A stretch of DNA of 64,000 nt from Candidatus Hydrogenedentota bacterium (GCA_045863335.1 BTVY01000015.1:21511-85510); one strand, 5' to 3'. Positions 1-64,000 are shown, counted from the first letter of the stretch. Notes: generated by a model not told the origin, from the letters alone. A program made the numbers and translations.

Positions 1-217
1 TCCGCATTCCGCATTCCGCAATCCGCAATCCGCAATCCGCAATCCGCAATCCGCATTCCGCATTCCGCATTCCGCAATCCGCAATCCGCAATCCGCAATC
101 CGCAATCCGCAATCCCCATTCCGCAATCCCCATTCCGCAATCCGCAATCCGCAATCCGCAATCCGCAATCCGCAATCCGCAATCCCCAGTCCGCAATCCC
201 CATTCCGCAATCCGCAA
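1..217. repeat. Heptamer tandem array (TCCGCAA/TCCGCAT)n, about 31 units, cut by the window edge
   Basis: Directly visible 7-bp periodicity, with occasional TCCCCAT/TCCCCAG variant units. Confidence 0.97.
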
Positions 218-218
218 T

Positions 219-243
219 AAAAAAGCGCCCCACTGGGAGGCGC
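219..243 (-). terminator. Intrinsic terminator of the RM operon
   Basis: On the minus strand GCGCCTC-CCAGT-GGGGCGC is followed by TTTTTT, about 140 nt downstream of hsdS. Confidence 0.7.
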
Positions 244-381
244 AATAGGTCGCTCCGTAGAGCGTTGCCTGCGGACTGAAAGTCCTTACTGTGATTTGTC
301 GCCGCTCTTTGCAAGGACATGGGTGCCGCGCGATACTCGCCGCCGCAATCGGTTAGTTTCAGCAGTGCTGTCGGCCAGCTT

Positions 382-1611
382 CTACTCCGCGATTAGTTGG
401 CCCGTAAAGGCGCGGGAGAGCAGGACTGAAAAAGCACGTTCCGAGAGATGAAGTGCAGCTGTGGACTGGTTCACCACCTTGTCCCATTGTTCAACCCTCA
501 TGAGAAATCTTCTTTGCATTTCCATTGGTGGAAGAGGGAAGGGAAAATGTTTCACCTGGCTTGAATTAATGGATGCTAAGTTGCTGGTTCTCTTCGCCGC
601 CCTAAAGAAATAAGACTTGGCGTAAGAGGTTCTAAGAGTAGCCGCAAGAAACTCTGGCAGAATACGGCTCTGATCAGGCCTCACTCGAAAAACGTGATTC
701 TGATGAATACATCCATTGACTTGTCCTCTCCAGATGCATCCTCGCCCCAACTTATCAGGATCGCCTCCCTCGGTCATTAATATGTCGCCATCTTCCAGAT
801 GGTATTTTTCTAAATCTGCCGGAAGAACGGATATCTCCTTTACCTCGGATAAATCCAGAAAACCATCCTGAACATTGGCAACCCGCAAGTAGGGAACTAA
901 GATCGTTTCCTTCCCATGTAGTCTTCTCCCTTTTGTAACCCCGGAGCGGATAGCGGCAACTTCCTCCAATGCCACCGATTGGAATGTAGTTCTTTCTGGT
1001 TCAAGCTCGCCAAACAGGCTGTGAAAAGCAGCTGGCAGGATTCGGTCGGCGAGGCGGCGGGCCTCGGCCCGTTTGCGCCGGATCGCGTCCGCCTGACGCA
1101 ACACCTCCACAATCCGCTCCTGCTCCGACAACGGCGGAAGGGGGATATCTACTCCTGCGATATCAGGCAAGCGAAGAGATGGATAGTTATTCCTCGGGGC
1201 AATATCCCTGGCGTCAACAGTCAACAAAAAGAAATAGAGATAATCGGGGATTGCCGACTCCTTCGCTACAATCGTCGCCAAATGCGAAGAGACATAGGCG
1301 GGACAACCCAACATTGCGCGATGGTTTAGAAATGTAGATGCCCCGCTCTTTGGAACAAGTATTGTGGACTCCGGCCAAAGTCGCAGAGTCTTAGTTTGGA
1401 TGGCATGGTCGTTCAACCTGTCCGTGGTTTCGGTTAGGCAAGGCGTCTTGCCTTCTCGACCCACGTCCTGCGTCCGGACGAAAGGATAGACGCCATCATT
1501 AAAGAACTCATTGCCTTGAGGCGCGGAGTTCCCCGCGCCTATCTGCGCGACATCCCTATCTCCGAGCTTCGCCCAGCGCCACCCCTTCGGCAATTTCTTG
1601 CGTCCGGTCAT
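382..1611 (-). CDS. hsdS: Type I restriction-modification specificity subunit
   Basis: N-terminal LPKGWRWAKLG; two TRDs, each followed by PLPPLSEQERI / PLPPMEMQRRF conserved regions; C-terminal LLSRAFTGQL; in an operon with hsdM and hsdR. Confidence 0.93.
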   Translation of the reverse strand: MTGRKKLPKGWRWAKLGDRDVAQIGAGNSAPQGNEFFNDGVYPFVRTQDVGREGKTPCLTETTDRLNDHAIQTKTLRLWPESTILVPKSGASTFLNHRAMLGCPAYVSSHLATIVAKESAIPDYLYFFLLTVDARDIAPRNNYPSLRLPDIAGVDIPLPPLSEQERIVEVLRQADAIRRKRAEARRLADRILPAAFHSLFGELEPERTTFQSVALEEVAAIRSGVTKGRRLHGKETILVPYLRVANVQDGFLDLSEVKEISVLPADLEKYHLEDGDILMTEGGDPDKLGRGCIWRGQVNGCIHQNHVFRVRPDQSRILPEFLAATLRTSYAKSYFFRAAKRTSNLASINSSQVKHFPFPLPPMEMQRRFLMRVEQWDKVVNQSTAALHLSERAFSVLLSRAFTGQLIAE

Positions 1612-2774
1612 CGTCCGGCCTCCTTGCCGATGACGTTCTCGGCGCAGGCGAAGAACTTGCGGAAGCGGTCAACGTCGAGTTCGTGGGCGTTCTGCGCCTC
1701 GGCTTTCCACAGCCGCGCGCCGTCGAGTTCGAGCAAGGGCATCACCGGCTTGAACGGCGCGAGATAGCGCCGCAGGATTTCCTGCCGCTTCTTGTGCGTG
1801 GCCATCTGGCCGTTGCCGCCGAGGGCGTTGACTTCGGCCTCGGCGTCGAGCCGGGAGGTATTGACCATGATGAACGGGAAGGCGGCTTCGTATCCCTCCG
1901 GTTTCTGGACGCCCAGTTCGATAAACTGTTTGACGCGACGGACGAACTCGCCGGGGGCGGGTTCGCTCCATTCGCATTTCTTCTGTGGTAAATGCTTAGC
2001 CCAGTCCGGCGGCGTGGGGGTGAGCCAAGGGCGGCCTGTGGGCAGGATGCGCAAGGCATGAACCTGTTGCGCTCCGTTTGCTCCCTGTGCCCGTCCGATC
2101 ACGGCGCACGGCCCCTTGACCAGCGCGGAAAGCAGCATGGCGTTGGAGACAAAGGCGTCGGCGTTCAAGCCATCCTGCAGAACCATCCAATCCTGGCTGG
2201 GATCGCGCCAGAAGGTCAGGTCGAGGCGTTGTGGCGGACTGTTGGGGATCGATGCCGTGACCGTCGGGAAGAAACATGCGTTGAACTCATCCTCCAGCCA
2301 ATCGAGCGCCAATTCCTTGAGATACAGCGCCTTGACGGTCTGCGGCATCCGGGTCAGTTGCTCGTCGTTGGTGATGAAGAGCAATGAACGCGTTTCCCCG
2401 GCGGTCGCCATTTCCACGGCGTCGGGCGTCTTGACGGGCGGACGGGCGGCATTGTTGACGTTCGACGCGCGGCGGATTCCTGCGGCCTGAATGCCGATAT
2501 TATCGTCCACAGGAACAAGATCGAAGTATTGCCGGACGGCGGAGAGCATGGCGGAATGATCGGACGGGTCCACACGGGCGAGCAGTTCGGCGAGCGTCAT
2601 GGAACTGGTGAAGAGGCGCACGTCGCCCGCGTCCTTGGCTTCGAAGACCGGGCGGAGGCTCTCAGCCCACGGCCATTCGCCCTTGAAGTAATAGAGCAGG
2701 CAATTGGTATCGAGACAGATCAGATTGCCAGGAGCGAGCGCGGATAGGAGAGCGGCCTGAGCGGTCGAGGTCAT
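1608..2774 (-). CDS. PIN (VapC-like) ribonuclease domain fused to an unrecognised ~230-aa C-terminal domain
   Basis: PIN motifs ICLDTN, SSMTLAELL, TPDA, FITNDEQL in the first ~150 aa; 4-bp ATGA overlaps with hsdM and hsdS. Confidence 0.85.
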   Translation of the reverse strand: MTSTAQAALLSALAPGNLICLDTNCLLYYFKGEWPWAESLRPVFEAKDAGDVRLFTSSMTLAELLARVDPSDHSAMLSAVRQYFDLVPVDDNIGIQAAGIRRASNVNNAARPPVKTPDAVEMATAGETRSLLFITNDEQLTRMPQTVKALYLKELALDWLEDEFNACFFPTVTASIPNSPPQRLDLTFWRDPSQDWMVLQDGLNADAFVSNAMLLSALVKGPCAVIGRAQGANGAQQVHALRILPTGRPWLTPTPPDWAKHLPQKKCEWSEPAPGEFVRRVKQFIELGVQKPEGYEAAFPFIMVNTSRLDAEAEVNALGGNGQMATHKKRQEILRRYLAPFKPVMPLLELDGARLWKAEAQNAHELDVDRFRKFFACAENVIGKEAGR

Positions 2775-4570
2775 GCTTCGGCCCCCTCGGCGTCGGAGTC
2801 ATCGGAGAACTTGAACGCGCCCTTCAGCCCGGCGGCGGTCTTGGGGACGGAAATCATGTCGAGCAATTCCTCCAAGTCGCTCTGGATCTCGCGTTCGAGG
2901 TCGAGCAGGCGGTTGATGAGGACTTCGGGCGGCTCGTACTCCTGCGCCTCGGCCTGATGCGGGCAGTAGCGCCCGGCGGTGAGGTTGTAGTTGCTGTTGC
3001 GGATCTCGTCGAGCGAGGCCCACCAGGACTTTTTGCTTTCGGCCTCCGTGGCGGCGTCGGGCTTGAGGCTGGGAACACCCTTGGCGAAGCGGTAGGGGAA
3101 CCGTTCGGTCATGTCCTGCAAGTCGCCGTTGCGTTCCGAGCCATCGGGATTGAACCAGTCGGCCAGCAGGCGGCGCGTCGCGCCCAGGTCCTTGCCGTCG
3201 CTCTCGACTTGGTAGAACCAGACGCGCTGGGGCTTCTCCTCGTCCTTCTTCTTCGGGCGGCGGATGACCACGACGGAGGTGTTCGCGCCGCTGTAGGGAT
3301 TGAAGACGCCGTTGGGCAGAGAGATTACGGCGAGCGTCTGGTAATGCTCGACCATCCGCTTGCAGATGGCGCGCAAGACCTTTTGAGAGCCGAACAGCAT
3401 CCCTTCCTTGATGACGAAGGCGGCGCGTCCGCCGGGCTTGAGAGCGTTGAGCATGTGCTGGGTGAAAAGCGCTTCGTAGAGCTTGATGTGATGCTCGAAA
3501 TGTGCGGTGCGCTCCTGCGCCGTCGGGCCGAAAGGCGGATTCGCGAGGACCACGTCGTAAAGACCGCGCCGAGTTTGCTGCGCCTGGCTGGACAGGCTGT
3601 CGGCTTCCTCCATGTGCGTTGAGCCGTCGCCGTGAAGGATCATGTTCATCAGGCCGAGTTTGTACACGTCGGGCGCTTTCTCGACGGCGAAGAGGTGCTG
3701 CTCTTTGAGTTCCCGCGTGGCGCGTTCGCGCTGGGCGAAATCGCGGACGGTTGCATTGATCTTGTCCTGGACATACTCGAAAGTGCGGACGATGAATCCG
3801 GCCGTACCGCAGGCAGGATCGTAGATGGATTCGCCGCGCGCAGGATCGATCACCTGCACCATACGGTCAATAACGTGGCGCGGCGTGAAATACTGGCCGT
3901 ATTGCTTCTGTTCGCCCAGCTTGTTGACGACGAACTCGTAGGCGCGGCCAAGGTAGTCCCACTTGCCGCCGCTGCTTTCCTGAATCCTGACATCGAGAAG
4001 TCTTTTGCATAGTTCCCGGATGGTGGGATCGTAGCGAACGCGAAGTGAGTGGTTGCGGAAGAGTTTTCGAAACAAGTGCAAATCACGGGTGAGGGGCTGT
4101 TTGATTCGATTGATATCGACTGCCCCATCCGAAGCCGCCGGCTTCTTGTCCGGAAGCCGCCAATATGGCGCCGCCTCTTCTCGCGCGCACAGCCCAGAGA
4201 AGTCGTCACCTTCGTTTAGTGGTTCTACAACATCGCCGATCTTGGCAAGGCCGGAGAAGAGATTCTGCACGAAGGCTACGAGCGATTCGCATCTGTGTTC
4301 CTTGCAGAATTGTTCGGGACTGGTCGACACCATCTCAGTTGCCCATGAGTAGAAGCGCATCTCCTTTGGCAGATAGGGAACGTATGGACCTTTTCCAAGC
4401 TCTTCGAGCGCCTTTTCCTCGGCGCTCTCGCGTTCGTCCCATAGTTTCAGGAAGAAGAAATAGGAGAATTCCTCGAGGTATTCCGTCGTCTTGAGCGTGT
4501 CGTCGCGAAAGACATTTGCGATGCGCCAGAGTTCTTCTCCGAACGAATTGAAGTCAAGCGTCTTTGCCAT
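2771..4570 (-). CDS. hsdM: Type I RM N6-adenine DNA methyltransferase subunit
   Basis: GQYFTPRHV, motif I DPACGTAGF, catalytic NPPF, C-terminal YNLTAGRY. Confidence 0.93.
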   Translation of the reverse strand: MAKTLDFNSFGEELWRIANVFRDDTLKTTEYLEEFSYFFFLKLWDERESAEEKALEELGKGPYVPYLPKEMRFYSWATEMVSTSPEQFCKEHRCESLVAFVQNLFSGLAKIGDVVEPLNEGDDFSGLCAREEAAPYWRLPDKKPAASDGAVDINRIKQPLTRDLHLFRKLFRNHSLRVRYDPTIRELCKRLLDVRIQESSGGKWDYLGRAYEFVVNKLGEQKQYGQYFTPRHVIDRMVQVIDPARGESIYDPACGTAGFIVRTFEYVQDKINATVRDFAQRERATRELKEQHLFAVEKAPDVYKLGLMNMILHGDGSTHMEEADSLSSQAQQTRRGLYDVVLANPPFGPTAQERTAHFEHHIKLYEALFTQHMLNALKPGGRAAFVIKEGMLFGSQKVLRAICKRMVEHYQTLAVISLPNGVFNPYSGANTSVVVIRRPKKKDEEKPQRVWFYQVESDGKDLGATRRLLADWFNPDGSERNGDLQDMTERFPYRFAKGVPSLKPDAATEAESKKSWWASLDEIRNSNYNLTAGRYCPHQAEAQEYEPPEVLINRLLDLEREIQSDLEELLDMISVPKTAAGLKGAFKFSDDSDAEGAEA

Positions 4571-6827
4571 TGTCGGGCATCTCCTCGTCGGGCGGATTCA
4601 GAATCGTCATGGCATCATCGGCAAGGGCAATAAACTCCTTAAGGGAGCCAAACAGGGCCTTGACCCTGGCGATCCCCCCTTGCCCGTCGAGCCACTGCGA
4701 GCGAAGCAATTGCTCGGGAGTTATTTCGGGGTTGGCGTGGCGGAAGTCACAAAGCATCTGCACGAGTTCGCGCTGCTCGCGAATCAGGTCTTTGTCCAAC
4801 GCCCAGCGCTCGAAAAGCCGGCGGCGGCCTATCAAGTCGAAATCCGCTTCCCCTAACGCAACGGCGACAAAGTCCTCAATGTCACCTTCCGGCTCGCCAT
4901 AAAGATCGCGCAAAGTATGAACATCGAAGCCCATTGTGGCAAGAAAAGAATGATCCATCGGCGCATCGCTTTTGAAGTACCGCCAGGAATAGACCGTTTG
5001 AACGAAGCGTTCACGTAGGCCGTCGCGGGACAAGACTTTGCGGAGTTGCCCTTCGATCTGACGGCGCAGGTCTTCGAGCATGGCAGGTGCGAGCACTTCG
5101 GAACTTTCGAGCGTGACGGGAACGTCGAGGATCACCATTTCCTGCGGCTCCGGCGGCTCCGGTTCCTCCTCGCCGCCGACGGGTGGTTCGCCGCCTTCTC
5201 CGCCGCCACCGCGCTCACGGTCGATAATGACTTCCTCTTCCTGTTCGATTGGTTCCTCGGTGACGCCGGGGGTTTCGTTGGTGACGATCTCCGCGGCGTC
5301 TTCGAGTCGGGTAATGTCGACGAAGTCCACCAGCTTGTAGAAGTCCTTGCCTGTCTCGCGGCACTTCCGCGTGCCGCGCCCCTTCATCTGAACGTAGAGG
5401 ATCTTCGATTTCGTGGGGCGGGCCATCAGGATGGCTTCCACGTCGGGTGCGTCGATGCCTGTGTCGAGCATTCCGACCCCAATGGCGATTTTGATGTCGC
5501 CGCCGATGCGCTGGAACTCCTCGATCTTGTCGCGGGCGTCTTTCAGTTCGTTGTGAATGGCGACTATGAAATCCTCCGCCGTAGCATCAGTCGGCGGGAG
5601 GTGATGAAGCTCGTTGTAGCGATTAATTAGCGCGTAGCGTAAGTTAACGGCGTGACGAATGCTGGCGGCAAAAACGATGGTCTTCACGGGATCGCGGCGG
5701 CCAATGACCTCGAAATACTTCTCGGCGATCATGGCGTTGCGCTTGGGCACGTCCACAGCGCGACCCAACTGTTCTGGTTCAAAGTCAAAACCCATGTCAT
5801 GAACACCGTGCAAATCGACGTTCGTGTGAAACTTGAAGTGGTGACACTGGGAGAGAATCCCGTCCTTTTCGCCCTGACGAATCGAGTAGCGGAATATAGG
5901 GCCTTGGTATTGGCCCTTGTCGCAGAAGTAGCGGTCCGTGCTTTGCGTTTCCTTGTCGGCGGGCGTCGCCGTGAGCCCAAGGCGAATCGCTCCGCCTTCG
6001 GCGAAGTGTTCCAGGACGCCATGCCAGTCCCCGTAGTAAGAACGGTGGCATTCATCCAGGAAAACCAGTTGGAAATGATCGGACTTGTAGATCTCGTACT
6101 TCTTGCGGACGGCGAGATGCTGGACCGTGGTCACGAGAATATCAGCGAACTTATCTTCGCGCTCGCCGGTGGCCCTACGGACAGTGAGGGCATCGCCCAT
6201 CTGGTCCTTGAAGGCGCGCTCGGTTTGGCCCGCGAGGGCGTCGCGATCCACGAGAAACAAGGCGCGCTGGATCAGGCCGAGCGACCAGAGTTTCGCAATA
6301 ATGCCTGCGGCGGTGATGGTCTTGCCGGTGCCGGTCGCCATTTGCAGGTACATCCGTTTGCGCCCCGCCTGCACGGCGGAAAGGACTTGCGATACGGCGA
6401 CGCGCTGATAGTCTCGCAAATTGCCGAGGAGAATGTCGGCCTGGGGGCGGAAGAGTTCGTTGAATTCGCCCGGCGTGGGGAACTGCTTGATGCGTTCGGG
6501 TAGCGTGTTGGCTTTGAGGTTCTGGCGCAGGAACATCGCGCCGTCGCTGGCGAAGAGCAAGGGTACGTCATGGCCGGTGTTGCGCTTGTATGCGCGCGCA
6601 TAACCCTTGGCTTGTTCGAGGGCAGCCCAAAGGTCGCGGCCCGGCTTCTTGGCTTCGAGGATGGCCGCAGGCTTGCCGTCATGCAGAAAAACCCGGTCGG
6701 CCTCTTCTCCGTCCAGTTGCTCGCGCCAGCGCTTGCGGGTGACGGTGAAATCAGCTATGTCCCACCCCCTAGCGCGCAGATGCTCCTCCATCAGCACTTC
6801 CGCTTCATCTTCATTCATTATCGGCAT
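4554..6827 (-). CDS. hsdR: Type I RM restriction endonuclease/helicase subunit (compact, 757 aa)
   Basis: PD-(D/E)xK-like ADRVF...ILEAKK plus QAKGY; Q-motif LRDYQ; Walker A MATGTGKT; DECH; TAT; TGIDAPDV; QMKGRGTR. Confidence 0.92.
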   Translation of the reverse strand: MPIMNEDEAEVLMEEHLRARGWDIADFTVTRKRWREQLDGEEADRVFLHDGKPAAILEAKKPGRDLWAALEQAKGYARAYKRNTGHDVPLLFASDGAMFLRQNLKANTLPERIKQFPTPGEFNELFRPQADILLGNLRDYQRVAVSQVLSAVQAGRKRMYLQMATGTGKTITAAGIIAKLWSLGLIQRALFLVDRDALAGQTERAFKDQMGDALTVRRATGEREDKFADILVTTVQHLAVRKKYEIYKSDHFQLVFLDECHRSYYGDWHGVLEHFAEGGAIRLGLTATPADKETQSTDRYFCDKGQYQGPIFRYSIRQGEKDGILSQCHHFKFHTNVDLHGVHDMGFDFEPEQLGRAVDVPKRNAMIAEKYFEVIGRRDPVKTIVFAASIRHAVNLRYALINRYNELHHLPPTDATAEDFIVAIHNELKDARDKIEEFQRIGGDIKIAIGVGMLDTGIDAPDVEAILMARPTKSKILYVQMKGRGTRKCRETGKDFYKLVDFVDITRLEDAAEIVTNETPGVTEEPIEQEEEVIIDRERGGGGEGGEPPVGGEEEPEPPEPQEMVILDVPVTLESSEVLAPAMLEDLRRQIEGQLRKVLSRDGLRERFVQTVYSWRYFKSDAPMDHSFLATMGFDVHTLRDLYGEPEGDIEDFVAVALGEADFDLIGRRRLFERWALDKDLIREQRELVQMLCDFRHANPEITPEQLLRSQWLDGQGGIARVKALFGSLKEFIALADDAMTILNPPDEEMPDNGKDA

Positions 6828-7028
6828 CGGAGTCCCCCTTGGGCGTATCCTTTCTCGGAGTACGCGACGGAGAGGCGGATAACAACCGGATCGTGCCAGC
6901 TACGTTCATCAAAATGCGGCTTTCGCATACTGCAGAAAGACCTCGATCAGCCAAGCCGCTTTGTGTCGGGACGCGATGTACCCGTATTCCGTCATTTATC
7001 CACTTGCTCCCCAAACCCGATACGACAG

Positions 7029-7057
7029 ATGATACTAGATATAATCGTTTACGGCAA
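7029..7057 (-). promoter_or_regulatory. Putative sigma70 promoter of the RM operon
   Basis: Minus strand TTGCCG-17 bp-TATCAT, about 200 nt upstream of hsdR. Confidence 0.55.
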
Positions 7058-7270
7058 TCTGGCAAGACTGTAACCGTTTGTTAGGCAGGAAATCGGCCTC
7101 CCGCCTTTTTCCCGATGCAACACCCCGCGCAATGGCTATAGGGAGAACTGTGCCCATGAACGCCTGCACCCCACCCGTCCGCCAACGTGGACGCGACCCT
7201 CGCGCGCGTCTCCGCGAAGCGTCCGCCCTGGCCCCGGAACCCGGGGACCGCCCGTCATGCACGGCAAAGA

Positions 7271-7296
7271 TGGATCCCCGCCTGCGCGGGGATGAC
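7271..7296. repeat. REP-like palindrome TGGATCCCCGCCTGCGCGGGGATGAC (single copy)
   Basis: ATCCCCGC/GCGGGGAT stem with a GTCA end on the minus strand, typical of short extragenic palindromes. Confidence 0.65.
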
Positions 7297-7567
7297 GGCT
7301 TTGGCCGCGGCCGCAGGTCATTTCGTGTCCGTCCACGTCTTCTTCACGCGCGGCTCGGGATGAAATCGGTGAGAATCGGTGTAATCGGACTTCAGGCACC
7401 GGTGTTCCTCCGCAGCCATCTGCGGTATCTACGGACACAAACCGGACACGATATGGTTACACGGTATCCGCCAGCCTGCATCCAACCCAATTCCCGACAA
7501 TACATATGGTTACAAGAAAATCATGCCATTCATCATTCATCATTCCGCATTCGTCACTTCCTCCCCT

Positions 7568-7817
7568 ACCCCCCTTGAACCGTCAAAACAAAAACGGGGT
7601 GCACCCGGTCCATCAGGCACAGATTCCAAACCCAAAACCCCAGACTAGCCATATCGCGTATGTGGTTACAGGAGAACAAGAATCAAAATCCAGAATCCAG
7701 AATCCGCAATCCGCAATCCGCAATCCGCAATCCGCAATCCGCAATCGAAACGCCTCCGGCCTCCAGTCTCCGGCCTCGAGACCCCCTTGAATCGTCAAAA
7801 CGAAATGGGGGTGCACC
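7568..7817. repeat. Two imperfect ~38-bp direct repeats (7568-7606, 7781-7817), each preceded by a heptamer array
   Basis: ACCCCC(C)TTGAAYCGTCAAAACRAAA..GGGGTGCACCC occurs twice. Confidence 0.85.
7681..7750. repeat. Heptamer array: ATCCAGA x2 plus ATCCGCA x6
   Basis: Directly visible; same unit and orientation as the array at 1-217. Confidence 0.95.
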
Positions 7818-7857
7818 CCCCTGCAAACGGAGACCCCTCGATGTCCCGGACCCCCGG

Positions 7858-7902
7858 AAAAAGAAGAACCGCGCGGCGAAGGTTAATTCCGCCGCGCGGT
7901 TC
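7858..7902 (-). terminator. Intrinsic terminator downstream of hppA
   Basis: 13-bp perfect stem GAACCGCGCGGCG/CGCCGCGCGGTTC followed by a T-rich tract on the minus strand. Confidence 0.8.
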
Positions 7903-7926
7903 GTGCAATCCGTGTCGCGCGTGTCT

Positions 7927-10011
<2,085 letters not shown>

Positions 10012-10059
10012 ACGAATTACCCCCTGTTGCCGTAATCGAGCCGGTTCGACTACGGACCG

Positions 10060-10782
10060 TTACGTCGCCTGCCCGAGCCGCCATCGATCATTCTCGACGG
10101 CCATTCGCGCGGCGTTCTGTTCCGCTTCCTTTTTGCTATGCCCCGTACCGCGGCCCGCGGGTTCGCCGCGGAGGTAGACTTCGACCTCGAACTCCTTCTT
10201 GTGGTCCGGCCCTTCGGACCGGATCACTTCGAATTGGGGGAGTGGAATTCGTTCGGCCTGACAGAGATGCTGAAGTCTCGACTTGTAATCCCAGCCGACC
10301 TCCGCCTCGGTAGCGTGTTCAAATTCGTCTTCGAAGACACTCACCACAAACCGGTGAGCGGCTTCCCAGCCTTGATCGAGATAGACAGCGCCTATCATCG
10401 CTTCCAGGCAATCCGCCAACAATGCCGTGCGCTCGCGGCCGCCGGCGGACTCTTCGCCCTTGCCGAGCCGGATGGCAGGCGCAATATCCAACTGCCGCCC
10501 GATCCGGGCCAGGCATCGCCGGTTGACGAGGCTCGCGCGCATCCGGCTGTACTCGCCCGGGGTACAGTCCGGCATGTGCTCGAAGAGATAGTGAGCCACC
10601 GCCAAACCGAGAACCGCGTCACCGAGAAACTCCAACGACTCGTAGTCGTACTCGGGGCCTTCCTGTTCGGCGGTGATGGAGGCATGAGTCAGAGCCCGGT
10701 CCAGGAGTTCGAGGTCGTGCACGACGAACCCCAGACGCTGCGCTAGTTCTCGTAATTCAGCGGCTCGTTCCCCGTTAACCAT
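10060..10782 (-). CDS. rnc: Ribonuclease III
   Basis: ALTHAS, ESLEFLGDAVL signature, ADCLEA, C-terminal dsRBD (DYKSRLQ...GPDH...SKKEAEQNAA). Confidence 0.96.
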   Translation of the reverse strand: MVNGERAAELRELAQRLGFVVHDLELLDRALTHASITAEQEGPEYDYESLEFLGDAVLGLAVAHYLFEHMPDCTPGEYSRMRASLVNRRCLARIGRQLDIAPAIRLGKGEESAGGRERTALLADCLEAMIGAVYLDQGWEAAHRFVVSVFEDEFEHATEAEVGWDYKSRLQHLCQAERIPLPQFEVIRSEGPDHKKEFEVEVYLRGEPAGRGTGHSKKEAEQNAARMAVENDRWRLGQAT

Positions 10783-12007
10783 CGTACCTTTTCAGGATAA
10801 GCGACGCATTATGACCCCCGAATCCTAACGAGTTGGACATCGCGATTGCAACTTTCGCTTCGCGCGCTTCGTTGGCTACGATGTTAACAGGACACTCAGG
10901 ATCAGGGGTGTCATAGTTAATCGACGGCGGCAATACGCCGTCTCGAATCGCGAGCATGCAGATGATCGCTTCGAGCGAACCCGCCGCGCCCAGCAGATGC
11001 CCCGTCATGGACTTGGTCGAGCTGACGGGCGGCATTTTCTCCCCGAACACGTCACGCAGTGCCAGCGATTCGGCGGAATCATTGTGCTTGGTGCTTGTGC
11101 CGTGGGCATTGAAATAGTCGATGGCCGAAGGTTCCACTTGCGCCTGCGCGAGCGCGGCGCGCATGGCCCCGGTCGCACCGGCCCCGTCGGGCAGTGGCGC
11201 CGTAATGTGATAGGCGTCGCAAGTCTCGCCGGCACCGGCCACCTCGCCCAGGATCTGGGCGCCCCGCGCCTTGGCGTGATCTTCCGATTCCAAAACGACG
11301 ATCCCGGCCCCGTCGCCCATCACAAAACCGTCCCGGTCGATATCGAAGGGACGGCTCGCGCGTTCCGGTTCGTCGTTCCGCCGGGACATGGCCTTCATGG
11401 CGCAAAACCCAGCCATGCCGAACGGTGTAATCGACGCTTCGGTACCGCCCGCCACCATGGCGTCGGCATGACCGAGCTGAATGAGGTGAATGGCGTCGGC
11501 GATGCTCTGGGCGCCGGTCGCGCAAGCGGTCACCACCGAACGATTGGGCCCCCGCAATCCGAGCCGGATGGCGACTTCGCCCGCGGCAATGTTGGAAAGC
11601 AGTTTCGGGATGGTGAGCGGCGAGAGTTTCCGGTACCCGCCGCCAAGGAACCCTTCGTGCCCTTCTTCCAGGGTGGCGATCCCGCCGATCCCGCTTCCAA
11701 CGACCGTGCCGATGCGTTCGGGATTCTCCCGATTCAAATCGATGCCGCATTGCGCCCAGGCCTGATCGGCCGCCATCAGGGCGTACAGCGTGTACAGATC
11801 GCGCCGCCGGAGATCCTTGGAGGACATGTCCGCGGGTTCGCCCGGAGGAGTCTGGCCCGCGATCTGGGTCGGCAACTCGGAGGGATCAAATCGGTCGATC
11901 CGGCGAATACCCGATTGCCCGGCGCACACGGCCTTCCACATGGTTTCGACATCGTTACCGAGGGGCGACACGACGCCCGTGCCTGTCACTACAACCTTTG
12001 TTCGCAT
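10775..12007 (-). CDS. fabF: 3-oxoacyl-ACP synthase II
   Basis: Start re-called at MRTKVVVTG; TACATG, NAHGTST, KSMTGHLLGAAG, SNSLGFGGHN. Confidence 0.95.
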   Translation of the reverse strand: MRTKVVVTGTGVVSPLGNDVETMWKAVCAGQSGIRRIDRFDPSELPTQIAGQTPPGEPADMSSKDLRRRDLYTLYALMAADQAWAQCGIDLNRENPERIGTVVGSGIGGIATLEEGHEGFLGGGYRKLSPLTIPKLLSNIAAGEVAIRLGLRGPNRSVVTACATGAQSIADAIHLIQLGHADAMVAGGTEASITPFGMAGFCAMKAMSRRNDEPERASRPFDIDRDGFVMGDGAGIVVLESEDHAKARGAQILGEVAGAGETCDAYHITAPLPDGAGATGAMRAALAQAQVEPSAIDYFNAHGTSTKHNDSAESLALRDVFGEKMPPVSSTKSMTGHLLGAAGSLEAIICMLAIRDGVLPPSINYDTPDPECPVNIVANEAREAKVAIAMSNSLGFGGHNASLILKRYDG

Positions 12008-12102
12008 AGCAGCCCTTGATCCGCCGCAGTGCTCACCGCCGCAACGCCGTTTCACGAGGGGAGGCCATCCTGGGGGTGAGAATATGCGGGTTAAATGTTG
12101 AA

Positions 12103-12137
12103 CACCCAGTCCGCGCGATTCTGCCACGGACTGGGTG
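12103..12137. terminator. Hairpin between acpP and fabF (terminator or mRNA-stabilising stem)
   Basis: 11-bp perfect stem CACCCAGTCCG/CGGACTGGGTG. Confidence 0.5.
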
Positions 12138-12188
12138 AAGCAAGCAACGTTTCTATACGAAGCGCCCAATAGAGCGCGAGACGCTAGA

Positions 12189-12425
12189 CTAGAGCTTGGA
12201 CTCGATATACTTTACCGCGTCGCCGACCGTCTGAATCTCATTCGCTTCGTCATCGATATCGATGTTGTACTCTTCTTCGAGTGCCATCAGAAGCTCCGTC
12301 AGATCCAACGAGTCCGCACCGAGGTCGTCAATGAAGCGTGCTTCGAGAGTAACCTCCTCCGGCTTACGGTCCAGTTTCTCGACCACGATCTTCTTGACCG
12401 CCTCCGCGACGTTGTTCTCCGCCAT
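12189..12425 (-). CDS. acpP: Acyl carrier protein
   Basis: DLGADSLD phosphopantetheine motif; acidic; strong RBS; upstream of fabF. Confidence 0.96.
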
Positions 12426-12496
12426 ATGTCTCACCTCCCTCCGAATTGAGCCGTGTGGATTCCGGAGCGCAATGGTTCGCGCTCACAGGTCGGCAG

Positions 12497-12525
12497 AGTA
12501 TAGCAAACGGAATCTCGAATTGCCA
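12497..12525 (-). promoter_or_regulatory. Putative sigma70 promoter for acpP-fabF-rnc
   Basis: Minus strand TGGCAA-17 bp-TATACT with extended -10 TG. Confidence 0.55.
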
Positions 12526-12585
12526 TTTTTTCAGCAGCCGGAACCCGGTGGTCCGGGCCGTCGCGCCTCGTGCCATTTTTTTGAC

Positions 12586-12614
12586 TTGCCACACGCGAAG
12601 CATTCGCGTATGTT
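12586..12614 (+). promoter_or_regulatory. Putative sigma70 promoter, probably giving a leaderless transcript
   Basis: TTGCCA-17 bp-TATGTT ends 8 nt before ATG 12623; no SD sequence. Confidence 0.45.
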
Positions 12615-12622
12615 GGTGCGCC

Positions 12623-13198
12623 ATGGGACGAGACACCGTACAATTCAGTTGTCATCACTGCAATCACTGCTGCACGGAGGTGGTCTGCCTTCCAACGCCG
12701 TGGGACGTGGTGCGTATCGTGAAGCAAACGGGCGCCAATCCCTATGAGTTTTTGGAGTTCCTTGCGCCCGATGAAATCAGCGAGGTGGCCAAGAACGACC
12801 CCACGTGGCTCGATTGCAATGGCAACCGCTTTATCATGGCTCTGCGACGGGATACAAAGGGCTGTCACTTCCTGGACAAGAAAACACGCTATTGTTCGAT
12901 CTACGAGGCGCGCCCCATCCTTTGCCGGTTGTACCCGTTCAAGCTACAGGAAACGCGGGACGGGAAGTTCAAAGGCTTCGTGTTGCATTCGGATGTGGGT
13001 TGCCCCCGACACCGGGATGGCGTGGTGCCTACAAAGCCGCTATATGAGCTATATCTGGATGATTCCAAACACCAGGAAGACTACGATGACCTCGTCGAGG
13101 TCTTTAACAAGAAGCAATACCCGGGTAAGCGCCCCGAGGATTTCATCGAGATGTTTGTGAAGGGGGCGCGACGACGGGAAAAGAAGGCCCGTACCTGA
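12623..13198 (+). CDS. YkgJ-family CxxCxxCC cysteine-cluster protein
   Basis: FSCHHCNHCC, CHFLD...CSIYEARPILCRLYPF. Confidence 0.85.
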   Translation: MGRDTVQFSCHHCNHCCTEVVCLPTPWDVVRIVKQTGANPYEFLEFLAPDEISEVAKNDPTWLDCNGNRFIMALRRDTKGCHFLDKKTRYCSIYEARPILCRLYPFKLQETRDGKFKGFVLHSDVGCPRHRDGVVPTKPLYELYLDDSKHQEDYDDLVEVFNKKQYPGKRPEDFIEMFVKGARRREKKART

Positions 13199-13337
13199 AT
13201 CAACCCGGGGTACGCACTCCGAAATTTTCCCGAAAACCTCTCTTGAGGGGTATGCGGAACACCACACCATCCAGCGCTAGGAACCAATTTAACCCCAACA
13301 TATTGAGCACGTTAGACCGAAAACGCCGGAATACTGG

Positions 13338-13366
13338 TTGACTTGGCTTGGGCAGCGTGCTATAGT
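13338..13366 (+). promoter_or_regulatory. Near-consensus sigma70 promoter upstream of the M23 peptidase
   Basis: TTGACT-17 bp-TATAGT with extended -10 TG. Confidence 0.7.
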
Positions 13367-13510
13367 GACCGCGATTCAAGGGGAACCCCATACTGACATG
13401 CGGGGATATATCAGCAGCGGATGGAAGATATATCGCGGGAGGGGATTCATTCCCAGAACCTTCAACGGCGCCCGTTCTTTGCGCCTTGAATAGCTCGGAG
13501 CACTGCCTGC

Positions 13511-14533
13511 ATGAAGCGTTGGACAGTCATGCTTATACCCCACGGCCAGGGGAATACTCGTAATCTCAATCTCTATGCTCTTCAAATTTGGGCGGTCGTT
13601 GGCGTCTTCGCGGCGCTTTCCTTTTTGGCCGCCTATTCGTTCCAGCGGTATAGCGTTGCCCGCACAAGTGTGGAACGTCTCGAACAGGAGAACCGCGAAC
13701 TCGGGATGGCGGTGGCCGTTGAACCTGTTGCGGTCGATTCCGGGTTAAGCGAAACGGAGCGGGCCGAAATTGAACAGCAGATGCGCGATGAGTACGAATC
13801 GCGCTTGGCGGCGATTACGAGTCAATTGAGCGAGTTGTATGATCTCGAGACGCGTTTTCGCACCATCAACGGGCTTCCTCCGAAGGCCAATCAACCCGCG
13901 GCATTCGTCGGCACGCCGGAGAATTCCGGGACGGGCGGCGGCAAAGGCGGAGCGCCGGATCTGGATCCCGACGCCGAGGTGGAAGCCAGCGATGATGCCA
14001 TGATGAGGCCGCCAAGCGTTATCAATGGCGTGTATCGCCCCGGTGCGGACCTAATCGTGCAGGAGATCAACCTGCGTGCAGAAAGCCTTCGTGAGTATGA
14101 AATTGCGAGCGATGCCCGCAAGGACGCTATTGAGCGCATGCCGTCCGTGTGGCCAGTCCGAGGGCGGAAGGGCATCGTCACGTCCCGTTACGGATACCGC
14201 AAGGATCCGTTCACGCGGGATCTCAGTTTCCACGACGGATTCGATATCTCCGCGCCCTACGGTTCGCCCATTGTTGCGACGGCGCGTGGAAAAGTCGTAT
14301 TCTCGGGGTGGGACAAGTATCTTGGCAACTGTGTCAAGGTCGATCATGGAAATGGGTTGACCACCGTCTATGGCCATATGCAGAAGTGCACGGTCAGCGA
14401 AGGCGATACAGTATCCCGAGGTGACCAGGTCGGCAAGCTCGGAAGCACGGGACGTAGTACGGGCGCCCACATCCACTACGAAGTTCGTAAGAACGGAAAG
14501 GCTCTGGATCCTGAAAAGTATCTGGGGTATTGA
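13511..14533 (+). CDS. M23 family peptidoglycan metalloendopeptidase with TM anchor and coiled coil
   Basis: HDGFD (HxxxD), YGHM, GSTGRSTGAHIHYE (HxH). Confidence 0.92.
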   Translation: MKRWTVMLIPHGQGNTRNLNLYALQIWAVVGVFAALSFLAAYSFQRYSVARTSVERLEQENRELGMAVAVEPVAVDSGLSETERAEIEQQMRDEYESRLAAITSQLSELYDLETRFRTINGLPPKANQPAAFVGTPENSGTGGGKGGAPDLDPDAEVEASDDAMMRPPSVINGVYRPGADLIVQEINLRAESLREYEIASDARKDAIERMPSVWPVRGRKGIVTSRYGYRKDPFTRDLSFHDGFDISAPYGSPIVATARGKVVFSGWDKYLGNCVKVDHGNGLTTVYGHMQKCTVSEGDTVSRGDQVGKLGSTGRSTGAHIHYEVRKNGKALDPEKYLGY

Positions 14534-14542
14534 TGACGATAC

Positions 14543-14980
14543 ATGCTAGATGCCTCCAAAAAACGATCGTTTGGTGATACAAAAGTGGTTACAATCATCG
14601 GTCAAGGAACGACCGTAATCGGCGAGTTGAAGTCGAAAGGCACGATCCGGATTGAAGGGGTCGTATCCGGCCGGGTTCACAGCGACGACACGATCGTGGT
14701 GCAGGAGTCGGGCCGGGTGAAGGCCGACCTGTACGCCGGGCAAATCACGATCAGCGGCGAGGTCGAGGGCAATGTTTTCGCCCAGGACCGTCTCGAAATC
14801 GCCACGAACGGCAAGCTGGTCGGCGACATCGTGTCTCCGCGCGTCAGCATCGCGGAGGGCGTGTTGTTCGAAGGCAAGTGCACCATGAAACCGCCAAGCC
14901 AGGCGCCTTCCGGTCAGCAAGGTGGCCAGGCCGCACCCGCCAAGAACGACGGCGGCGGCGCTTCCGCCAAGTCCGAATAA
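14543..14980 (+). CDS. Bactofilin (polymer-forming cytoskeletal protein)
   Basis: TIIGQGTTVIGEL...IRIEG...GEVEGNV...IAEGVLFEGKC beta-helix; follows an M23 peptidase, a known conserved pairing. Confidence 0.92.
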   Translation: MLDASKKRSFGDTKVVTIIGQGTTVIGELKSKGTIRIEGVVSGRVHSDDTIVVQESGRVKADLYAGQITISGEVEGNVFAQDRLEIATNGKLVGDIVSPRVSIAEGVLFEGKCTMKPPSQAPSGQQGGQAAPAKNDGGGASAKSE

Positions 14981-15013
14981 CCCTAGGCCCGGTTCACCGG
15001 GCGGCTGCAAGCC

Positions 15014-16093
15014 ATGTCTCTCAAGAAACACTCCAGAGTCATCGTCGCGATGAGCGGCGGTGTCGACAGTTCCGTTGCCGCAGCCCTGCTCGTAGAGCAA
15101 GGCTACGAGGTCATCGGTATGACCATGCGCGTCGCATCTGGAGAGGGCCGCGAGTCATCCAGCAAAGCGTGCTGCACGCTGGACGCGGCGGATGATGCGC
15201 GCCGCGTGGCGAACAAGCTGGGCATTCCCCATTACGTATTAAACTACCTCCAGCGATTCGAGCACGAGGTCATCAAGGATTTCGTGAACGAATATCTCGC
15301 GGGACGCACGCCCAATCCTTGTTCGCGCTGTAATCAGCGGGTCAAGTTTGGGGCGCTCTATGAGAAGGCCATGGCCATCGAGGCCGACGCCATCGCAACG
15401 GGGCATTACGTCAGACTCGTCGATCGCGACGGACGGGCCGCCCTACGACGCGCGGTCGACGGCAACAAAGACCAAAGCTACACCTTGTCTGGCCTGGCGC
15501 AGGAGCAATTGCAGCGGGCGCTGTTTCCTCTCGGCGAGTTATCGAAGGACGAGACCCGTGCTATCGCGCGCGAGTTGGATCTCGTCACGGCGGACAAACC
15601 GGAGAGCCAGGAAATCTGCTTCGTACCGGACGACAACTACCGGAACTTCCTCGCAAAGCGCGTGTCGGCGCCGAAGCCCGGACCTATCGTATCAACGGGA
15701 GGCGAAGTGCTCGGCAAGCATACGGGACTCATTAACTACACCGTCGGTCAGCGAAAAGGCCTTGGCATCGCCGCGCCGCGGCCGCTCTACGTGATCAAAC
15801 TGGACCTCCCTCGCAACGCGCTGGTCGTGGGGCATGAGGAAGAAGCCTTCTGCCGGACGCTTTCGGCCAGCCAGGTGAACTGGTGCGCCTTGGCTCCGCA
15901 GACGGAACCCTTCGAGTGCGAGGTGCAGATTCGGTATAAGAGTCCATCGGTACCGTGCACGGTCACCCCGACTCAAACGGGGTTTGAAGTGAAGTTTCAT
16001 GACCCGCAAAAGGCAGCCACGCCGGGTCAGTGGGCCGTGCTTTACGACGACGATTACGTGCTCGCCGCAGGCATCATCGATCGCTCGAACTGA
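15014..16093 (+). CDS. mnmA: tRNA 2-thiouridylase
   Basis: SGGVDS PP-loop, [40 protein letters not shown]. Confidence 0.96.
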
Positions 16094-16144
16094 TATGGCG
16101 CTCTCCGTACGCGCGATGGTTTTCCGCGAGCGCTGAGCGTGACG

Positions 16145-19138
16145 TCAGCGAAGCAGAGTTACCCGCTTCAGAGGTTGGATCGTCACCGGACCGAGCAGTC
16201 CAGACCGCGGTAGCGGCTCGAATCTCATCAAACGCGCCATCGCGGCGGGGCTGTCATTCGTTCCCGCCCCGAGGCGATCGCGTAGTTCTTCCGGCACGGG
16301 CGGCGGCTCGGTCAATCCCGCGACGCGATTGATCAACGTATTCGTCACGCGAATTTCTAAGCGGTTTATCCCTTCCCGCACGAGGTCCGATACATCAAGC
16401 GTTTGCCCGCGCATCCAGACCACGCCGGCGCTCCTACCGTTTACGGCCACCTCGGCTATATTTCCGACGTCACCAGCGTCAAATCGAAGTTCGAGGTCAT
16501 CATCGAGGAGTGCGTCTGGCAACTTGAACTCGGTCACGTACTGGCCGGTCCCGCTGAAATGGCGCGTGTCCGAATCGTCCGTCCATGAGGTCAGTTCGTG
16601 GAGCGTCTTCTCCACGGCAAACCCGCCTTCACCTTCCAGACCGAGTCTCCACGGTCCACCAACGACGAACGGCGCTGGCACGTCATTCACCTCGACATGG
16701 CGCATTCCGCCATCATCGAATTGCACTGCGTACTCACCGTTCGTTTCAACGAGCAGTTCCACGCCTTCTTCCGTCACTTCGCTGACCCCGTACGCGTTGG
16801 TGTAGGTGACGTGGGAGCGCGTGTTGCCCGGCTCGAACACGACGAACGTGGATGCATACGGGGCGAGTCGGATTGGAACTTCCGTAGCCCCATTACGTTC
16901 GACGTATCGATGAATGGGGCGAACGGTCCCCTCCTGTGGATCCCAAGACCACGGTGTCTTACCGCTCACGCGGAAGGCGATAGGCATATCGATGGCGTGT
17001 TCTTGTACGTTCGTGACGAAGTAAATGTCCCGCTCGCCGTCGCGACGGTGGACAAAAGTCAGGCCGGGATTGTCCCGCCAGGCCATTCGCACAAAATCAA
17101 TTCCGAAATCTGGCGCGAGGTGTTTGCGCAATACCTTCAGGAAAGGATCGAGTGCGCTGCTCTGCCGGTCAAGCACGTCGGATCGATCTATCACGGTGCG
17201 AAGTAGATACGTCCGGCCCGCACCAAACTCGCGGCAGCCATCGTCGAGACGGCCTCGCGAATCGGCGAATAGCTCGCCGGCGAGCTTTCTCACCGCCTCG
17301 TCGTTTGCGCGATGCTCTTGGAAACCGGTTGAGAATTGCGGCGTGCGCTCCAGTGCGATGACCGTGCCGCCTTGTTCGACGTATTCGCGGACGCGCTCCA
17401 ACGACTCAAGCGGCATGGACTCGATGTTCGGAAGAATAAGAAAGCGATAGGCGTTCTCGCCCACGCGGAGCGCCTCTCCTTCGAAGGCGGTGCGATTCTG
17501 GAACACATCGTCGTTGATGAGATCAAAATCGTACCCGTTGGCGATCAACAGGTGGCCCAGTTCTCCCCAGTCGAAATCGCGCGTCCACCGACGCGCATTC
17601 AGCGCATCGAGCGCCCACTGATTCGCGAGGGGCGAGTAGATTGCCACGTCCGACGTGAACGCGCCTTGTCGCAGCAGATAGCAACAGCGCGACAAATACT
17701 CGCTGAGTTTCGGATAGTACGGCCACCATACGTTGTCGTGGCTGATGTGAATGGCGGCATAAAAGCCGCGCGTCGGCGCGATGCCGCGCTCAGGGATCCC
17801 CGTGTAGCCGTGATTGTAGAACTTATTCGCGCCGGAGCGGAGAAAGATGTCACTCGCGATCTTCAATTCCTCCAGCGTCGCACGGTAGGGTTCCCAGTGT
17901 TGGTACGTATAAGCCTCGACCGTCACGATGTTACGACCATACAGGTGTGCGCCGGACGCCACGTATTTCTTGGGACCAATCCGCGTATCGAACCAGGGTA
18001 CCGCGTCTTTTTCGCCCGCCGAAATCTCCATCTCGGGCAGATCGGCGATTCCCGCGCCTTCGATGTTGTCCGTTACAAACCCATAGGGTTGAATGCGAGC
18101 TTTCACGTTGTGCTCGGCGCACCACGCGAGCATGGGTATAAAGAAGGCCTCGATACCGGTGTGGTGGAGAAATTCGTTCACGTCGTAACGGATCTTCGGC
18201 GAGACGTCGTCCACCTTCCACCACAACGCCGGAAGGTAAGGTGTGAGATCGTAGCCCTGGAACTCGCGGAACTTCTCAAGCAGGTGCTGGTTCCAGTAGA
18301 TGCCGTTGCGGTGGATGGGAACTTCAAAGCTGTCGGAAAACATGGATTCGATGGTCGTGCCGAAGGCGTCGCCCACGGCCGATTCCAACGCCGAGCCGAC
18401 ATGATCGAAGTAGCGGGTCATGGCGGCTTCGTTCAGATGATCGACGACCGTGCCCTCGTCCACGTAAGTCAGCCAGAAGGCCATGATCCGCCACGTCCCT
18501 TCGGGCACGTCCCATCGCAGGGTGCGGCCATCGGTGTGGTCGGTCAGAACGGTCAGGCTTGACTCGACGATACTCCCCTCGCGCAGTTCCCCCGCGACAA
18601 CCGCGACCAAACGATCATCGGGCTTGATGTCCGGACGCGACCGCGCGTCGCGTGGGTTGAGCGCGGCGACTTCTGAAAGCGGCCCTTCGATCTGCTTACC
18701 GCCTTCGATATCGAAGGAGCTGGCAAGCAGATTCTGGTTGCGCTCCTCCTGGGGCACGAAGTCGCCGCCGAAGATCCAGCCGGGCCCGCCGAAGTTGAGG
18801 GAAAACTCCATGCCCAGCCGCTCTGCCTCGTCGACGGCATGCCGCAGGAGTTCGAGATACTCAGGCGACAGGTAGGGATGGTTGCCCTTCTCATACACTT
18901 CCTGCATGGAGATCTGCTCGACGCCGCCAATACCGTGCGCGCGCATCTGCTCGAGCTGCCACGTGATGTCGTCCTTCGACAGTGCGTTGCCCATCCACCA
19001 CCAGCGCGTGTGGGGCCGGCAGGAAACAGGCGGATCGCCGAACGCGGCTCGCATGGACTCGGGCGGTTCCGCGTGTACGGCATCTGCGCAGAGCAGGAAC
19101 ACAATGGGCGCAGCGCGGAAGATGAATTGGTTTAGCAT
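16145..19138 (-). CDS. Secreted glycoside hydrolase, GH106-like (alpha-L-rhamnosidase-like)
   Basis: Signal peptide; RPHTRWWWMG, GPGWIFGG, FSDSFE, ASGAHLYG...EAYT, C-terminal GINRLEIRVTN...SGLLGPV. Confidence 0.78.
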   Translation of the reverse strand: MLNQFIFRAAPIVFLLCADAVHAEPPESMRAAFGDPPVSCRPHTRWWWMGNALSKDDITWQLEQMRAHGIGGVEQISMQEVYEKGNHPYLSPEYLELLRHAVDEAERLGMEFSLNFGGPGWIFGGDFVPQEERNQNLLASSFDIEGGKQIEGPLSEVAALNPRDARSRPDIKPDDRLVAVVAGELREGSIVESSLTVLTDHTDGRTLRWDVPEGTWRIMAFWLTYVDEGTVVDHLNEAAMTRYFDHVGSALESAVGDAFGTTIESMFSDSFEVPIHRNGIYWNQHLLEKFREFQGYDLTPYLPALWWKVDDVSPKIRYDVNEFLHHTGIEAFFIPMLAWCAEHNVKARIQPYGFVTDNIEGAGIADLPEMEISAGEKDAVPWFDTRIGPKKYVASGAHLYGRNIVTVEAYTYQHWEPYRATLEELKIASDIFLRSGANKFYNHGYTGIPERGIAPTRGFYAAIHISHDNVWWPYYPKLSEYLSRCCYLLRQGAFTSDVAIYSPLANQWALDALNARRWTRDFDWGELGHLLIANGYDFDLINDDVFQNRTAFEGEALRVGENAYRFLILPNIESMPLESLERVREYVEQGGTVIALERTPQFSTGFQEHRANDEAVRKLAGELFADSRGRLDDGCREFGAGRTYLLRTVIDRSDVLDRQSSALDPFLKVLRKHLAPDFGIDFVRMAWRDNPGLTFVHRRDGERDIYFVTNVQEHAIDMPIAFRVSGKTPWSWDPQEGTVRPIHRYVERNGATEVPIRLAPYASTFVVFEPGNTRSHVTYTNAYGVSEVTEEGVELLVETNGEYAVQFDDGGMRHVEVNDVPAPFVVGGPWRLGLEGEGGFAVEKTLHELTSWTDDSDTRHFSGTGQYVTEFKLPDALLDDDLELRFDAGDVGNIAEVAVNGRSAGVVWMRGQTLDVSDLVREGINRLEIRVTNTLINRVAGLTEPPPVPEELRDRLGAGTNDSPAAMARLMRFEPLPRSGLLGPVTIQPLKRVTLLR

Positions 19139-19167
19139 CGTTTTCCCCTCCGCGGATGAGTTTACAC

Positions 19168-19261
19168 TATGGACGATATGGACTGTATGGACGTCATGGA
19201 CAGGACGAACGCGACCCAAGGGGAATCAGTGCTTCGTCCATTACGTCCATTACGTCCATCA
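19168..19261. repeat. Inverted pair of nonamer arrays: (TATGGACNN)x4 and (CGTCCATTA)x3
   Basis: Directly visible; the two arrays are mutually complementary. Confidence 0.85.
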
Positions 19262-19999
19262 CCCAATCGCCCAATACACCAATGCCGAAGGCACGATCTG
19301 CATGGTTGCATTGTCCCACCCGTGAGGGGACAGCGCCTCGCAAACGGCAGACGCGAATCCGATTGCGACAGCGAGTAGTGCCGCGCGTACAAACCCCGGC
19401 TCGTGTCCGAGGAGCAGTAGACTCACAAACACCGCCACGGCCGATACCGCGAACACGGCGCAGGAACCCTCCCAACTGCGTGTGCAGGTGACGCCGCGCA
19501 AAGCAGGCACCCGGTACGTGTGTTGTCCGAATCGCGTGCCGACGGGTTCGCCGATGGCGTCTCCCACGCCGGTCACTAGAAAGCCGGCCAGGGCCGCGGG
19601 TCCGAACCAGATAGTCGATAGGATGCCGCCGATCAACGTGGCAATGTAGGGTACAACGATGTAATGGGTCCGGTGCGGCGCGTCTTTCTCGCGCGCGATG
19701 GCTTCGTAAACCATATCGCCGCCCCCGCGCAGGAGGGCAAATGCAATCACCACTGTCGTCATTGCTCCGAAGAGGCAGACGGCGCGCGTGCCGCCCACGA
19801 CTTGCAGGACGCCGGCCGTGAAAAAGATGCCGAAGTGAAAGACCTTCCGCGTATAGCCCGTAGGCCAGTGGCGGTGTCGCTTCAGGTAACCGGCGAGTGT
19901 GAGCCAGGCGAGTGCCCAAAGGATCGCCGGTGGCCCAAGCAGGATGGCATCACGCGGTGTCGGGAGGTTGGTGAAGAAGAACTCGATCAGTGCCCGCAT
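19259..19999 (-). CDS. Dolichol/phytol kinase-like (CTP-dependent) polytopic membrane protein
   Basis: TRKVFH, GVGDAIGEPVGTRFG, RSWEGS, E...WDN motifs; multiple TM segments. Confidence 0.75.
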   Translation of the reverse strand: MRALIEFFFTNLPTPRDAILLGPPAILWALAWLTLAGYLKRHRHWPTGYTRKVFHFGIFFTAGVLQVVGGTRAVCLFGAMTTVVIAFALLRGGGDMVYEAIAREKDAPHRTHYIVVPYIATLIGGILSTIWFGPAALAGFLVTGVGDAIGEPVGTRFGQHTYRVPALRGVTCTRSWEGSCAVFAVSAVAVFVSLLLLGHEPGFVRAALLAVAIGFASAVCEALSPHGWDNATMQIVPSALVYWAIG

Positions 20000-20105
20000 A
20001 CGGCATCCAATTCCTTCGCATCATCCTGGGCCTCGAACCATGTCATGGGCGTTGCTAAACGAGGTGCTGCATTCACGTACGGCAGCGCCAGATATGATTC
20101 TCGAA

Positions 20106-20190
20106 ATCGGGACCGGGATCGCTATCGAGATCGGAAGCAATTCGCACATCTCGCTTCAATACCGATACCGATACCGATACCGATACCGAT
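20106..20190. repeat. Inverted pair of hexamer arrays: (ATCGNN)x5 and (CGATAC)n
   Basis: Directly visible. Confidence 0.8.
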
Positions 20191-20289
20191 AAGTTAGCTA
20201 AAATCTGCCGCGGGTGTTACGCAATGACTTGCGGAGGATTGCGCCGACTGGGATGCCTTTGAGAATCAATCCAACCCTTTCTGCAGCAC

Positions 20290-21657
20290 CTACTCCATCA
20301 CAATCTTGCCGGGATATGATTGCACGCCGTTCTGTAATTCATCCGCAGTGATGACAAAGGGTTCCCAGGCAGGATTGCCTTCTTCGTCGTAGAGGTCGAA
20401 GGTCAGCGTGGGCGTTCCGGTGAGGTCGAAGGTCAGGATGCCCACATTCGCCTTCTCGAAGCCGGGACGCAACCGCACTTCGGGATTCCGGTTTCGCCAG
20501 TTGTCGGACGCGGGTTGCGCGAGGGGCGAACTGACGAGGTCATAGAAATCGTAGCCGCCTTTCTCCGACCAGGGAATGGCGTTGAGTTCGCCGACGTGGG
20601 TGTCGCCGGAGATCAGAATCACGCCGTTGATTTCGTTGGTGCGGATGTACTCGAAGAGCGCGTCGCGTTCGTGCTGGAACGCTGCCCAGGAGTCTCCGCC
20701 CTCCCCTTTTGCCGCAGTCCAACCGCTGCCACTCACAATGACTTTGAACGATGCCTCGCTCGCCGCGAGTACGTCCTTCAACCACTGAAGTTGTTCGGCT
20801 CCCAAAAATGTCTTGTCCGGGGTGTCGGGTTCAGCATTAGGGTCGCGGTAGTAGCGGCAATCGATGAAAAAGAAATCAACACCGCCGTAAGAATACGTAA
20901 AGAAAACACCGGGCGCATCGGGCAGCCCGTAGGAGGGATTGGGCCAGTAGGCTTTGAAGACCTCTAACGCCTCTTCCTTGATCGGATTGGTCCGGTTATG
21001 GTCGTTGAGGCCATAGTCGTGATCGTCCCACACGGCCAGTTGCGGAACCTTGCGCAGCACCGGTTGCAGATTGGGCACGTCCCGCGCGCGCCGGTATTCC
21101 TCAGCCAATATGCTTGGCTCCAGGCTGTCGCCGTACATGTTGTCGCCGATCCAGAAGAACAGGTGCGGCGCGAAATTAGCGACCGTGTTCCAGATGGGCT
21201 GAACCGGGTCGCGCTGAACCCGGCCGCAGGAGCCGTAGGCGACGACAAACTTCGCGGGAGTCCCTGGCGCGGGCGCGGTCATGAAGGATCCGATGGCGTC
21301 GCCGCCGAGGTATGCGGGATTGCCGCCGTTCACTTCTACGCGGTAGAAATACCGAGTGCCCGGATGGAGGCCCTCCAATTTCGCGACGACGATGAAGTCG
21401 TCGTCACGCTGCGCGGTGACTGGTTCGCTCCAGATGATGTCGGTCAACCCTGCGTCGAGCGCGCAGCCCACGCGAAAGGGAAACTCGCCGGAAAGCCGCG
21501 CCCAGACGGTCGCGGTAGCATCCGTCACCGGACCGAGCATAGGCCCTTGCATGCAGCGCGGCGAGCCGACGCTGCTCTGGGCGAGAGCGGCAGGGGCGAC
21601 GAGCACCAATATCACAAGAGCGACAAGAATGAGGTGCCGGGAACGAGTGATGGACAT
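20290..21657 (-). CDS. Alkaline phosphatase D (PhoD) family protein, secreted
   Basis: Signal peptide ending ALA; GDNMY, WDDHDY, DCRYYR, LGAEQLQWL, SGDTH. Confidence 0.85.
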   Translation of the reverse strand: MSITRSRHLILVALVILVLVAPAALAQSSVGSPRCMQGPMLGPVTDATATVWARLSGEFPFRVGCALDAGLTDIIWSEPVTAQRDDDFIVVAKLEGLHPGTRYFYRVEVNGGNPAYLGGDAIGSFMTAPAPGTPAKFVVAYGSCGRVQRDPVQPIWNTVANFAPHLFFWIGDNMYGDSLEPSILAEEYRRARDVPNLQPVLRKVPQLAVWDDHDYGLNDHNRTNPIKEEALEVFKAYWPNPSYGLPDAPGVFFTYSYGGVDFFFIDCRYYRDPNAEPDTPDKTFLGAEQLQWLKDVLAASEASFKVIVSGSGWTAAKGEGGDSWAAFQHERDALFEYIRTNEINGVILISGDTHVGELNAIPWSEKGGYDFYDLVSSPLAQPASDNWRNRNPEVRLRPGFEKANVGILTFDLTGTPTLTFDLYDEEGNPAWEPFVITADELQNGVQSYPGKIVME

Positions 21658-21683
21658 CGTCTTCCTCCAGAATCCACATTCGC

Positions 21684-21759
21684 GTCATCCTGCGTGAAGC
21701 GAAGGATCTGATATCTCAGAGCGCTTGACTGATGAGATCCTTCGCTTCGCTCAGGATGA
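21684..21759. repeat. REP-like inverted doublet GTCATCCTG...GAAGCGAAGGATCT / AGATCCTTCGCTTCGCTCAGGATGA
   Basis: ~25-bp near-perfect inverted arms around a 25-bp spacer. Confidence 0.8.
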
Positions 21760-21792
21760 GGCTATGTGGAGATTGGGTTGTTCTATTCCGCT

Positions 21793-22854
21793 CTAACTAT
21801 ACCGCGCGCGGAGCAGGCTTGCCGCCTTCGCTTCGTTCGACAGTTTTTCGTAGGCTTCGTCGATGGGGATTTCCGCCGCGTTGCCGGGCGCGAATCCGCA
21901 GTCGGGGTTCAGGAAGACTTGCTCGGGCTTGAGATACTCGAGCGCCTTGTCCACCCTATCCACGATGGCGTCCACGGGGTCGATGGTTTCGCCGCGACAA
22001 TCGACGCAACCGAGGCCCACCTGACAATTGGACGGTAATTGCTGCAAGACGGACAGGTCGCCCGCCACGGGGATGGTGAACTCCATGACGTACTGGTTCA
22101 CGTTCAACCGCTTGAGGGCCGGCAGGATGGGATCGTAGCCGCCCTCACCGACCCATCCGGCGCGCGCCTTGTTGCGGCGGCACAAATGGATGGCCGTAGT
22201 CACGCCATCGACGCCTTCCATGATCCGGTTCAGGAGGTCTACACAGAGATCAATTTCACGCTGGGGATCGGCAAACTTGCCGCGCACGCGTTCGTCCACG
22301 AAGAGGCAGAGATGGGGATCGTCGAACTGCACAATGTCCGCGCCCGCATCTCGCAAGGCAATGAGCTCACCGCGCAGAATCGGCACCAGCGCTTCCATAA
22401 AGGCTTCCCGCGTGGGGTAGGCCGACGCCGAATCCGTTTCGTTCCACATGCGTTGTCCCAGCAAGTACGGCGAGGGCAAGGCCACTTTGATTAGCCGATC
22501 GGTTCGTTCGCGCAGGTATAGCGCTTCCTTCGCCGCGAGCCCGGGACGAACGTAATCAAGCGGTTTCACGACCGTGTGCCACCAGACGCCGTCTTTACGC
22601 TCCAGGCGGAACCCGTCGCATACGTCGGCGATGATGCCGATGTACGAACGGCGCCGGTACTCGCCATCGGAGACGATGTCCAGTCCCGCGGATTCCTGCA
22701 CCGCGAGGATGTAGTCCACGGCCGCATTCATGCGTTTTTCGAAGTCGCGCACGTTTGTGGGCGTCCGTTCCGGGTCGAGGAGGTCGCGGACAAACTGCGA
22801 CCGGGGCATGCTCCCGACGACGCCTGCGGGAAACAAGGGAAAGCTTCGGTTCAT
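21793..22854 (-). CDS. Cobalamin-independent methionine synthase II-like protein (single catalytic barrel, MetE C-terminal type)
   Basis: Start re-called at MNRSF; VGSMPRS, SDGEYRR, QFDDP; Zn ligands IHLC, MEF, NPDCGF. Confidence 0.85.
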   Translation of the reverse strand: MNRSFPLFPAGVVGSMPRSQFVRDLLDPERTPTNVRDFEKRMNAAVDYILAVQESAGLDIVSDGEYRRRSYIGIIADVCDGFRLERKDGVWWHTVVKPLDYVRPGLAAKEALYLRERTDRLIKVALPSPYLLGQRMWNETDSASAYPTREAFMEALVPILRGELIALRDAGADIVQFDDPHLCLFVDERVRGKFADPQREIDLCVDLLNRIMEGVDGVTTAIHLCRRNKARAGWVGEGGYDPILPALKRLNVNQYVMEFTIPVAGDLSVLQQLPSNCQVGLGCVDCRGETIDPVDAIVDRVDKALEYLKPEQVFLNPDCGFAPGNAAEIPIDEAYEKLSNEAKAASLLRARYS

Positions 22855-23606
22855 ACAGCCCATTCCTTTCGTGCGATCTGAAAATCCTGGTTCGTGTCGA
22901 TTTCCATGTACCCGCCGTGGGTCGGCTGCGCGTGCAGGTCCACCCCCGCGTCGATCATGTGTTGGAACAAATCGATGAGATAGGCCTTCCGGAAGGTCTT
23001 GGCCGCCTGGAAGGGGCCGTCGCCGTGGCGTTCTCGGGCGTCGCAGTAGTGGCGTTTCAAGGCGGCGGCGCCGTCCGGCGTGAACCGCGCCACGCCGATG
23101 TACTCGCCGAAAGCGTCCTCCGACGGCATCGTCCGGTTGATGGTCGCCACCCGCATCTTGCCGTCCAGCCGGACCTTCTCCCCGTCCTCTTCGGGATGCT
23201 CCGTTCGCTGAAGGTAGCGGGTGCGCCAGTCGGTGTCGCACACCAAGGTGCAGTCATGGGTGGACTTGGCGAGCTCGCGGATGATGGCCGGCGTGTACAG
23301 GATATCGCTGTAGGCGCAGACAAAACCGTCGTCCATGTGCGCCTCGGCGTACATCAGCGATTCCATGATGTTGTTGTTCGGCCAGTCCGCGTTATGGCAG
23401 AACGTAAACGCGGGGTATTCCGCTTGGATGAGATCGATCCGGTACCCGCCAATGTAGACGATGTCCGTCAATCCCCCTGCCGCAAGCGCCTCCAATCCCC
23501 AGTCCAAGATGCGCTTGCCGCCCACCTCCGCAAAACACTTGGGCGCATCCGCCGTATGGGGCATCAGCCGCGCCCCACGGCCCGCCCCGATGATGATTGC
23601 TTTCAC
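22851..23606 (-). CDS. Nucleotidyltransferase, LicC/phosphocholine-cytidylyltransferase-like
   Basis: IIIGAGRGARL...PKC, GY, NN..SL, YSDI, GEYIG, EIDT..D; ATGA overlap with the downstream gene. Confidence 0.8.
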   Translation of the reverse strand: MKAIIIGAGRGARLMPHTADAPKCFAEVGGKRILDWGLEALAAGGLTDIVYIGGYRIDLIQAEYPAFTFCHNADWPNNNIMESLMYAEAHMDDGFVCAYSDILYTPAIIRELAKSTHDCTLVCDTDWRTRYLQRTEHPEEDGEKVRLDGKMRVATINRTMPSEDAFGEYIGVARFTPDGAAALKRHYCDARERHGDGPFQAAKTFRKAYLIDLFQHMIDAGVDLHAQPTHGGYMEIDTNQDFQIARKEWAV

Positions 23607-23737
23607 GTGCTAAGGCTCCTTGCATGCCACGGCGTGCCGGCGAAGTGCCGGTCACAATCCCCAGGCGAAGACATTGATATCTAACATATTGCGCTTGGAA
23701 ACCAAAACCGGTGCCACTAGTTGACGCTGGGAGGCGG

Positions 23738-24319
23738 CTACGGTCGTGTCGGCCTCTTGGCGACCTCGCGATATCGGAAACAGTCGATTGTGTGGTCGTT
23801 GACCATGCCGGTGGCCTGCATGAAAGCGTAGCAGATGGTCGAGCCGACGAAGCGGAACCCGCGCTTCTTCAAGTCTTTGCTCATGGCGTCGGACTCGACG
23901 GTGCGGGCCGGGATATCCTTGAGCGACTTCCAACTATTGACGATGGGCTTGCGTCCGGTGAACTGCCATATGTAGGCATCGAAAGAACCGAATTCCTTCT
24001 GGACCGCAAGAAAGGCTTTGGCATTATCCACAGTGGATTCCACCTTGAGACGGTTGCGCACGATTCTCGCGTCGTCGAGGAGCATCGCGACTTTTCGCGT
24101 ATCGTAACGGGCGACCTTTTTGACGTCGAAGTTGTCGAATAGAACACGATATCCTTCGCGTTTCTTGAGAATGGTCGACCAACTCAAGCCCGCCTGAGCG
24201 CCTTCCAGAATGAGGAATTCGAAGAGGGTCCGGTCGTCGTGGACCGGCACGCCCCATTCCTCGTCGTGGTATGCGATATCCAGTTCGCCCCGGGCCCATT
24301 CACAACGTCTTACCGCCAT
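23738..24319 (-). CDS. tag: DNA-3-methyladenine glycosylase I
   Basis: RCEW, YHDEEWG, LEGAQAGLSW, IVRNRLK, NDH..DC Zn ligands. Confidence 0.95.
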   Translation of the reverse strand: MAVRRCEWARGELDIAYHDEEWGVPVHDDRTLFEFLILEGAQAGLSWSTILKKREGYRVLFDNFDVKKVARYDTRKVAMLLDDARIVRNRLKVESTVDNAKAFLAVQKEFGSFDAYIWQFTGRKPIVNSWKSLKDIPARTVESDAMSKDLKKRGFRFVGSTICYAFMQATGMVNDHTIDCFRYREVAKRPTRP

Positions 24320-24338
24320 TGCGCGATGATCCTTATTC

Positions 24339-25727
24339 TCAGTGCGCGGATATGCGCGCCTCTTCCGGCGGCGTGTTGCGGCAGAAATGGCGCAATAACA
24401 GGAATCCGCCCAGACCCGACAGGAAACTGGCCAGGAAGATGCCGACCTTGGCCTCGGCGAGATGCCGCAGCATCACTTCGGCGGCTTCACCAGTGAGGCC
24501 GGTCGTCTTGAAAGCCAGTTCATCGATGAAAAGGGCCATGGTGAATCCGATGCCGGCCAGCCAGCTGACGCCATAGATGTGGGTCCAACGGATTCCCTTG
24601 GGAAGCTCGGCCCAACCCAGTTTGACCGCCGCCATGGAAAACGCCATGACTCCGATCTGTTTGCCCAGCATCAAACCGGCGAGGGCGCCCAGGGTGACCG
24701 GCTGCAGCAACATGTTTCCCACGGTGGAAAAGTCGATGACGACGCCAGAATTGGCGAAGGCGAAGATAGGCATGATGACAAACACGCTGAAGGGATGGAG
24801 CAGGTGCTCGATGCGCTGCAAGGGCGCCTCCACATGGTGACACTCCTTCAAAATCGCGCGAATCAAGGATTGTTGGCGCGCGTTTACCAGGAGCGGGTTC
24901 TTGTAGTCTTCCGCGTCGGTGAAGCGGTAAAGAAGGGTCGTCATACGTCCGAAGAAGTGGGGCGTCTCGTACCGGGCGTCCGCGGGTATGGTAAACGCGA
25001 GGAGAACTCCCGCTATCGTGGCGTGGACACCGGACTGCAAAAACTCGAACCAGATGATGGCGCCCACGATGACGTACGGGAAGGTCCAGCGGACTCCGAG
25101 CCGGCACATGCCAAACGAAAGTAGTATCAGAAATGCACCAATCAACAAGGGCCGCAACGCCAGTTGCTCCGTATAGAACACGGCGATGACCAAGACGGAC
25201 CCGATGTCGTCCACGATGGCCAGGGCGACGAGGAAGACGCCGATGGCGGCGGGTACCCGCTTGCCGAGAAGGGCAAGGACGCCGGTGGCAAAGGCGATGT
25301 CGGTCGCCATGGGGATACCCCATCCCTTGACTGCCTCTGTTCCATAATTGAACACGACATAAATCAGCGCGGGGCAGATCATGCCCCCCGCCGCGGCCAT
25401 GGCCGGCAGCAGCGCTTTTCGAAAACTGGCCAATTCGCCGACAATCAGCTCCCGCTTGATCTCGAGCCCCACCATGAAGAAGAAGATGGCCATGAGCCCA
25501 TCGTTGATCCAATGGTGCAGGCTTTGGTCCAACGTCCAATCGCCGAGCGAGAACCCGAAATGGGTATGCCACAAGTGTTCGTACCATTCGTGGGCAGGAC
25601 TGTTGGCAACGATCAGCGCGGCAAGCGCTGAAAACAAGAGGAGTCCCGCTGCGACCGCATCTTGCTTAAAGAAAAGCGTCAGCGGGGATACCTGTTCCAA
25701 TTGGGGCAAGTGTTCTTCTTTGGCCAT
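24339..25727 (-). CDS. nhaA: Na+/H+ antiporter NhaA
   Basis: WINDGLMAIFFF, GWGIPMATDIAF, AIVDD, SGVHATIAG, GIGFTM. Confidence 0.95.
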   Translation of the reverse strand: MAKEEHLPQLEQVSPLTLFFKQDAVAAGLLLFSALAALIVANSPAHEWYEHLWHTHFGFSLGDWTLDQSLHHWINDGLMAIFFFMVGLEIKRELIVGELASFRKALLPAMAAAGGMICPALIYVVFNYGTEAVKGWGIPMATDIAFATGVLALLGKRVPAAIGVFLVALAIVDDIGSVLVIAVFYTEQLALRPLLIGAFLILLSFGMCRLGVRWTFPYVIVGAIIWFEFLQSGVHATIAGVLLAFTIPADARYETPHFFGRMTTLLYRFTDAEDYKNPLLVNARQQSLIRAILKECHHVEAPLQRIEHLLHPFSVFVIMPIFAFANSGVVIDFSTVGNMLLQPVTLGALAGLMLGKQIGVMAFSMAAVKLGWAELPKGIRWTHIYGVSWLAGIGFTMALFIDELAFKTTGLTGEAAEVMLRHLAEAKVGIFLASFLSGLGGFLLLRHFCRNTPPEEARISAH

Positions 25728-26021
25728 TCGTGATGAGTCCTTCCGGATGATGAGGGCATATTTTGGTCATTTTTTCCCTTCATGTCTAGTAAGTTCGATA
25801 CGGCGGTTAACGTTGTGGTTGATACTCGACTGCCACTTGCTCGGGAGTAGGGGTTGATTCACACGGCCATTGCCGGATATAGTAACCTTCCTCTTGGAAA
25901 GTCGTAGGGGCGGTGCGAGCCCCTCGATTTCGGGGGTAATGGGCGGAGAATTCTTAACTCAGAGTAACCGGGGGGTTCGGTGTGCGAGGGGCGTAAAGTC
26001 CGCGCACAAACGGAGATCAGT

Positions 26022-27296
26022 ATGAGCACTGCGAAATTAACCTTCGAGGGAAAAGAATACGAATTCCCGGTGATTGAGGGTACCGAAGGCGAGACGGCCA
26101 TCGACATCAGCACGCTTCGGGCGAAGACGGGTGCCATCACATACGATCACGGGTACGGGAATACCGGATCCTGCAAGAGTTCGATCACGTTTATCGACGG
26201 GGAGAAGGGGATTCTCCGGTACCGGGGATACCCGATTGAAGAGCTGGCCACGAACTCGAAGTTCCCGGAAGTGGCGTACCTTCTCATTTACGATCACCTT
26301 CCCACCAAGCCGGAACTCTTGGAATGGCGCCGCCAACTTACGAATCACAGTTTCATCCACGAAGGGATGATGAATTTCTTTGACCATTATCCGCCGACGG
26401 CGCACCCCATGGCGATTCTTTCGGCCATGGTGGCGTCGTTGTACACGTTTTATCCGGACTCCGAAACGACCGAACAGGTCGAGTTGAACATTCGCCGCCT
26501 GCTTGGGCAAGCGAAAACGATCGCGGCTTTTTCCTACAAGATTTCGCGGGGCGAGCCGATTCTGTACCCCAAGGCGGAGTTAAGCTACGCGGCGAACTTC
26601 TTGCGGATGATGTTTGGTTCTCCGGCCGAAGAGTATGTCGTATCCGACGTTCAGGAGCGCGCGCTCAACCAGCTACTTATTCTTCATGCCGACCATGAGC
26701 AGAATTGCAGTACGTCCACCGTACGCATGGTCGGCAGCAGCCAGGCCAATCTGTATGCGTCGATATCGGCGGGCATCAGCGGGTTGTGGGGTCCCCTCCA
26801 TGGCGGCGCGAACCAGGCCGTTATCGAAATGCTGGAGAAGATCCTGGCGGACGGCGGTGACTACAAGAAATACGTCGAATTGGCGAAGAAGAAGAATTCC
26901 GGATTCCGGTTAATGGGCTTTGGCCACCGCGTGTACAAGAACTTCGATCCGCGGGCGAAGATTATCAAGAAGGCCTGCGACGAAGTTCTGAACGAAATGG
27001 GTATCAGCGACCCATTGCTGGATTTGGCGAAGAATATCGAAGATGTGGCGCTCAATGACGACTATTTCATAGAGAAAAAGTTGTATCCGAATGTCGACTT
27101 CTACAGCGGCATTATTTATCGCGCGATGGGTTTCCCAACGAACATGTTTACCGTTTTGTTCTCGATTGGGCGCCTGCCCGGCTGGATTGCGCAGTGGCTG
27201 GAGATGCGCAAGGACCCGGATAACCGCATCCATCGGCCCCGTCAGATATACACGGGTGAGAATAAGCGTACGTTCATCCCGGTGGACAAGCGGTAG
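26022..27296 (+). CDS. gltA: Citrate synthase (type II)
   Basis: GILRYRGYPI, LHADHEQNCST, GPLHGGAN, GFGHRVYK, YPNVDFYSG. Confidence 0.97.
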   Translation: MSTAKLTFEGKEYEFPVIEGTEGETAIDISTLRAKTGAITYDHGYGNTGSCKSSITFIDGEKGILRYRGYPIEELATNSKFPEVAYLLIYDHLPTKPELLEWRRQLTNHSFIHEGMMNFFDHYPPTAHPMAILSAMVASLYTFYPDSETTEQVELNIRRLLGQAKTIAAFSYKISRGEPILYPKAELSYAANFLRMMFGSPAEEYVVSDVQERALNQLLILHADHEQNCSTSTVRMVGSSQANLYASISAGISGLWGPLHGGANQAVIEMLEKILADGGDYKKYVELAKKKNSGFRLMGFGHRVYKNFDPRAKIIKKACDEVLNEMGISDPLLDLAKNIEDVALNDDYFIEKKLYPNVDFYSGIIYRAMGFPTNMFTVLFSIGRLPGWIAQWLEMRKDPDNRIHRPRQIYTGENKRTFIPVDKR

Positions 27297-27350
27297 CGCG
27301 CCACCGCGTGGGCGGGCGCCGCATGGCCTTCGCCTGCAATTTGAGGGGGC

Positions 27351-29213
27351 ATGGGCGACGAGCCGGTATCGGTAACGTTTGAACCTCAGGGGCGGTCGGT
27401 GACGGTTCGTCCCGGTACGACCGTACGCGAGGCCGCCGCGCGGGCGGGGGTATTCCTTGATTATCCCTGCGGGGGGCAGGGCACCTGTGGCAAGTGCCGG
27501 ATTCGGCTCGCCAGGGGATCCGGAACCCACTCTTCGGCTGAACGAAACCTCTTGACCGAAAGCGAGCGATCCCAAGGGATCCGGCTTGCGTGTCAGTGCG
27601 CCGTTGAAAATACGCTCACCGTTTCCGTTCCCGACGCATCGCTACTCGCATCCACGTACAAGATTCTCTCCGACGCGTCGAGTGCAATCCATCCCAGCGA
27701 CGATCCCCCCGTGCGGTTGCAGCGGGTCCAGGTCGAGAGTCCTTCTCTCTCGGATGAAGCCGCCGACTTCGAGCGGTTGGTTCGGGAGCTGGGCGCGGTT
27801 TCGGCGGACCTGGATGTCCTCGCGGCCCTCCCATCCCGTCTGCGAACGGAAAGCTTCACCGGCACGGCCATCATCGCTGAGGGCGAATTGCTGGCGTTCG
27901 AGCCGGCCGATTCGCCATCCAATTGCTATGCGGCCGCCGTGGACATCGGGACAACGACCCTGGTCGCGGCGCTGCTCGACCTGTCAACAGGAAGCGAAGT
28001 GGCGCGGGTGTCGCGAATGAACCCGCAAACCAGCCTGGGCGATGACGTGTTGACGCGGATCATGCACGCCCGGGATACCCGTGATGGCTTGCGCGAACTG
28101 CAGCGGGACGTATCGTCCGCAGTGAACGCGATGCTTGCCGAACTTGCCGCGACGGCGGGTATCTCCTCCCAATCGGTTCTCCAGGTGACCTTGGCGGGGA
28201 ACACGACGATGCAACACCTGTTTGCGGGGCTCGATCCGTCGGCACTGGGCGAGATCCCCTTCGTTCCCGCCGTGAGCGGTTCGTTGCGAGTCCGTTCTGA
28301 GCGCGTGGGGCTGCATATTCATCCGAGGGCCTCGGCATATGTGTTTCCGGTGATCGGAGGATTCGTAGGGGGAGACACCGTGGCCTGTATGCTGGCCACC
28401 GACCTGGAGGATGCCACTGTTCCGACGTTGCTCATCGACATTGGGACAAATGGAGAGATCGTTCTCCAACACGATGGCGAGCTTTGGGCGACTTCCTGCG
28501 CGGCGGGACCTGCGTTTGAAGGCGCGCGCATCAAACATGGGATGCGGGCAGCCCGTGGCGCGATAGAAAAAGTCGAATTCTCGGACGACATCGAATGGGC
28601 GACGATTGGCGAGGCGGCGCCGGTGGGACTCTGCGGGTCCGGACTGATCGACGCGGTATCCGGTCTGGTTCGATCGGGAATCGTTCTTCCCCAAGGCCTG
28701 ATGCTCGAGCGGGAGCAAGTCCCGGAAACTGTGCCAGTGGAGATTCGCGATCGTGTCGTGGAAGGTTCGAAGGGGCCCGAATTCGTTCTGGTTCCGCAAG
28801 AGGATTCCGGCACGGAGCGGCCGGTCACCATTGCGCAGACAGACGTCCGCGAACTTCAGTTGGCTACGGCGGCGATTCGTTCGGGAACGGCGATCCTGCT
28901 GAAGCGCGCCGGGATACGCGCCGACGCGGTGGAACGGGTTCTGGTGGCGGGCGCGTTTGGCAACTATGTCCGTTGCGAACACGCCCAGCAGATCGGTCTC
29001 TTGCCGCCGGACATCCCCGCGGCGCGCATGACCTTCGTGGGGAACGCGTCGCTGGCGGGCGCGCGGCGGGCGGCCCTGTCGTGTGCGGCGCGCGAACGTG
29101 CGGAACTGCTCGCGGCGCGGACGTATCACATCGATCTGTCGCTGGACCCCGCGTTCCATGAGACCTACGTGGAGTCCATGTTCTTCCCGGAACCCGCAAC
29201 TAAAGAAACGTAG
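27351..29213 (+). CDS. ASKHA-domain ATP-dependent reductive activator of corrinoid proteins (RACo/AcsV-like) with N-terminal 2Fe-2S domain
   Basis: CGGQGTCGKC...RLACQ ferredoxin; DIGTTT, GNTTM, DIGTNGE, AAGPAFEG, CGSG, AGAFG, GNASL. Confidence 0.88.
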   Translation: MGDEPVSVTFEPQGRSVTVRPGTTVREAAARAGVFLDYPCGGQGTCGKCRIRLARGSGTHSSAERNLLTESERSQGIRLACQCAVENTLTVSVPDASLLASTYKILSDASSAIHPSDDPPVRLQRVQVESPSLSDEAADFERLVRELGAVSADLDVLAALPSRLRTESFTGTAIIAEGELLAFEPADSPSNCYAAAVDIGTTTLVAALLDLSTGSEVARVSRMNPQTSLGDDVLTRIMHARDTRDGLRELQRDVSSAVNAMLAELAATAGISSQSVLQVTLAGNTTMQHLFAGLDPSALGEIPFVPAVSGSLRVRSERVGLHIHPRASAYVFPVIGGFVGGDTVACMLATDLEDATVPTLLIDIGTNGEIVLQHDGELWATSCAAGPAFEGARIKHGMRAARGAIEKVEFSDDIEWATIGEAAPVGLCGSGLIDAVSGLVRSGIVLPQGLMLEREQVPETVPVEIRDRVVEGSKGPEFVLVPQEDSGTERPVTIAQTDVRELQLATAAIRSGTAILLKRAGIRADAVERVLVAGAFGNYVRCEHAQQIGLLPPDIPAARMTFVGNASLAGARRAALSCAARERAELLAARTYHIDLSLDPAFHETYVESMFFPEPATKET

Positions 29214-29808
29214 CGCGCGGGCCGTCCATGATTTCGAAGAGGTTGTGGCCGATGGTTCGGAGGAGCCGGTCCAGCCGGACGATGGGCAGGCCGAGGACGT
29301 TCTGAAAACATCCTTCGTATCCCGCGACGAGCAGACTGCCGGGGCCGTCCACTGTATAGGCGCCCGCCCGATCGACGGGTTTGACCGCGTGGACGAAGTG
29401 CTCGATCTCTTCGTCGGCGAGATCGCGGAATGTGACGCGGGTGGTTTCACTGCCCTCCGCGCTCTGGCCGGTGCTGGTATCCACGACCGCCAAACCGGTG
29501 ACCACCTCATGCGAACGGCCCGAGAGATTTCGCAGCATCCGCCGGGCGTCGTCGAGGTCGACCGGTTTGGAGAGGATCTCATCGCCGAGGAAGACCAGTG
29601 TGTCCGCCGCGATGACAAGGGAAGGTACCTCCAGTCGCTTGGCAACGTCATCGCGTTTGGCAACCGCGTTCGCGATGACAATCCCCGCCGGCTCCTTCCC
29701 CTCGTCTACCTCGTCGACTCCACTCGCGAGGACTTGAACATCGATACCGAGGGCGGACAACAACGCATAACGGCGCGGCGAAGCCGACGCGAGCACAAGG
29801 GGGATCAC
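29200..29808 (-). CDS. maf: Maf family nucleoside triphosphate pyrophosphatase
   Basis: LASASPRR, ADT, KP, LSGRSHEV.TG, AGAY, NVLGLP. Confidence 0.92.
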   Translation of the reverse strand: MIPLVLASASPRRYALLSALGIDVQVLASGVDEVDEGKEPAGIVIANAVAKRDDVAKRLEVPSLVIAADTLVFLGDEILSKPVDLDDARRMLRNLSGRSHEVVTGLAVVDTSTGQSAEGSETTRVTFRDLADEEIEHFVHAVKPVDRAGAYTVDGPGSLLVAGYEGCFQNVLGLPIVRLDRLLRTIGHNLFEIMDGPRATFL

Positions 29809-30536
29809 CGGGCGGGTTCCTCCGCCGCGGCGTCCGCTCGGGGAAGTGTGACGCCGCCGGGACCGACCGTTTCCACGAGCACTTCGTTCTCGATGATCTG
29901 GGTGCCTTCCGGGAGTACGAGTTGCGCCGCCGCATCTCCCGCCGCGTCGTTTACCTTGAATTCTGCGACGGAGATCTCGACTTCGGAATCTTCATCGTTG
30001 ATGACGTGGATGCGGCAAGGCAGGTAATCGTCGGCGCGCAGGTAGAGCGCGATCTGCTCGAACAACGGCGCAACGTCTTCCCCGGCCTCGCCTGCCGACT
30101 GGGGCAATGGCGTCAACCGCAGCGCCTGATCTCCGCAGGTCGATGGATCGGGCTCGAACAACTCGACAGTGTAGGCCTCGCGAAGCCGATCCGTCTCACT
30201 ATCAAAGCCGAGGAACAAGGCTTCCAGTTGGGGATCGTCGTCCAAATCATAAATCTGGACTTGCTCGAGTTCGGGGTCGTATTGATAGACCCGTGTCTCA
30301 TTGATGAGGTAGGTTACCGCGGGCTCGAGATACTGCAACAAAATGCGCCGGGGTTTCTCATAGACAATGTACCCCACCGCTCGCGTCTGTTCGTCGGGTG
30401 TGGTGGTCTCCTGGGAGAAACGGGCGTGCAGCCGCTCGATGTGATCGCGTTTGGCTTCAAACTCTGCAAAGAACTCGTCGACCTCCGCGGCCGCGCCGAG
30501 AGACGCGACAGCCACTGCGATGGATAGCAGCGTCAT
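29805..30536 (-). CDS. LolA-like outer-membrane lipoprotein carrier
   Basis: Signal peptide; ARFSQ, YEKPRRI...Y..P, YQYDPELEQV. Confidence 0.75.
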   Translation of the reverse strand: MTLLSIAVAVASLGAAAEVDEFFAEFEAKRDHIERLHARFSQETTTPDEQTRAVGYIVYEKPRRILLQYLEPAVTYLINETRVYQYDPELEQVQIYDLDDDPQLEALFLGFDSETDRLREAYTVELFEPDPSTCGDQALRLTPLPQSAGEAGEDVAPLFEQIALYLRADDYLPCRIHVINDEDSEVEISVAEFKVNDAAGDAAAQLVLPEGTQIIENEVLVETVGPGGVTLPRADAAAEEPAR

Positions 30537-31387
30537 CGTAAACGATCCTCCAGCGAATCGCCGGGATCGACCTCCATATCCTCACGGACCGCCGGCGAAT
30601 CGTCAATTAGCTCTTCAAGCCCTTCAATGGGATTATCCTCAGAGGGCGGATCCGGTTCCGCGAAATGGGCTGGAGGTTCCAATTCCTCAAGCCGCTCGGT
30701 AGATTCTGACGCCTCGGAGGATTCGGGACCCGCCGCTTCCTCGACCTCATTCAGCGGAGAATCCGGATCGTCTGAGTCGTCCTCTGCCGCGGTCTCGGGC
30801 GGCGTCAAGCGCGGGGGCGAATTATCGTCATGGTCCAGTTGATCGACCGGTGTGCCCGCTTCGAAGAAACTGGTGGGCATCTGCATAGCGTCTTCCGGAA
30901 CCAGGCTGTCGAGCAATTTCCGGTGCGTCTCCAGGATCGCCATCATCTCGACGCGAAGCCGAGATCGTTGTTGTTCCAGAATATGGATATCGCGCGTGAG
31001 CGCCGTCGGAACGCGCGATACTTCGAGTTGTACTTGGGCCTTCTTCAGTCGTGCTTCTTCAAGTATCACGTGCGCCTCCCGCTTCGCGGAATCGAGCACA
31101 TCGTCGCCAAAACGTTGAGCCGACACCAGTGCATTGCGTAAGGTCGTTTCGACCTCCTTGAGATCCGCCATCGCTCTACGTTGTTCTTCGTTTTTCTCTT
31201 TCAGCACACGGATCTGCACGATAAGGTTCTCGAGGGCGTCCGCCACCTGCTCAAGAAACGCGTCCACGTCCCGGCGATCGTATCCGCCGAAGCGGCTGCG
31301 CTTGAACTGCTTGGCGAAAACATCGCTGGGGGTGATGGCGTGTTCATCGCCCAGAAGTTCTCCGACAATCTTGTCGTCTTTCCTCAT
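30533..31387 (-). CDS. DivIVA-domain protein with acidic disordered tail
   Basis: ITPSDV..KQF..S.FGGYDRRDVDAFL N-terminal motif; coiled coil LRNALVSAQ...AKREA. Confidence 0.88.
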   Translation of the reverse strand: MRKDDKIVGELLGDEHAITPSDVFAKQFKRSRFGGYDRRDVDAFLEQVADALENLIVQIRVLKEKNEEQRRAMADLKEVETTLRNALVSAQRFGDDVLDSAKREAHVILEEARLKKAQVQLEVSRVPTALTRDIHILEQQRSRLRVEMMAILETHRKLLDSLVPEDAMQMPTSFFEAGTPVDQLDHDDNSPPRLTPPETAAEDDSDDPDSPLNEVEEAAGPESSEASESTERLEELEPPAHFAEPDPPSEDNPIEGLEELIDDSPAVREDMEVDPGDSLEDRLR

Positions 31388-31427
31388 GGATATCGCTCCC
31401 TATCGGACGAAATTCTCGGACGATGAT

Positions 31428-32237
31428 TCATTGTCCCAATTCACGGGATCGCTGGACGGCCGCGGCCACCGCGGACTCCACCAGCTTGGGGAACTCGTCG
31501 CACTCGAATTGCTTCAGCGCGGCTTCGGTCGTCCCGCCCCGGGAGGTAACACGCTCACGCAAGATCGTGGCGGACTCGCCGGAATCACGCAACAACAGAC
31601 CCGCGCCAACCAGGGTTTGGCTCGCCAGGCGGTCTGCCTGATCCTTCGGCAACCCTTGGGCTACGGCCGCGCGAGACAGGCATTCCACGAGATAAAAGAA
31701 ATATGCGGGGCCGCTGCCGCTCAGGGCGGTGACCGCATCAATCAGCGATTCCGGAACCTGCTCAGAGACTCCGATGGACCGGAAGATCGCATGGGCGGTC
31801 TCCACGTCCGCAGCCTTACAATTCGGGCTCGGCGCGATGCCGGTGGCGCCGGCGCCGACGAGCGCAGGTGTGTTGGGCATCACGCGCACGACGCGGAACT
31901 CGGCTCCGAGCCGTTCCTGGAGGTACCCGATGGAAATGCCGGCGGCGATAGAAACGACCAGCGTGGCCGGCTTCAACACGGTCTGAATCTCCGTCACCGC
32001 TTCATCCATGCTCTGGGGTTTCACGGCCAGCACGAGCGTATCGCAGGCGCGCGCGAGATCTTCCGCGCTTCTAGTCACCCGGAGTCCCATGACTTCCGCG
32101 TGAGCGCATTTTTCGGAATCGACGTCGTAGGCGGCAAGGTGCTTTGCCGTGGTCGCCCCGTTTTCCAGCAACCCTCCGGCGATGGCGCGCCCCATATTGC
32201 CGAAGCCCAAGAACCCCAGAGTTCCACGAACTGACAC
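31428..32237 (-). CDS. proC: Pyrroline-5-carboxylate reductase
   Basis: GFGNMG, LAVKPQ, SIAAG, RVMPNTP, ALSGSGPAY, VTSRGGTT. Confidence 0.96.
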   Translation of the reverse strand: MSVRGTLGFLGFGNMGRAIAGGLLENGATTAKHLAAYDVDSEKCAHAEVMGLRVTRSAEDLARACDTLVLAVKPQSMDEAVTEIQTVLKPATLVVSIAAGISIGYLQERLGAEFRVVRVMPNTPALVGAGATGIAPSPNCKAADVETAHAIFRSIGVSEQVPESLIDAVTALSGSGPAYFFYLVECLSRAAVAQGLPKDQADRLASQTLVGAGLLLRDSGESATILRERVTSRGGTTEAALKQFECDEFPKLVESAVAAAVQRSRELGQ

Positions 32238-32267
32238 GAACCCTACTCCTTTCGCGTATCCGGCGCG

Positions 32268-32756
32268 CTAGCGGCTCCGGTTCTCAAGTTCCAGAATCAT
32301 TGCGACGGACTCGCAGTGGAGAAATCGATGGCACTGAATGCAATCACGCTCGACCTTGTGCGGAAGTTCGTACCGGTCAATCTCGCGGAACCTGTGCCGC
32401 TCGAAGAAGCGGGCGTTCCGGCTGAGCGCGTAGACGCGGGAAGCGCCTTGACGGCGCGCGTCTTCCACGCACGCGTTCAGGAGATGAGCGCCTACGTGTT
32501 TGCCCCGCAAATCCTCGCGAACCACCAGGGACCAGACTTCGGCAAGGTCTGGGGAATCGAGGCGCACTGCGCAACAGCCCCCGACGCCGAGCTCGTCCAC
32601 GTATACGAAGAACTGGGACAAGTTGTCATGCAGCTCCTGATGCGTTCGAGGCAACAGCAGCCCCTCCGCTACGGCGCGGTCGATTAGAACCTTCATCCCC
32701 GGAACTTCCGAGGCGAGGGGTCTCCGAACGTTATCTAAACCTAGCGCGTCTGCCAT
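32268..32756 (-). CDS. GNAT N-acetyltransferase, short ArgA (N-acetylglutamate synthase)-like
   Basis: LLLPR, LAEVWSLVV, RGKHVG, FF...F, LPHKV..DC..C....C. Confidence 0.75.
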   Translation of the reverse strand: MADALGLDNVRRPLASEVPGMKVLIDRAVAEGLLLPRTHQELHDNLSQFFVYVDELGVGGCCAVRLDSPDLAEVWSLVVREDLRGKHVGAHLLNACVEDARRQGASRVYALSRNARFFERHRFREIDRYELPHKVERDCIQCHRFLHCESVAMILELENRSR

Positions 32757-33072
32757 TTCTCCGTCGTAGCCAAGTGGATAATTCGAGAGTACACTCGTGA
32801 AACACCCGCTTCACAACGCGTGCAGCCTGGGAGTTTGCGGTAGTGTACCACAGGCCGTGAGTCCATTCGACCAGCAGCACGGAATACGCCGGACGAGCGT
32901 TCTGCGGCGATGCGCAACTTTGAATCCGCGAGTTGGTCTAGCCAATAATCCGCGCGAGGCAGGTCCAAAGCTTGTTGCGGGTGTCTGGGCGGATTCTCTC
33001 CGCTTTGCTCGAGATTTCGTGCCCGGCCGAGCCAGATAAGGGAAACGTGTCCGTTTCGGGAGTGTGAAGCCC

Positions 33073-34722
33073 ATGACTGGCCAAGCATCGACGACAGATC
33101 AATCCGCGCGGCCCCATACCTGGCGGGTGGATGCCGGACTGCTCGTCATCGCCCTGATCGTGGCAACGGCCCTGCGCCTCCACAAATTGGATGCCGGGCT
33201 CTGGCTCGACGAGGTGCTGACCTACCAAGGGGCCAACCAGTCCCTGGGCGAGGCCTACCTGCACCGCACGCAATTCCTGTACTACGTGCTCGCCCATTTC
33301 GCGCTTCAAGTTCGCGACACCGAGGTGATGCTTCGCCTGCCCAGCGTTCTGGCCGGGCTTGCGGGTGTCGTCGCTCTATACGGGCTCACGCGCAAGGCCT
33401 GGGGAACTGCGGCGGCCTTTCTGGCGGCCATGTTGCTGGCCATCTCGCCATACCATATCGACAAGAGTCAGGAAGCGCGCTTCTACGCTTTTGTGATACT
33501 CGCGAACATCCTGATGGTCTGGAGCATGTGGAACGCCTTGGCGACCGGCCGCGCGAGGCATTGGATCGTCTTCGTCTTGGCCGCGAATCTGGGGGTCGCC
33601 TCGCAGTTTACCGTGATTCCGTATGTGGCGGCGCTGGGGGTGGCAGGCGGTTGCTGGTTGCTCGTCTTCGCAAACGGACTGCCCTGGCGCGATCGCTCCC
33701 GGCGAGCGCTTCACCTCGGATTGGCTTGCGCGGCCGCGTCGCTGAGTGTATTCACCAGTATCCTCGCGCGCGGGACGTTTCCGTTCCTGCTCGCGCGAGG
33801 CACGCAGACCGACACCACCTCCGCAGAGACGCTTGCCTATGTAAACGCGTACCGACTGAGCCCCGGAGAGTATCTGGAGTTTCTTCATTCCTACGTGCCG
33901 CGCTATTGGACGCCGATGGGTTACCTCTTTCTTGCGCTGATCGCCTTGGGCGCCGTGGTGCTGGCAAAGCGCACGCCGGTACTGGCGTTCCTGATGGCCG
34001 CACAAGTAGTCCTCGTTCCGATACCGTTGTTTCTGGTAAACGTACATCACTGGTACCATGAGCGATACTTCAGTTGCGTGTATCCGTTTGTTCCCCTGCT
34101 GCTCGCAGTCGCCAGCGTCTTCTTGGCAGACCGTTTCGCGCAAATCGTCCTGCGTGTTGCGAGTCCCAAACTGCGGATTTCAACGTCTTTTCCGGTCGTC
34201 GCGCGCGCATCGATCGTTCTGCTGTTTCTCGCAGCCTACATGAAAATCTCCTACGGTCTGCTCCTGTATCACTACACGGAGGGTAGAGCCCATGACTGGC
34301 GGGCGGTGGTGGAGTTCCTGGCGCCGCGCCTGGCGGACGGGGATACCATTGCGGTCGCGGGCCCCGCAACCTATGCGACGCAGCACCTCCCAAAGGATCG
34401 GCAGGTATTTCCCGAATCACACGCCGCGTTGGAGTATTACCTTGAGCGGACACTTCCGAAGGGCAAATCGAAAACTGTGCATATTGTCGGCGCCGGCTCG
34501 AGTAATCAGATCGAGGAACTGCGCTCCGGGAATCATTCGGGGCGGCTATATCTCGTTATCGAATCGTGCCGTGAGCCGGAACGCGCGCCTCACAGCGATC
34601 TGGCGAAACTTCCCACGCGTGACCTGTTCCAGACCAATGGTCTCGATGTGTTTCAGGTGGATCTGTCCTCCGTCCACGGTCGCGAGTGCGCGCATGTTCC
34701 CTCGCCGGCCCCTGCGCAGTAG
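33073..34722 (+). CDS. GT-C / GT39 (PMT-like) membrane glycosyltransferase
   Basis: LRLHKL..GLWLDE, LRLPSVLAG, SQEARFYA, HERY; about 10-12 TM segments. Confidence 0.82.
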   Translation: MTGQASTTDQSARPHTWRVDAGLLVIALIVATALRLHKLDAGLWLDEVLTYQGANQSLGEAYLHRTQFLYYVLAHFALQVRDTEVMLRLPSVLAGLAGVVALYGLTRKAWGTAAAFLAAMLLAISPYHIDKSQEARFYAFVILANILMVWSMWNALATGRARHWIVFVLAANLGVASQFTVIPYVAALGVAGGCWLLVFANGLPWRDRSRRALHLGLACAAASLSVFTSILARGTFPFLLARGTQTDTTSAETLAYVNAYRLSPGEYLEFLHSYVPRYWTPMGYLFLALIALGAVVLAKRTPVLAFLMAAQVVLVPIPLFLVNVHHWYHERYFSCVYPFVPLLLAVASVFLADRFAQIVLRVASPKLRISTSFPVVARASIVLLFLAAYMKISYGLLLYHYTEGRAHDWRAVVEFLAPRLADGDTIAVAGPATYATQHLPKDRQVFPESHAALEYYLERTLPKGKSKTVHIVGAGSSNQIEELRSGNHSGRLYLVIESCREPERAPHSDLAKLPTRDLFQTNGLDVFQVDLSSVHGRECAHVPSPAPAQ

Positions 34723-34807
34723 CGTAGAAGAACGACGACAGTTGTTCCCATGCGCGCCTCGCGTTACGATTCCAGTTTGAGAGGGAATAGTCACAATGGA
34801 CGACGAT

Positions 34808-34922
34808 AAGGAGCATGGGCGTCCCGCCCGTGAACCGGTAGACTCAAGAAACGCCAACGGCAAAGACGTGCCCAGCTCTGAAGAAATCGTAGAGCTACAC
34901 GGGCGGGACGTCCATGCTCCTT
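34808..34922. repeat. REPIN-like element: 25-bp inverted arms AAGGAGCATGGGCGTCCCGCCCGTG / CACGGGCGGGACGTCCATGCTCCTT
   Basis: Arms at 34808-34832 and 34898-34922 with one mismatch, around a 65-bp spacer. Confidence 0.8.
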
Positions 34923-34984
34923 GGACGGCTGGGCTTACCGTAACCCGTGTGCAGTAGAGGCGCCGGCTTTGGTACGCTGGGATT

Positions 34985-37051
34985 ATGCTTATCAATTCTG
35001 CAAGACGATTCACAAACCGTGGCGCTTCCCTGACGTGCGGGTTCGCACTGATGACATTGACCGGATTGGCGTTCGGCGAACCGACGCCGCGCCCCCACAT
35101 GTTTGTCAGCGCCGACCCCGCGCCGGGGCTTCGGACCCTGGACGAAGTGCGGGAAGGCATCCGCGAAGGGCACGCCGCGCGCCTGTGGGCAATGTTGCTC
35201 GAGAAAGTCGAGCGCGAGATGTTGGAAGAGGCTTGGACACCCGCGTCCGCATTGCCCGGCAGAAGCGAAGTCCAGATCAAACACGAGAATCGCGATTTCA
35301 CCATCGTCGCCATGACGGCGAATCGGATTCTCGATGCGTCTCTCGCTTCGCTCATCACGGGAGACCGGCGCTATACCGACGCGGCGCTGAAGCAACTCGA
35401 CGCGCTGTTCGACCCGGAGCGGTGGCCAGACTGGGAGGACAAGGCCCACATCGAAGTGGGGCGTATCGCCGATTTGCGGCACGGGCAACTCGCGTTCGCA
35501 GTGGGCGTGTCCTACGACTGGCTCTACACGGCCCTGAAGCCTGAGGAACGGCAGCGTATCGTGGAAGGACTCGACCGTTGCGCTATTCAGCGATTCAAAG
35601 CGGCCGTGGAGGCCAACGAAAATTGGACCCGCAATCGAACCAACTGGATGACGGTCATCGTGGGCGGATTCGGGATCGCGGGCATGGCGTTGGCAGAGGA
35701 TCATCGCGATAGTGAATTCATGGTCGAGTTCGCCCGGCCGCGCATGGAAAGCTATCTTGAAGTGCTCGGAGCAGAGGGCGAGTTCAACGAGAGCGTGCAG
35801 TACGCGGGGTCCATGCTGTTTCTCGTGCGCTACTTCACGGCGGTGCGTTACGCCAGCGGCGGCCGCGACAATCCATTTGAACGCCATTCCCTGGCAGCGT
35901 TTTGCCGCTGGTATCAATACATGACCATTCCGCCGGGGCGGGTCGCGGGATTCGGCGATCCCGGCGCTGCCATGCCGCCCGTGGTGAATTACATGAGCGC
36001 CGTTGCCGCAGCCACACAGGACCCGATGCTGCAATGGTTCTACCTGCAGTATTGCGACATCATGTCGGAAACGCACCGCGATCTTGCCATGGAACTGCTG
36101 TATTTCGACGCGAGCCTCAAGGCCGTGTCTCCCGAAGGACGCCTGCCGCTGGGCAGGGCCTACCACGACGAAGGCAAGCTCATCAGCAGCCGAAGCAGTT
36201 GGGACCCCCAATCCACCACGTCCGTGGTGTATGCGAAGGCCGACCGCGAAAGTACGCACAACCACGCGGACTGGGGCCAGGTGTGTATCGATGGGTACGG
36301 CGAAAGGCTGGTGGTCGATCTTGGGGCACCACCGGGCTACCCCAAGAGTCACAAGGAGCGGTTCTACAACTACCAGCAATGGGGTCACAACATTTTCGTC
36401 TTCGGCATGAACGAGACCGGCGGCGTGCCGTGGCAGGAACAGAAGCGCGAGGGGGTCATTCTGTGGGCCGAGTTTGACGACGCGCGCGGCGGCGCATGGG
36501 CGATGGACCTGACGGCCGTTTACGACGAGGCAGAATCGGTAACCCGGACCGTGGTTCATTTGTTGCCTCGAATTGCGGTCGTCGTGGACGATGCGTCGCT
36601 ACAAGTAAAATCGCCGATCAACATGCGCTGGCATCTTGCGGAATCCACAGAGCCTGACGAAGCGGGCCGTTTCCGAATCGCGACCGACGATGCGGCGCTG
36701 GCAGGACTCGTGTCTCGCGTGGATGGACCCGCCGAGGTAGGTACGGGACGCCACGCCTATGAGGAGCCGTACAGCCGCGACCGGATGGGCGAACCGTATC
36801 CGCAGCAGCACGAACCATTCGTAGAAATCAAGACGGAGGACACGGCGTGCCGAGTCGTGTCCTTGTTCTGCATTCAAGAGCTGGATGGCTCGGCGCAGTC
36901 GTGGACGATGCATGAGGGCGGCTGGGCGATTGAAACGCCCGAGGGCCTCGTGCGCGTAACGATAGATGACGATCTCTTGCGCGTGGAATTCGCGGATTCA
37001 GAGAAGGGCTGGTCCGTTCCTGTCGGCCGGCGAGATGACGGCACGCCATGA
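34985..37051 (+). CDS. Secreted heparinase II/III-like polysaccharide lyase
   Basis: Signal peptide; alpha-toroid YDWLY, TNW, E...Y; F.D; SRSSW, H.HAD.G, HN in the beta domain. Confidence 0.72.
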   Translation: MLINSARRFTNRGASLTCGFALMTLTGLAFGEPTPRPHMFVSADPAPGLRTLDEVREGIREGHAARLWAMLLEKVEREMLEEAWTPASALPGRSEVQIKHENRDFTIVAMTANRILDASLASLITGDRRYTDAALKQLDALFDPERWPDWEDKAHIEVGRIADLRHGQLAFAVGVSYDWLYTALKPEERQRIVEGLDRCAIQRFKAAVEANENWTRNRTNWMTVIVGGFGIAGMALAEDHRDSEFMVEFARPRMESYLEVLGAEGEFNESVQYAGSMLFLVRYFTAVRYASGGRDNPFERHSLAAFCRWYQYMTIPPGRVAGFGDPGAAMPPVVNYMSAVAAATQDPMLQWFYLQYCDIMSETHRDLAMELLYFDASLKAVSPEGRLPLGRAYHDEGKLISSRSSWDPQSTTSVVYAKADRESTHNHADWGQVCIDGYGERLVVDLGAPPGYPKSHKERFYNYQQWGHNIFVFGMNETGGVPWQEQKREGVILWAEFDDARGGAWAMDLTAVYDEAESVTRTVVHLLPRIAVVVDDASLQVKSPINMRWHLAESTEPDEAGRFRIATDDAALAGLVSRVDGPAEVGTGRHAYEEPYSRDRMGEPYPQQHEPFVEIKTEDTACRVVSLFCIQELDGSAQSWTMHEGGWAIETPEGLVRVTIDDDLLRVEFADSEKGWSVPVGRRDDGTP

Positions 37052-38040
37052 ACGGTATGCGCGCAGTACCATGGATCCTCTCGTTCGCGATGCTGACGGC
37101 GTCCGCGTTCGGCGACCGCATCGCCGAGGCGCGCCTGTCGTCAGATAAGCAGGAGCACGATCCTGTTTTCATCTACGAGCGGGTCTCGGGATCGTTCTTC
37201 GTGGAGAACATCGGCGCCGATCCGTTCCGTATCGCCAATGTTAAGTCCACCTGCGCCTGTACGACCGCAATCCGCACGAAGGGAACTGTCGCCCCTGGGG
37301 AACGGGCGGAGATCCAGTACGAGATGGAGTCCGCCGCGCCCTTGCGGCGCTCGGTCAGTATCTTCGTCGAGACCAATCCGCCTCTAGAAGAGCCGCTCCG
37401 CTTCATCGCCTCCGGGACCTGGAAACCAGTAATCGAAATGGACGAACCTCTACTGACGATTCACGCGCACTTCGGTGACGCATTTTCACACACGGTGCCG
37501 CTGCAGGCCGCGGAAGGGGTGGGCGCGCTCCGCATTCTCGACGCCACCACGCGCCAGGATTGGGTGGATCTGGATCTCGCGCGCGCTGGTGATACCTCGC
37601 TTCCGGAATTGGTCATTCGTTCCAGGGGGCCAATCCAGCCGGGGAGTCATAAGCTGGGCGTCGATGTGAGCTTCGAGGCAAACGTGGCCGGCAAACAGAG
37701 CCTGAGGTTCAACGTCGAAGTTCAGTCCGATTTCTCGGTCAATCCCACCCCACTGACCATTCAACTGAATCCGGAGTCACTGCAAACGACGGTGGAGTTC
37801 GTGGTCCGGAGCAAGCGCGGTGAGCGGTTTGTGATTCAGGGGATTCAGGCCGAACGGATCGAAATTGCCGCGTCGGACTTCCCGAAAATGCCGAGCGCTT
37901 CCCATCGCGTGCAGGTTACCATTCACCCGGCGGACGGGCCCGTTCCGCGGCGGGGTCGTCTTCTAATCGATCTCGGCGAGAACCGGGGAATTCTTCCCGT
38001 CGAAGTCTACTTGTTGCGGCCAAGCGCCCCAACGCGGTAA
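37048..38040 (+). CDS. DUF1573-like Ig-domain secreted protein
   Basis: F...N.G..P..I..VKSTCACT...VAPGE motif; signal peptide; ATGA overlap with the lyase gene. Confidence 0.7.
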   Translation: MNGMRAVPWILSFAMLTASAFGDRIAEARLSSDKQEHDPVFIYERVSGSFFVENIGADPFRIANVKSTCACTTAIRTKGTVAPGERAEIQYEMESAAPLRRSVSIFVETNPPLEEPLRFIASGTWKPVIEMDEPLLTIHAHFGDAFSHTVPLQAAEGVGALRILDATTRQDWVDLDLARAGDTSLPELVIRSRGPIQPGSHKLGVDVSFEANVAGKQSLRFNVEVQSDFSVNPTPLTIQLNPESLQTTVEFVVRSKRGERFVIQGIQAERIEIAASDFPKMPSASHRVQVTIHPADGPVPRRGRLLIDLGENRGILPVEVYLLRPSAPTR

Positions 38041-38164
38041 CACTCGCGGGGGGTAGCGCCTTTGGGCATTCCCGGGCCTCATCTGGTATCATTACGCCCT
38101 GCTATTTGCGCGCATCCCGATGCGCCGGGGTTTCGCGGAGTATCCGCAAGGAGTTACGGGGACT

Positions 38165-39835
38165 ATGGCACGAAAATACGTTATCGGGCTGGATTACGGA
38201 ACGGAGTCGGGCCGGGCTTTGCTGGTCGCGGTGGACAATGGCGAGGAGGTCGCGACCGCCGTGGAACCCTACCGCGACGGCGTAATCGATGATACCCTTC
38301 CCGGCACCGGCGAAAAGCTTCCACCCGACTGGGCCCTACAGAACCCCCGCGACTATCTCCACGTGCTCGAAACGGTCGTACCCAAGGTGTTGAAGGAGTC
38401 CGGTGTCAGCGGCGACGACGTTATTGGAATCGGCACCGATTTTACGGCTTGTACGATGCTGCCGATCGATGCGAAGGGCACGCCCCTTTGCATGAAGCCG
38501 GAGTTCGAAAAGAACCCCCACGCGTGGGTCAAGCTGTGGAAGCATCACGGCGCGCAGCCCGAGGCGGACCGGATCAACGAGCTTGCGGAAAAACGCGGTG
38601 AGGATTTCCTCGCGCGTTACGGCGGGAAGATTTCGAGCGAATGGTTTTTTCCCAAGGCGCTGCAGATTCTTGACGAAGCGCCGGAGATTTACGAGGTGGC
38701 GGACAAGCTCATCGAGGCGGGCGACTGGCTCGTGCTGCAATTGTGCGGCGAGGAAAAGCGCAACGCCTGCGCCGCAGGATACAAGGCCATCTGGGACGAG
38801 GGGTACCTGAGCCCGGACTTCTTCAAAGCCCTCGATCCGCGGTTCGAAAACGTTGTCAAAGACAAGATGAGTGAAGCCATCTATCCCGTGGGCGTGCGCG
38901 CGGGTGGACTGCTGCCGGAAATGGCACAGAAGCTCGGCCTGAAGGAAGGCACCGCTGTGGCCACGGGCGGTATCGATGCGCACGTTGCCGTACCGGCAAC
39001 CGCCGCCACGGAAGCGGGTCAGATGGTCATGATCATGGGCACCAGTTTGTGCCACATGGTCTGCGGCACGGAGAAGAAGGTCGTCGAGGGGATGTGCGGC
39101 GTCGTCAAAGAAGGCATCCTTCCCGGGTACTACGGCTTTGAAGCAGGACAGACCGCCGTTGGCGACATCTTCGCGTGGTTCGTGAACAACTGCGTTCCCG
39201 CGTCGGTGGCGGAAGCCGCCGCGAAAGCCGGTACGGATATCCATGGGTACCTCGCGCAGGAAGCGCAGAAGCTGAAGCCCGGCGAATCGGGCGTGCTGTG
39301 TCTCGATTGGTGGAACGGCAACCGTTCCATCCTCGTGGACGCGGACCTTTCCGGATTGATGATCGGCATGACCCTTACCACCACACCGGCCGAGATGTAC
39401 CGCGCTGTGCTGGAAAGCACCGCGTTTGGGACGTACACGATCATCCGGCAACTGGAGAACGGCGGCGTGCCCATCTCCGAGCTATACGCCTGCGGCGGTC
39501 TTCCGGGCAAGAACCCCTTGCTGATGCAGATCTTCGCGGATGTCACAAACCGAGAAATCAAGATCAGCGCCAGCGATCAGACGGTGGCCTTGGGCTCGGC
39601 CATGTGGGGTGCAGTCGCGGCCGGTTCTGCCGCGGGCGGCTACGACGACGTCACCGAGGCTGCGAAGAAGATGGCGCGGCTGCGGGACACCGTCTACCGG
39701 CCCGATGCGGATGCCCACGCCGCATACGAGAAGCTGTACGCGGTCTACCTCCGGTTGCATGACCTCTTTGGGCGGGGAGGGGACCGGGCCATGAAAGAGT
39801 TAAAATCGTTGAAAGCCGTCGCACGCGGCCAATAG
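38165..39835 (+). CDS. araB: Ribulokinase (FGGY family)
   Basis: IGLDYGTESGRA, ALQNPRDY, GTDFTACT, KLWKHH, YGGKISSEW, GTSLCH, LDWWNGNRS. Confidence 0.92.
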   Translation: MARKYVIGLDYGTESGRALLVAVDNGEEVATAVEPYRDGVIDDTLPGTGEKLPPDWALQNPRDYLHVLETVVPKVLKESGVSGDDVIGIGTDFTACTMLPIDAKGTPLCMKPEFEKNPHAWVKLWKHHGAQPEADRINELAEKRGEDFLARYGGKISSEWFFPKALQILDEAPEIYEVADKLIEAGDWLVLQLCGEEKRNACAAGYKAIWDEGYLSPDFFKALDPRFENVVKDKMSEAIYPVGVRAGGLLPEMAQKLGLKEGTAVATGGIDAHVAVPATAATEAGQMVMIMGTSLCHMVCGTEKKVVEGMCGVVKEGILPGYYGFEAGQTAVGDIFAWFVNNCVPASVAEAAAKAGTDIHGYLAQEAQKLKPGESGVLCLDWWNGNRSILVDADLSGLMIGMTLTTTPAEMYRAVLESTAFGTYTIIRQLENGGVPISELYACGGLPGKNPLLMQIFADVTNREIKISASDQTVALGSAMWGAVAAGSAAGGYDDVTEAAKKMARLRDTVYRPDADAHAAYEKLYAVYLRLHDLFGRGGDRAMKELKSLKAVARGQ

Positions 39836-39871
39836 ACTTATGGATGTAGCTTGGAAACGCTGGAGCCGATC

Positions 39872-40276
39872 ATGACGATTGAATGGAACGAGGAACGGTT
39901 TGCAACGGGCATCGAGGAAATCGACGAGCAGCACAAGGAATTGTTCCGGCAGATCAATCGTTTGACGGACTCGCTGGAGCGCAATCCCAACGGCAAGGCC
40001 GAAGCCGGGAACTTCTTGTACTTTCTGGAAGATTATGTCAAAACGCACTTCGGCTGCGAAGAAGGGATCATGGAGCGGACCCATTGCGCGGCCTGCCCGC
40101 GCAACGCAAAGGAACACGGACATTTTCTGAAGGCCTTTCAGGAGATTCGCCACACCTTCGATCGCGAGGGTATCAGCCCGAGCTTCGTCCAGCGGATCCA
40201 CAAGGAAGTGGTGGATTGGATCCAGGGGCACATCGCCAACGTCGATGTCGAACTTCGTACGGTCGCCACGCAATAA
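39872..40276 (+). CDS. Bacteriohemerythrin-like protein
   Basis: W....ATGIEEIDEQHK, HF..EE, EH, W...HI...D. Confidence 0.88.
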   Translation: MTIEWNEERFATGIEEIDEQHKELFRQINRLTDSLERNPNGKAEAGNFLYFLEDYVKTHFGCEEGIMERTHCAACPRNAKEHGHFLKAFQEIRHTFDREGISPSFVQRIHKEVVDWIQGHIANVDVELRTVATQ

Positions 40277-40322
40277 CGCTTTTCCGCAGTCCACAGCCTA
40301 CCCCTAGACCATGGAGCATAGC

Positions 40323-41381
40323 ATGCGCAAAGAGTCCCTCAATTTTCTCAAACAATTGCTATCGACGCCCAGTCCTTCCGGATTTGAGGAGAAGATCCAG
40401 CAAGTCTGCAAGTCCTACGCGAAGCCGTACGTGGACAAGATTTACAAGGACGTTCACGGAAATCAGTACCACGTGAAGAATCCCGATGCGGAATTGCGCG
40501 TTATGCTGGCCGGTCACGTGGACGAAATCGCGCTCATGGTGAACCACATCGACGACAAGGGGTTCCTGGGATTCCAGGCCATCGGCGGAATTGACGCTTC
40601 GGTGCTGGACGGACAGCGCGTGCAAGTACACCATGAAAAAGGTTCGGTGCCGGGTGTGATTGGCCGGCGGGCAATTCACCTTACGGACCCGGAAGACCGT
40701 GGCAAGCCGCTTCCGATTCATCAACTCTGGATCGACATTGGCGCGCGGGACAAGAAGGAAGCGCAGCGCATCGTGTCCATCGGCGATCCGGCCACGATCG
40801 ATGTGGGCTTCCAGGAATTACGCAACGATCGCGTGGTCGCCCGCGCGCTGGATGACCGCATTGGCGCCTTTGTGATTCTCGAAACCATGCGGCTCCTGAA
40901 GAATCGCAAAGTCAACTGCGCGGTCTTCTGCGTGACGACCGTGCAAGAGGAAGTGGGATTGCGCGGCGCCACCACCAGCGCGTACGGGTGCAACCCACAC
41001 GCGGGCATCGCTGTGGACGTCGCGCACGCCACCGATCATCCGAATTGCGACAGCAAGCGGTTTGGCGCGTTTTCCCTGGGCGGCGGCCCAATTCTGAACC
41101 GCGGACCCAACATCAACCCGGTCGTGGCGAAGGGCCTCATCGACACCGCCAAGAAGAAGAAGATCCCGTATCAGATGGAAGCGGCGCCGCGCGGCACGGG
41201 CACCGACGCCAACGCAATGCAATTAAGCCGGGGCGGCGTGGCTACGGGTCTCATTGGCGTGCCGAATCGTTACATGCACTCGCCGGTAGAAATGGTCTCC
41301 CTCAAGGACGTGGAGCATTGCTCGGAACTGCTGGCCGAGTGGATCTGCACGCTCAAGCCGAAGCACAACTTCATTCCATGA
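40323..41381 (+). CDS. M42 family aminopeptidase
   Basis: PSPSGFE, AGHVDEI, ALDDRIG, VQEEVGLRGA, VDV, GTD, RYMHS. Confidence 0.93.
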   Translation: MRKESLNFLKQLLSTPSPSGFEEKIQQVCKSYAKPYVDKIYKDVHGNQYHVKNPDAELRVMLAGHVDEIALMVNHIDDKGFLGFQAIGGIDASVLDGQRVQVHHEKGSVPGVIGRRAIHLTDPEDRGKPLPIHQLWIDIGARDKKEAQRIVSIGDPATIDVGFQELRNDRVVARALDDRIGAFVILETMRLLKNRKVNCAVFCVTTVQEEVGLRGATTSAYGCNPHAGIAVDVAHATDHPNCDSKRFGAFSLGGGPILNRGPNINPVVAKGLIDTAKKKKIPYQMEAAPRGTGTDANAMQLSRGGVATGLIGVPNRYMHSPVEMVSLKDVEHCSELLAEWICTLKPKHNFIP

Positions 41382-42109
41382 ACGACGCGGTTCGGGTAAT
41401 CGTCGAAGAAGACTACGACGACATGAGCCGTCGTGGCGCGACGGTCGTTACGGAGCACCTCCGGGGAAACCCGTCGGCCCTGCTATGCGCGGCGAGTGGG
41501 AGTTCGCCCCTGGGCCTGTACGCAGAACTCGCGAAAGTGTGCGCCGGCGATCCCCAGTTGTTTTCCGCGTTGCGCGTCATCAAGCTTGACGAATGGGGGC
41601 CGCTTACCGTAGACGACCCCGCGTCTTGCGAGTTCTACGTACGAACCAAAGTCTGCGAACCCCTTGGTGTGGATGGCGGACGCTACATCACTTTTCGCGG
41701 CGATGCGTCCGATCCCGAGGCCGAATGCGCGGCCTTCGCGAGCGCGTTGCAGTCTGCCGGACCAATCGACATCTGCATCCTCGGAATGGGTGTGAACGGC
41801 CATGTCGGGATGAACGAGCCGGCAGACTGGCTTCATGAAACCGCGCATGTTGCGGTGTTGGCGAAGGAATCCCAAGGGCACGGCATGCTCGCGAACGCCC
41901 TCAGGCAACCCACGTACGGAATGACGCTTGGCATGGGCGATATTTTGCGATCGAGGCTCGTCTTGCTTCTGGTCAGCGGCGTGAAGAAGCGTGAGGCAAT
42001 GGCTGAGTTCATGAGTCGCCGCATCTCAACGCGCTTCCCTGCGTCCCTCTTGTGGACGCACCCCAACGCTATCGTCATTGCCGATCGGCGAGCAATGCCG
42101 GTTTCCTGA
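41378..42109 (+). CDS. Glucosamine/galactosamine-6-phosphate deaminase-isomerase (NagB/AgaI family)
   Basis: Start re-called at the ATGA overlap; SGSSP, KLDEW, LGMGVNGHVGMNEP, TLGMG. Confidence 0.85.
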   Translation: MNDAVRVIVEEDYDDMSRRGATVVTEHLRGNPSALLCAASGSSPLGLYAELAKVCAGDPQLFSALRVIKLDEWGPLTVDDPASCEFYVRTKVCEPLGVDGGRYITFRGDASDPEAECAAFASALQSAGPIDICILGMGVNGHVGMNEPADWLHETAHVAVLAKESQGHGMLANALRQPTYGMTLGMGDILRSRLVLLLVSGVKKREAMAEFMSRRISTRFPASLLWTHPNAIVIADRRAMPVS

Positions 42110-42770
42110 CTTCGAGGGTTTCGGCATTCACCGGCGCAACGCTGAGCGCGAGAATCGCCTGGCCAGTAAAGTACAACGGCAATCCCAACACGGCATTCTC
42201 GAAACCCGGCGACACGAACTGCTGGCGCGCCACGAAGATGTCGGAAACGTAGAACATGACCGCGCCGAGCAGAATGAGCCCGCCCCCGGGCTGCGACACG
42301 GTCCCGCCCGCAAGGATCACCATGATGCCAATGACCACGGTATAGGCGGCGACGGGAATCTGGAGATCGCTGGGAACGTGCGGCCACACCCATCGAATGA
42401 CTAACACGCCTACAATCACGATCGCGACTGCGGAAGGAACGAGCCCGTGAATTCGAAGACCACGCACGGTATAGGCGGCACAGTACGCAAGGTGGGCGAC
42501 CAGAAACGCGACGAGGCCGGCAAGAAACCGGCTCTCCCCTCCGGACAGAAGAAAGTAGTCCCCGAAGGAGGAACAGACCAGCCCTGCGAACAGAATCCGC
42601 CCATACATCGACCGATGCGCGCCCGCGAGCAGGGCGGTGGCGAGAAAACTGAACGACGCGGCCATTTTGAAATAACTGGAAAACCCGGAAGCGCTCATCA
42701 GCAGGCAAACGATGCAGAACGCAACGGTCAGACCCGCAGCCAAAAGCGCGCGCGAAGGTATGGTCTTCAT
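42075..42770 (-). CDS. YhhN/lysoplasmalogenase family membrane protein
   Basis: K...S..F, S.FGD..L, GL.AFL.AH..Y, F..SD, Y..GQ. Confidence 0.85.
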   Translation of the reverse strand: MKTIPSRALLAAGLTVAFCIVCLLMSASGFSSYFKMAASFSFLATALLAGAHRSMYGRILFAGLVCSSFGDYFLLSGGESRFLAGLVAFLVAHLAYCAAYTVRGLRIHGLVPSAVAIVIVGVLVIRWVWPHVPSDLQIPVAAYTVVIGIMVILAGGTVSQPGGGLILLGAVMFYVSDIFVARQQFVSPGFENAVLGLPLYFTGQAILALSVAPVNAETLEVRKPALLADRQ

Positions 42771-42903
42771 CGTCGAAGGATTCTCCTGGTTGGCCAATCG
42801 CGGTTGCGCTTGAGCTACGATCCAAACCAGCCCGATTGCTCGTGGCGTGTACCGAGAATACCAGCGACGGAAGGGACAAACCAGCCAAAACGACCCACAG
42901 GAG

Positions 42904-43338
42904 TTAGCCACCGGGCGCGTCGTTCAGATACCCTTCGAGCGCCGTGATCTCGTTGATCAGTTCGTTGATACGATCGTGCAACAGATATCGAAGCGAGATC
43001 ATGCCCGCAATTTCGCCGTTCGACTTTATGATGGGAAGGTGGCGAATGCGACGCTCGCTCATGAGCCGGATGGCGTCGTTCAACTCGGTGGACTCAGGGG
43101 CGACGGCGATATCCGAAGTCATGACGTCGCCCAAGAGGGTGGTGCGCGGATCGCGCTCCTGCAGAACGATCCGCGACATGACGTCGCGCTCGCTGAAGAT
43201 GCCCCGCAGGTCGTTCGTATCGCCGATTAGAACCGCACCAGAGCGATGTTCGACCATTACCTCGATCGCCCGCCACGCCGTGTCGTCCTCGGTCAGCATC
43301 AACAACTCGGTATTTCTCAAAAAGGGTTTTAACGACAT
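42904..43338 (-). CDS. CBS-pair domain protein
   Basis: GIFSERD, DVMT, IRHLPI, GMIS. Confidence 0.88.
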   Translation of the reverse strand: MSLKPFLRNTELLMLTEDDTAWRAIEVMVEHRSGAVLIGDTNDLRGIFSERDVMSRIVLQERDPRTTLLGDVMTSDIAVAPESTELNDAIRLMSERRIRHLPIIKSNGEIAGMISLRYLLHDRINELINEITALEGYLNDAPGG

Positions 43339-43575
43339 GAATATGCCCTCGCACGTGTGCCTCAAGATCTCGCAGCGACTCCAACATGCCCTAAGTTGCT
43401 TGAAAACGCAATAAGAAACTGGCTGATATGCGGCGGGCAATTCCGGAACTTCTTTTGTAGAGGGACCTTACAGACGGCAAGTCAATTCGTAAACCACCGT
43501 CGCAAGGAGAAGTTTAGGAGGTCACTCGCGAGATCCCGGGCGGATAAGGAAAGTCGACCGTCTTCTGGGCAGCGG

Positions 43576-44043
43576 TTAGCTGTCGCTTGAGCCGCCAATC
43601 TGCTGATCCAATTCATCGAGAAACCAGCGCAACCGCCGCTGGTCTTCGGAAGTCATGTGATGAAACTGGACACCACAGGCGTGCCCCTTTTTCTCGGGTA
43701 CTGGTTTCGTCCAACGCACCTGAGCGCGGGGCGCGATCGACGTGTGCTCCTGAAGATCGATGTAGAGCGTCACATCCTGGCCGGGTGCGATCTCATACTT
43801 CGACATGACGCACGCGCCACCGGAACTCAAGTCGAGCAGCTTACCTTTGGTCTTGTGGGTATCCATCTGCATGTCACCGCCGGATGAAAACCCAACCGCG
43901 AACTCGACCACCACTGGGCAGGTTTTCCGGATAGTTCTTCGTCTCAGACGGCGCTGATCCGAAGACGCGTCAGCGCCCGAAGAAGTCTCCGGCGCGAGTA
44001 TAATTCGTAATTCTCTTGCTGGCCCGAATTCCGTTTGACGCAT
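43576..44043 (-). CDS. PilZ-domain protein (c-di-GMP receptor candidate)
   Basis: RRRTIR (RxxxR), DLSSGG (DxSxxG), VRW, GVQF. Confidence 0.85.
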   Translation of the reverse strand: MRQTEFGPARELRIILAPETSSGADASSDQRRLRRRTIRKTCPVVVEFAVGFSSGGDMQMDTHKTKGKLLDLSSGGACVMSKYEIAPGQDVTLYIDLQEHTSIAPRAQVRWTKPVPEKKGHACGVQFHHMTSEDQRRLRWFLDELDQQIGGSSDS

Positions 44044-44102
44044 CGAGTGTATCCTCTGCCCTAACTGTTCAAGGATAGATTGACGGGACTTGCGCTATTT
44101 GA

Positions 44103-44462
44103 TCATGACGCCAGAATAAGTGTCTTCTCCTCCACCCCGTCCTCCGGGGGGCCGTACCGGAGCATGACTTTCGCGCCTTGCATGAAGTCGGTCGACTCGA
44201 GAATCGGACGGACCACGTCGAACAAGCGGTCAGCATCGGGGCCGTACATGTACAGGCTGCCATCACTGCCGTCCACGGCGATCTCGTTGCCGTCGTATTC
44301 ACCGGCACGAGAGGTTTCGATAGCGTCTTCGAGCCGCTTCTCCAACTGGAAGATGCGGGACAGATCGGTCGAACCATACTGAAAATGGACGATGACCGCG
44401 TGGCTGGGAGAAGGTTCCGGCTCCTTCGACCCGCCGCCGAGGATTCGGGAGAACAAACTCAC
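44103..44462 (-). CDS. Small hypothetical protein
   Basis: Plausible start directly after the upstream gene; globular alpha/beta pattern (GEYDGNEI...LYMYGPDADRLF); no family recognised. Confidence 0.65.
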   Translation of the reverse strand: MSLFSRILGGGSKEPEPSPSHAVIVHFQYGSTDLSRIFQLEKRLEDAIETSRAGEYDGNEIAVDGSDGSLYMYGPDADRLFDVVRPILESTDFMQGAKVMLRYGPPEDGVEEKTLILAS

Positions 44463-44479
44463 GTGTCAGTATCCTCCAT

Positions 44480-46219
44480 CTACCGGCCCCAACGCGCCTG
44501 GAGCGGTTGGCGCAGTTGGACGCTGGCGCTCTCGATGTCTTCGTAGCGTTGGTCTCCCTCCTTCAAGAAGAAGGGAATGAACGCCAGCTTTTCGATATAC
44601 GTCGAACCCACATCCACGGGAATGATGGGTCCGCGTTGATAGTCGCTGAAGGGATACACCCACCCGCGGGTGAAGTACGTGACCGGAATCGACCAGAAGT
44701 GATGGTAATAGAGATAGAACGCCGGCCGATGGGTTGAGGCCTCCCCGCGGGTCGCGTTGAAGGCGAGGGAGGACTCAATAACCTCGCCGATGCCGTAATC
44801 CTGCGTCTCGTTGGTGAGGGCCAGCCAGGGGACGTCATGGTCCACGCGAATCGCCCATTCGTCCTGCCAGTTGGGGCCGTGGAGCGTCCGTGCGCTGCGC
44901 AGTCCCCCGCTCTTCTCTTTCCACACGAAATGGTCGATGAGATGGGAGTCGAGCACGATCTCGCCATTCCGGATGGCGGAAGCGTTCAAGGGGTCGCGCA
45001 CTTCCATGACGGTGGTGCATTTGACGTAGGGCACGCCCGCGTAGAACGTATAGGTGACCGATGCGTGCACCTGGGGGGTGGCATCCGGCATGCGGCCGCT
45101 GTTCGTGATGCGGAACATGAGCGGGCCACGTGTCGTCACGATCGTCTTGTCCGGCGGGTCCCATGCGAAGGTGTGGCCCCACTTGCCGTTGTCGGAAAAG
45201 GAATCGGGGTTCCAGTGCACGGCGTTGCTGTAACTGTTTGTCAGCGTCGGCACGGGGTTGTCGTCGCGCCCTTTCAGATTGAAGGAAGCAATCTGGCCGG
45301 AACCCTGATCGAGCTGGACGACATAGTGCTCGTTCTCGACTTTGGCTTCGAGCGACGGTCCCTCGATGTTTAATCCGCCCTTGATTTCGGCGGGCGAAGC
45401 GGCCTTCGGGTTGTCGTAGAGGAAGACGTATACGCGAGATTCGTTTGCGGGTACCGATGCGAGAAACACGCCTTCGACCGACTGCGACGGATGTTGCAGA
45501 TAATTGGTGTTCGACGTGCCCGGCGGCGTTCCGGGGAACCGCTTGGCGTTGAATGTCTGGATTGGCACGGGCGTGTACGTCTCGCCATCGCAGGCAAACA
45601 CGCGCAGTTCCCGTTCCAAATCTTCGCAGTCCTCTGCGCGCGCCGCGATCGAGAACTCGACGGGTTCGCCGTTCCGAGCAAGCCCTGCCGGTTCGTGCAA
45701 AACCACCGACTGGTACCGATTAAACCCATCCGGCGCGCCCCCGGTTTTAGGGGCCTTGGCTTCGAAAGATCGCGTGACGGTCTTGGACGTTCCTTCCGCG
45801 TCTTTCGCGCTAATTTCGACTTCGATGGAGGTATTCTCGCCGTTGTGCCAAACGGATCGCGTGACCAGGACTACGTTCTTCGCGTCCGTGGCTTCCTGCG
45901 TGATCCATCCCGACTGGACGTGGGCGAATCCGTCCACGAAAGCATAGAACGAATCCGATTCCGTGCCGTTGACACGAATCTTGGCGATGCTTGCGGAGGC
46001 TCCGTCCGTCCAATCGCCGAGGGGAAGCACGACCTCGAAGAACGGGTGCTCCACCGTCGGCGACACGAAGGTGACCTCCGTCACGTTCTTCGGATCATAG
46101 GGCGTCGGATACAGGACCTGTCCGTCACCCACATCCCGGCCAGTTTCAACCGATACCGGCAACTGCGCGCCTGCAACCAGCGCGCAGAGCAAAACGGCCA
46201 ATAGTGCAGCAAGCCGCAC
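44480..46219 (-). CDS. Secreted hypothetical protein, paralogue of 46222-48429
   Basis: Signal peptide; beta-rich; many motifs shared with the upstream gene. Confidence 0.8.
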   Translation of the reverse strand: MRLAALLAVLLCALVAGAQLPVSVETGRDVGDGQVLYPTPYDPKNVTEVTFVSPTVEHPFFEVVLPLGDWTDGASASIAKIRVNGTESDSFYAFVDGFAHVQSGWITQEATDAKNVVLVTRSVWHNGENTSIEVEISAKDAEGTSKTVTRSFEAKAPKTGGAPDGFNRYQSVVLHEPAGLARNGEPVEFSIAARAEDCEDLERELRVFACDGETYTPVPIQTFNAKRFPGTPPGTSNTNYLQHPSQSVEGVFLASVPANESRVYVFLYDNPKAASPAEIKGGLNIEGPSLEAKVENEHYVVQLDQGSGQIASFNLKGRDDNPVPTLTNSYSNAVHWNPDSFSDNGKWGHTFAWDPPDKTIVTTRGPLMFRITNSGRMPDATPQVHASVTYTFYAGVPYVKCTTVMEVRDPLNASAIRNGEIVLDSHLIDHFVWKEKSGGLRSARTLHGPNWQDEWAIRVDHDVPWLALTNETQDYGIGEVIESSLAFNATRGEASTHRPAFYLYYHHFWSIPVTYFTRGWVYPFSDYQRGPIIPVDVGSTYIEKLAFIPFFLKEGDQRYEDIESASVQLRQPLQARWGR

Positions 46220-46221
46220 AG

Positions 46222-48429
46222 CTACTCCTCGCCTTCCGTATCTTTGTGCCCGCTGAGCGCGCCTTCCACGCCCTCATCAAAGGGCATAGTCAAGATGGGC
46301 ATTACCCAGGCTTCCGGCGTGCGTTCGTCGGTGGCCATCCATTCGTGTACCAGCAGCGGATTTGAGAGCTGCTCCGTAAGCGACTCGATCTCGGCGAAGG
46401 GGTCGTCGTCCTCCGCAAACCGGAATGGCACCCAAGCCGCCGTTTCCGTGTAAAAACTGCCGGCACGCACAGGCATCATGCGCGTGAAGTTCAGACCGCC
46501 AAAGGGATAGACCAAGGGCCGGGACCAATAGATCCAGGGTCCGTTCTGCACGTAGATGTAGGGCTGCGCGGCGCTCGGCTGCTGGCCGTACTTGTTGCCG
46601 CAATTGAACTCGAGGTTGATGCTGGCGAATCCGACCTTCTGTTCGCGATTGATGAAGGCCATCCACGGCGTTTCCGCGGGAACTTCCAGGGCGTGGATCG
46701 GATGTTTGCGCGACGATTCGATGTCGAGGCTCTGCACCGTGCCCAGGGGATCCTTCCACACAAATTCATTGAGCACGGCATGGTTGAAAACGAGTTCCCC
46801 GTTGCGCGCGGCCATGACGAAGTGATCGTTGATGACCTCCATGTAGGACGTCATCATCACGTAGGGCCTATCCGCATAGAACTCGTAGGAAATGGACGAG
46901 TTGACCGTTTCCATGTGGGGCAACGGCGCGTAGCGGCGCGTCCGGTGCATGATGGGACCGCTGATCTCATCGTAAATGGGCGTTTCCCAGTCGCTCGCGT
47001 GAACCCACGGGATCGGAGGCGAGTAGAATCCCGGGTTCCAGTGCACGGCGCCGTTGGTTTCGAGCTTGTGCTCAAGCAACACCGGCTCGCCCTCGCCGCG
47101 GATCGTCACCTGCTCCACGGCCCCGCTGTTCACGGACAGGTAGAACTCGTACGCGTCCGTCGTGATCGTCTGGCTCAGTCCCTCTCCTTTTGCCACGTTG
47201 AGGTCTGTGTCCAAACTTAACGGTTCCGCGTTTGGATTGCCGTATACCACCTGGTAGACCTTCAGCTCGTACGGCTGGACATCGGCGAGAAACACGAGTT
47301 CGACCGTAGTCGTCGCGTCATACCGGTGCACCGGTTCGCCGGTTTCGGCGTCCAGCTCACCCGAGTTGAGCAGCCGCTCATCGCGCCAGACGGTCACGTT
47401 GGTCACTTGACAGGGGGCGACTACATAGCCGTCCGCGCCGGCATTGGGATGGGTCGGTTCGTAGGAGACTACGCGAATCTCGTTCTCAGGTTTGGTGACG
47501 TCGTCGGCAAAAAGCCCCAGCATGGCGTGCACGGGCTCGCCCTGGCGCTGGATACCGGCCGTTTCGTGGAGCACCAGGGAAACCGAGTGCGGCCAGTCCG
47601 CGTTCCAGTAGCCGCCGGAGCCGGGCGCGGTCCCCTCGGCCTCAAAGGTGGACTCTTTGCCGTCCTCATCCGCGATCGTAACCGCGACCGTATGCTTCGA
47701 ACCGTTCACCCAGTCCACCGGGGCCACGATCTGAAAATCGCGGCTGCCCGCGATGACGCCTTCGTACGTTTCGCCTTCAACGGTTCCATTCTCAGTTGAA
47801 CCGGGAAGGGCCTTTCCGTGGTTGAAGTAGCGGGCGTCGCGGCTGGCTTTACCGTCCACGGATACGGATATGACCTTGCCGGGCGCGAGTGACTCTTTGG
47901 CCAGGGTTACGGTGAGGTGGTGATACGGAAACTCCGCGGTAGGCTGACCGAAACTCGGGCCTTTCACCTTCGTGCGCGCGGCCGGCGCCGTTTCGTTTGC
48001 GGCAAGCCGTACCGGTTCGCCTGCTTCGCTAGTGCCTTCCAAGGCGATCTCGTAGACCTTGCCGGGCTGCCAGTCCGCGTACAGGGAAACGGAAAAGTCT
48101 TCGCTGCCGTGTACCCAACGGTTCCCATTAAAGACGCTATGATTGGCGATGACGAACGGGTCTTTTTCGTCGCCATTCACCAGAACCCGCTCAACCTGAA
48201 ACGCCGGAGCCGCGTTTTTCGGAAACTTCGCCACGAGGTCGTAGGTGACGTTGGCGAATTCGCCGACGGGCTGAAACTCCACGGTCTGCGGTCCTGCAGG
48301 CGCGGTGGACTCCGTGAATCCGGATGGCCGCGGGTGGCGCAAATCGGCCGCGCGTTCCGCAGCCGAGATTCCGGAACCGGCAAAAGCAATCAATAGAACG
48401 AGTGTCGCGGCGAAAGCAGCGCTACGCAT
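46222..48429 (-). CDS. Secreted hypothetical protein, paralogue of 44480-46219 with an extra N-terminal beta domain
   Basis: Signal peptide, GAGGAG RBS; ends 2 nt before the next gene starts. Confidence 0.8.
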   Translation of the reverse strand: MRSAAFAATLVLLIAFAGSGISAAERAADLRHPRPSGFTESTAPAGPQTVEFQPVGEFANVTYDLVAKFPKNAAPAFQVERVLVNGDEKDPFVIANHSVFNGNRWVHGSEDFSVSLYADWQPGKVYEIALEGTSEAGEPVRLAANETAPAARTKVKGPSFGQPTAEFPYHHLTVTLAKESLAPGKVISVSVDGKASRDARYFNHGKALPGSTENGTVEGETYEGVIAGSRDFQIVAPVDWVNGSKHTVAVTIADEDGKESTFEAEGTAPGSGGYWNADWPHSVSLVLHETAGIQRQGEPVHAMLGLFADDVTKPENEIRVVSYEPTHPNAGADGYVVAPCQVTNVTVWRDERLLNSGELDAETGEPVHRYDATTTVELVFLADVQPYELKVYQVVYGNPNAEPLSLDTDLNVAKGEGLSQTITTDAYEFYLSVNSGAVEQVTIRGEGEPVLLEHKLETNGAVHWNPGFYSPPIPWVHASDWETPIYDEISGPIMHRTRRYAPLPHMETVNSSISYEFYADRPYVMMTSYMEVINDHFVMAARNGELVFNHAVLNEFVWKDPLGTVQSLDIESSRKHPIHALEVPAETPWMAFINREQKVGFASINLEFNCGNKYGQQPSAAQPYIYVQNGPWIYWSRPLVYPFGGLNFTRMMPVRAGSFYTETAAWVPFRFAEDDDPFAEIESLTEQLSNPLLVHEWMATDERTPEAWVMPILTMPFDEGVEGALSGHKDTEGEE

Positions 48430-48459
48430 GTCGGGTCTCCTCGGTTCGTTGCAGTTTCG

Positions 48460-48633
48460 TCACTCGTGTTTCTTGTTCTGTTTTGCTTCGTGTTCTTCAC
48501 GAAGGATACGCAGCAATGCCCGGATATCCAAGGCCCCTCCAATGGTTACCCAAAGGGACATGATGGTGAAGGCGGCCACGCTTACGATAAAGACGGCCTT
48601 CCAAAGGCTCATCCAGAACTCGATTGAATCCAT
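48460..48633 (-). CDS. 57-aa single-TM membrane protein, absent from the ORF track
   Basis: Hand-translated MDSIEFWMSLWKAVFIVSVAAFTIMSLWVTIGGALDIRALLRILREEHEAKQNKKHE*; AAGGA upstream; fills the gap between the SSS gene and the secreted pair. Confidence 0.75.
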   Translation of the reverse strand: MDSIEFWMSLWKAVFIVSVAAFTIMSLWVTIGGALDIRALLRILREEHEAKQNKKHE

Positions 48634-48672
48634 AACCGAAATCCTTTTTGGTTCAACGCGTGGAACAAGCGC

Positions 48673-50274
48673 TTACGCGGCCGATTCCGCGGCAGTGTCT
48701 TCGTCAGGGCGCTTCCTATCGGGAAACAAGAGCGAACCAATAATCATCACGGTGAGCGCCAGCAAAACGACGGCTAACCCAACCCGCTGGCTCGGCAGGT
48801 ACGTGGCCATGATGTGCTCGGCCCGCGTCAGATCGATGCGCAGCACAGTCAATAACAAGAACCGTTGCAGGGCTTCGAGTCCCAGCACCGCCAGACCGCC
48901 CGTGCACATGGCCAGCACCGCGCCGGTCGAACTGGCGCGCTTCCAGTAGAGCCCGCCGAGCAGGACACTAAAGGCGCCGGTGAAATAGATCGCACCGCTT
49001 ACGGTCAGGAAGTCCCACAGGTCCTGGCGCAGCGGATAGACGTAGCTCATAATAAAGATCGTGATCCCGATCAAGAGGACAAAGCCACGGGTCGTCCATA
49101 CCCGGGCTTTTTGCGACATGTGGTTCCTGGACAAGGGCACGACCACGTCGTTGGTGAGCACCGAACTCCAGCAGAGGAAGTAGCCGCTGTCCGTCGACAT
49201 CATTGCCGCGACCATGGCCGCCGTAATCAGCCCGATCATACCGACGGGAAGCGTGCGGCTGAAGAACACCGGCATGCCGTACAAGGAATCCACGGCCGTC
49301 GCGCCTTCCGCAGTCGGGAAGAAGGCTTCCTTCAGCGCGGGCGATCCCATTATGAACACGAAGGCGGCGATGCCCCAGAAATACGGCACAATCATGCGAA
49401 TGGCATAGGAGATGGAGGCCCACATGAATTGCTTCTTCACGACCGATACGTTCTCACTGGCGAGCGCGCGCGCGACCGAAGTGGGCCAAACCGCGCAACT
49501 GACCACGCCCATGAAAACCATCCAAAGCACGTAGTCGACGCCAAATGCGCTTTCCGCCTCGAAGGGATTGAAACCCGCCGAACCCTTCAGTTCGGCCACC
49601 GTGTTAAAGACATGATTCCACCCGACCTCGTGGATTGCGAGCATGGTTCCAAGCACCATGCCGAAGGCCAGTACCACGAACTGGAGGTAGTCGGTCAAGA
49701 CGACGGACACCATGCCGCCGAGCACGGTATAAAACAACTCGACAGCGACGAGGACGATCATGAGCATGAGCAGCGCCCGGTCGCTCTCGAGACCCATGAC
49801 GGCCTGAAGGAACATGGCGCCGGCTTTGAGGAACATGCTCATGTTGAGGATGCCGCCAAAGGCCAGCATCAGTCCGCCCAGGACTTGCGTCTTGCGCCCG
49901 AACCGCTTGCGGTAGAAGTCGGGAATGGTCAAGGCGTTGTGCTTGCGGAGGGGCCCGATGATGAAGCCGCTCGCGCCGATCATGAAGGCGACGATGCCCG
50001 CGGCCAAACCAATATGAAAGGCCGCAAATCCGCCGTTAAACCCCTTTTGGGCCGCGTACATGACAGTCACCAGCCCAAGTTCCGTTCCGGTCAGCGTCGC
50101 GACGCCCAGCGCCGTCCGCACGCCGCGTCCCGCGACGACGTAGTCGTCCATGTCTGAAATATAGCGACGCGCCACCAAACCAAACGCGATGGTGGCCACC
50201 ATATAGACGAAGAGAATCGCCCAGTCTACCCCCGTGAAATTGGTGTGTTGAAAGATGTCGCCGAATTGTTCCAT
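48673..50274 (-). CDS. Sodium:solute symporter (SSS) family protein
   Basis: DYVVAGR, GGMVSVVLTDYLQF, AAMMST.S; about 13-14 TM segments. Confidence 0.9.
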   Translation of the reverse strand: MEQFGDIFQHTNFTGVDWAILFVYMVATIAFGLVARRYISDMDDYVVAGRGVRTALGVATLTGTELGLVTVMYAAQKGFNGGFAAFHIGLAAGIVAFMIGASGFIIGPLRKHNALTIPDFYRKRFGRKTQVLGGLMLAFGGILNMSMFLKAGAMFLQAVMGLESDRALLMLMIVLVAVELFYTVLGGMVSVVLTDYLQFVVLAFGMVLGTMLAIHEVGWNHVFNTVAELKGSAGFNPFEAESAFGVDYVLWMVFMGVVSCAVWPTSVARALASENVSVVKKQFMWASISYAIRMIVPYFWGIAAFVFIMGSPALKEAFFPTAEGATAVDSLYGMPVFFSRTLPVGMIGLITAAMVAAMMSTDSGYFLCWSSVLTNDVVVPLSRNHMSQKARVWTTRGFVLLIGITIFIMSYVYPLRQDLWDFLTVSGAIYFTGAFSVLLGGLYWKRASSTGAVLAMCTGGLAVLGLEALQRFLLLTVLRIDLTRAEHIMATYLPSQRVGLAVVLLALTVMIIGSLLFPDRKRPDEDTAAESAA

Positions 50275-50445
50275 GTTCCCCTTCCACGGTGCGTCTCGCG
50301 TGGCATAGAACGGCCAATGCGGGAGGCACCCTCGCCGCTTCGAGCAACCCAATGGGTGGACGGACATGCTAGCACGTGGCCGTGGCGTGCGCAACGCGGC
50401 GATGGCGAGTGACCGGAAAGTCCGTCCGTTGGCCTACATGGAACA

Positions 50446-50482
50446 ACTCGGCCCCGGTGGCAGGTACTCCACCGGGGCGAGT
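50446..50482. terminator. Hairpin downstream of the FG-GAP gene
   Basis: ACTCG(G)CCCCGGTGG / CCACCGGGGCGAGT stem. Confidence 0.6.
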
Positions 50483-50511
50483 CGTTTCTTAAACCAGTGA
50501 GGGACTAACGA

Positions 50512-52785
50512 TCATCTGCCACGGCAGTGATTCCCGCGATTCGTATCCTTGCCGTAGCTCTTATCTCGGCCATTCCAGTCGTTGCGATTGTTGCCCTTGC
50601 CGTGACCGTGATTGGAGTGGCCATTGCTATGATGGCCGTGGTGACCGTTGCCGTGACACCCGTGCGGACGCGGATCCGTGAGCTGTGCCAACAGCGCCAT
50701 TTCGTCCTGCAGCTCGGCCACGAGCGACGACTTCATGTCCGAGGCTTTGATCCAATCGGCAGGGTTTGACCGACCATCCAGCCGCTGGTACACCTCTACC
50801 AGCTTCCCGGTAGCGGATTTGTACCGGTCCGCATCGACATGGTTGGCCGCGCTGTAAAGTGATTCGGCCATGGATTGAATCCGGTAGGCGGCGCATCTCG
50901 CATTTTTGGTCTCAACCAGATCCAGCGGCAGCGACGCCATAGCCGCTGCGGTCTCACGAATCTTGGCCGCGACAACAGTAGCCAATGTTTCCGGGTTGAG
51001 CGGATCGGGGTCTTCCCCGTCCTGGATGCCGTCTCCATCGGTGTCGGGATCGCATACGCTCGTTCCTATCGCGAGGATCTCGTCGCCGTCAGAAAGGCCG
51101 TCGCCGTCGGAGTCCGGATTGAAGGGATCGAGGCATCCGTCCTGTTTGGCAAGGTCGCGTTCGACGCCATCGAGGAGCCCGTCGCCGTCAGAGTCGATAA
51201 GATCGTCCTTCGGATCAAGCGGATCCGTGCCGTCGACGAGGACTTCGGTGCCATCGTTCACACCACCGTTGTCCGAGTCCGGGTTAAGCGGGTCCGTGCC
51301 GTCTATGAGGACCTCATCGCCGTCGGAAAGGCCATCGCCGTCGGTATCGGCGTTGGCGGGATCGGTGCCGTACACGTCCGTCTCTTCGGTGTCGGTTAAC
51401 CCGTCACCGTCGGTATCGAGATCGACAACCACCGCTTCGACGCTCAAGATCCACACGGCGCCGCGGGAAGGTCCGCCGTCGTCGTCGAAGTAGGCGCCCA
51501 CGGCAACTTCAGGCATGTGGTCGCCATCGAGATCGCCCACGGCGGCGACGGCGTTACCAAAGCGATCGCCCGCGCGGAGCGTCCCGGCAAAGCCGCTTTC
51601 AAGGGCGCTGATCTTCTGATGGTCGTGCACGGTACCGTCGCCATTCAGGAACAGCGTGTACGCCGCTCCGAAGGTACTACCGCCATCGTCGTCGCCGTAC
51701 GCGCCCACGGTAATGTCCTGAATACCGTCGTTGTCGAGGTCGCCAATCCCGGCGACGGAGATGCCGAACCAATCGGAATTGTCCAGGGTCGCTGTGAACC
51801 CGCCCTGTGTATTGCTGATCTTCTGGTAGGACTTCACGGTCCCGTCCGCGTTGAGGAAGAGCATCCATACGGCACCGCGCTGAGCCCCGCCGTCGTCGTC
51901 GCCAATGGCGCCCACCGCCAGGTCGGGCACGCCGTCCATATTCAAATCGCCGACGCCAGTCACTGAGGTGCCGAAGGTGTCAAAGTTAACAAGGTCCGCG
52001 GCAAAGTTACCTTCCGTGTCGCTGATCTTTTGGGTCGATGAAACCGTGCCGTCGGCATTGAGGAATAGCACCCACACCGCGCCGCGATTGGTGCCGCCAT
52101 CGTCGTCGTTCAGGGCTCCTGCCGCGAGGTCAACGAATCCGTCGCCATTCAGATCGCCGAGGGCGGTCAGGGCATTACCAAAGTTATCCAGGAACCCTAA
52201 TCCACCCGAGAACCCGCCGGAAAGCGCGCTGATTTTCTGATGCGACTTCACGGTCCCATCGGCGTTGAGGAAGAGCAGCCACACTGCGCCAAGATCCGCG
52301 CCTCCGTCGTCATCGTTCATGGCGCCGGCGGCGAGATCCGGGATTCCATCCCCATCCAAATCACCGGTCGAACAGAGGGCGACGCCGAAGAGATCGTTGT
52401 CGTCGAGCGCTCCCGAGAAGTTGCCGGATAGCGCGCCGATCTTCTGTGACGCTCGAACCGTCGCGTCGGCGTTCATGAACAGAACCCACACCGCGCCGCG
52501 GTCCGTTCCGCCGTCGTCATCAAACGGCGCACCAACGGCCAGGTCCGAAATGCCATCGCCATCCACGTCGCCGAGCGCGCAAACGGCGTAACCGAACTGA
52601 TCGCTGTCGTCGAGCGCACCGGTGAAACCGCCGGTCACGCTGCTGATCTTCTGCCCGTAGAGCACTTCACCCGGCGCGGCGGCGGCGATAGTTGCGACGA
52701 TACACACGAGCAGTGCGAAGAGAGGTACGTTCGGCAAGTTGGAGGAAAAAGCGCGGCGGATCGGTTTGTGTGAATGTGCGACCAT
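50512..52785 (-). CDS. Surface protein: FG-GAP (integrin-alpha) beta-propeller, TSP3-like Ca-binding repeats, His/Gly/Asn-rich tail
   Basis: Seven FG...GDLDGDG..DLAVGA..DDDGG..RGAVW repeats; about six D[ST]DGDGL.DG.E...GTDP repeats; start uncertain. Confidence 0.88.
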   Translation of the reverse strand: MVAHSHKPIRRAFSSNLPNVPLFALLVCIVATIAAAAPGEVLYGQKISSVTGGFTGALDDSDQFGYAVCALGDVDGDGISDLAVGAPFDDDGGTDRGAVWVLFMNADATVRASQKIGALSGNFSGALDDNDLFGVALCSTGDLDGDGIPDLAAGAMNDDDGGADLGAVWLLFLNADGTVKSHQKISALSGGFSGGLGFLDNFGNALTALGDLNGDGFVDLAAGALNDDDGGTNRGAVWVLFLNADGTVSSTQKISDTEGNFAADLVNFDTFGTSVTGVGDLNMDGVPDLAVGAIGDDDGGAQRGAVWMLFLNADGTVKSYQKISNTQGGFTATLDNSDWFGISVAGIGDLDNDGIQDITVGAYGDDDGGSTFGAAYTLFLNGDGTVHDHQKISALESGFAGTLRAGDRFGNAVAAVGDLDGDHMPEVAVGAYFDDDGGPSRGAVWILSVEAVVVDLDTDGDGLTDTEETDVYGTDPANADTDGDGLSDGDEVLIDGTDPLNPDSDNGGVNDGTEVLVDGTDPLDPKDDLIDSDGDGLLDGVERDLAKQDGCLDPFNPDSDGDGLSDGDEILAIGTSVCDPDTDGDGIQDGEDPDPLNPETLATVVAAKIRETAAAMASLPLDLVETKNARCAAYRIQSMAESLYSAANHVDADRYKSATGKLVEVYQRLDGRSNPADWIKASDMKSSLVAELQDEMALLAQLTDPRPHGCHGNGHHGHHSNGHSNHGHGKGNNRNDWNGRDKSYGKDTNRGNHCRGR

Positions 52786-53068
52786 AGATTTGCCACTCCT
52801 CATCGTAGGGCAAAAGCACGGTCGCCAGCACCGTATGACATCGAGTCCCAAGCACTCCATCCGGCGCGCTCAAAGGAGCGCCGATTTCCCCATCCCGGAG
52901 GAGGTCGGCTGAATTGTACCATCTGTCGGAGAAAAGTGGCGGAGAAGTGGCTATCCCGAAATCGTGCAAGAATGCAATTGTGCGAAAACTGGCCATCATG
53001 TACTGTTGATGGCATTGAAGTTGTGCGGTTCGCTTGGATGCGCGAGATTTTGTGATGGAGGGGATATC

Positions 53069-54187
53069 GTGCCGAACATCACGGTGGAAACAACTGGGCT
53101 TGTCTTTCGAAATCCTGTGCCAAACGTTCGACCGCGGCAGGCTTATTTCCCGTCTGTGGTGGAACTGCCAAATCGGGAGATTCTGGCTGCCTTCGAACTC
53201 GGCAGCGCCATGGAAAACGTCGATGTGCGGTTGCACCTGGCGCGTTCTGGGGATGGCGGTGCGACGTGGTCAGAGCCGGTTGTCGTTTTTGAATATGAAC
53301 GGGACGAAAAGCCGGTTTCAACCCTCGGGCGCATGAGCCGTTTGAAAGACGGCACACTCGTGGCTGTCATCCTGCTGTGCGACCGGTCACGCCATGAAGA
53401 GGGTTTGGCCAATCCGGTCACCGAAGGCTATGTCGAAACGACCTTTGCGATCATCGAGTCGACGGATGGTGGCCGCACCTGGTCGGCGCCGCGCATCATT
53501 GACCCTCCCATCGACTGGTCGGTGTTTGAGATCTGTTCGCCAATCCTCGAAGTGAGCGACACGCGCTGGATGTTGCCGACCTCGCTCTGGAAGGACTGGG
53601 ACGGGAACTGCCCGCACGGGATGAAAGCCGTCACGCTGATCTCCGACGACCGCGGACGGACGTGGAATCGGTGCGTGGACGTGTTCAATCAGTGGGACCA
53701 ACACGTCACGAGTTGGGAACAGAAACAGACGCGGCTCAGCGATGGGCGGTGGCTGGCAATGTGTTGGGCGCACGATTATACGAACGCGAAGAGCCTGCCC
53801 AACCGCTATGCGTTTTCCTCGGATGACTGCTTTTCGTACAGCCTTCCCTCGGTTGCTCCATTGAATGGCGAAACGTGTACTCCGCTGGCGTTACCGGACA
53901 ACCGCGTCCTGTTCGTCTACCGGCGCTTCGACCAACGGGGCCTCTGGGCGCATCTCGCGGAATTCGAGGGCGAAACGTGGAAGCCGCTCGCCGACGCGCC
54001 GTTGTGGGGCGCCGATCGGGCGCTGTATGGGAAGGACTCCACGAACAAGCTGGAAGAAATGCGCACGCTCCGGTTTGGATTTCCTCAGTGCGTGCACCTC
54101 TCGGATAGGGCAATCTTCGTCGCGTTCTGGTGTGTGGAAGACTGCGTCGCCTGCATCCGATGGTTCCGTTTGCGGGTGGAGATGTAG
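53069..54187 (+). CDS. BNR/Asp-box sialidase-like beta-propeller protein
   Basis: GTG start after GGAGGGG; Asp boxes SGDGGATW, STDGGRTW, SDDRGRTW; YFPS. Confidence 0.8.
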   Translation: MPNITVETTGLVFRNPVPNVRPRQAYFPSVVELPNREILAAFELGSAMENVDVRLHLARSGDGGATWSEPVVVFEYERDEKPVSTLGRMSRLKDGTLVAVILLCDRSRHEEGLANPVTEGYVETTFAIIESTDGGRTWSAPRIIDPPIDWSVFEICSPILEVSDTRWMLPTSLWKDWDGNCPHGMKAVTLISDDRGRTWNRCVDVFNQWDQHVTSWEQKQTRLSDGRWLAMCWAHDYTNAKSLPNRYAFSSDDCFSYSLPSVAPLNGETCTPLALPDNRVLFVYRRFDQRGLWAHLAEFEGETWKPLADAPLWGADRALYGKDSTNKLEEMRTLRFGFPQCVHLSDRAIFVAFWCVEDCVACIRWFRLRVEM

Positions 54188-54260
54188 CGCAGGCGTCCTC
54201 GCCTGCATTCTGGATCGCGGGTGGTTACGAAAGATGCCGGCGAGGACGCCTGCGCTACAT
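54182..54260. repeat. REPIN-like element: ATGTAGCGCAGGCGTCCTCGCCTGCAT / ATGCCGGCGAGGACGCCTGCGCTACAT
   Basis: 27-bp inverted arms with one mismatch and a GTAG end, between convergent genes. Confidence 0.82.
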
Positions 54261-54264
54261 GGTT

Positions 54265-55761
54265 CTACATCTCCCGCGAGGAGATGTTGCCCCGGAGCGT
54301 CAAACTCGGATCGGCGGCGGGAGCCTTGAATACCAAACTGAGTAGGAGGCCCACCACGAAGCACAGACCGAAGCTGAAGGGGAAGTAGTAGACAAAGTGC
54401 ACGTCCGTCAATCGTTGGAGCGCGATGGTGGCCGGTACGGCAATAGCGACACCGCAGATCCACGCGGCGAAGGATCCGCGGCTCGTCAGAATCCCCAGTA
54501 GAAACAGGGCGAGCACGGGACCGGAGAATAGCCCGAGAAACACCTGAGCTGTCTTCAGGATCTCACCAATCGTTGTCGCAAAGAACGCGACGCCTGTGGC
54601 GAACACGCCGAATACCACCACCAGCACACGCGCAATCCATAGGTCTTTCTTATCGTCAGCATTCGACCCGCGGGCCGGGCGGATGAAATCGTTCACCACC
54701 ACGGTCGATAGCGAGTTGATCCCCGAGTCCATGCTGGACATGGCGGCAGCGAAGATCCCGGCGATGACGAGTCCGGAGACTCCAGCGGGCAAGGCATGCA
54801 CGATGTAATAGGGGAAAACCTGGTCGCCTACGATGCCGTCCGGCAGGCGGTCAGGCCACGCCTGATGGTAAGCGAAGAGCCCAAGTCCGATGAACGCCAG
54901 AACGCCAACGATGGCGACCGACATGAGCGCATTCACTACGGTTGCACGCGCCATAGCGCCGAGCGACCGCGTAGCCAGCAGGCGTTGGACCGTGATCTGA
55001 TCGACGCCGTAATCGTGCAGGAAGTTGAAGAAGTACGAAACGGCCACCACGGTCACGGTCATGTGTGTGAGGCTTGGCTTCCACTCGAGCAGGTTGAGGT
55101 GCCCTGTCTCTCCCGCGACGCGCAGGATCTCGGGCACGCCACCGGGCACTTCCCGCATCAGCGACGCGGCCACCAGCAACGCTCCGCAAACCAGGATGAC
55201 AAACTGTGCGGCATCCGTCCAAATGACAGCGGCGAGACCGCCCAACGCCGTGTAGGCCGTGGCGAGAAGCCCCATAAGCACAATGGCCAACCACAGTTCG
55301 ATTCCGGTTACGACGGACAACGCGAGCGCCGGGGCGTAAATGACGGTACCGAGCCAGCCCAGGCGAGCGCACACGAAGAGACCGGAAACACAATAGCGGG
55401 CGTTCGCGCCGAATCGTTGCAGGATGTATTCGTACGACGTGGTCACGTTGAGCCGCTGGTAGAAAGGCAAAAACAGCAGAATGATGAAGGGCGCGACGGC
55501 GGGCATCATAAGGATGCCGACCATGATGGATAGGTTCTCGCCGTACACGAGACCGGGGACGCCCATGTAGGTGACCGCGCTCGTGATGGTCGCGAAGACG
55601 CTCATGGCCACGATGAACCACGGCACGTTGCGTCCGGCGAGGAAGAAGTCCGTGGTCGTCTTCTGCTTGCCCGAAACGAGGAGGCCGATACCCACGACGA
55701 TTGCGAGGTACACTACGAGCACGGCGTAGTTCGCCGCGCCGAACGCCACAGATTCCGTCAT
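54265..55761 (-). CDS. Sodium:solute symporter (SSS; SiaT/SGLT-like)
   Basis: DFFLAGR, TSYEY...RF, GGLAAVIWTD..Q, DQ..VQR, AAAMSSMDSGINS. Confidence 0.92.
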   Translation of the reverse strand: MTESVAFGAANYAVLVVYLAIVVGIGLLVSGKQKTTTDFFLAGRNVPWFIVAMSVFATITSAVTYMGVPGLVYGENLSIMVGILMMPAVAPFIILLFLPFYQRLNVTTSYEYILQRFGANARYCVSGLFVCARLGWLGTVIYAPALALSVVTGIELWLAIVLMGLLATAYTALGGLAAVIWTDAAQFVILVCGALLVAASLMREVPGGVPEILRVAGETGHLNLLEWKPSLTHMTVTVVAVSYFFNFLHDYGVDQITVQRLLATRSLGAMARATVVNALMSVAIVGVLAFIGLGLFAYHQAWPDRLPDGIVGDQVFPYYIVHALPAGVSGLVIAGIFAAAMSSMDSGINSLSTVVVNDFIRPARGSNADDKKDLWIARVLVVVFGVFATGVAFFATTIGEILKTAQVFLGLFSGPVLALFLLGILTSRGSFAAWICGVAIAVPATIALQRLTDVHFVYYFPFSFGLCFVVGLLLSLVFKAPAADPSLTLRGNISSREM

Positions 55762-56150
55762 CGCGGGCACGCCCACCGTTCGGGCTGGACACTCGTTCCA
55801 GTAGCGTGTCGGGACCTCATACGCTCTCCAATCGCCCACAATCGTCTTTGGGGCCACTCCGGGCAACGACGACTACGGAAACAGATTTCAAAACCGATGG
55901 CTACGCCAAACCAGCAGACCCGAACCAAGCGCCGGATGTCAACCGTTAACCGCCCAATTTCCGGCAAATCAACAGAATATTGGCTGCTGCATGAGCCTTT
56001 GGGATGACCGATTCTACAAGTACGGCGATTTTTACGCGCTTTTGCCAGCATCGCCCAGGCGATGCGATTGGCCTGCGTATTGCTTGGGTACTGCCAACCT
56101 TGCGGGGGAATTGTCCCTCATCAAAAAATCGCACATAGGAGGAAACGGTC

Positions 56151-56861
56151 ATGACGGAAAAGATGGTGCTCGGTCGGGGAATCGTGGTTCTCGCGGTGCT
56201 GCTTGCGGGCGCACATATCGCCACAGCCAAACCTGGTAACGGAAAACCTTTCAAACAGCTCCAGGCGCAGATCAATGTATTAAACGAGACGATTCAAGAC
56301 CAGCAGACGGATCTCGATTCCTTGCAGCAGGCACTCTCCCAGGCGCAGACGGATATCGGAGCCCTTCAGTCCGACTTGGCCGACGCGGTAAGCCAGATTG
56401 GCGCTCTGAACACCCAAGTCCAGAGCCAGCAAACAGAGATTCAGAATCTGGCGACGGAGAATGACACCCAGGATCAGGCCATTGCCGATCTGGCCGCGAT
56501 GATTACCAAGGAAGTGCGCGCTTTCGTGTATTCGAATCGGGGACTCGGGGGAGACTTCATCGTCATCAATCCTGCTCCGCTCAACAATCCCGGCAGCAGC
56601 GTGGTGGAAGAAAGCGCCGGCGTATTTCTGGTGACCCTTGACGGGCCGGCTGGTTCGTTCCCGAACGCGGCCGACTCCGTTGCTGTCGCTACGCCGGAAG
56701 TGAACGCTGACATTGCGGGGTCGACTGGCCCAACCCTTTCGGCGACGGTCGCACAGGTAGCCGCGAGCGACACCAACATGCAGTACCGCGTCCGAATTCA
56801 CGATGCAGACGGTAATCCCGTCACGGCGGCATTTAACCTGGTCGTGTTGTCGCGCGACTAG
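56151..56861 (+). CDS. Secreted coiled-coil protein with C-terminal beta domain
   Basis: AGGAGG RBS; signal peptide; Q/L heptads over ~80 aa; followed by a terminator. Confidence 0.75.
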   Translation: MTEKMVLGRGIVVLAVLLAGAHIATAKPGNGKPFKQLQAQINVLNETIQDQQTDLDSLQQALSQAQTDIGALQSDLADAVSQIGALNTQVQSQQTEIQNLATENDTQDQAIADLAAMITKEVRAFVYSNRGLGGDFIVINPAPLNNPGSSVVEESAGVFLVTLDGPAGSFPNAADSVAVATPEVNADIAGSTGPTLSATVAQVAASDTNMQYRVRIHDADGNPVTAAFNLVVLSRD

Positions 56862-56900
56862 TCGATTTGATATGACGGCGTGATACCGACGCCGGTTTTC

Positions 56901-56946
56901 GCCGCGCCCGGATGTGGCAGTTTGCCAGCCGGGCGCGGCCTTTTTT
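56901..56946 (+). terminator. Intrinsic terminator
   Basis: GCCGCGCCCGG...CCGGGCGCGGC stem followed by TTTTTT. Confidence 0.8.
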
Positions 56947-57035
56947 CGCCTCCAGAACCCAAGCAACTCTATGATTCATAAGGAGTTTCACAGAAAGATC
57001 AATCCGATCGATAGCGGCTGCAGCGCGAAATTAGT

Positions 57036-57064
57036 TTGAAACTTGAGCAATCCGGCTCTACTAT
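57036..57064 (+). promoter_or_regulatory. Putative sigma70 promoter of the DegT-TIM barrel-SSS operon
   Basis: TTGAAA-17 bp-TACTAT. Confidence 0.45.
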
Positions 57065-57124
57065 AAGCACAAACGTGCGCGGCGTTCGGGGGGAATGCAG
57101 CCCGGCGCACAGAAAGGGGGCTAC

Positions 57125-58450
57125 ATGTCTTTACAACGCGATTCGCATTCCAACCATCCCTCCCGTCGTGCCTTTCTCATTGCCAGTGGCGCCGCCACGG
57201 CGAGCGTGTCGATCGGACTCGGCAGCCGGGCACACGCCGCTTCGGCGGAGAAGCTGGCTGTCGCCGGCGGTCCCAAGGCGGTTACCGCCGACGCGAGCGA
57301 TGCCACCAAGTGGCCGCAATACGGGGAAACGGAAGAGCAGGCGGTCCTCGAACTTCTGCGCGCGCCGAACTATGACCCCAACGCGAAACTCGAGAAGGAG
57401 TGGGCGGAATTCCTCGACGTGCCCTACTGCACTTCCCACTGCAACGGGACGAGCGCGCTAGCCTCCATGTTCTTCGCGCTGAATCTGCCGCCGGGCAGCG
57501 AGATTATGGTGCCGAGTTACACCTTCTTTGCAACGATCGTGCCCATGCGCCTCTTCGGCCTGGTGCCGAATTTCGTCGACATTAACCCGCGCACGTTGAA
57601 TTTCGATCTCGAGGATGCGAAGAAGCGGCTCACACCCAATACGAAGGCCGTGTTGCCGGTGCACTGGATCGGGTTGCCGGCGGATGTCGATCACATCGGC
57701 GACTGGGCGAATGAGAAGGGGCTGATTCTCCTCGAGGATGCTGCGCACGCCCATGGGGCCAAGCTCAAGGGCAAGCGGATGGGATCCTTTGGACGCATGA
57801 GCATCTTCAGCTATCAGGCCACGAAGCCGCTTCCGGCCATCGAGGGCGGGATGGGCGTGTACCAGAACGAAGAGGACTTCGGCCGCGCGACCGCCTTCGG
57901 CAACTACGACATGAAGGGCATGAGCGAAAACATGCCGTACTACCAATACAAAGGCTCGGGGCTCGGACTGAAGTTCCGCATGCATCCCATTGCGGCGGAA
58001 TTGGCGCGGTGCCAGTTGCGCGGTCTCGACGAACGCAACAACGCGGGCGCCGCGCAAGTGCGGCGTTTGAACGATCGGCTCACCCAGTTGCCGGGATTGT
58101 ACGAACAGTCCTGTCATCGCGATGACGTGCAACGCCTGTATTACGCCTGGAACATGCTCTTCATCGACGAGAAAGAAGTCGGCGTCTCGCGCGACAAGAT
58201 CGCTGACGCCCTCGCCGCCGAAGGCGTCCAGGTCACGGGACGCCATTACACCCTGCAACACGAACTCCCGTTGTACGCCGAAGAGCAGTGGTGGCACCAC
58301 AAACCGGTGATCCCGGAGCTGCCCGGATCGAAACAGGCGAACGATACCTGTCTCGGTTTGCCATACTTCACGAAAGAGGTGCCGGAACTTTGCGAGCAAT
58401 ACGCGCAGGCTTTCGAGAAAGTCTGGGCCCATCGCGACGAGTTGGCTTAG
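57125..58450 (+). CDS. DegT/DnrJ/EryC1/StrS PLP aminotransferase with Tat signal peptide
   Basis: SRRAFL...AHA signal; NGTSAL, PSYTFFAT, PVHWIG, EDAAHAHG, FSYQATK (catalytic Lys), EGG. Confidence 0.9.
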   Translation: MSLQRDSHSNHPSRRAFLIASGAATASVSIGLGSRAHAASAEKLAVAGGPKAVTADASDATKWPQYGETEEQAVLELLRAPNYDPNAKLEKEWAEFLDVPYCTSHCNGTSALASMFFALNLPPGSEIMVPSYTFFATIVPMRLFGLVPNFVDINPRTLNFDLEDAKKRLTPNTKAVLPVHWIGLPADVDHIGDWANEKGLILLEDAAHAHGAKLKGKRMGSFGRMSIFSYQATKPLPAIEGGMGVYQNEEDFGRATAFGNYDMKGMSENMPYYQYKGSGLGLKFRMHPIAAELARCQLRGLDERNNAGAAQVRRLNDRLTQLPGLYEQSCHRDDVQRLYYAWNMLFIDEKEVGVSRDKIADALAAEGVQVTGRHYTLQHELPLYAEEQWWHHKPVIPELPGSKQANDTCLGLPYFTKEVPELCEQYAQAFEKVWAHRDELA

Positions 58451-58513
58451 CCGGACGTTTCGTCCGCGGGGTATGGACCACGCGGACGCTACATAGCTTT
58501 GGGGGGTAATTCC

Positions 58514-59371
58514 ATGATGGGAAGTAACGCGGGGATCCTTTCTGCCTGTTGCGCGCTCTTGCTCTGCGCGGGATGTGCGACAACAACGGCAAGGACTGAG
58601 ACAGCCGAGCCATGGCCCTTGGCCGTGCGTATCATGAGCTACGGCGAGTACCAGGAAGCGGGCTGGGCGCATTTGCAACAGATCGGCGTGAAGTACGTAT
58701 TCATGTCCGTTCCCGCGCCGGAAGATGTGGAAGCTACACAGGCGAAACTGGCGAATCTCGGCCTCACACCGGTTGTCTTCCGCGGCAGCGCAGACTTGAG
58801 CAAAGACACCTTCGCTGCGGAACTCGAACCGCAGCTCGCGGTTTGCGAACAGATGGGTGTGAAGTATCTCTTCCTCTCCGCCAAACGCGGGGACTCGCCC
58901 AAGGAAGCGGCGTACGAACGGCTGCGCGCCGCGGGCGATGCGGCAAAAGCGCATGGCGTGGTTATCGGATTGGAGACGCATCCCGACCTCGGCACCAACG
59001 GCGCGGTGCAGGTAGAGACCATGCAGGCCGTGAACCATCCCAACATCCGCGTGAACTTCGACACGGCGAATATCACCTACTACAACAAAGAAACCAGCGC
59101 GGTCGCCGAATTGACGAAGAGCATCGGCTACGTGGCTACGGTGGAGTTCAAGGATCATTCCGGCGCCTTTGAAACCTGGGACTTTCCGGTGCTTGGAACG
59201 GGGATTGTCGAAATTCCCGCGATCATCGCCCTGCTGCGCGATCACGGTTACGCGGGCCCGGTCACGCTGGAGTTCGAAGGCACGGAAGGCGTGAAGCTGA
59301 CGCAGGAGCAAACTCTGCAGGCCATCGCGGATTGCGTCGCCTACGCCCGGTCCGTAGGCAACTTCAAATAG
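58514..59371 (+). CDS. Sugar phosphate isomerase/epimerase (xylose-isomerase-like TIM barrel), predicted lipoprotein
   Basis: Lipobox-like LCAGC; LETH, NFDTAN, EFKD, LG.G.V, TLEFE. Confidence 0.82.
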   Translation: MMGSNAGILSACCALLLCAGCATTTARTETAEPWPLAVRIMSYGEYQEAGWAHLQQIGVKYVFMSVPAPEDVEATQAKLANLGLTPVVFRGSADLSKDTFAAELEPQLAVCEQMGVKYLFLSAKRGDSPKEAAYERLRAAGDAAKAHGVVIGLETHPDLGTNGAVQVETMQAVNHPNIRVNFDTANITYYNKETSAVAELTKSIGYVATVEFKDHSGAFETWDFPVLGTGIVEIPAIIALLRDHGYAGPVTLEFEGTEGVKLTQEQTLQAIADCVAYARSVGNFK

Positions 59372-59386
59372 CGGAGGCGCGCAACC

Positions 59387-61108
59387 ATGCCCGGAACCCA
59401 GGGACATTTCGAGAATGCCGACATCTTCATGATCGCCGGGTATTTCGTGTTGATGCTCGGCATCGGCGCCTATTTCTACAACCGTATGAAGCGGATGAAG
59501 GACTACTTCAGCGGCGGCAACAGCATCCCGTGGTGGCTGAGCGGCGTTTCGTTTTACATGAGCAGTTTCAGCGTCGCGGCTTTCGTTTTCTATCCCGGGT
59601 TGTGTTATCGCCATGGATGGGTCGGCGTGACGCTGCTCTGGGTCGCCATACCGGCCACGATATTCAGCGTCATGCTCTTCGCCGTGCGCTGGCGCCGCGC
59701 GCGCATCGACAGCCCCGTCGAGTATCTGGAAACGCGCTACAGCCCGTTCTTGCGGCAGCTTTTCGCGTGGCACGGCATTCCGGTGCGTATGGTCGACGAT
59801 GGTATCAAGCTGACCGCGACCGCGACGTTCATTTCCATTTGCGCGGACGTCAGCCTAAACACGAGCATACTCGCGGCGGGGATCATCATTCTGATTTACA
59901 CGTTCATGGGCGGCCTGTGGGCGGTGACGGTGACGGACTTCATTCAATTTGTCGTGCTCACCGTGGGCGTCATCATCATCCTCCCCCTTTCCGTCATCAA
60001 GGCGGGCGGTATGGGCGCGGTAATCGGCAATGCTCCGGAAGGATTCTTTCGACTGACCTCCGAAGAGTTCGGGTGGAGTTACGTCATCCCGCTCATCCTT
60101 ATGTATGCCCTGGCTTGGAGCAGCATCAACTGGTCTCTCATCCAGCGGTATTACTGCGTGCCGAAGGAGCGCGATGCACAGAAGGTAGGCTGGCTGGTGG
60201 TGGCCTTGTACGTCATCGGACCGCCGATCATGTTCTTTCCGGCCATCGCCGCGCGGCAGTTCATTCCGGAACTGGAAGACGCGGGGCATATCTATCCGCT
60301 GCTGTGCACGCAACTCCTGCCCGCCGGCATGCTTGGCTTGGCTGTTGCGGCCATGTTTGCCGCGACCATGTCGACGCTCAGTTCGGACTACAACGTATGC
60401 GCGGGGGTGTTGACGAACGATGTGTATCGCCGGTTGTTCCGGCCCGACGCGACGCAACGAGAACTGGTGCTGGTGGGAAGGATGATGACGATTCTCATCG
60501 GCATCGTGGCGCTGCTCACCGCGATCGCGATGTCTCGCGGGGCCGCCGAGGATCTCTTCAAGAAGATGGTAACGCTGTTCGGCCTTGCCACGTCGCCGGT
60601 CGCCGTTCCGATGCTTCTCGGCCTCGTGTCGCGCCGATTCACCAACCAGAGCGCAATCCTGGGTTGTCTGTCCGGGCTTGCGGTTGGCCTGCTCCTGTTC
60701 TTCTTCGGACCCACGGAGGAACTCCTGTTTCTGGGCATCGCGTGGAAGATGGAAATCGTCCTCATCGTAGTCACGGCCGTGGTGACGCTTGCCGTTATGT
60801 TCGTGGCGAGCGCGATTGCCCCAGCAAGTGCCGAGGCGCAAGCGCGGACCGACGCGTTTCTGAAGCGCATCGAAATGCCCATTGGCTCGTTGCCGGACGA
60901 CGACGATTCCGAATCGAAGGGGAGCGCCTTTTCCCCGTTCCGCGTGGTAGGCATCTCGATTGCCCTCATTGGCGTCTTAATGCTGGCCATGATGCCGGTG
61001 ATCCAAGGTAGGACGGAAACCATGCTCGCCGGAGGAATCGGGGGGTTGCTGCTGGCCATCGGCGGGGTCGTCACCTGGGCCAGTCGAAGGCCGGTTCTGG
61101 AATCCTGA
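59387..61108 (+). CDS. Sodium:solute symporter (SSS) family protein
   Basis: DYFSGG..IPWW, SP.EYLE.RY, GGLWAVTVTDFIQF, IQRY, AATMSTLSS. Confidence 0.92.
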   Translation: MPGTQGHFENADIFMIAGYFVLMLGIGAYFYNRMKRMKDYFSGGNSIPWWLSGVSFYMSSFSVAAFVFYPGLCYRHGWVGVTLLWVAIPATIFSVMLFAVRWRRARIDSPVEYLETRYSPFLRQLFAWHGIPVRMVDDGIKLTATATFISICADVSLNTSILAAGIIILIYTFMGGLWAVTVTDFIQFVVLTVGVIIILPLSVIKAGGMGAVIGNAPEGFFRLTSEEFGWSYVIPLILMYALAWSSINWSLIQRYYCVPKERDAQKVGWLVVALYVIGPPIMFFPAIAARQFIPELEDAGHIYPLLCTQLLPAGMLGLAVAAMFAATMSTLSSDYNVCAGVLTNDVYRRLFRPDATQRELVLVGRMMTILIGIVALLTAIAMSRGAAEDLFKKMVTLFGLATSPVAVPMLLGLVSRRFTNQSAILGCLSGLAVGLLLFFFGPTEELLFLGIAWKMEIVLIVVTAVVTLAVMFVASAIAPASAEAQARTDAFLKRIEMPIGSLPDDDDSESKGSAFSPFRVVGISIALIGVLMLAMMPVIQGRTETMLAGGIGGLLLAIGGVVTWASRRPVLES

Positions 61109-61122
61109 CCAACCCGTGAAAA

Positions 61123-61154
61123 GCGAGGCGGCCGGATTGCTCCGGCCGCCTCGT
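61123..61154. terminator. Bidirectional terminator between convergent genes
   Basis: GCGAGGCGGCCGG / CCGGCCGCCTCGT stem flanked by AAAA and TTGTATTTT. Confidence 0.8.
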
Positions 61155-61178
61155 TGTATTTTCTGAAGGTTTTGCAAC

Positions 61179-62489
61179 CTACGTGATCTCAGGCACGACG
61201 AAGGGATCGCGGTAGTAATCCTTCAACATGGCATTCGCCTCGTCGTCGTTTTTGAACTGGCCCGCGTCGGGGTCGAACTCGAGCGACCGCTGCAACCGGT
61301 ACGCAATGTTCCCGAGATGAATGTGCGCGCAGGAAATGAACGCTTCCTCCGGACTGCCGTGGATCGTGTCCAAGTCGCGATTCTTGACCGACTCCAGGAA
61401 GTTCCCGAAGGTTCCTTTGGACTCTGGTATCTCGACGCCCTCCGGAATCGGAATGGACTTCTGCTGGTAATCGAAGAACCCGCGATCCTTCACCCAATAT
61501 CCGTCGGTACCGAATGCGCTATTCGCACAGGCATCGTCGCAGCCCTCGGGGAATGAACCCAGGTTGCGCACCTCAAACGTCAGCATCGTGCCGTCGGCAT
61601 AGGTAAAGTCGATCTGCTGCGTGTTGGGCGTCTCGGCGTCGTCCGTCCACTTGTACCGGCCGCCGGTGCTGTACACGCGGACGGGAAGCCCCTTGTTTGC
61701 GGCCCACGCCGCCACGTCCATTTCGTGAACGCCCTGGTTTCCGCTTTCGCCGTTGCCGAAATCCCAGAACCAGTGCCAGTTGTAGTGAACAAACAGCCCG
61801 TCCTCGCTTCCTTCACGCCACAGATAGGGTCGGTCCTTGGCGGGTCCGAGCCAGAGGTTGTAATCCAAATAATCGGGCGGATCGCCGGGCTTGCCTTTCC
61901 CGATGTCGTAGCGATTGCCGTTCTTGTAGACGTACCCGCGGGCATGCACCACCGGGCCGACGATTTCGCCCTGATGGAGCAGCTTCATATCGCGGATGCG
62001 GTTCGCATCGGACCGTTGTTGCGTGCCGTGCTGCACCACGCGGTTGTATTTTCGGGCGGCTTTCACCACCTGCTGGCCTTCCCAGAAGCTGTGGGCCATG
62101 GGCTTCTCGACGTAGACATCCTTGCCTGCCTGGCAGGCCCACACGGTGGCCAAGGCGTGCCAGTGGTTCGGTGTGGCGATGGTTATAGCGTTGATGGAAT
62201 CGTCTGCGAAGGCGTCCCGCATGTCGACGTAGGTCTTGGGCCGTTTGCCCGTCTTCTGTTCAAGCTGATCGGCCCGGCCTTCGAGCACGCGCTTGTCCAC
62301 GTCGCACAGGGCCACGACGTCGGATGCTTCGTTGCCGCAGAATGCGTCGATGTGCGAACCGCCCCGTCCGCGGATTCCGATACAACACACGTTGACCCGC
62401 TCGTTGGCGCCGAACACGGTGTTCGGCAACACCGTGGCCGCGGCAACGGCAGCGGAGCCACCAAGAAATGCCCTTCGCGATACACTCAT
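61179..62489 (-). CDS. Gfo/Idh/MocA NAD-dependent oxidoreductase with Tat signal peptide
   Basis: MSVSRRAFL; GIRGRG, ATPNHWH, GKDVYVEKP, GTQQRS, GNQGVHEMD. Confidence 0.92.
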   Translation of the reverse strand: MSVSRRAFLGGSAAVAAATVLPNTVFGANERVNVCCIGIRGRGGSHIDAFCGNEASDVVALCDVDKRVLEGRADQLEQKTGKRPKTYVDMRDAFADDSINAITIATPNHWHALATVWACQAGKDVYVEKPMAHSFWEGQQVVKAARKYNRVVQHGTQQRSDANRIRDMKLLHQGEIVGPVVHARGYVYKNGNRYDIGKGKPGDPPDYLDYNLWLGPAKDRPYLWREGSEDGLFVHYNWHWFWDFGNGESGNQGVHEMDVAAWAANKGLPVRVYSTGGRYKWTDDAETPNTQQIDFTYADGTMLTFEVRNLGSFPEGCDDACANSAFGTDGYWVKDRGFFDYQQKSIPIPEGVEIPESKGTFGNFLESVKNRDLDTIHGSPEEAFISCAHIHLGNIAYRLQRSLEFDPDAGQFKNDDEANAMLKDYYRDPFVVPEIT

Positions 62490-62600
62490 GAGTCTATGCC
62501 TCCCTCGTTGGATGGAGTGATTCGAGTTGCTGACAATATCCCACCATTCTGGACAACTCACGCGGCACCGTCAAGTCACCGGCTTTTCGTTTTCTACCAG

Positions 62601-63773
62601 CTACTCTGCCGGAGCGGTGAAGGTATGCCGCAACGGGATTGTATGTGTATAGGGCACATACCAGCCGACCGGATGGTTTTCGTAGGTGGGCTCATGGAGA
62701 TACAGCTTGATCTCAGCCTTACTCGTGCCGGGCGTAAAGGTCAGTACGCGGCTCATCGGGTGCGACCCGGCGTGGTACTGGGTTACCGCGGCGACCTGAA
62801 GAAAGGTCACGCCCCACTTCTGTTCCTCGATGCGCTTCTCTCCCGTCGTGTCTTCGGGTCCGTGCACGTGCGTGTGCCCGCCGACCCAGAAGTCGATGGC
62901 GGGCTTGCCGTACTCCTCGTGAAAGTCTGCAAGAAACTGTTCGAACGGACCGGGATGGCCGGGTTCGGATACGGTGTATTCAAAATGTTCGGGATCGGGA
63001 TTTTCGATCGTCCAGTACAGATACGAAGACCCTTCGATTCCGCCGCTGCTGCCGTGATAGTCGCCGCCTTCGTTGTAGCCCGAGGCGGTGGTCGTATCGC
63101 GCAGCACGTGATGATGAGCCGTCACGATGATCTTGTCCTGGTTGTCCAGCACCGTCTGCTTCCACCACTCGAAGGTATCGCGCGTGACGGCGCCGGCAGG
63201 GAAACCACCCTTGTTCTGATCTTCGCTGTTGCCTCGTCCGACGGGGCTGGGCATGTCGTTCCGGTCGCTCAGCATGATGAACAGGATGTTGCCGGCTTGA
63301 AAAGTGTAGCGGTCCCAGCGGCCCTGAACCGGGAACGGACGGTTCTCGTTCAGCACGCCGGAGTATTGGGGGTTCTCGCCCAGGGGATCGATCCATTTGC
63401 GGAACCAGGTGCCTTCGCCTTCGTCGTAGTAGTTCGCATCGTGGTTGCCTTGCACGTGGTAGATTTGTTCGCGGGCATGTTTACGCAGAGCCTCGAACTG
63501 TAGCGCAATGACGTGGCCGTCCGCATCGGTCGGCGGGAACTGGCTGGCCGTCATGTCACCGCAATCGATGGCGATATCCCAGTCGAAGCCGGGCGCATCC
63601 TCGAAGAAGCCCTCGGACTGGCGGATGACCTTCGACAAACTCGCGCGCCCGAATCGAATGTCCTGAGGTGAATGAATGCAGCTTGTTGCCCAGACGACGA
63701 AGGGGGCGGCGGCGGCATGCGCGACCGGGACCGAAAATAGGACTGCAACCACAATTGCAAACTGCCGCCGCAA
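62601..63773 (-). CDS. Secreted calcineurin-like metallophosphoesterase
   Basis: Signal ending AHA; SCIH, CGD, GNHD, AHHH, GGHTH; start uncertain (TTG 63773 chosen). Confidence 0.75.
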   Translation of the reverse strand: MRRQFAIVVAVLFSVPVAHAAAAPFVVWATSCIHSPQDIRFGRASLSKVIRQSEGFFEDAPGFDWDIAIDCGDMTASQFPPTDADGHVIALQFEALRKHAREQIYHVQGNHDANYYDEGEGTWFRKWIDPLGENPQYSGVLNENRPFPVQGRWDRYTFQAGNILFIMLSDRNDMPSPVGRGNSEDQNKGGFPAGAVTRDTFEWWKQTVLDNQDKIIVTAHHHVLRDTTTASGYNEGGDYHGSSGGIEGSSYLYWTIENPDPEHFEYTVSEPGHPGPFEQFLADFHEEYGKPAIDFWVGGHTHVHGPEDTTGEKRIEEQKWGVTFLQVAAVTQYHAGSHPMSRVLTFTPGTSKAEIKLYLHEPTYENHPVGWYVPYTHTIPLRHTFTAPAE

Positions 63774-63820
63774 CGCACGGTGTTTCGCGCGATTCGCTGA
63801 ACCCTTTCGATCGGCCGTAC

Positions 63821-63917
63821 TGTTTCGCACTTTCAGCGCTCCCTTCTTCGTGTGACCACCTTTCCCGGGGCGGCGCTTCGCTCTGCCCCGGGCTGATATG
63901 TTGCGGCCCTTCAGGCC
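63821..63917. repeat. REP-like palindrome cluster (GGCCCTTCAGGCC, CCCGGGGC/GCCCCGGG, CGCACTTTCAGCGC)
   Basis: Alternating short hairpins of the GCCCTGAAAGGGC type flank a CCCGGGGC..GCCCCGGG stem. Confidence 0.55.
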
Positions 63918-64000
63918 AGACAATCGAGGCCCTGCTGGCCGGCACCAATTAGGGCAGATGTGCTGCGACTCGTCAGGCTTGGGCGAAGTCTTGCGAACGG

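Follow-up and report, generated by a model that had tools for sequence, protein, structure and literature searches.

Why does a type I restriction–modification (RM) operon carry a gene for a PIN nuclease between the genes of its methyltransferase and specificity subunits, with no antitoxin gene at its side? The question is raised by an operon in the window, by which we mean the whole stretch of 64,000 nucleotides of Candidatus Hydrogenedentota DNA that was analyzed. It bears on the wider question of how frequently restriction enzymes are coupled physically to suicide proteins; RM guardians that turn restriction failure into abortive infection are known chiefly from PrrC, and also from PARIS (as cited in PMC12707154). 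A preliminary description of the locus had proposed an antitoxin-less guard module of this kind, in which the C-terminal part of the PIN protein would dock on or sense the methyltransferase.

Layout of the operon in the window

All four genes lie on the minus strand, in the order and at the coordinates given in the preliminary description: hsdR (4554..6827, 757 aa, P0004), hsdM (2771..4570, 599 aa, P0003), the PIN gene (1608..2774, 388 aa plus stop, P0001) and hsdS (382..1611, 409 aa, P0002). The 4-bp ATGA overlaps noted at either end of the PIN gene (2771..2774 and 1608..1611, minus strand) can be read directly in the sequence. Positions 2771-2774 read GAAGCATGACC, where the hsdM stop codon TGA overlaps the PIN ATG, and positions 1608-1611 read GGACGATGACC, where the hsdS ATG is overlapped by the PIN stop codon. 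The starts of the PIN gene and hsdS are both preceded by purine-rich, Shine-Dalgarno-like runs, and hsdM shares 17 nt with the end of hsdR, stop codon included. The ATGA overlaps imply translational coupling of the PIN gene to the genes of the M and S subunits.

At the 3' end of the operon, a GC hairpin that resembles a terminator, with a T run behind it (225..243, minus strand, 140 nt 3' of the hsdS stop), was found by consensus scan only. The sigma-70-like promoter match about 200 nt 5' of hsdR (7029..7057, minus strand) is weak, because three such matches were found against 2.9 expected in shuffles. Housekeeping genes flank the operon, with H+-PPase, RNase III and FabF on one side and glutamate synthase on the other. 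A 229-aa ORF 3' of hsdS was rejected as a gene, since it merely translates a heptamer repeat that is interrupted by an N gap.

All three type I subunits are present. The Pfam domains of HsdM are N6_Mtase (E 1.4e-55; an N6-adenine methyltransferase subunit) and HsdM_N, and its insertion after the N-terminal domain, at about aa 115-165, is absent from the five most distant of 16 aligned HsdMs. HsdS has Methylase_S (E 7e-21) as its sole Pfam domain, with two target-recognition domains. In HsdR, the restriction subunit, an HSDR_N nuclease is combined with a ResIII/SF2 helicase and EcoEI_R_C (26.5 bits against a cut-off of 24). Its best NCBIfam match is restrict_EcoAI (NF046051; E 2.9e-77), at 260.7 bits below the equivalog cut-off of 550; judged by sequence, the system may be EcoAI/EcoEI-like (family IB).

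The preliminary description had seen no room for a vapB gene, and we agree: the PIN start overlaps the hsdM stop, and no conserved small ORF lies nearby. A scan for a hidden VapB on the same strand near the hsdM/PIN junction returned only two small ORFs (74-aa, off-frame within the 3' end of hsdM), with nothing conserved in the other loci.

The two domains of the PIN protein

The N-terminal half of the protein is confirmed, by sequence and by model, as a VapC-type PIN domain with conserved active-site residues (aa 17-153; 2316..2726, minus strand). Pfam, Foldseek, VIA and family-profile matches agree on this. P0001 matches PIN PF01850 over residues 19-143 at E 1.1e-9 and 39.3 bits (cut-off 23.6). 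Foldseek gave 36 matches to the modeled PIN part at E<=0.001, those listed being nearly all VapC or other PIN-domain proteins, with target-normalized TM scores of up to 0.78. Using VIA, 25 chains were found at Z>=8, headed by VapC15, VapC11 and VapC21 (Z 14.5-15.1); VapC15 (4chg_A) was superimposed at Z 15.1 to an rmsd of 2.3 Å over 128 residues. The family profile matches VapC 7by2 at E 4e-5.

The four acidic positions reported earlier are intact. These are D22 of LDTN (2709-2711), E63 of AEL (2586-2588), D118 of PDA (2421-2423) and D137 of TND (2364-2366), all on the minus strand, and they form the catalytic set established for the PIN family. None of them varies among the 22 family members aligned, nor among the 33 sequences obtained once a distant sister family is added; E63, D118 and D137 are aligned with acidic positions of solved VapCs in the family profile.

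The C-terminal domain (CTD; aa 154-388, 235 aa; 1611..2315, minus strand) is of the alpha/beta type and has no assigned family. As the preliminary description had found for this part of about 230 aa, it could not be assigned: it has no match in Pfam, NCBIfam or PADLOC, and a feature search of the ESM Atlas with aa 150-388 gave no usable match. In a structure model built from the alignment of 33 sequences (m138935626825; pTM 0.81, pLDDT 83.8), the two domains form one confident unit. The CTD has a pLDDT of mostly 80-94, apart from a low-confidence, family-specific loop with an RPW..P..PDW motif (aa 248-258). This model supersedes an earlier one from 22 sequences, in which the PIN half had a pLDDT <50.

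The preliminary description had proposed structure searches of this part. Run with Foldseek and VIA, they gave only weak matches and left the fold unrecognized, with no interaction motif found by either. For the CTD of the first, 22-sequence model, Foldseek against the PDB returned nothing at E<=0.001, the top rows being APOBECs at E 0.05-0.7. VIA gave RadC at Z 6.2 (2qlc_A, rmsd 3.8 Å, 115 aligned) and 5.3, and MPN/JAMM and cytidine deaminase chains at Z 3-5, an arrangement that is possibly common. JAMM proteins bind metal through an E..HxH..D motif and deaminases through H/CxE..PCxxC; across both families (33 sequences), the CTD has no invariant His, Cys or Asp column and no conserved catalytic-looking residue. 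The domain is therefore assigned to none of the APOBEC, RadC, MPN/JAMM or cytidine deaminase groups. The modeled domain is apparently non-catalytic and only weakly MPN/RadC-like; since the fold searches used the domain within the full-length model, we do not claim a new fold.

Linkage to hsdM and the HsdS-Panacea fusion

The PIN-CTD family is rare, with 46 proteins among 5.8 billion, 45 of them homologues of the window gene. Its closest relatives are 84-91% identical and 387-388 aa long. Among Panacea-less loci (see below), the dN/dS of the PIN gene is 0.07-0.20; by domain, and with Panacea-less pairs included, it is 0.05-0.10 for PIN and 0.06-0.28 for the CTD, with dS near saturation. Because of the 45 homologues and the dN/dS of the whole gene, the reading frame is far beyond a chance ORF.

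We recovered 14 related loci, 10 of which hold a family member; two near-duplicate pairs (L007/L008 and L010/L011) reduce these to eight distinct systems plus the window. The PIN gene lies directly 3' of hsdM in all ten. The order R-M-PIN-S is complete in L001, L002, L005, L006, L007, L010 and L011, L008 and L009 being cut by contig ends, and a related operon, L012, has a truncated, decayed PIN. The hsdM/PIN overlap is 4 bp in L001, L002, L006 and L009 and 8 bp in L007 and L011, with L005 as the exception (a 245-bp gap); the 4-bp PIN/hsdS overlap recurs in L001, L002, L005, L006, L007 and L011. HsdR is 64-89% identical across the related loci. PIN identity drops to 43%, where HsdR and HsdM hold at 61-66%.

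Three runs of accessions extend this picture. In a Chloroflexi record, M, PIN and S have consecutive NCBI accessions, and two members of the sister family are consecutive with an HsdM 48-50% identical to that of the window. The sister family, of which six proteins are known, is 21-24% identical to the PIN-CTD family (hhalign E 7e-37 over 345 columns). The preliminary description had named homologues lying mostly outside RM loci as the outcome that would speak against it; what we find instead is linkage to RM in 10 of 10 loci and in the three accession runs. The PIN-CTD gene is a fixed fourth gene in one lineage of type I RM operons, and in the loci recovered its co-occurrence with this lineage is strict.

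The operon itself is scattered over Thermodesulfobacteriota, Acidobacteriota and Chloroflexota. No PIN-family member and no close HsdM turned up in 134 other genomes of the window's phylum or in 400 other sampled genomes of the phylum of L002. In the search for the context of the sister family, none of 401 sampled genomes of the phylum of L003 and no viral contig searched gave a match. Among plasmids, P0057 had no match, and P0001 matched only over a short PIN stretch of 132 residues. The setting of the sister family is thus known indirectly, from the consecutive accessions. Of 120 HsdM homologues listed, those less than about 55% identical to the window's are 540-559 aa long and have no apparent linkage to the PIN family.

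Inspection of the gene next after PIN revealed a possible partner. In four of the seven distinct systems with readable hsdS, HsdS has a C-terminal antitoxin-type domain of the SocA/Panacea kind. These proteins measure 569-585 aa in L001, L006, L007/L008 and L011, and the gene is split in L010. Searched alone against PF13274 (cut-off 25.7), the extensions of L011 and L007 score above the cut-off (32.5 and 26.9 bits) and those of L001 and L006 below it (19.2 and 15.0 bits); the four are 41-66% identical among themselves, and 24 database HsdS proteins of 562-612 aa bear the same extension. HsdS is Panacea-less in the window, L002 and L005, where the PIN gene is intact. The window protein ends in ...AFTGQLIAE, at the exact point where its relatives run on into the Panacea domain, and no Panacea remnant was seen 3' of its stop. 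The sole Panacea gene of the window genome, on another contig (C2), has no similarity to the HsdS extensions.

In a quick tree, on which several of the "long HsdS" labels are putative, the Panacea-bearing form appears ancestral, with at least two lineages having lost the Panacea part but kept PIN. The loss in the window may be recent, because HsdMs 84% identical to the window's are putatively linked to HsdS-Panacea proteins of 603-607 aa. The term "antitoxin-less" thus describes the window well, but not the family, four of the seven systems having the HsdS Panacea domain. As for the partner, the genomic evidence favors HsdS over the methyltransferase. Since most relatives have an antitoxin-type domain on HsdS, it is suggested that the RM enzyme itself restrains the toxin. 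A predicted complex of the HsdS-Panacea protein (572 aa) and PIN protein (391 aa) of L001 scored 0.00 in two runs without controls and counts neither way. According to the available part of the literature (PMC10440598), Panacea antitoxins neutralize toxins directly or serve as accessory or sensor domains; in multidomain antitoxins, Panacea may not be the neutralizing part, and the authors of that work suspect a sensory role.

Possible functions and comparison with known systems

We give somewhat less than an even chance to a latent RNase toxin for which the S subunit, or else the RM complex, serves as tether or neutralizer, and which acts either like PrrC or as an addiction module. The protein would combine a VapC-type ribonuclease with a non-catalytic adaptor or regulatory CTD. 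Translational coupling would match its synthesis to that of M and S, and the S subunit or the M2S/R2M2S complex would keep it latent. In the putatively ancestral and still commonest form, the Panacea domain of HsdS would bind or sense the toxin; in the window, whose HsdS has no Panacea domain, latency would depend on contacts of the CTD with the complex or with the active site of PIN. If the RM complex were disabled, possibly by phage anti-restriction proteins, or if HsdS disappeared through loss or degradation, release of the RNase would bring translation to a halt. The result would be a PrrC-like abortive-infection back-up, with a penalty on loss of the operon as a side effect.

Toxicity of the RNase and its role in defense are inferred, as are the trigger and any contact of the protein with S or M; VapC-like toxicity of the PIN-CTD protein in particular is assumed from family membership. 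Against tethering stands the fact that the three systems missing the proposed Panacea neutralizer have nonetheless kept PIN intact. A more specific proposal, which we find possible but doubtful, is a four-component type I RM machine: HsdS would double as antitoxin or sensor for the PIN RNase, through its fused Panacea domain or, in Panacea-less systems, through the MPN-like adaptor domain of the toxin, and inhibition, dissociation or loss of the RM complex would lead directly to RNA cleavage. In such a machine the PrrC principle would have been invented a second time, on an unrelated structure, and a fusion of an RM subunit with a toxin–antitoxin domain would be seen for the first time.

The leading alternative, though we judge it unlikely, is a self-contained toxin–antitoxin and sensor resembling CapRel, which is named as a fused toxin–antitoxin in the available text of PMC10440598. 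Here the CTD would fold back on PIN as antitoxin in cis and as phage sensor, and the RM operon would be a mere carrier offering co-inheritance and co-expression, with M and S not physically engaged. Such a protein could be modeled as one confident unit, as PIN and CTD are, and its CTD would need no catalytic-looking residues; it would also account for a CTD kept in both families with the HsdS Panacea domain present or absent, and for a PIN that is intact and under purifying selection in three Panacea-less systems. Many independent defense genes are indeed embedded in type I RM loci, as far as the accessible parts of the sources report (10.1101/2024.01.29.577857; DarTG2, PMC12255303). What a mere carrier leaves unexplained is the fusion of an antitoxin-type domain to HsdS in just this lineage, the overlapping-codon position between hsdM and hsdS that is kept down to 43% identity, and the sister family that also adjoins hsdM.

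We consider it quite unlikely that the module serves mainly for addiction rather than phage defense, with a stable PIN toxin and a labile HsdS or HsdS-Panacea protein stabilizing a horizontally moving RM operon by post-segregational killing. The sporadic occurrence in Thermodesulfobacteriota, Acidobacteriota and Chloroflexota, the absence of both PIN family and close HsdM from all 134 phylum mates, which makes the operon foreign to its host lineage, its position between housekeeping genes and the antitoxin-type nature of Panacea would all suit such a module; loss of Panacea in at least two lineages with retention of PIN would not. The addiction reading is compatible with the guard reading.

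A non-toxic accessory role is very unlikely in our view. PIN would then be, for example, an RNase that tunes hsdR, hsdM and hsdS mRNA levels while the system becomes established in a new host, or a nuclease with a part in processing restricted nucleic acid. Strict operon membership, translational coupling and the tolerance of the gene by the window and two relatives without an antitoxin-type domain speak for this role. Against it, the nearest neighbors of PIN in sequence and fold are VapC toxins, relatives pair it with an antitoxin-type domain, and it would be dispensable for RM if the 540-559-aa HsdMs less than about 55% identical to the window's belong to PIN-less systems. Finally, that the window module is a recently disabled remnant, its PIN inert or decaying since HsdS lost the Panacea part, is highly improbable: the putative link of closely similar HsdMs to HsdS-Panacea proteins and the decayed PIN of L012 would agree with it, but the window PIN is full length with every family-invariant residue kept, its nearest relatives are equally long (387-388 aa), and the dN/dS of 0.07-0.20 comes from Panacea-less loci.

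The PIN-CTD family would place the Panacea domain in a defined protein context and assign a function to the uncharacterized 235-aa domain. It is a compact, testable case, because its toxin fold is well understood and its place between M and S does not vary, and the natural HsdS variants with and without Panacea offer a ready-made comparison of toxin restraint and release. Neither PIN between hsdM and hsdS nor an HsdS-Panacea fusion was found in the literature searched, although supplements (10.1101/2024.01.29.577857, 10.1101/2021.01.18.427177) may list the family. The family and the fusion are apparently undescribed, whereas the general idea of antitoxin-less vapC with type I RM is already known.

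A close functional parallel is PrrC, an RNase whose gene lies within a type I RM locus; the RM enzyme keeps PrrC latent, and it fires on phage inhibition of that enzyme, as the available parts of two sources describe (PMC12707154; 10.1101/2021.01.18.427177). Like PrrC of the EcoprrI type IC locus, the window gene would encode an RNase inside a type I RM operon without a separate antitoxin gene; PrrC is almost exclusively embedded in type I RM in the accessible text of 10.1101/2024.01.29.577857, and the PIN-CTD family is likewise confined to type I RM loci among those recovered. The effectors differ, PrrC being an ABC-ATPase with an anticodon nuclease and the window protein a VapC-type PIN with the CTD, and so does the position, which here is between the hsdM and hsdS genes of a putatively EcoAI/EcoEI-like system. 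An antitoxin-type domain on HsdS also sets the relatives of the window apart from PrrC, and a PrrC-like latency and trigger would hold here by analogy. Membership in PrrC/RloC by sequence was rejected, Pfam giving PIN only. The preliminary description had suggested looking for a catalogued system: in PADLOC-DB 2.0.0, PrrC models included, P0001 matches no family at E<=1.

The window gene resembles VapBC in its PIN fold and in having the four acidic residues. It differs in that no vapB gene lies directly upstream, in its length of 388 aa with the extra 235-aa domain, and in its place in an RM operon, where the candidate partner is a downstream RM subunit and the toxin comes first, an order that is not that of classical VapBC. 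In PanAT, Panacea (DUF4065) antitoxins are paired with diverse toxins as neutralizer or as sensor/accessory, according to the available text (PMC8832971, PMC10440598); in the relatives of the window, the gene next after the toxin, with a 4-bp overlap, carries a Panacea domain. Unlike in PanAT, this domain is fused to a full HsdS, and the window HsdS is without it.

The same observation of an antitoxin-less vapC beside type I RM, with the same fail-safe hypothesis, was made for Thiohalocapsa PB-PSB1, where antitoxin-less vapC/hicA toxin genes directly flank three of four complete type I operons (10.1101/2021.01.18.427177, in part). Because this 2021 preprint already proposed a PrrC-like fail-safe for such toxins, the concept of a guard module is not new; the other half of the earlier proposal, that the gene is embedded in and tied to RM, holds across the relatives. 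The CTD, the fixed M-PIN-S position and the HsdS-Panacea fusion go unmentioned in the portion of the preprint compared. Other toxin-type modules sit within RM loci as well, such as DarTG2 between RM genes in EPEC (available text of PMC12255303) and the "guilt-by-embedding" candidates, which number 3,231 embedded families in type I RM in the accessible part of 10.1101/2024.01.29.577857. Such cassettes are self-contained, have their own antitoxin and are found elsewhere too. The putative PIN-CTD toxin, in contrast, has no cassette of its own and has diverged together with the RM genes, and in relatives of the window the domain likely to be its partner is part of an RM subunit.

The hsdR–hsdM–PIN–hsdS operon and its surroundings

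Four closely packed genes on the minus strand encode a type I restriction–modification (RM) system with a PIN protein in its midst: hsdR (4554–6827, 757 aa), hsdM (2771–4570, 599 aa; 17-nt overlap with the hsdR stop), the gene for a PIN domain with a C-terminal domain (CTD; 1608–2774, 388 aa), and hsdS (382–1611, 409 aa). The three hsd genes were recognized by Pfam, PADLOC, and NCBIfam, the fourth by the Pfam PIN model. The ATGA overlaps that the preliminary description placed on either side of the PIN gene are read in the sequence at 2771–2774 and 1608–1611, where the start of the downstream gene overlaps the preceding stop. Purine-rich, Shine–Dalgarno-like runs precede the start codons of both the PIN gene and hsdS, and a terminator-like hairpin lies downstream of hsdS (243–225, minus strand). 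Since the best NCBIfam match of HsdR, the EcoAI family, scores 260.7 bits, below the equivalog cut-off of 550, and an EcoEI_R_C domain is present, we describe the system as EcoAI/EcoEI-like and not as an established member.

Housekeeping genes lie on both sides of the operon. Upstream (5′) of hsdR are genes for an H+-pyrophosphatase (7927–10011, minus strand; E 1.5e-242), RNase III, and FabF; a 791-aa ORF at 7660–10035 on the plus strand, which has no family match, is not a gene but the shadow of the opposite-strand pyrophosphatase gene. Past hsdS come a YhcG/DUF1016 nuclease gene, an unassigned 408-aa ORF, and glutamate synthase. The nuclease gene, of the PD-(D/E)XK type (E 1.6e-51), lies just outside the window start, at L024:7975–9228 on contig C15 of the window's own genome (G000); together with the 408-aa ORF, it may form one island with the RM operon. 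The operon is also flanked by heptanucleotide repeat arrays (unit AATCCGC/TCCGCAA) of like orientation at 1–218 and 7687–7746; one comprises 31 copies and extends past position 1 of the window into a scaffold gap of 100 N, and the other comprises about 6.6 copies. Of the genome's 105 contigs, more than 20 carry the repeat, with 85 pattern matches versus 0 for the reversed control.

A VapC-like PIN domain with a C-terminal domain of unassigned fold

The Pfam PIN match spans residues 19–143 and exceeds the cut-off (E 1.1e-9). The protein has no match in NCBIfam or in PADLOC-DB 2.0.0. Distant homologues of 367–381 aa, here termed the sister family, share 21–24% identity with it, the homology extending from end to end (hhalign E 7e-37, 345 columns). 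An initial AlphaFold model from 22 sequences failed for the PIN half; a second, from 33 sequences including the sister family, reached a pLDDT of 83.8 and a pTM of 0.81 and was used for the PIN-domain fold searches. Foldseek returned 36 PDB matches at E ≤ 0.001, and among those listed nearly all are VapCs or other PIN-domain proteins, with target-normalized TM scores of at most 0.78. With VIA, the model superimposes on VapC15 with a Z of 15.1 and an rmsd of 2.3 Å for 128 residues, and 25 chains in total have Z ≥ 8. The family profile likewise matches solved VapCs by sequence (best 7by2, E 4e-5), E63, D118, and D137 aligning with their acidic positions. The four acidic motifs noted earlier are real and conserved, since all 33 sequences of the close and sister families have D22, E63, D118, and D137.

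The CTD (residues 154–388), in which strands and helices alternate, is confidently modeled save for a loop at about 249–272. Searches with Pfam, PADLOC, NCBIfam, and further tools gave no sequence-family match, and whole-protein fold searches gave weak ones: APOBECs (Foldseek E 0.05–0.7), RadC 2qlc_A (Z 6.2, rmsd 3.8 Å, 115 aligned residues; later Z 5.3), and MPN/JAMM and cytidine deaminase chains (Z 3–5). By the tool's own calibration, such Z values may reflect just a common arrangement. The columns invariant in both families (W159, W258, S307, Y337, E359, G383) are mostly structural or hydrophobic, and two residues that never vary in the close family, H364 and R330, are not conserved in the sister family, which together suggest that the CTD is a non-catalytic adaptor or regulator. 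An RPW..P..PDW loop of the close family is also absent from the sister family.

Linkage of the family to hsdM

The PIN-CTD family is small: a search of 5.8 billion proteins retrieved 46 at E ≤ 0.001. Of the matches in a representative library of 1.84 billion, three clusters cover the protein wholly or for the most part, among them a 365-aa variant whose alignment reaches only residue 283; the remainder are fragments. Scans of genome and metagenome contigs yielded 14 loci; metagenome contigs supplied most of the related loci. Four (L003, L004, L013, L014) match the PIN part only, and the two of these that were read, L003 and L004, are stand-alone PINs of 135–152 aa. In the remaining 10 of 10, the PIN-CTD gene is immediately 3′ of hsdM, so that homologues in the loci recovered are not found mainly away from RM genes, the outcome against which the preliminary description had set its proposal. 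Seven loci (L001, L002, L005, L006, L007, L010, L011) have the complete R–M–PIN–S order; L008 begins within hsdM, L009 ends within the PIN gene, and L012 has R–M, an inserted HEPN and nucleotidyltransferase pair, and a truncated PIN gene. As L007/L008 and L010/L011 are near-duplicates, these represent eight distinct systems plus the window.

Down to 43% PIN identity, HsdR and HsdM are still 61–66% identical, and thus the genes have diverged together. The junction overlaps are kept on both sides of the PIN gene, except for a 245-bp hsdM–PIN gap in L005. Between these two genes, this locus has an additional 77-aa ORF (L005:6595–6828), which begins on the hsdM stop, has its own RBS-like sequence and no Pfam match, and is without counterpart in the window; it could be a candidate replacement antitoxin. 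In L012 (7071–8151), the HEPN (E 1.1e-26) and nucleotidyltransferase (Polbeta/NTP_transf_2) genes inserted between hsdM and the PIN gene have overlapping codons; the PIN gene breaks off at residue 121 or so, with no hsdS after it. The PIN family and any close HsdM are both absent from 134 further genomes belonging to the phylum of the window, including five of its genus, and from 400 other sampled genomes of the phylum of L002; the operon is therefore sporadic and moves as a unit. The PIN gene has a dN/dS of 0.07–0.20 overall (PIN domain 0.05–0.10, CTD 0.06–0.28), values that are rough because dS is near saturation and that indicate continuing purifying selection, also in the loci compared that lack Panacea (see below).

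Accession order suggests that the sister family is linked to hsdM as well. Two members, on contigs of equal size to those of HsdM, have adjoining accessions (MBW8042160, PIN, with MBW8042161, HsdM; HYC50981, PIN, with HYC50980, HsdM), and these HsdMs are 48–50% identical to that of the window; in a Chloroflexi record serving as a positive control, M, PIN, and a 562-aa S carry consecutive accessions. HsdMs linked to the close family have a 40–75-residue insertion after the N-terminal domain (about residues 115–165 in the window), which is missing next to sister-family PINs and in three named relatives of no established PIN context, and of intermediate size in five others (alignment A6). A 931-aa database protein, P0251, 61% identical to the window's HsdM, combines N6_Mtase and Methylase_S domains; it may have arisen by fusion of HsdM with HsdS or, where there is no PIN gene, by read-through.

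The HsdS–Panacea fusion and a possible latent RNase

The hsdS that follows the PIN gene is long in L001, L006, L007/L008, and L011 (569–585 aa), its product being a normal HsdS with an extension of about 170 aa; the L010 counterpart is broken into two ORFs. Queried alone, the extension matches PF13274, the SocA/Panacea antitoxin domain, above the cut-off of 25.7 bits in L011 (32.5) and L007 (26.9) and below it in L001 (19.2) and L006 (15.0), the four extensions being 41–66% identical among themselves. With the extension as query, 24 such HsdS proteins of 562–612 aa were retrieved from the database, several on contigs equal in size to PIN-family contigs (11533, 12779, 9092, 7081, 3947, 8819). 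In the window, L002, and L005, HsdS has 399–409 aa and ends in ...AFTGxL.., the point at which the extension starts in the others, and no Panacea remnant is visible downstream of hsdS in the window. The term antitoxin-less, used in the preliminary description, thus suits the window and not its relatives with the fusion. The genome's only Panacea gene (204 aa, 61.5 bits to PF13274; L027, G000:C2:73419–76700, ORF 1357–1971) has no similarity to the HsdS extensions; directly followed by a 128-aa ORF (1972–2358), it looks like part of an ordinary PanAT-like pair.

In a quick tree, whose careful search is unfinished, three groups branch early, and every labeled locus in them has a long HsdS. Loci with a short HsdS belong to a single derived clade, where they occupy two separate positions; L001, with its long HsdS, is in that clade too. 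This tree and, in part, coinciding contig sizes suggest that the ancestral form carried the fusion, which would then have disappeared, or been replaced through hsdS exchange, at least twice.

Two studies describe Panacea-containing antitoxins as binding their cognate toxins, and Panacea as a possible accessory or sensory part of multidomain antitoxins (PMC8832971, PMC10440598). That an antitoxin-type domain is fused to HsdS, whose gene directly follows and overlaps that of a VapC-type toxin, is difficult to account for if toxin and S subunit do not act together. On our best reading, quite possible if short of probable, the PIN protein is a PrrC-like latent RNase, which HsdS or the RM complex would hold and which inhibition or loss of the complex would release. 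In the window, whose HsdS has no Panacea part, latency would have to rest on something else, most simply on the protein's own CTD, and this makes a CapRel-like fused toxin, self-inhibited via that domain, the main rival. An addiction role or a non-toxic accessory role of the PIN gene is also possible.

The guard idea is not new: a 2021 preprint describes antitoxin-less vapC and hicA genes immediately adjoining RM genes, those of three of four complete type I operons in one genome included, and proposes a PrrC-like fail-safe (10.1101/2021.01.18.427177). Defense genes embedded in type I RM systems are documented as well (10.1101/2024.01.29.577857), DarTG2 among the embedded modules (PMC12255303). 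Our literature searches did not find in print, supplementary tables possibly excepted, the 388-aa PIN-CTD family, its place between hsdM and hsdS, fixed across deep divergence, or the HsdS–Panacea fusion. A parallel to the latent RNase suggested here is PrrC in EcoprrI, a latent RNase released when the RM complex is inhibited or lost (PMC12707154), the very behavior that we propose for the PIN protein.
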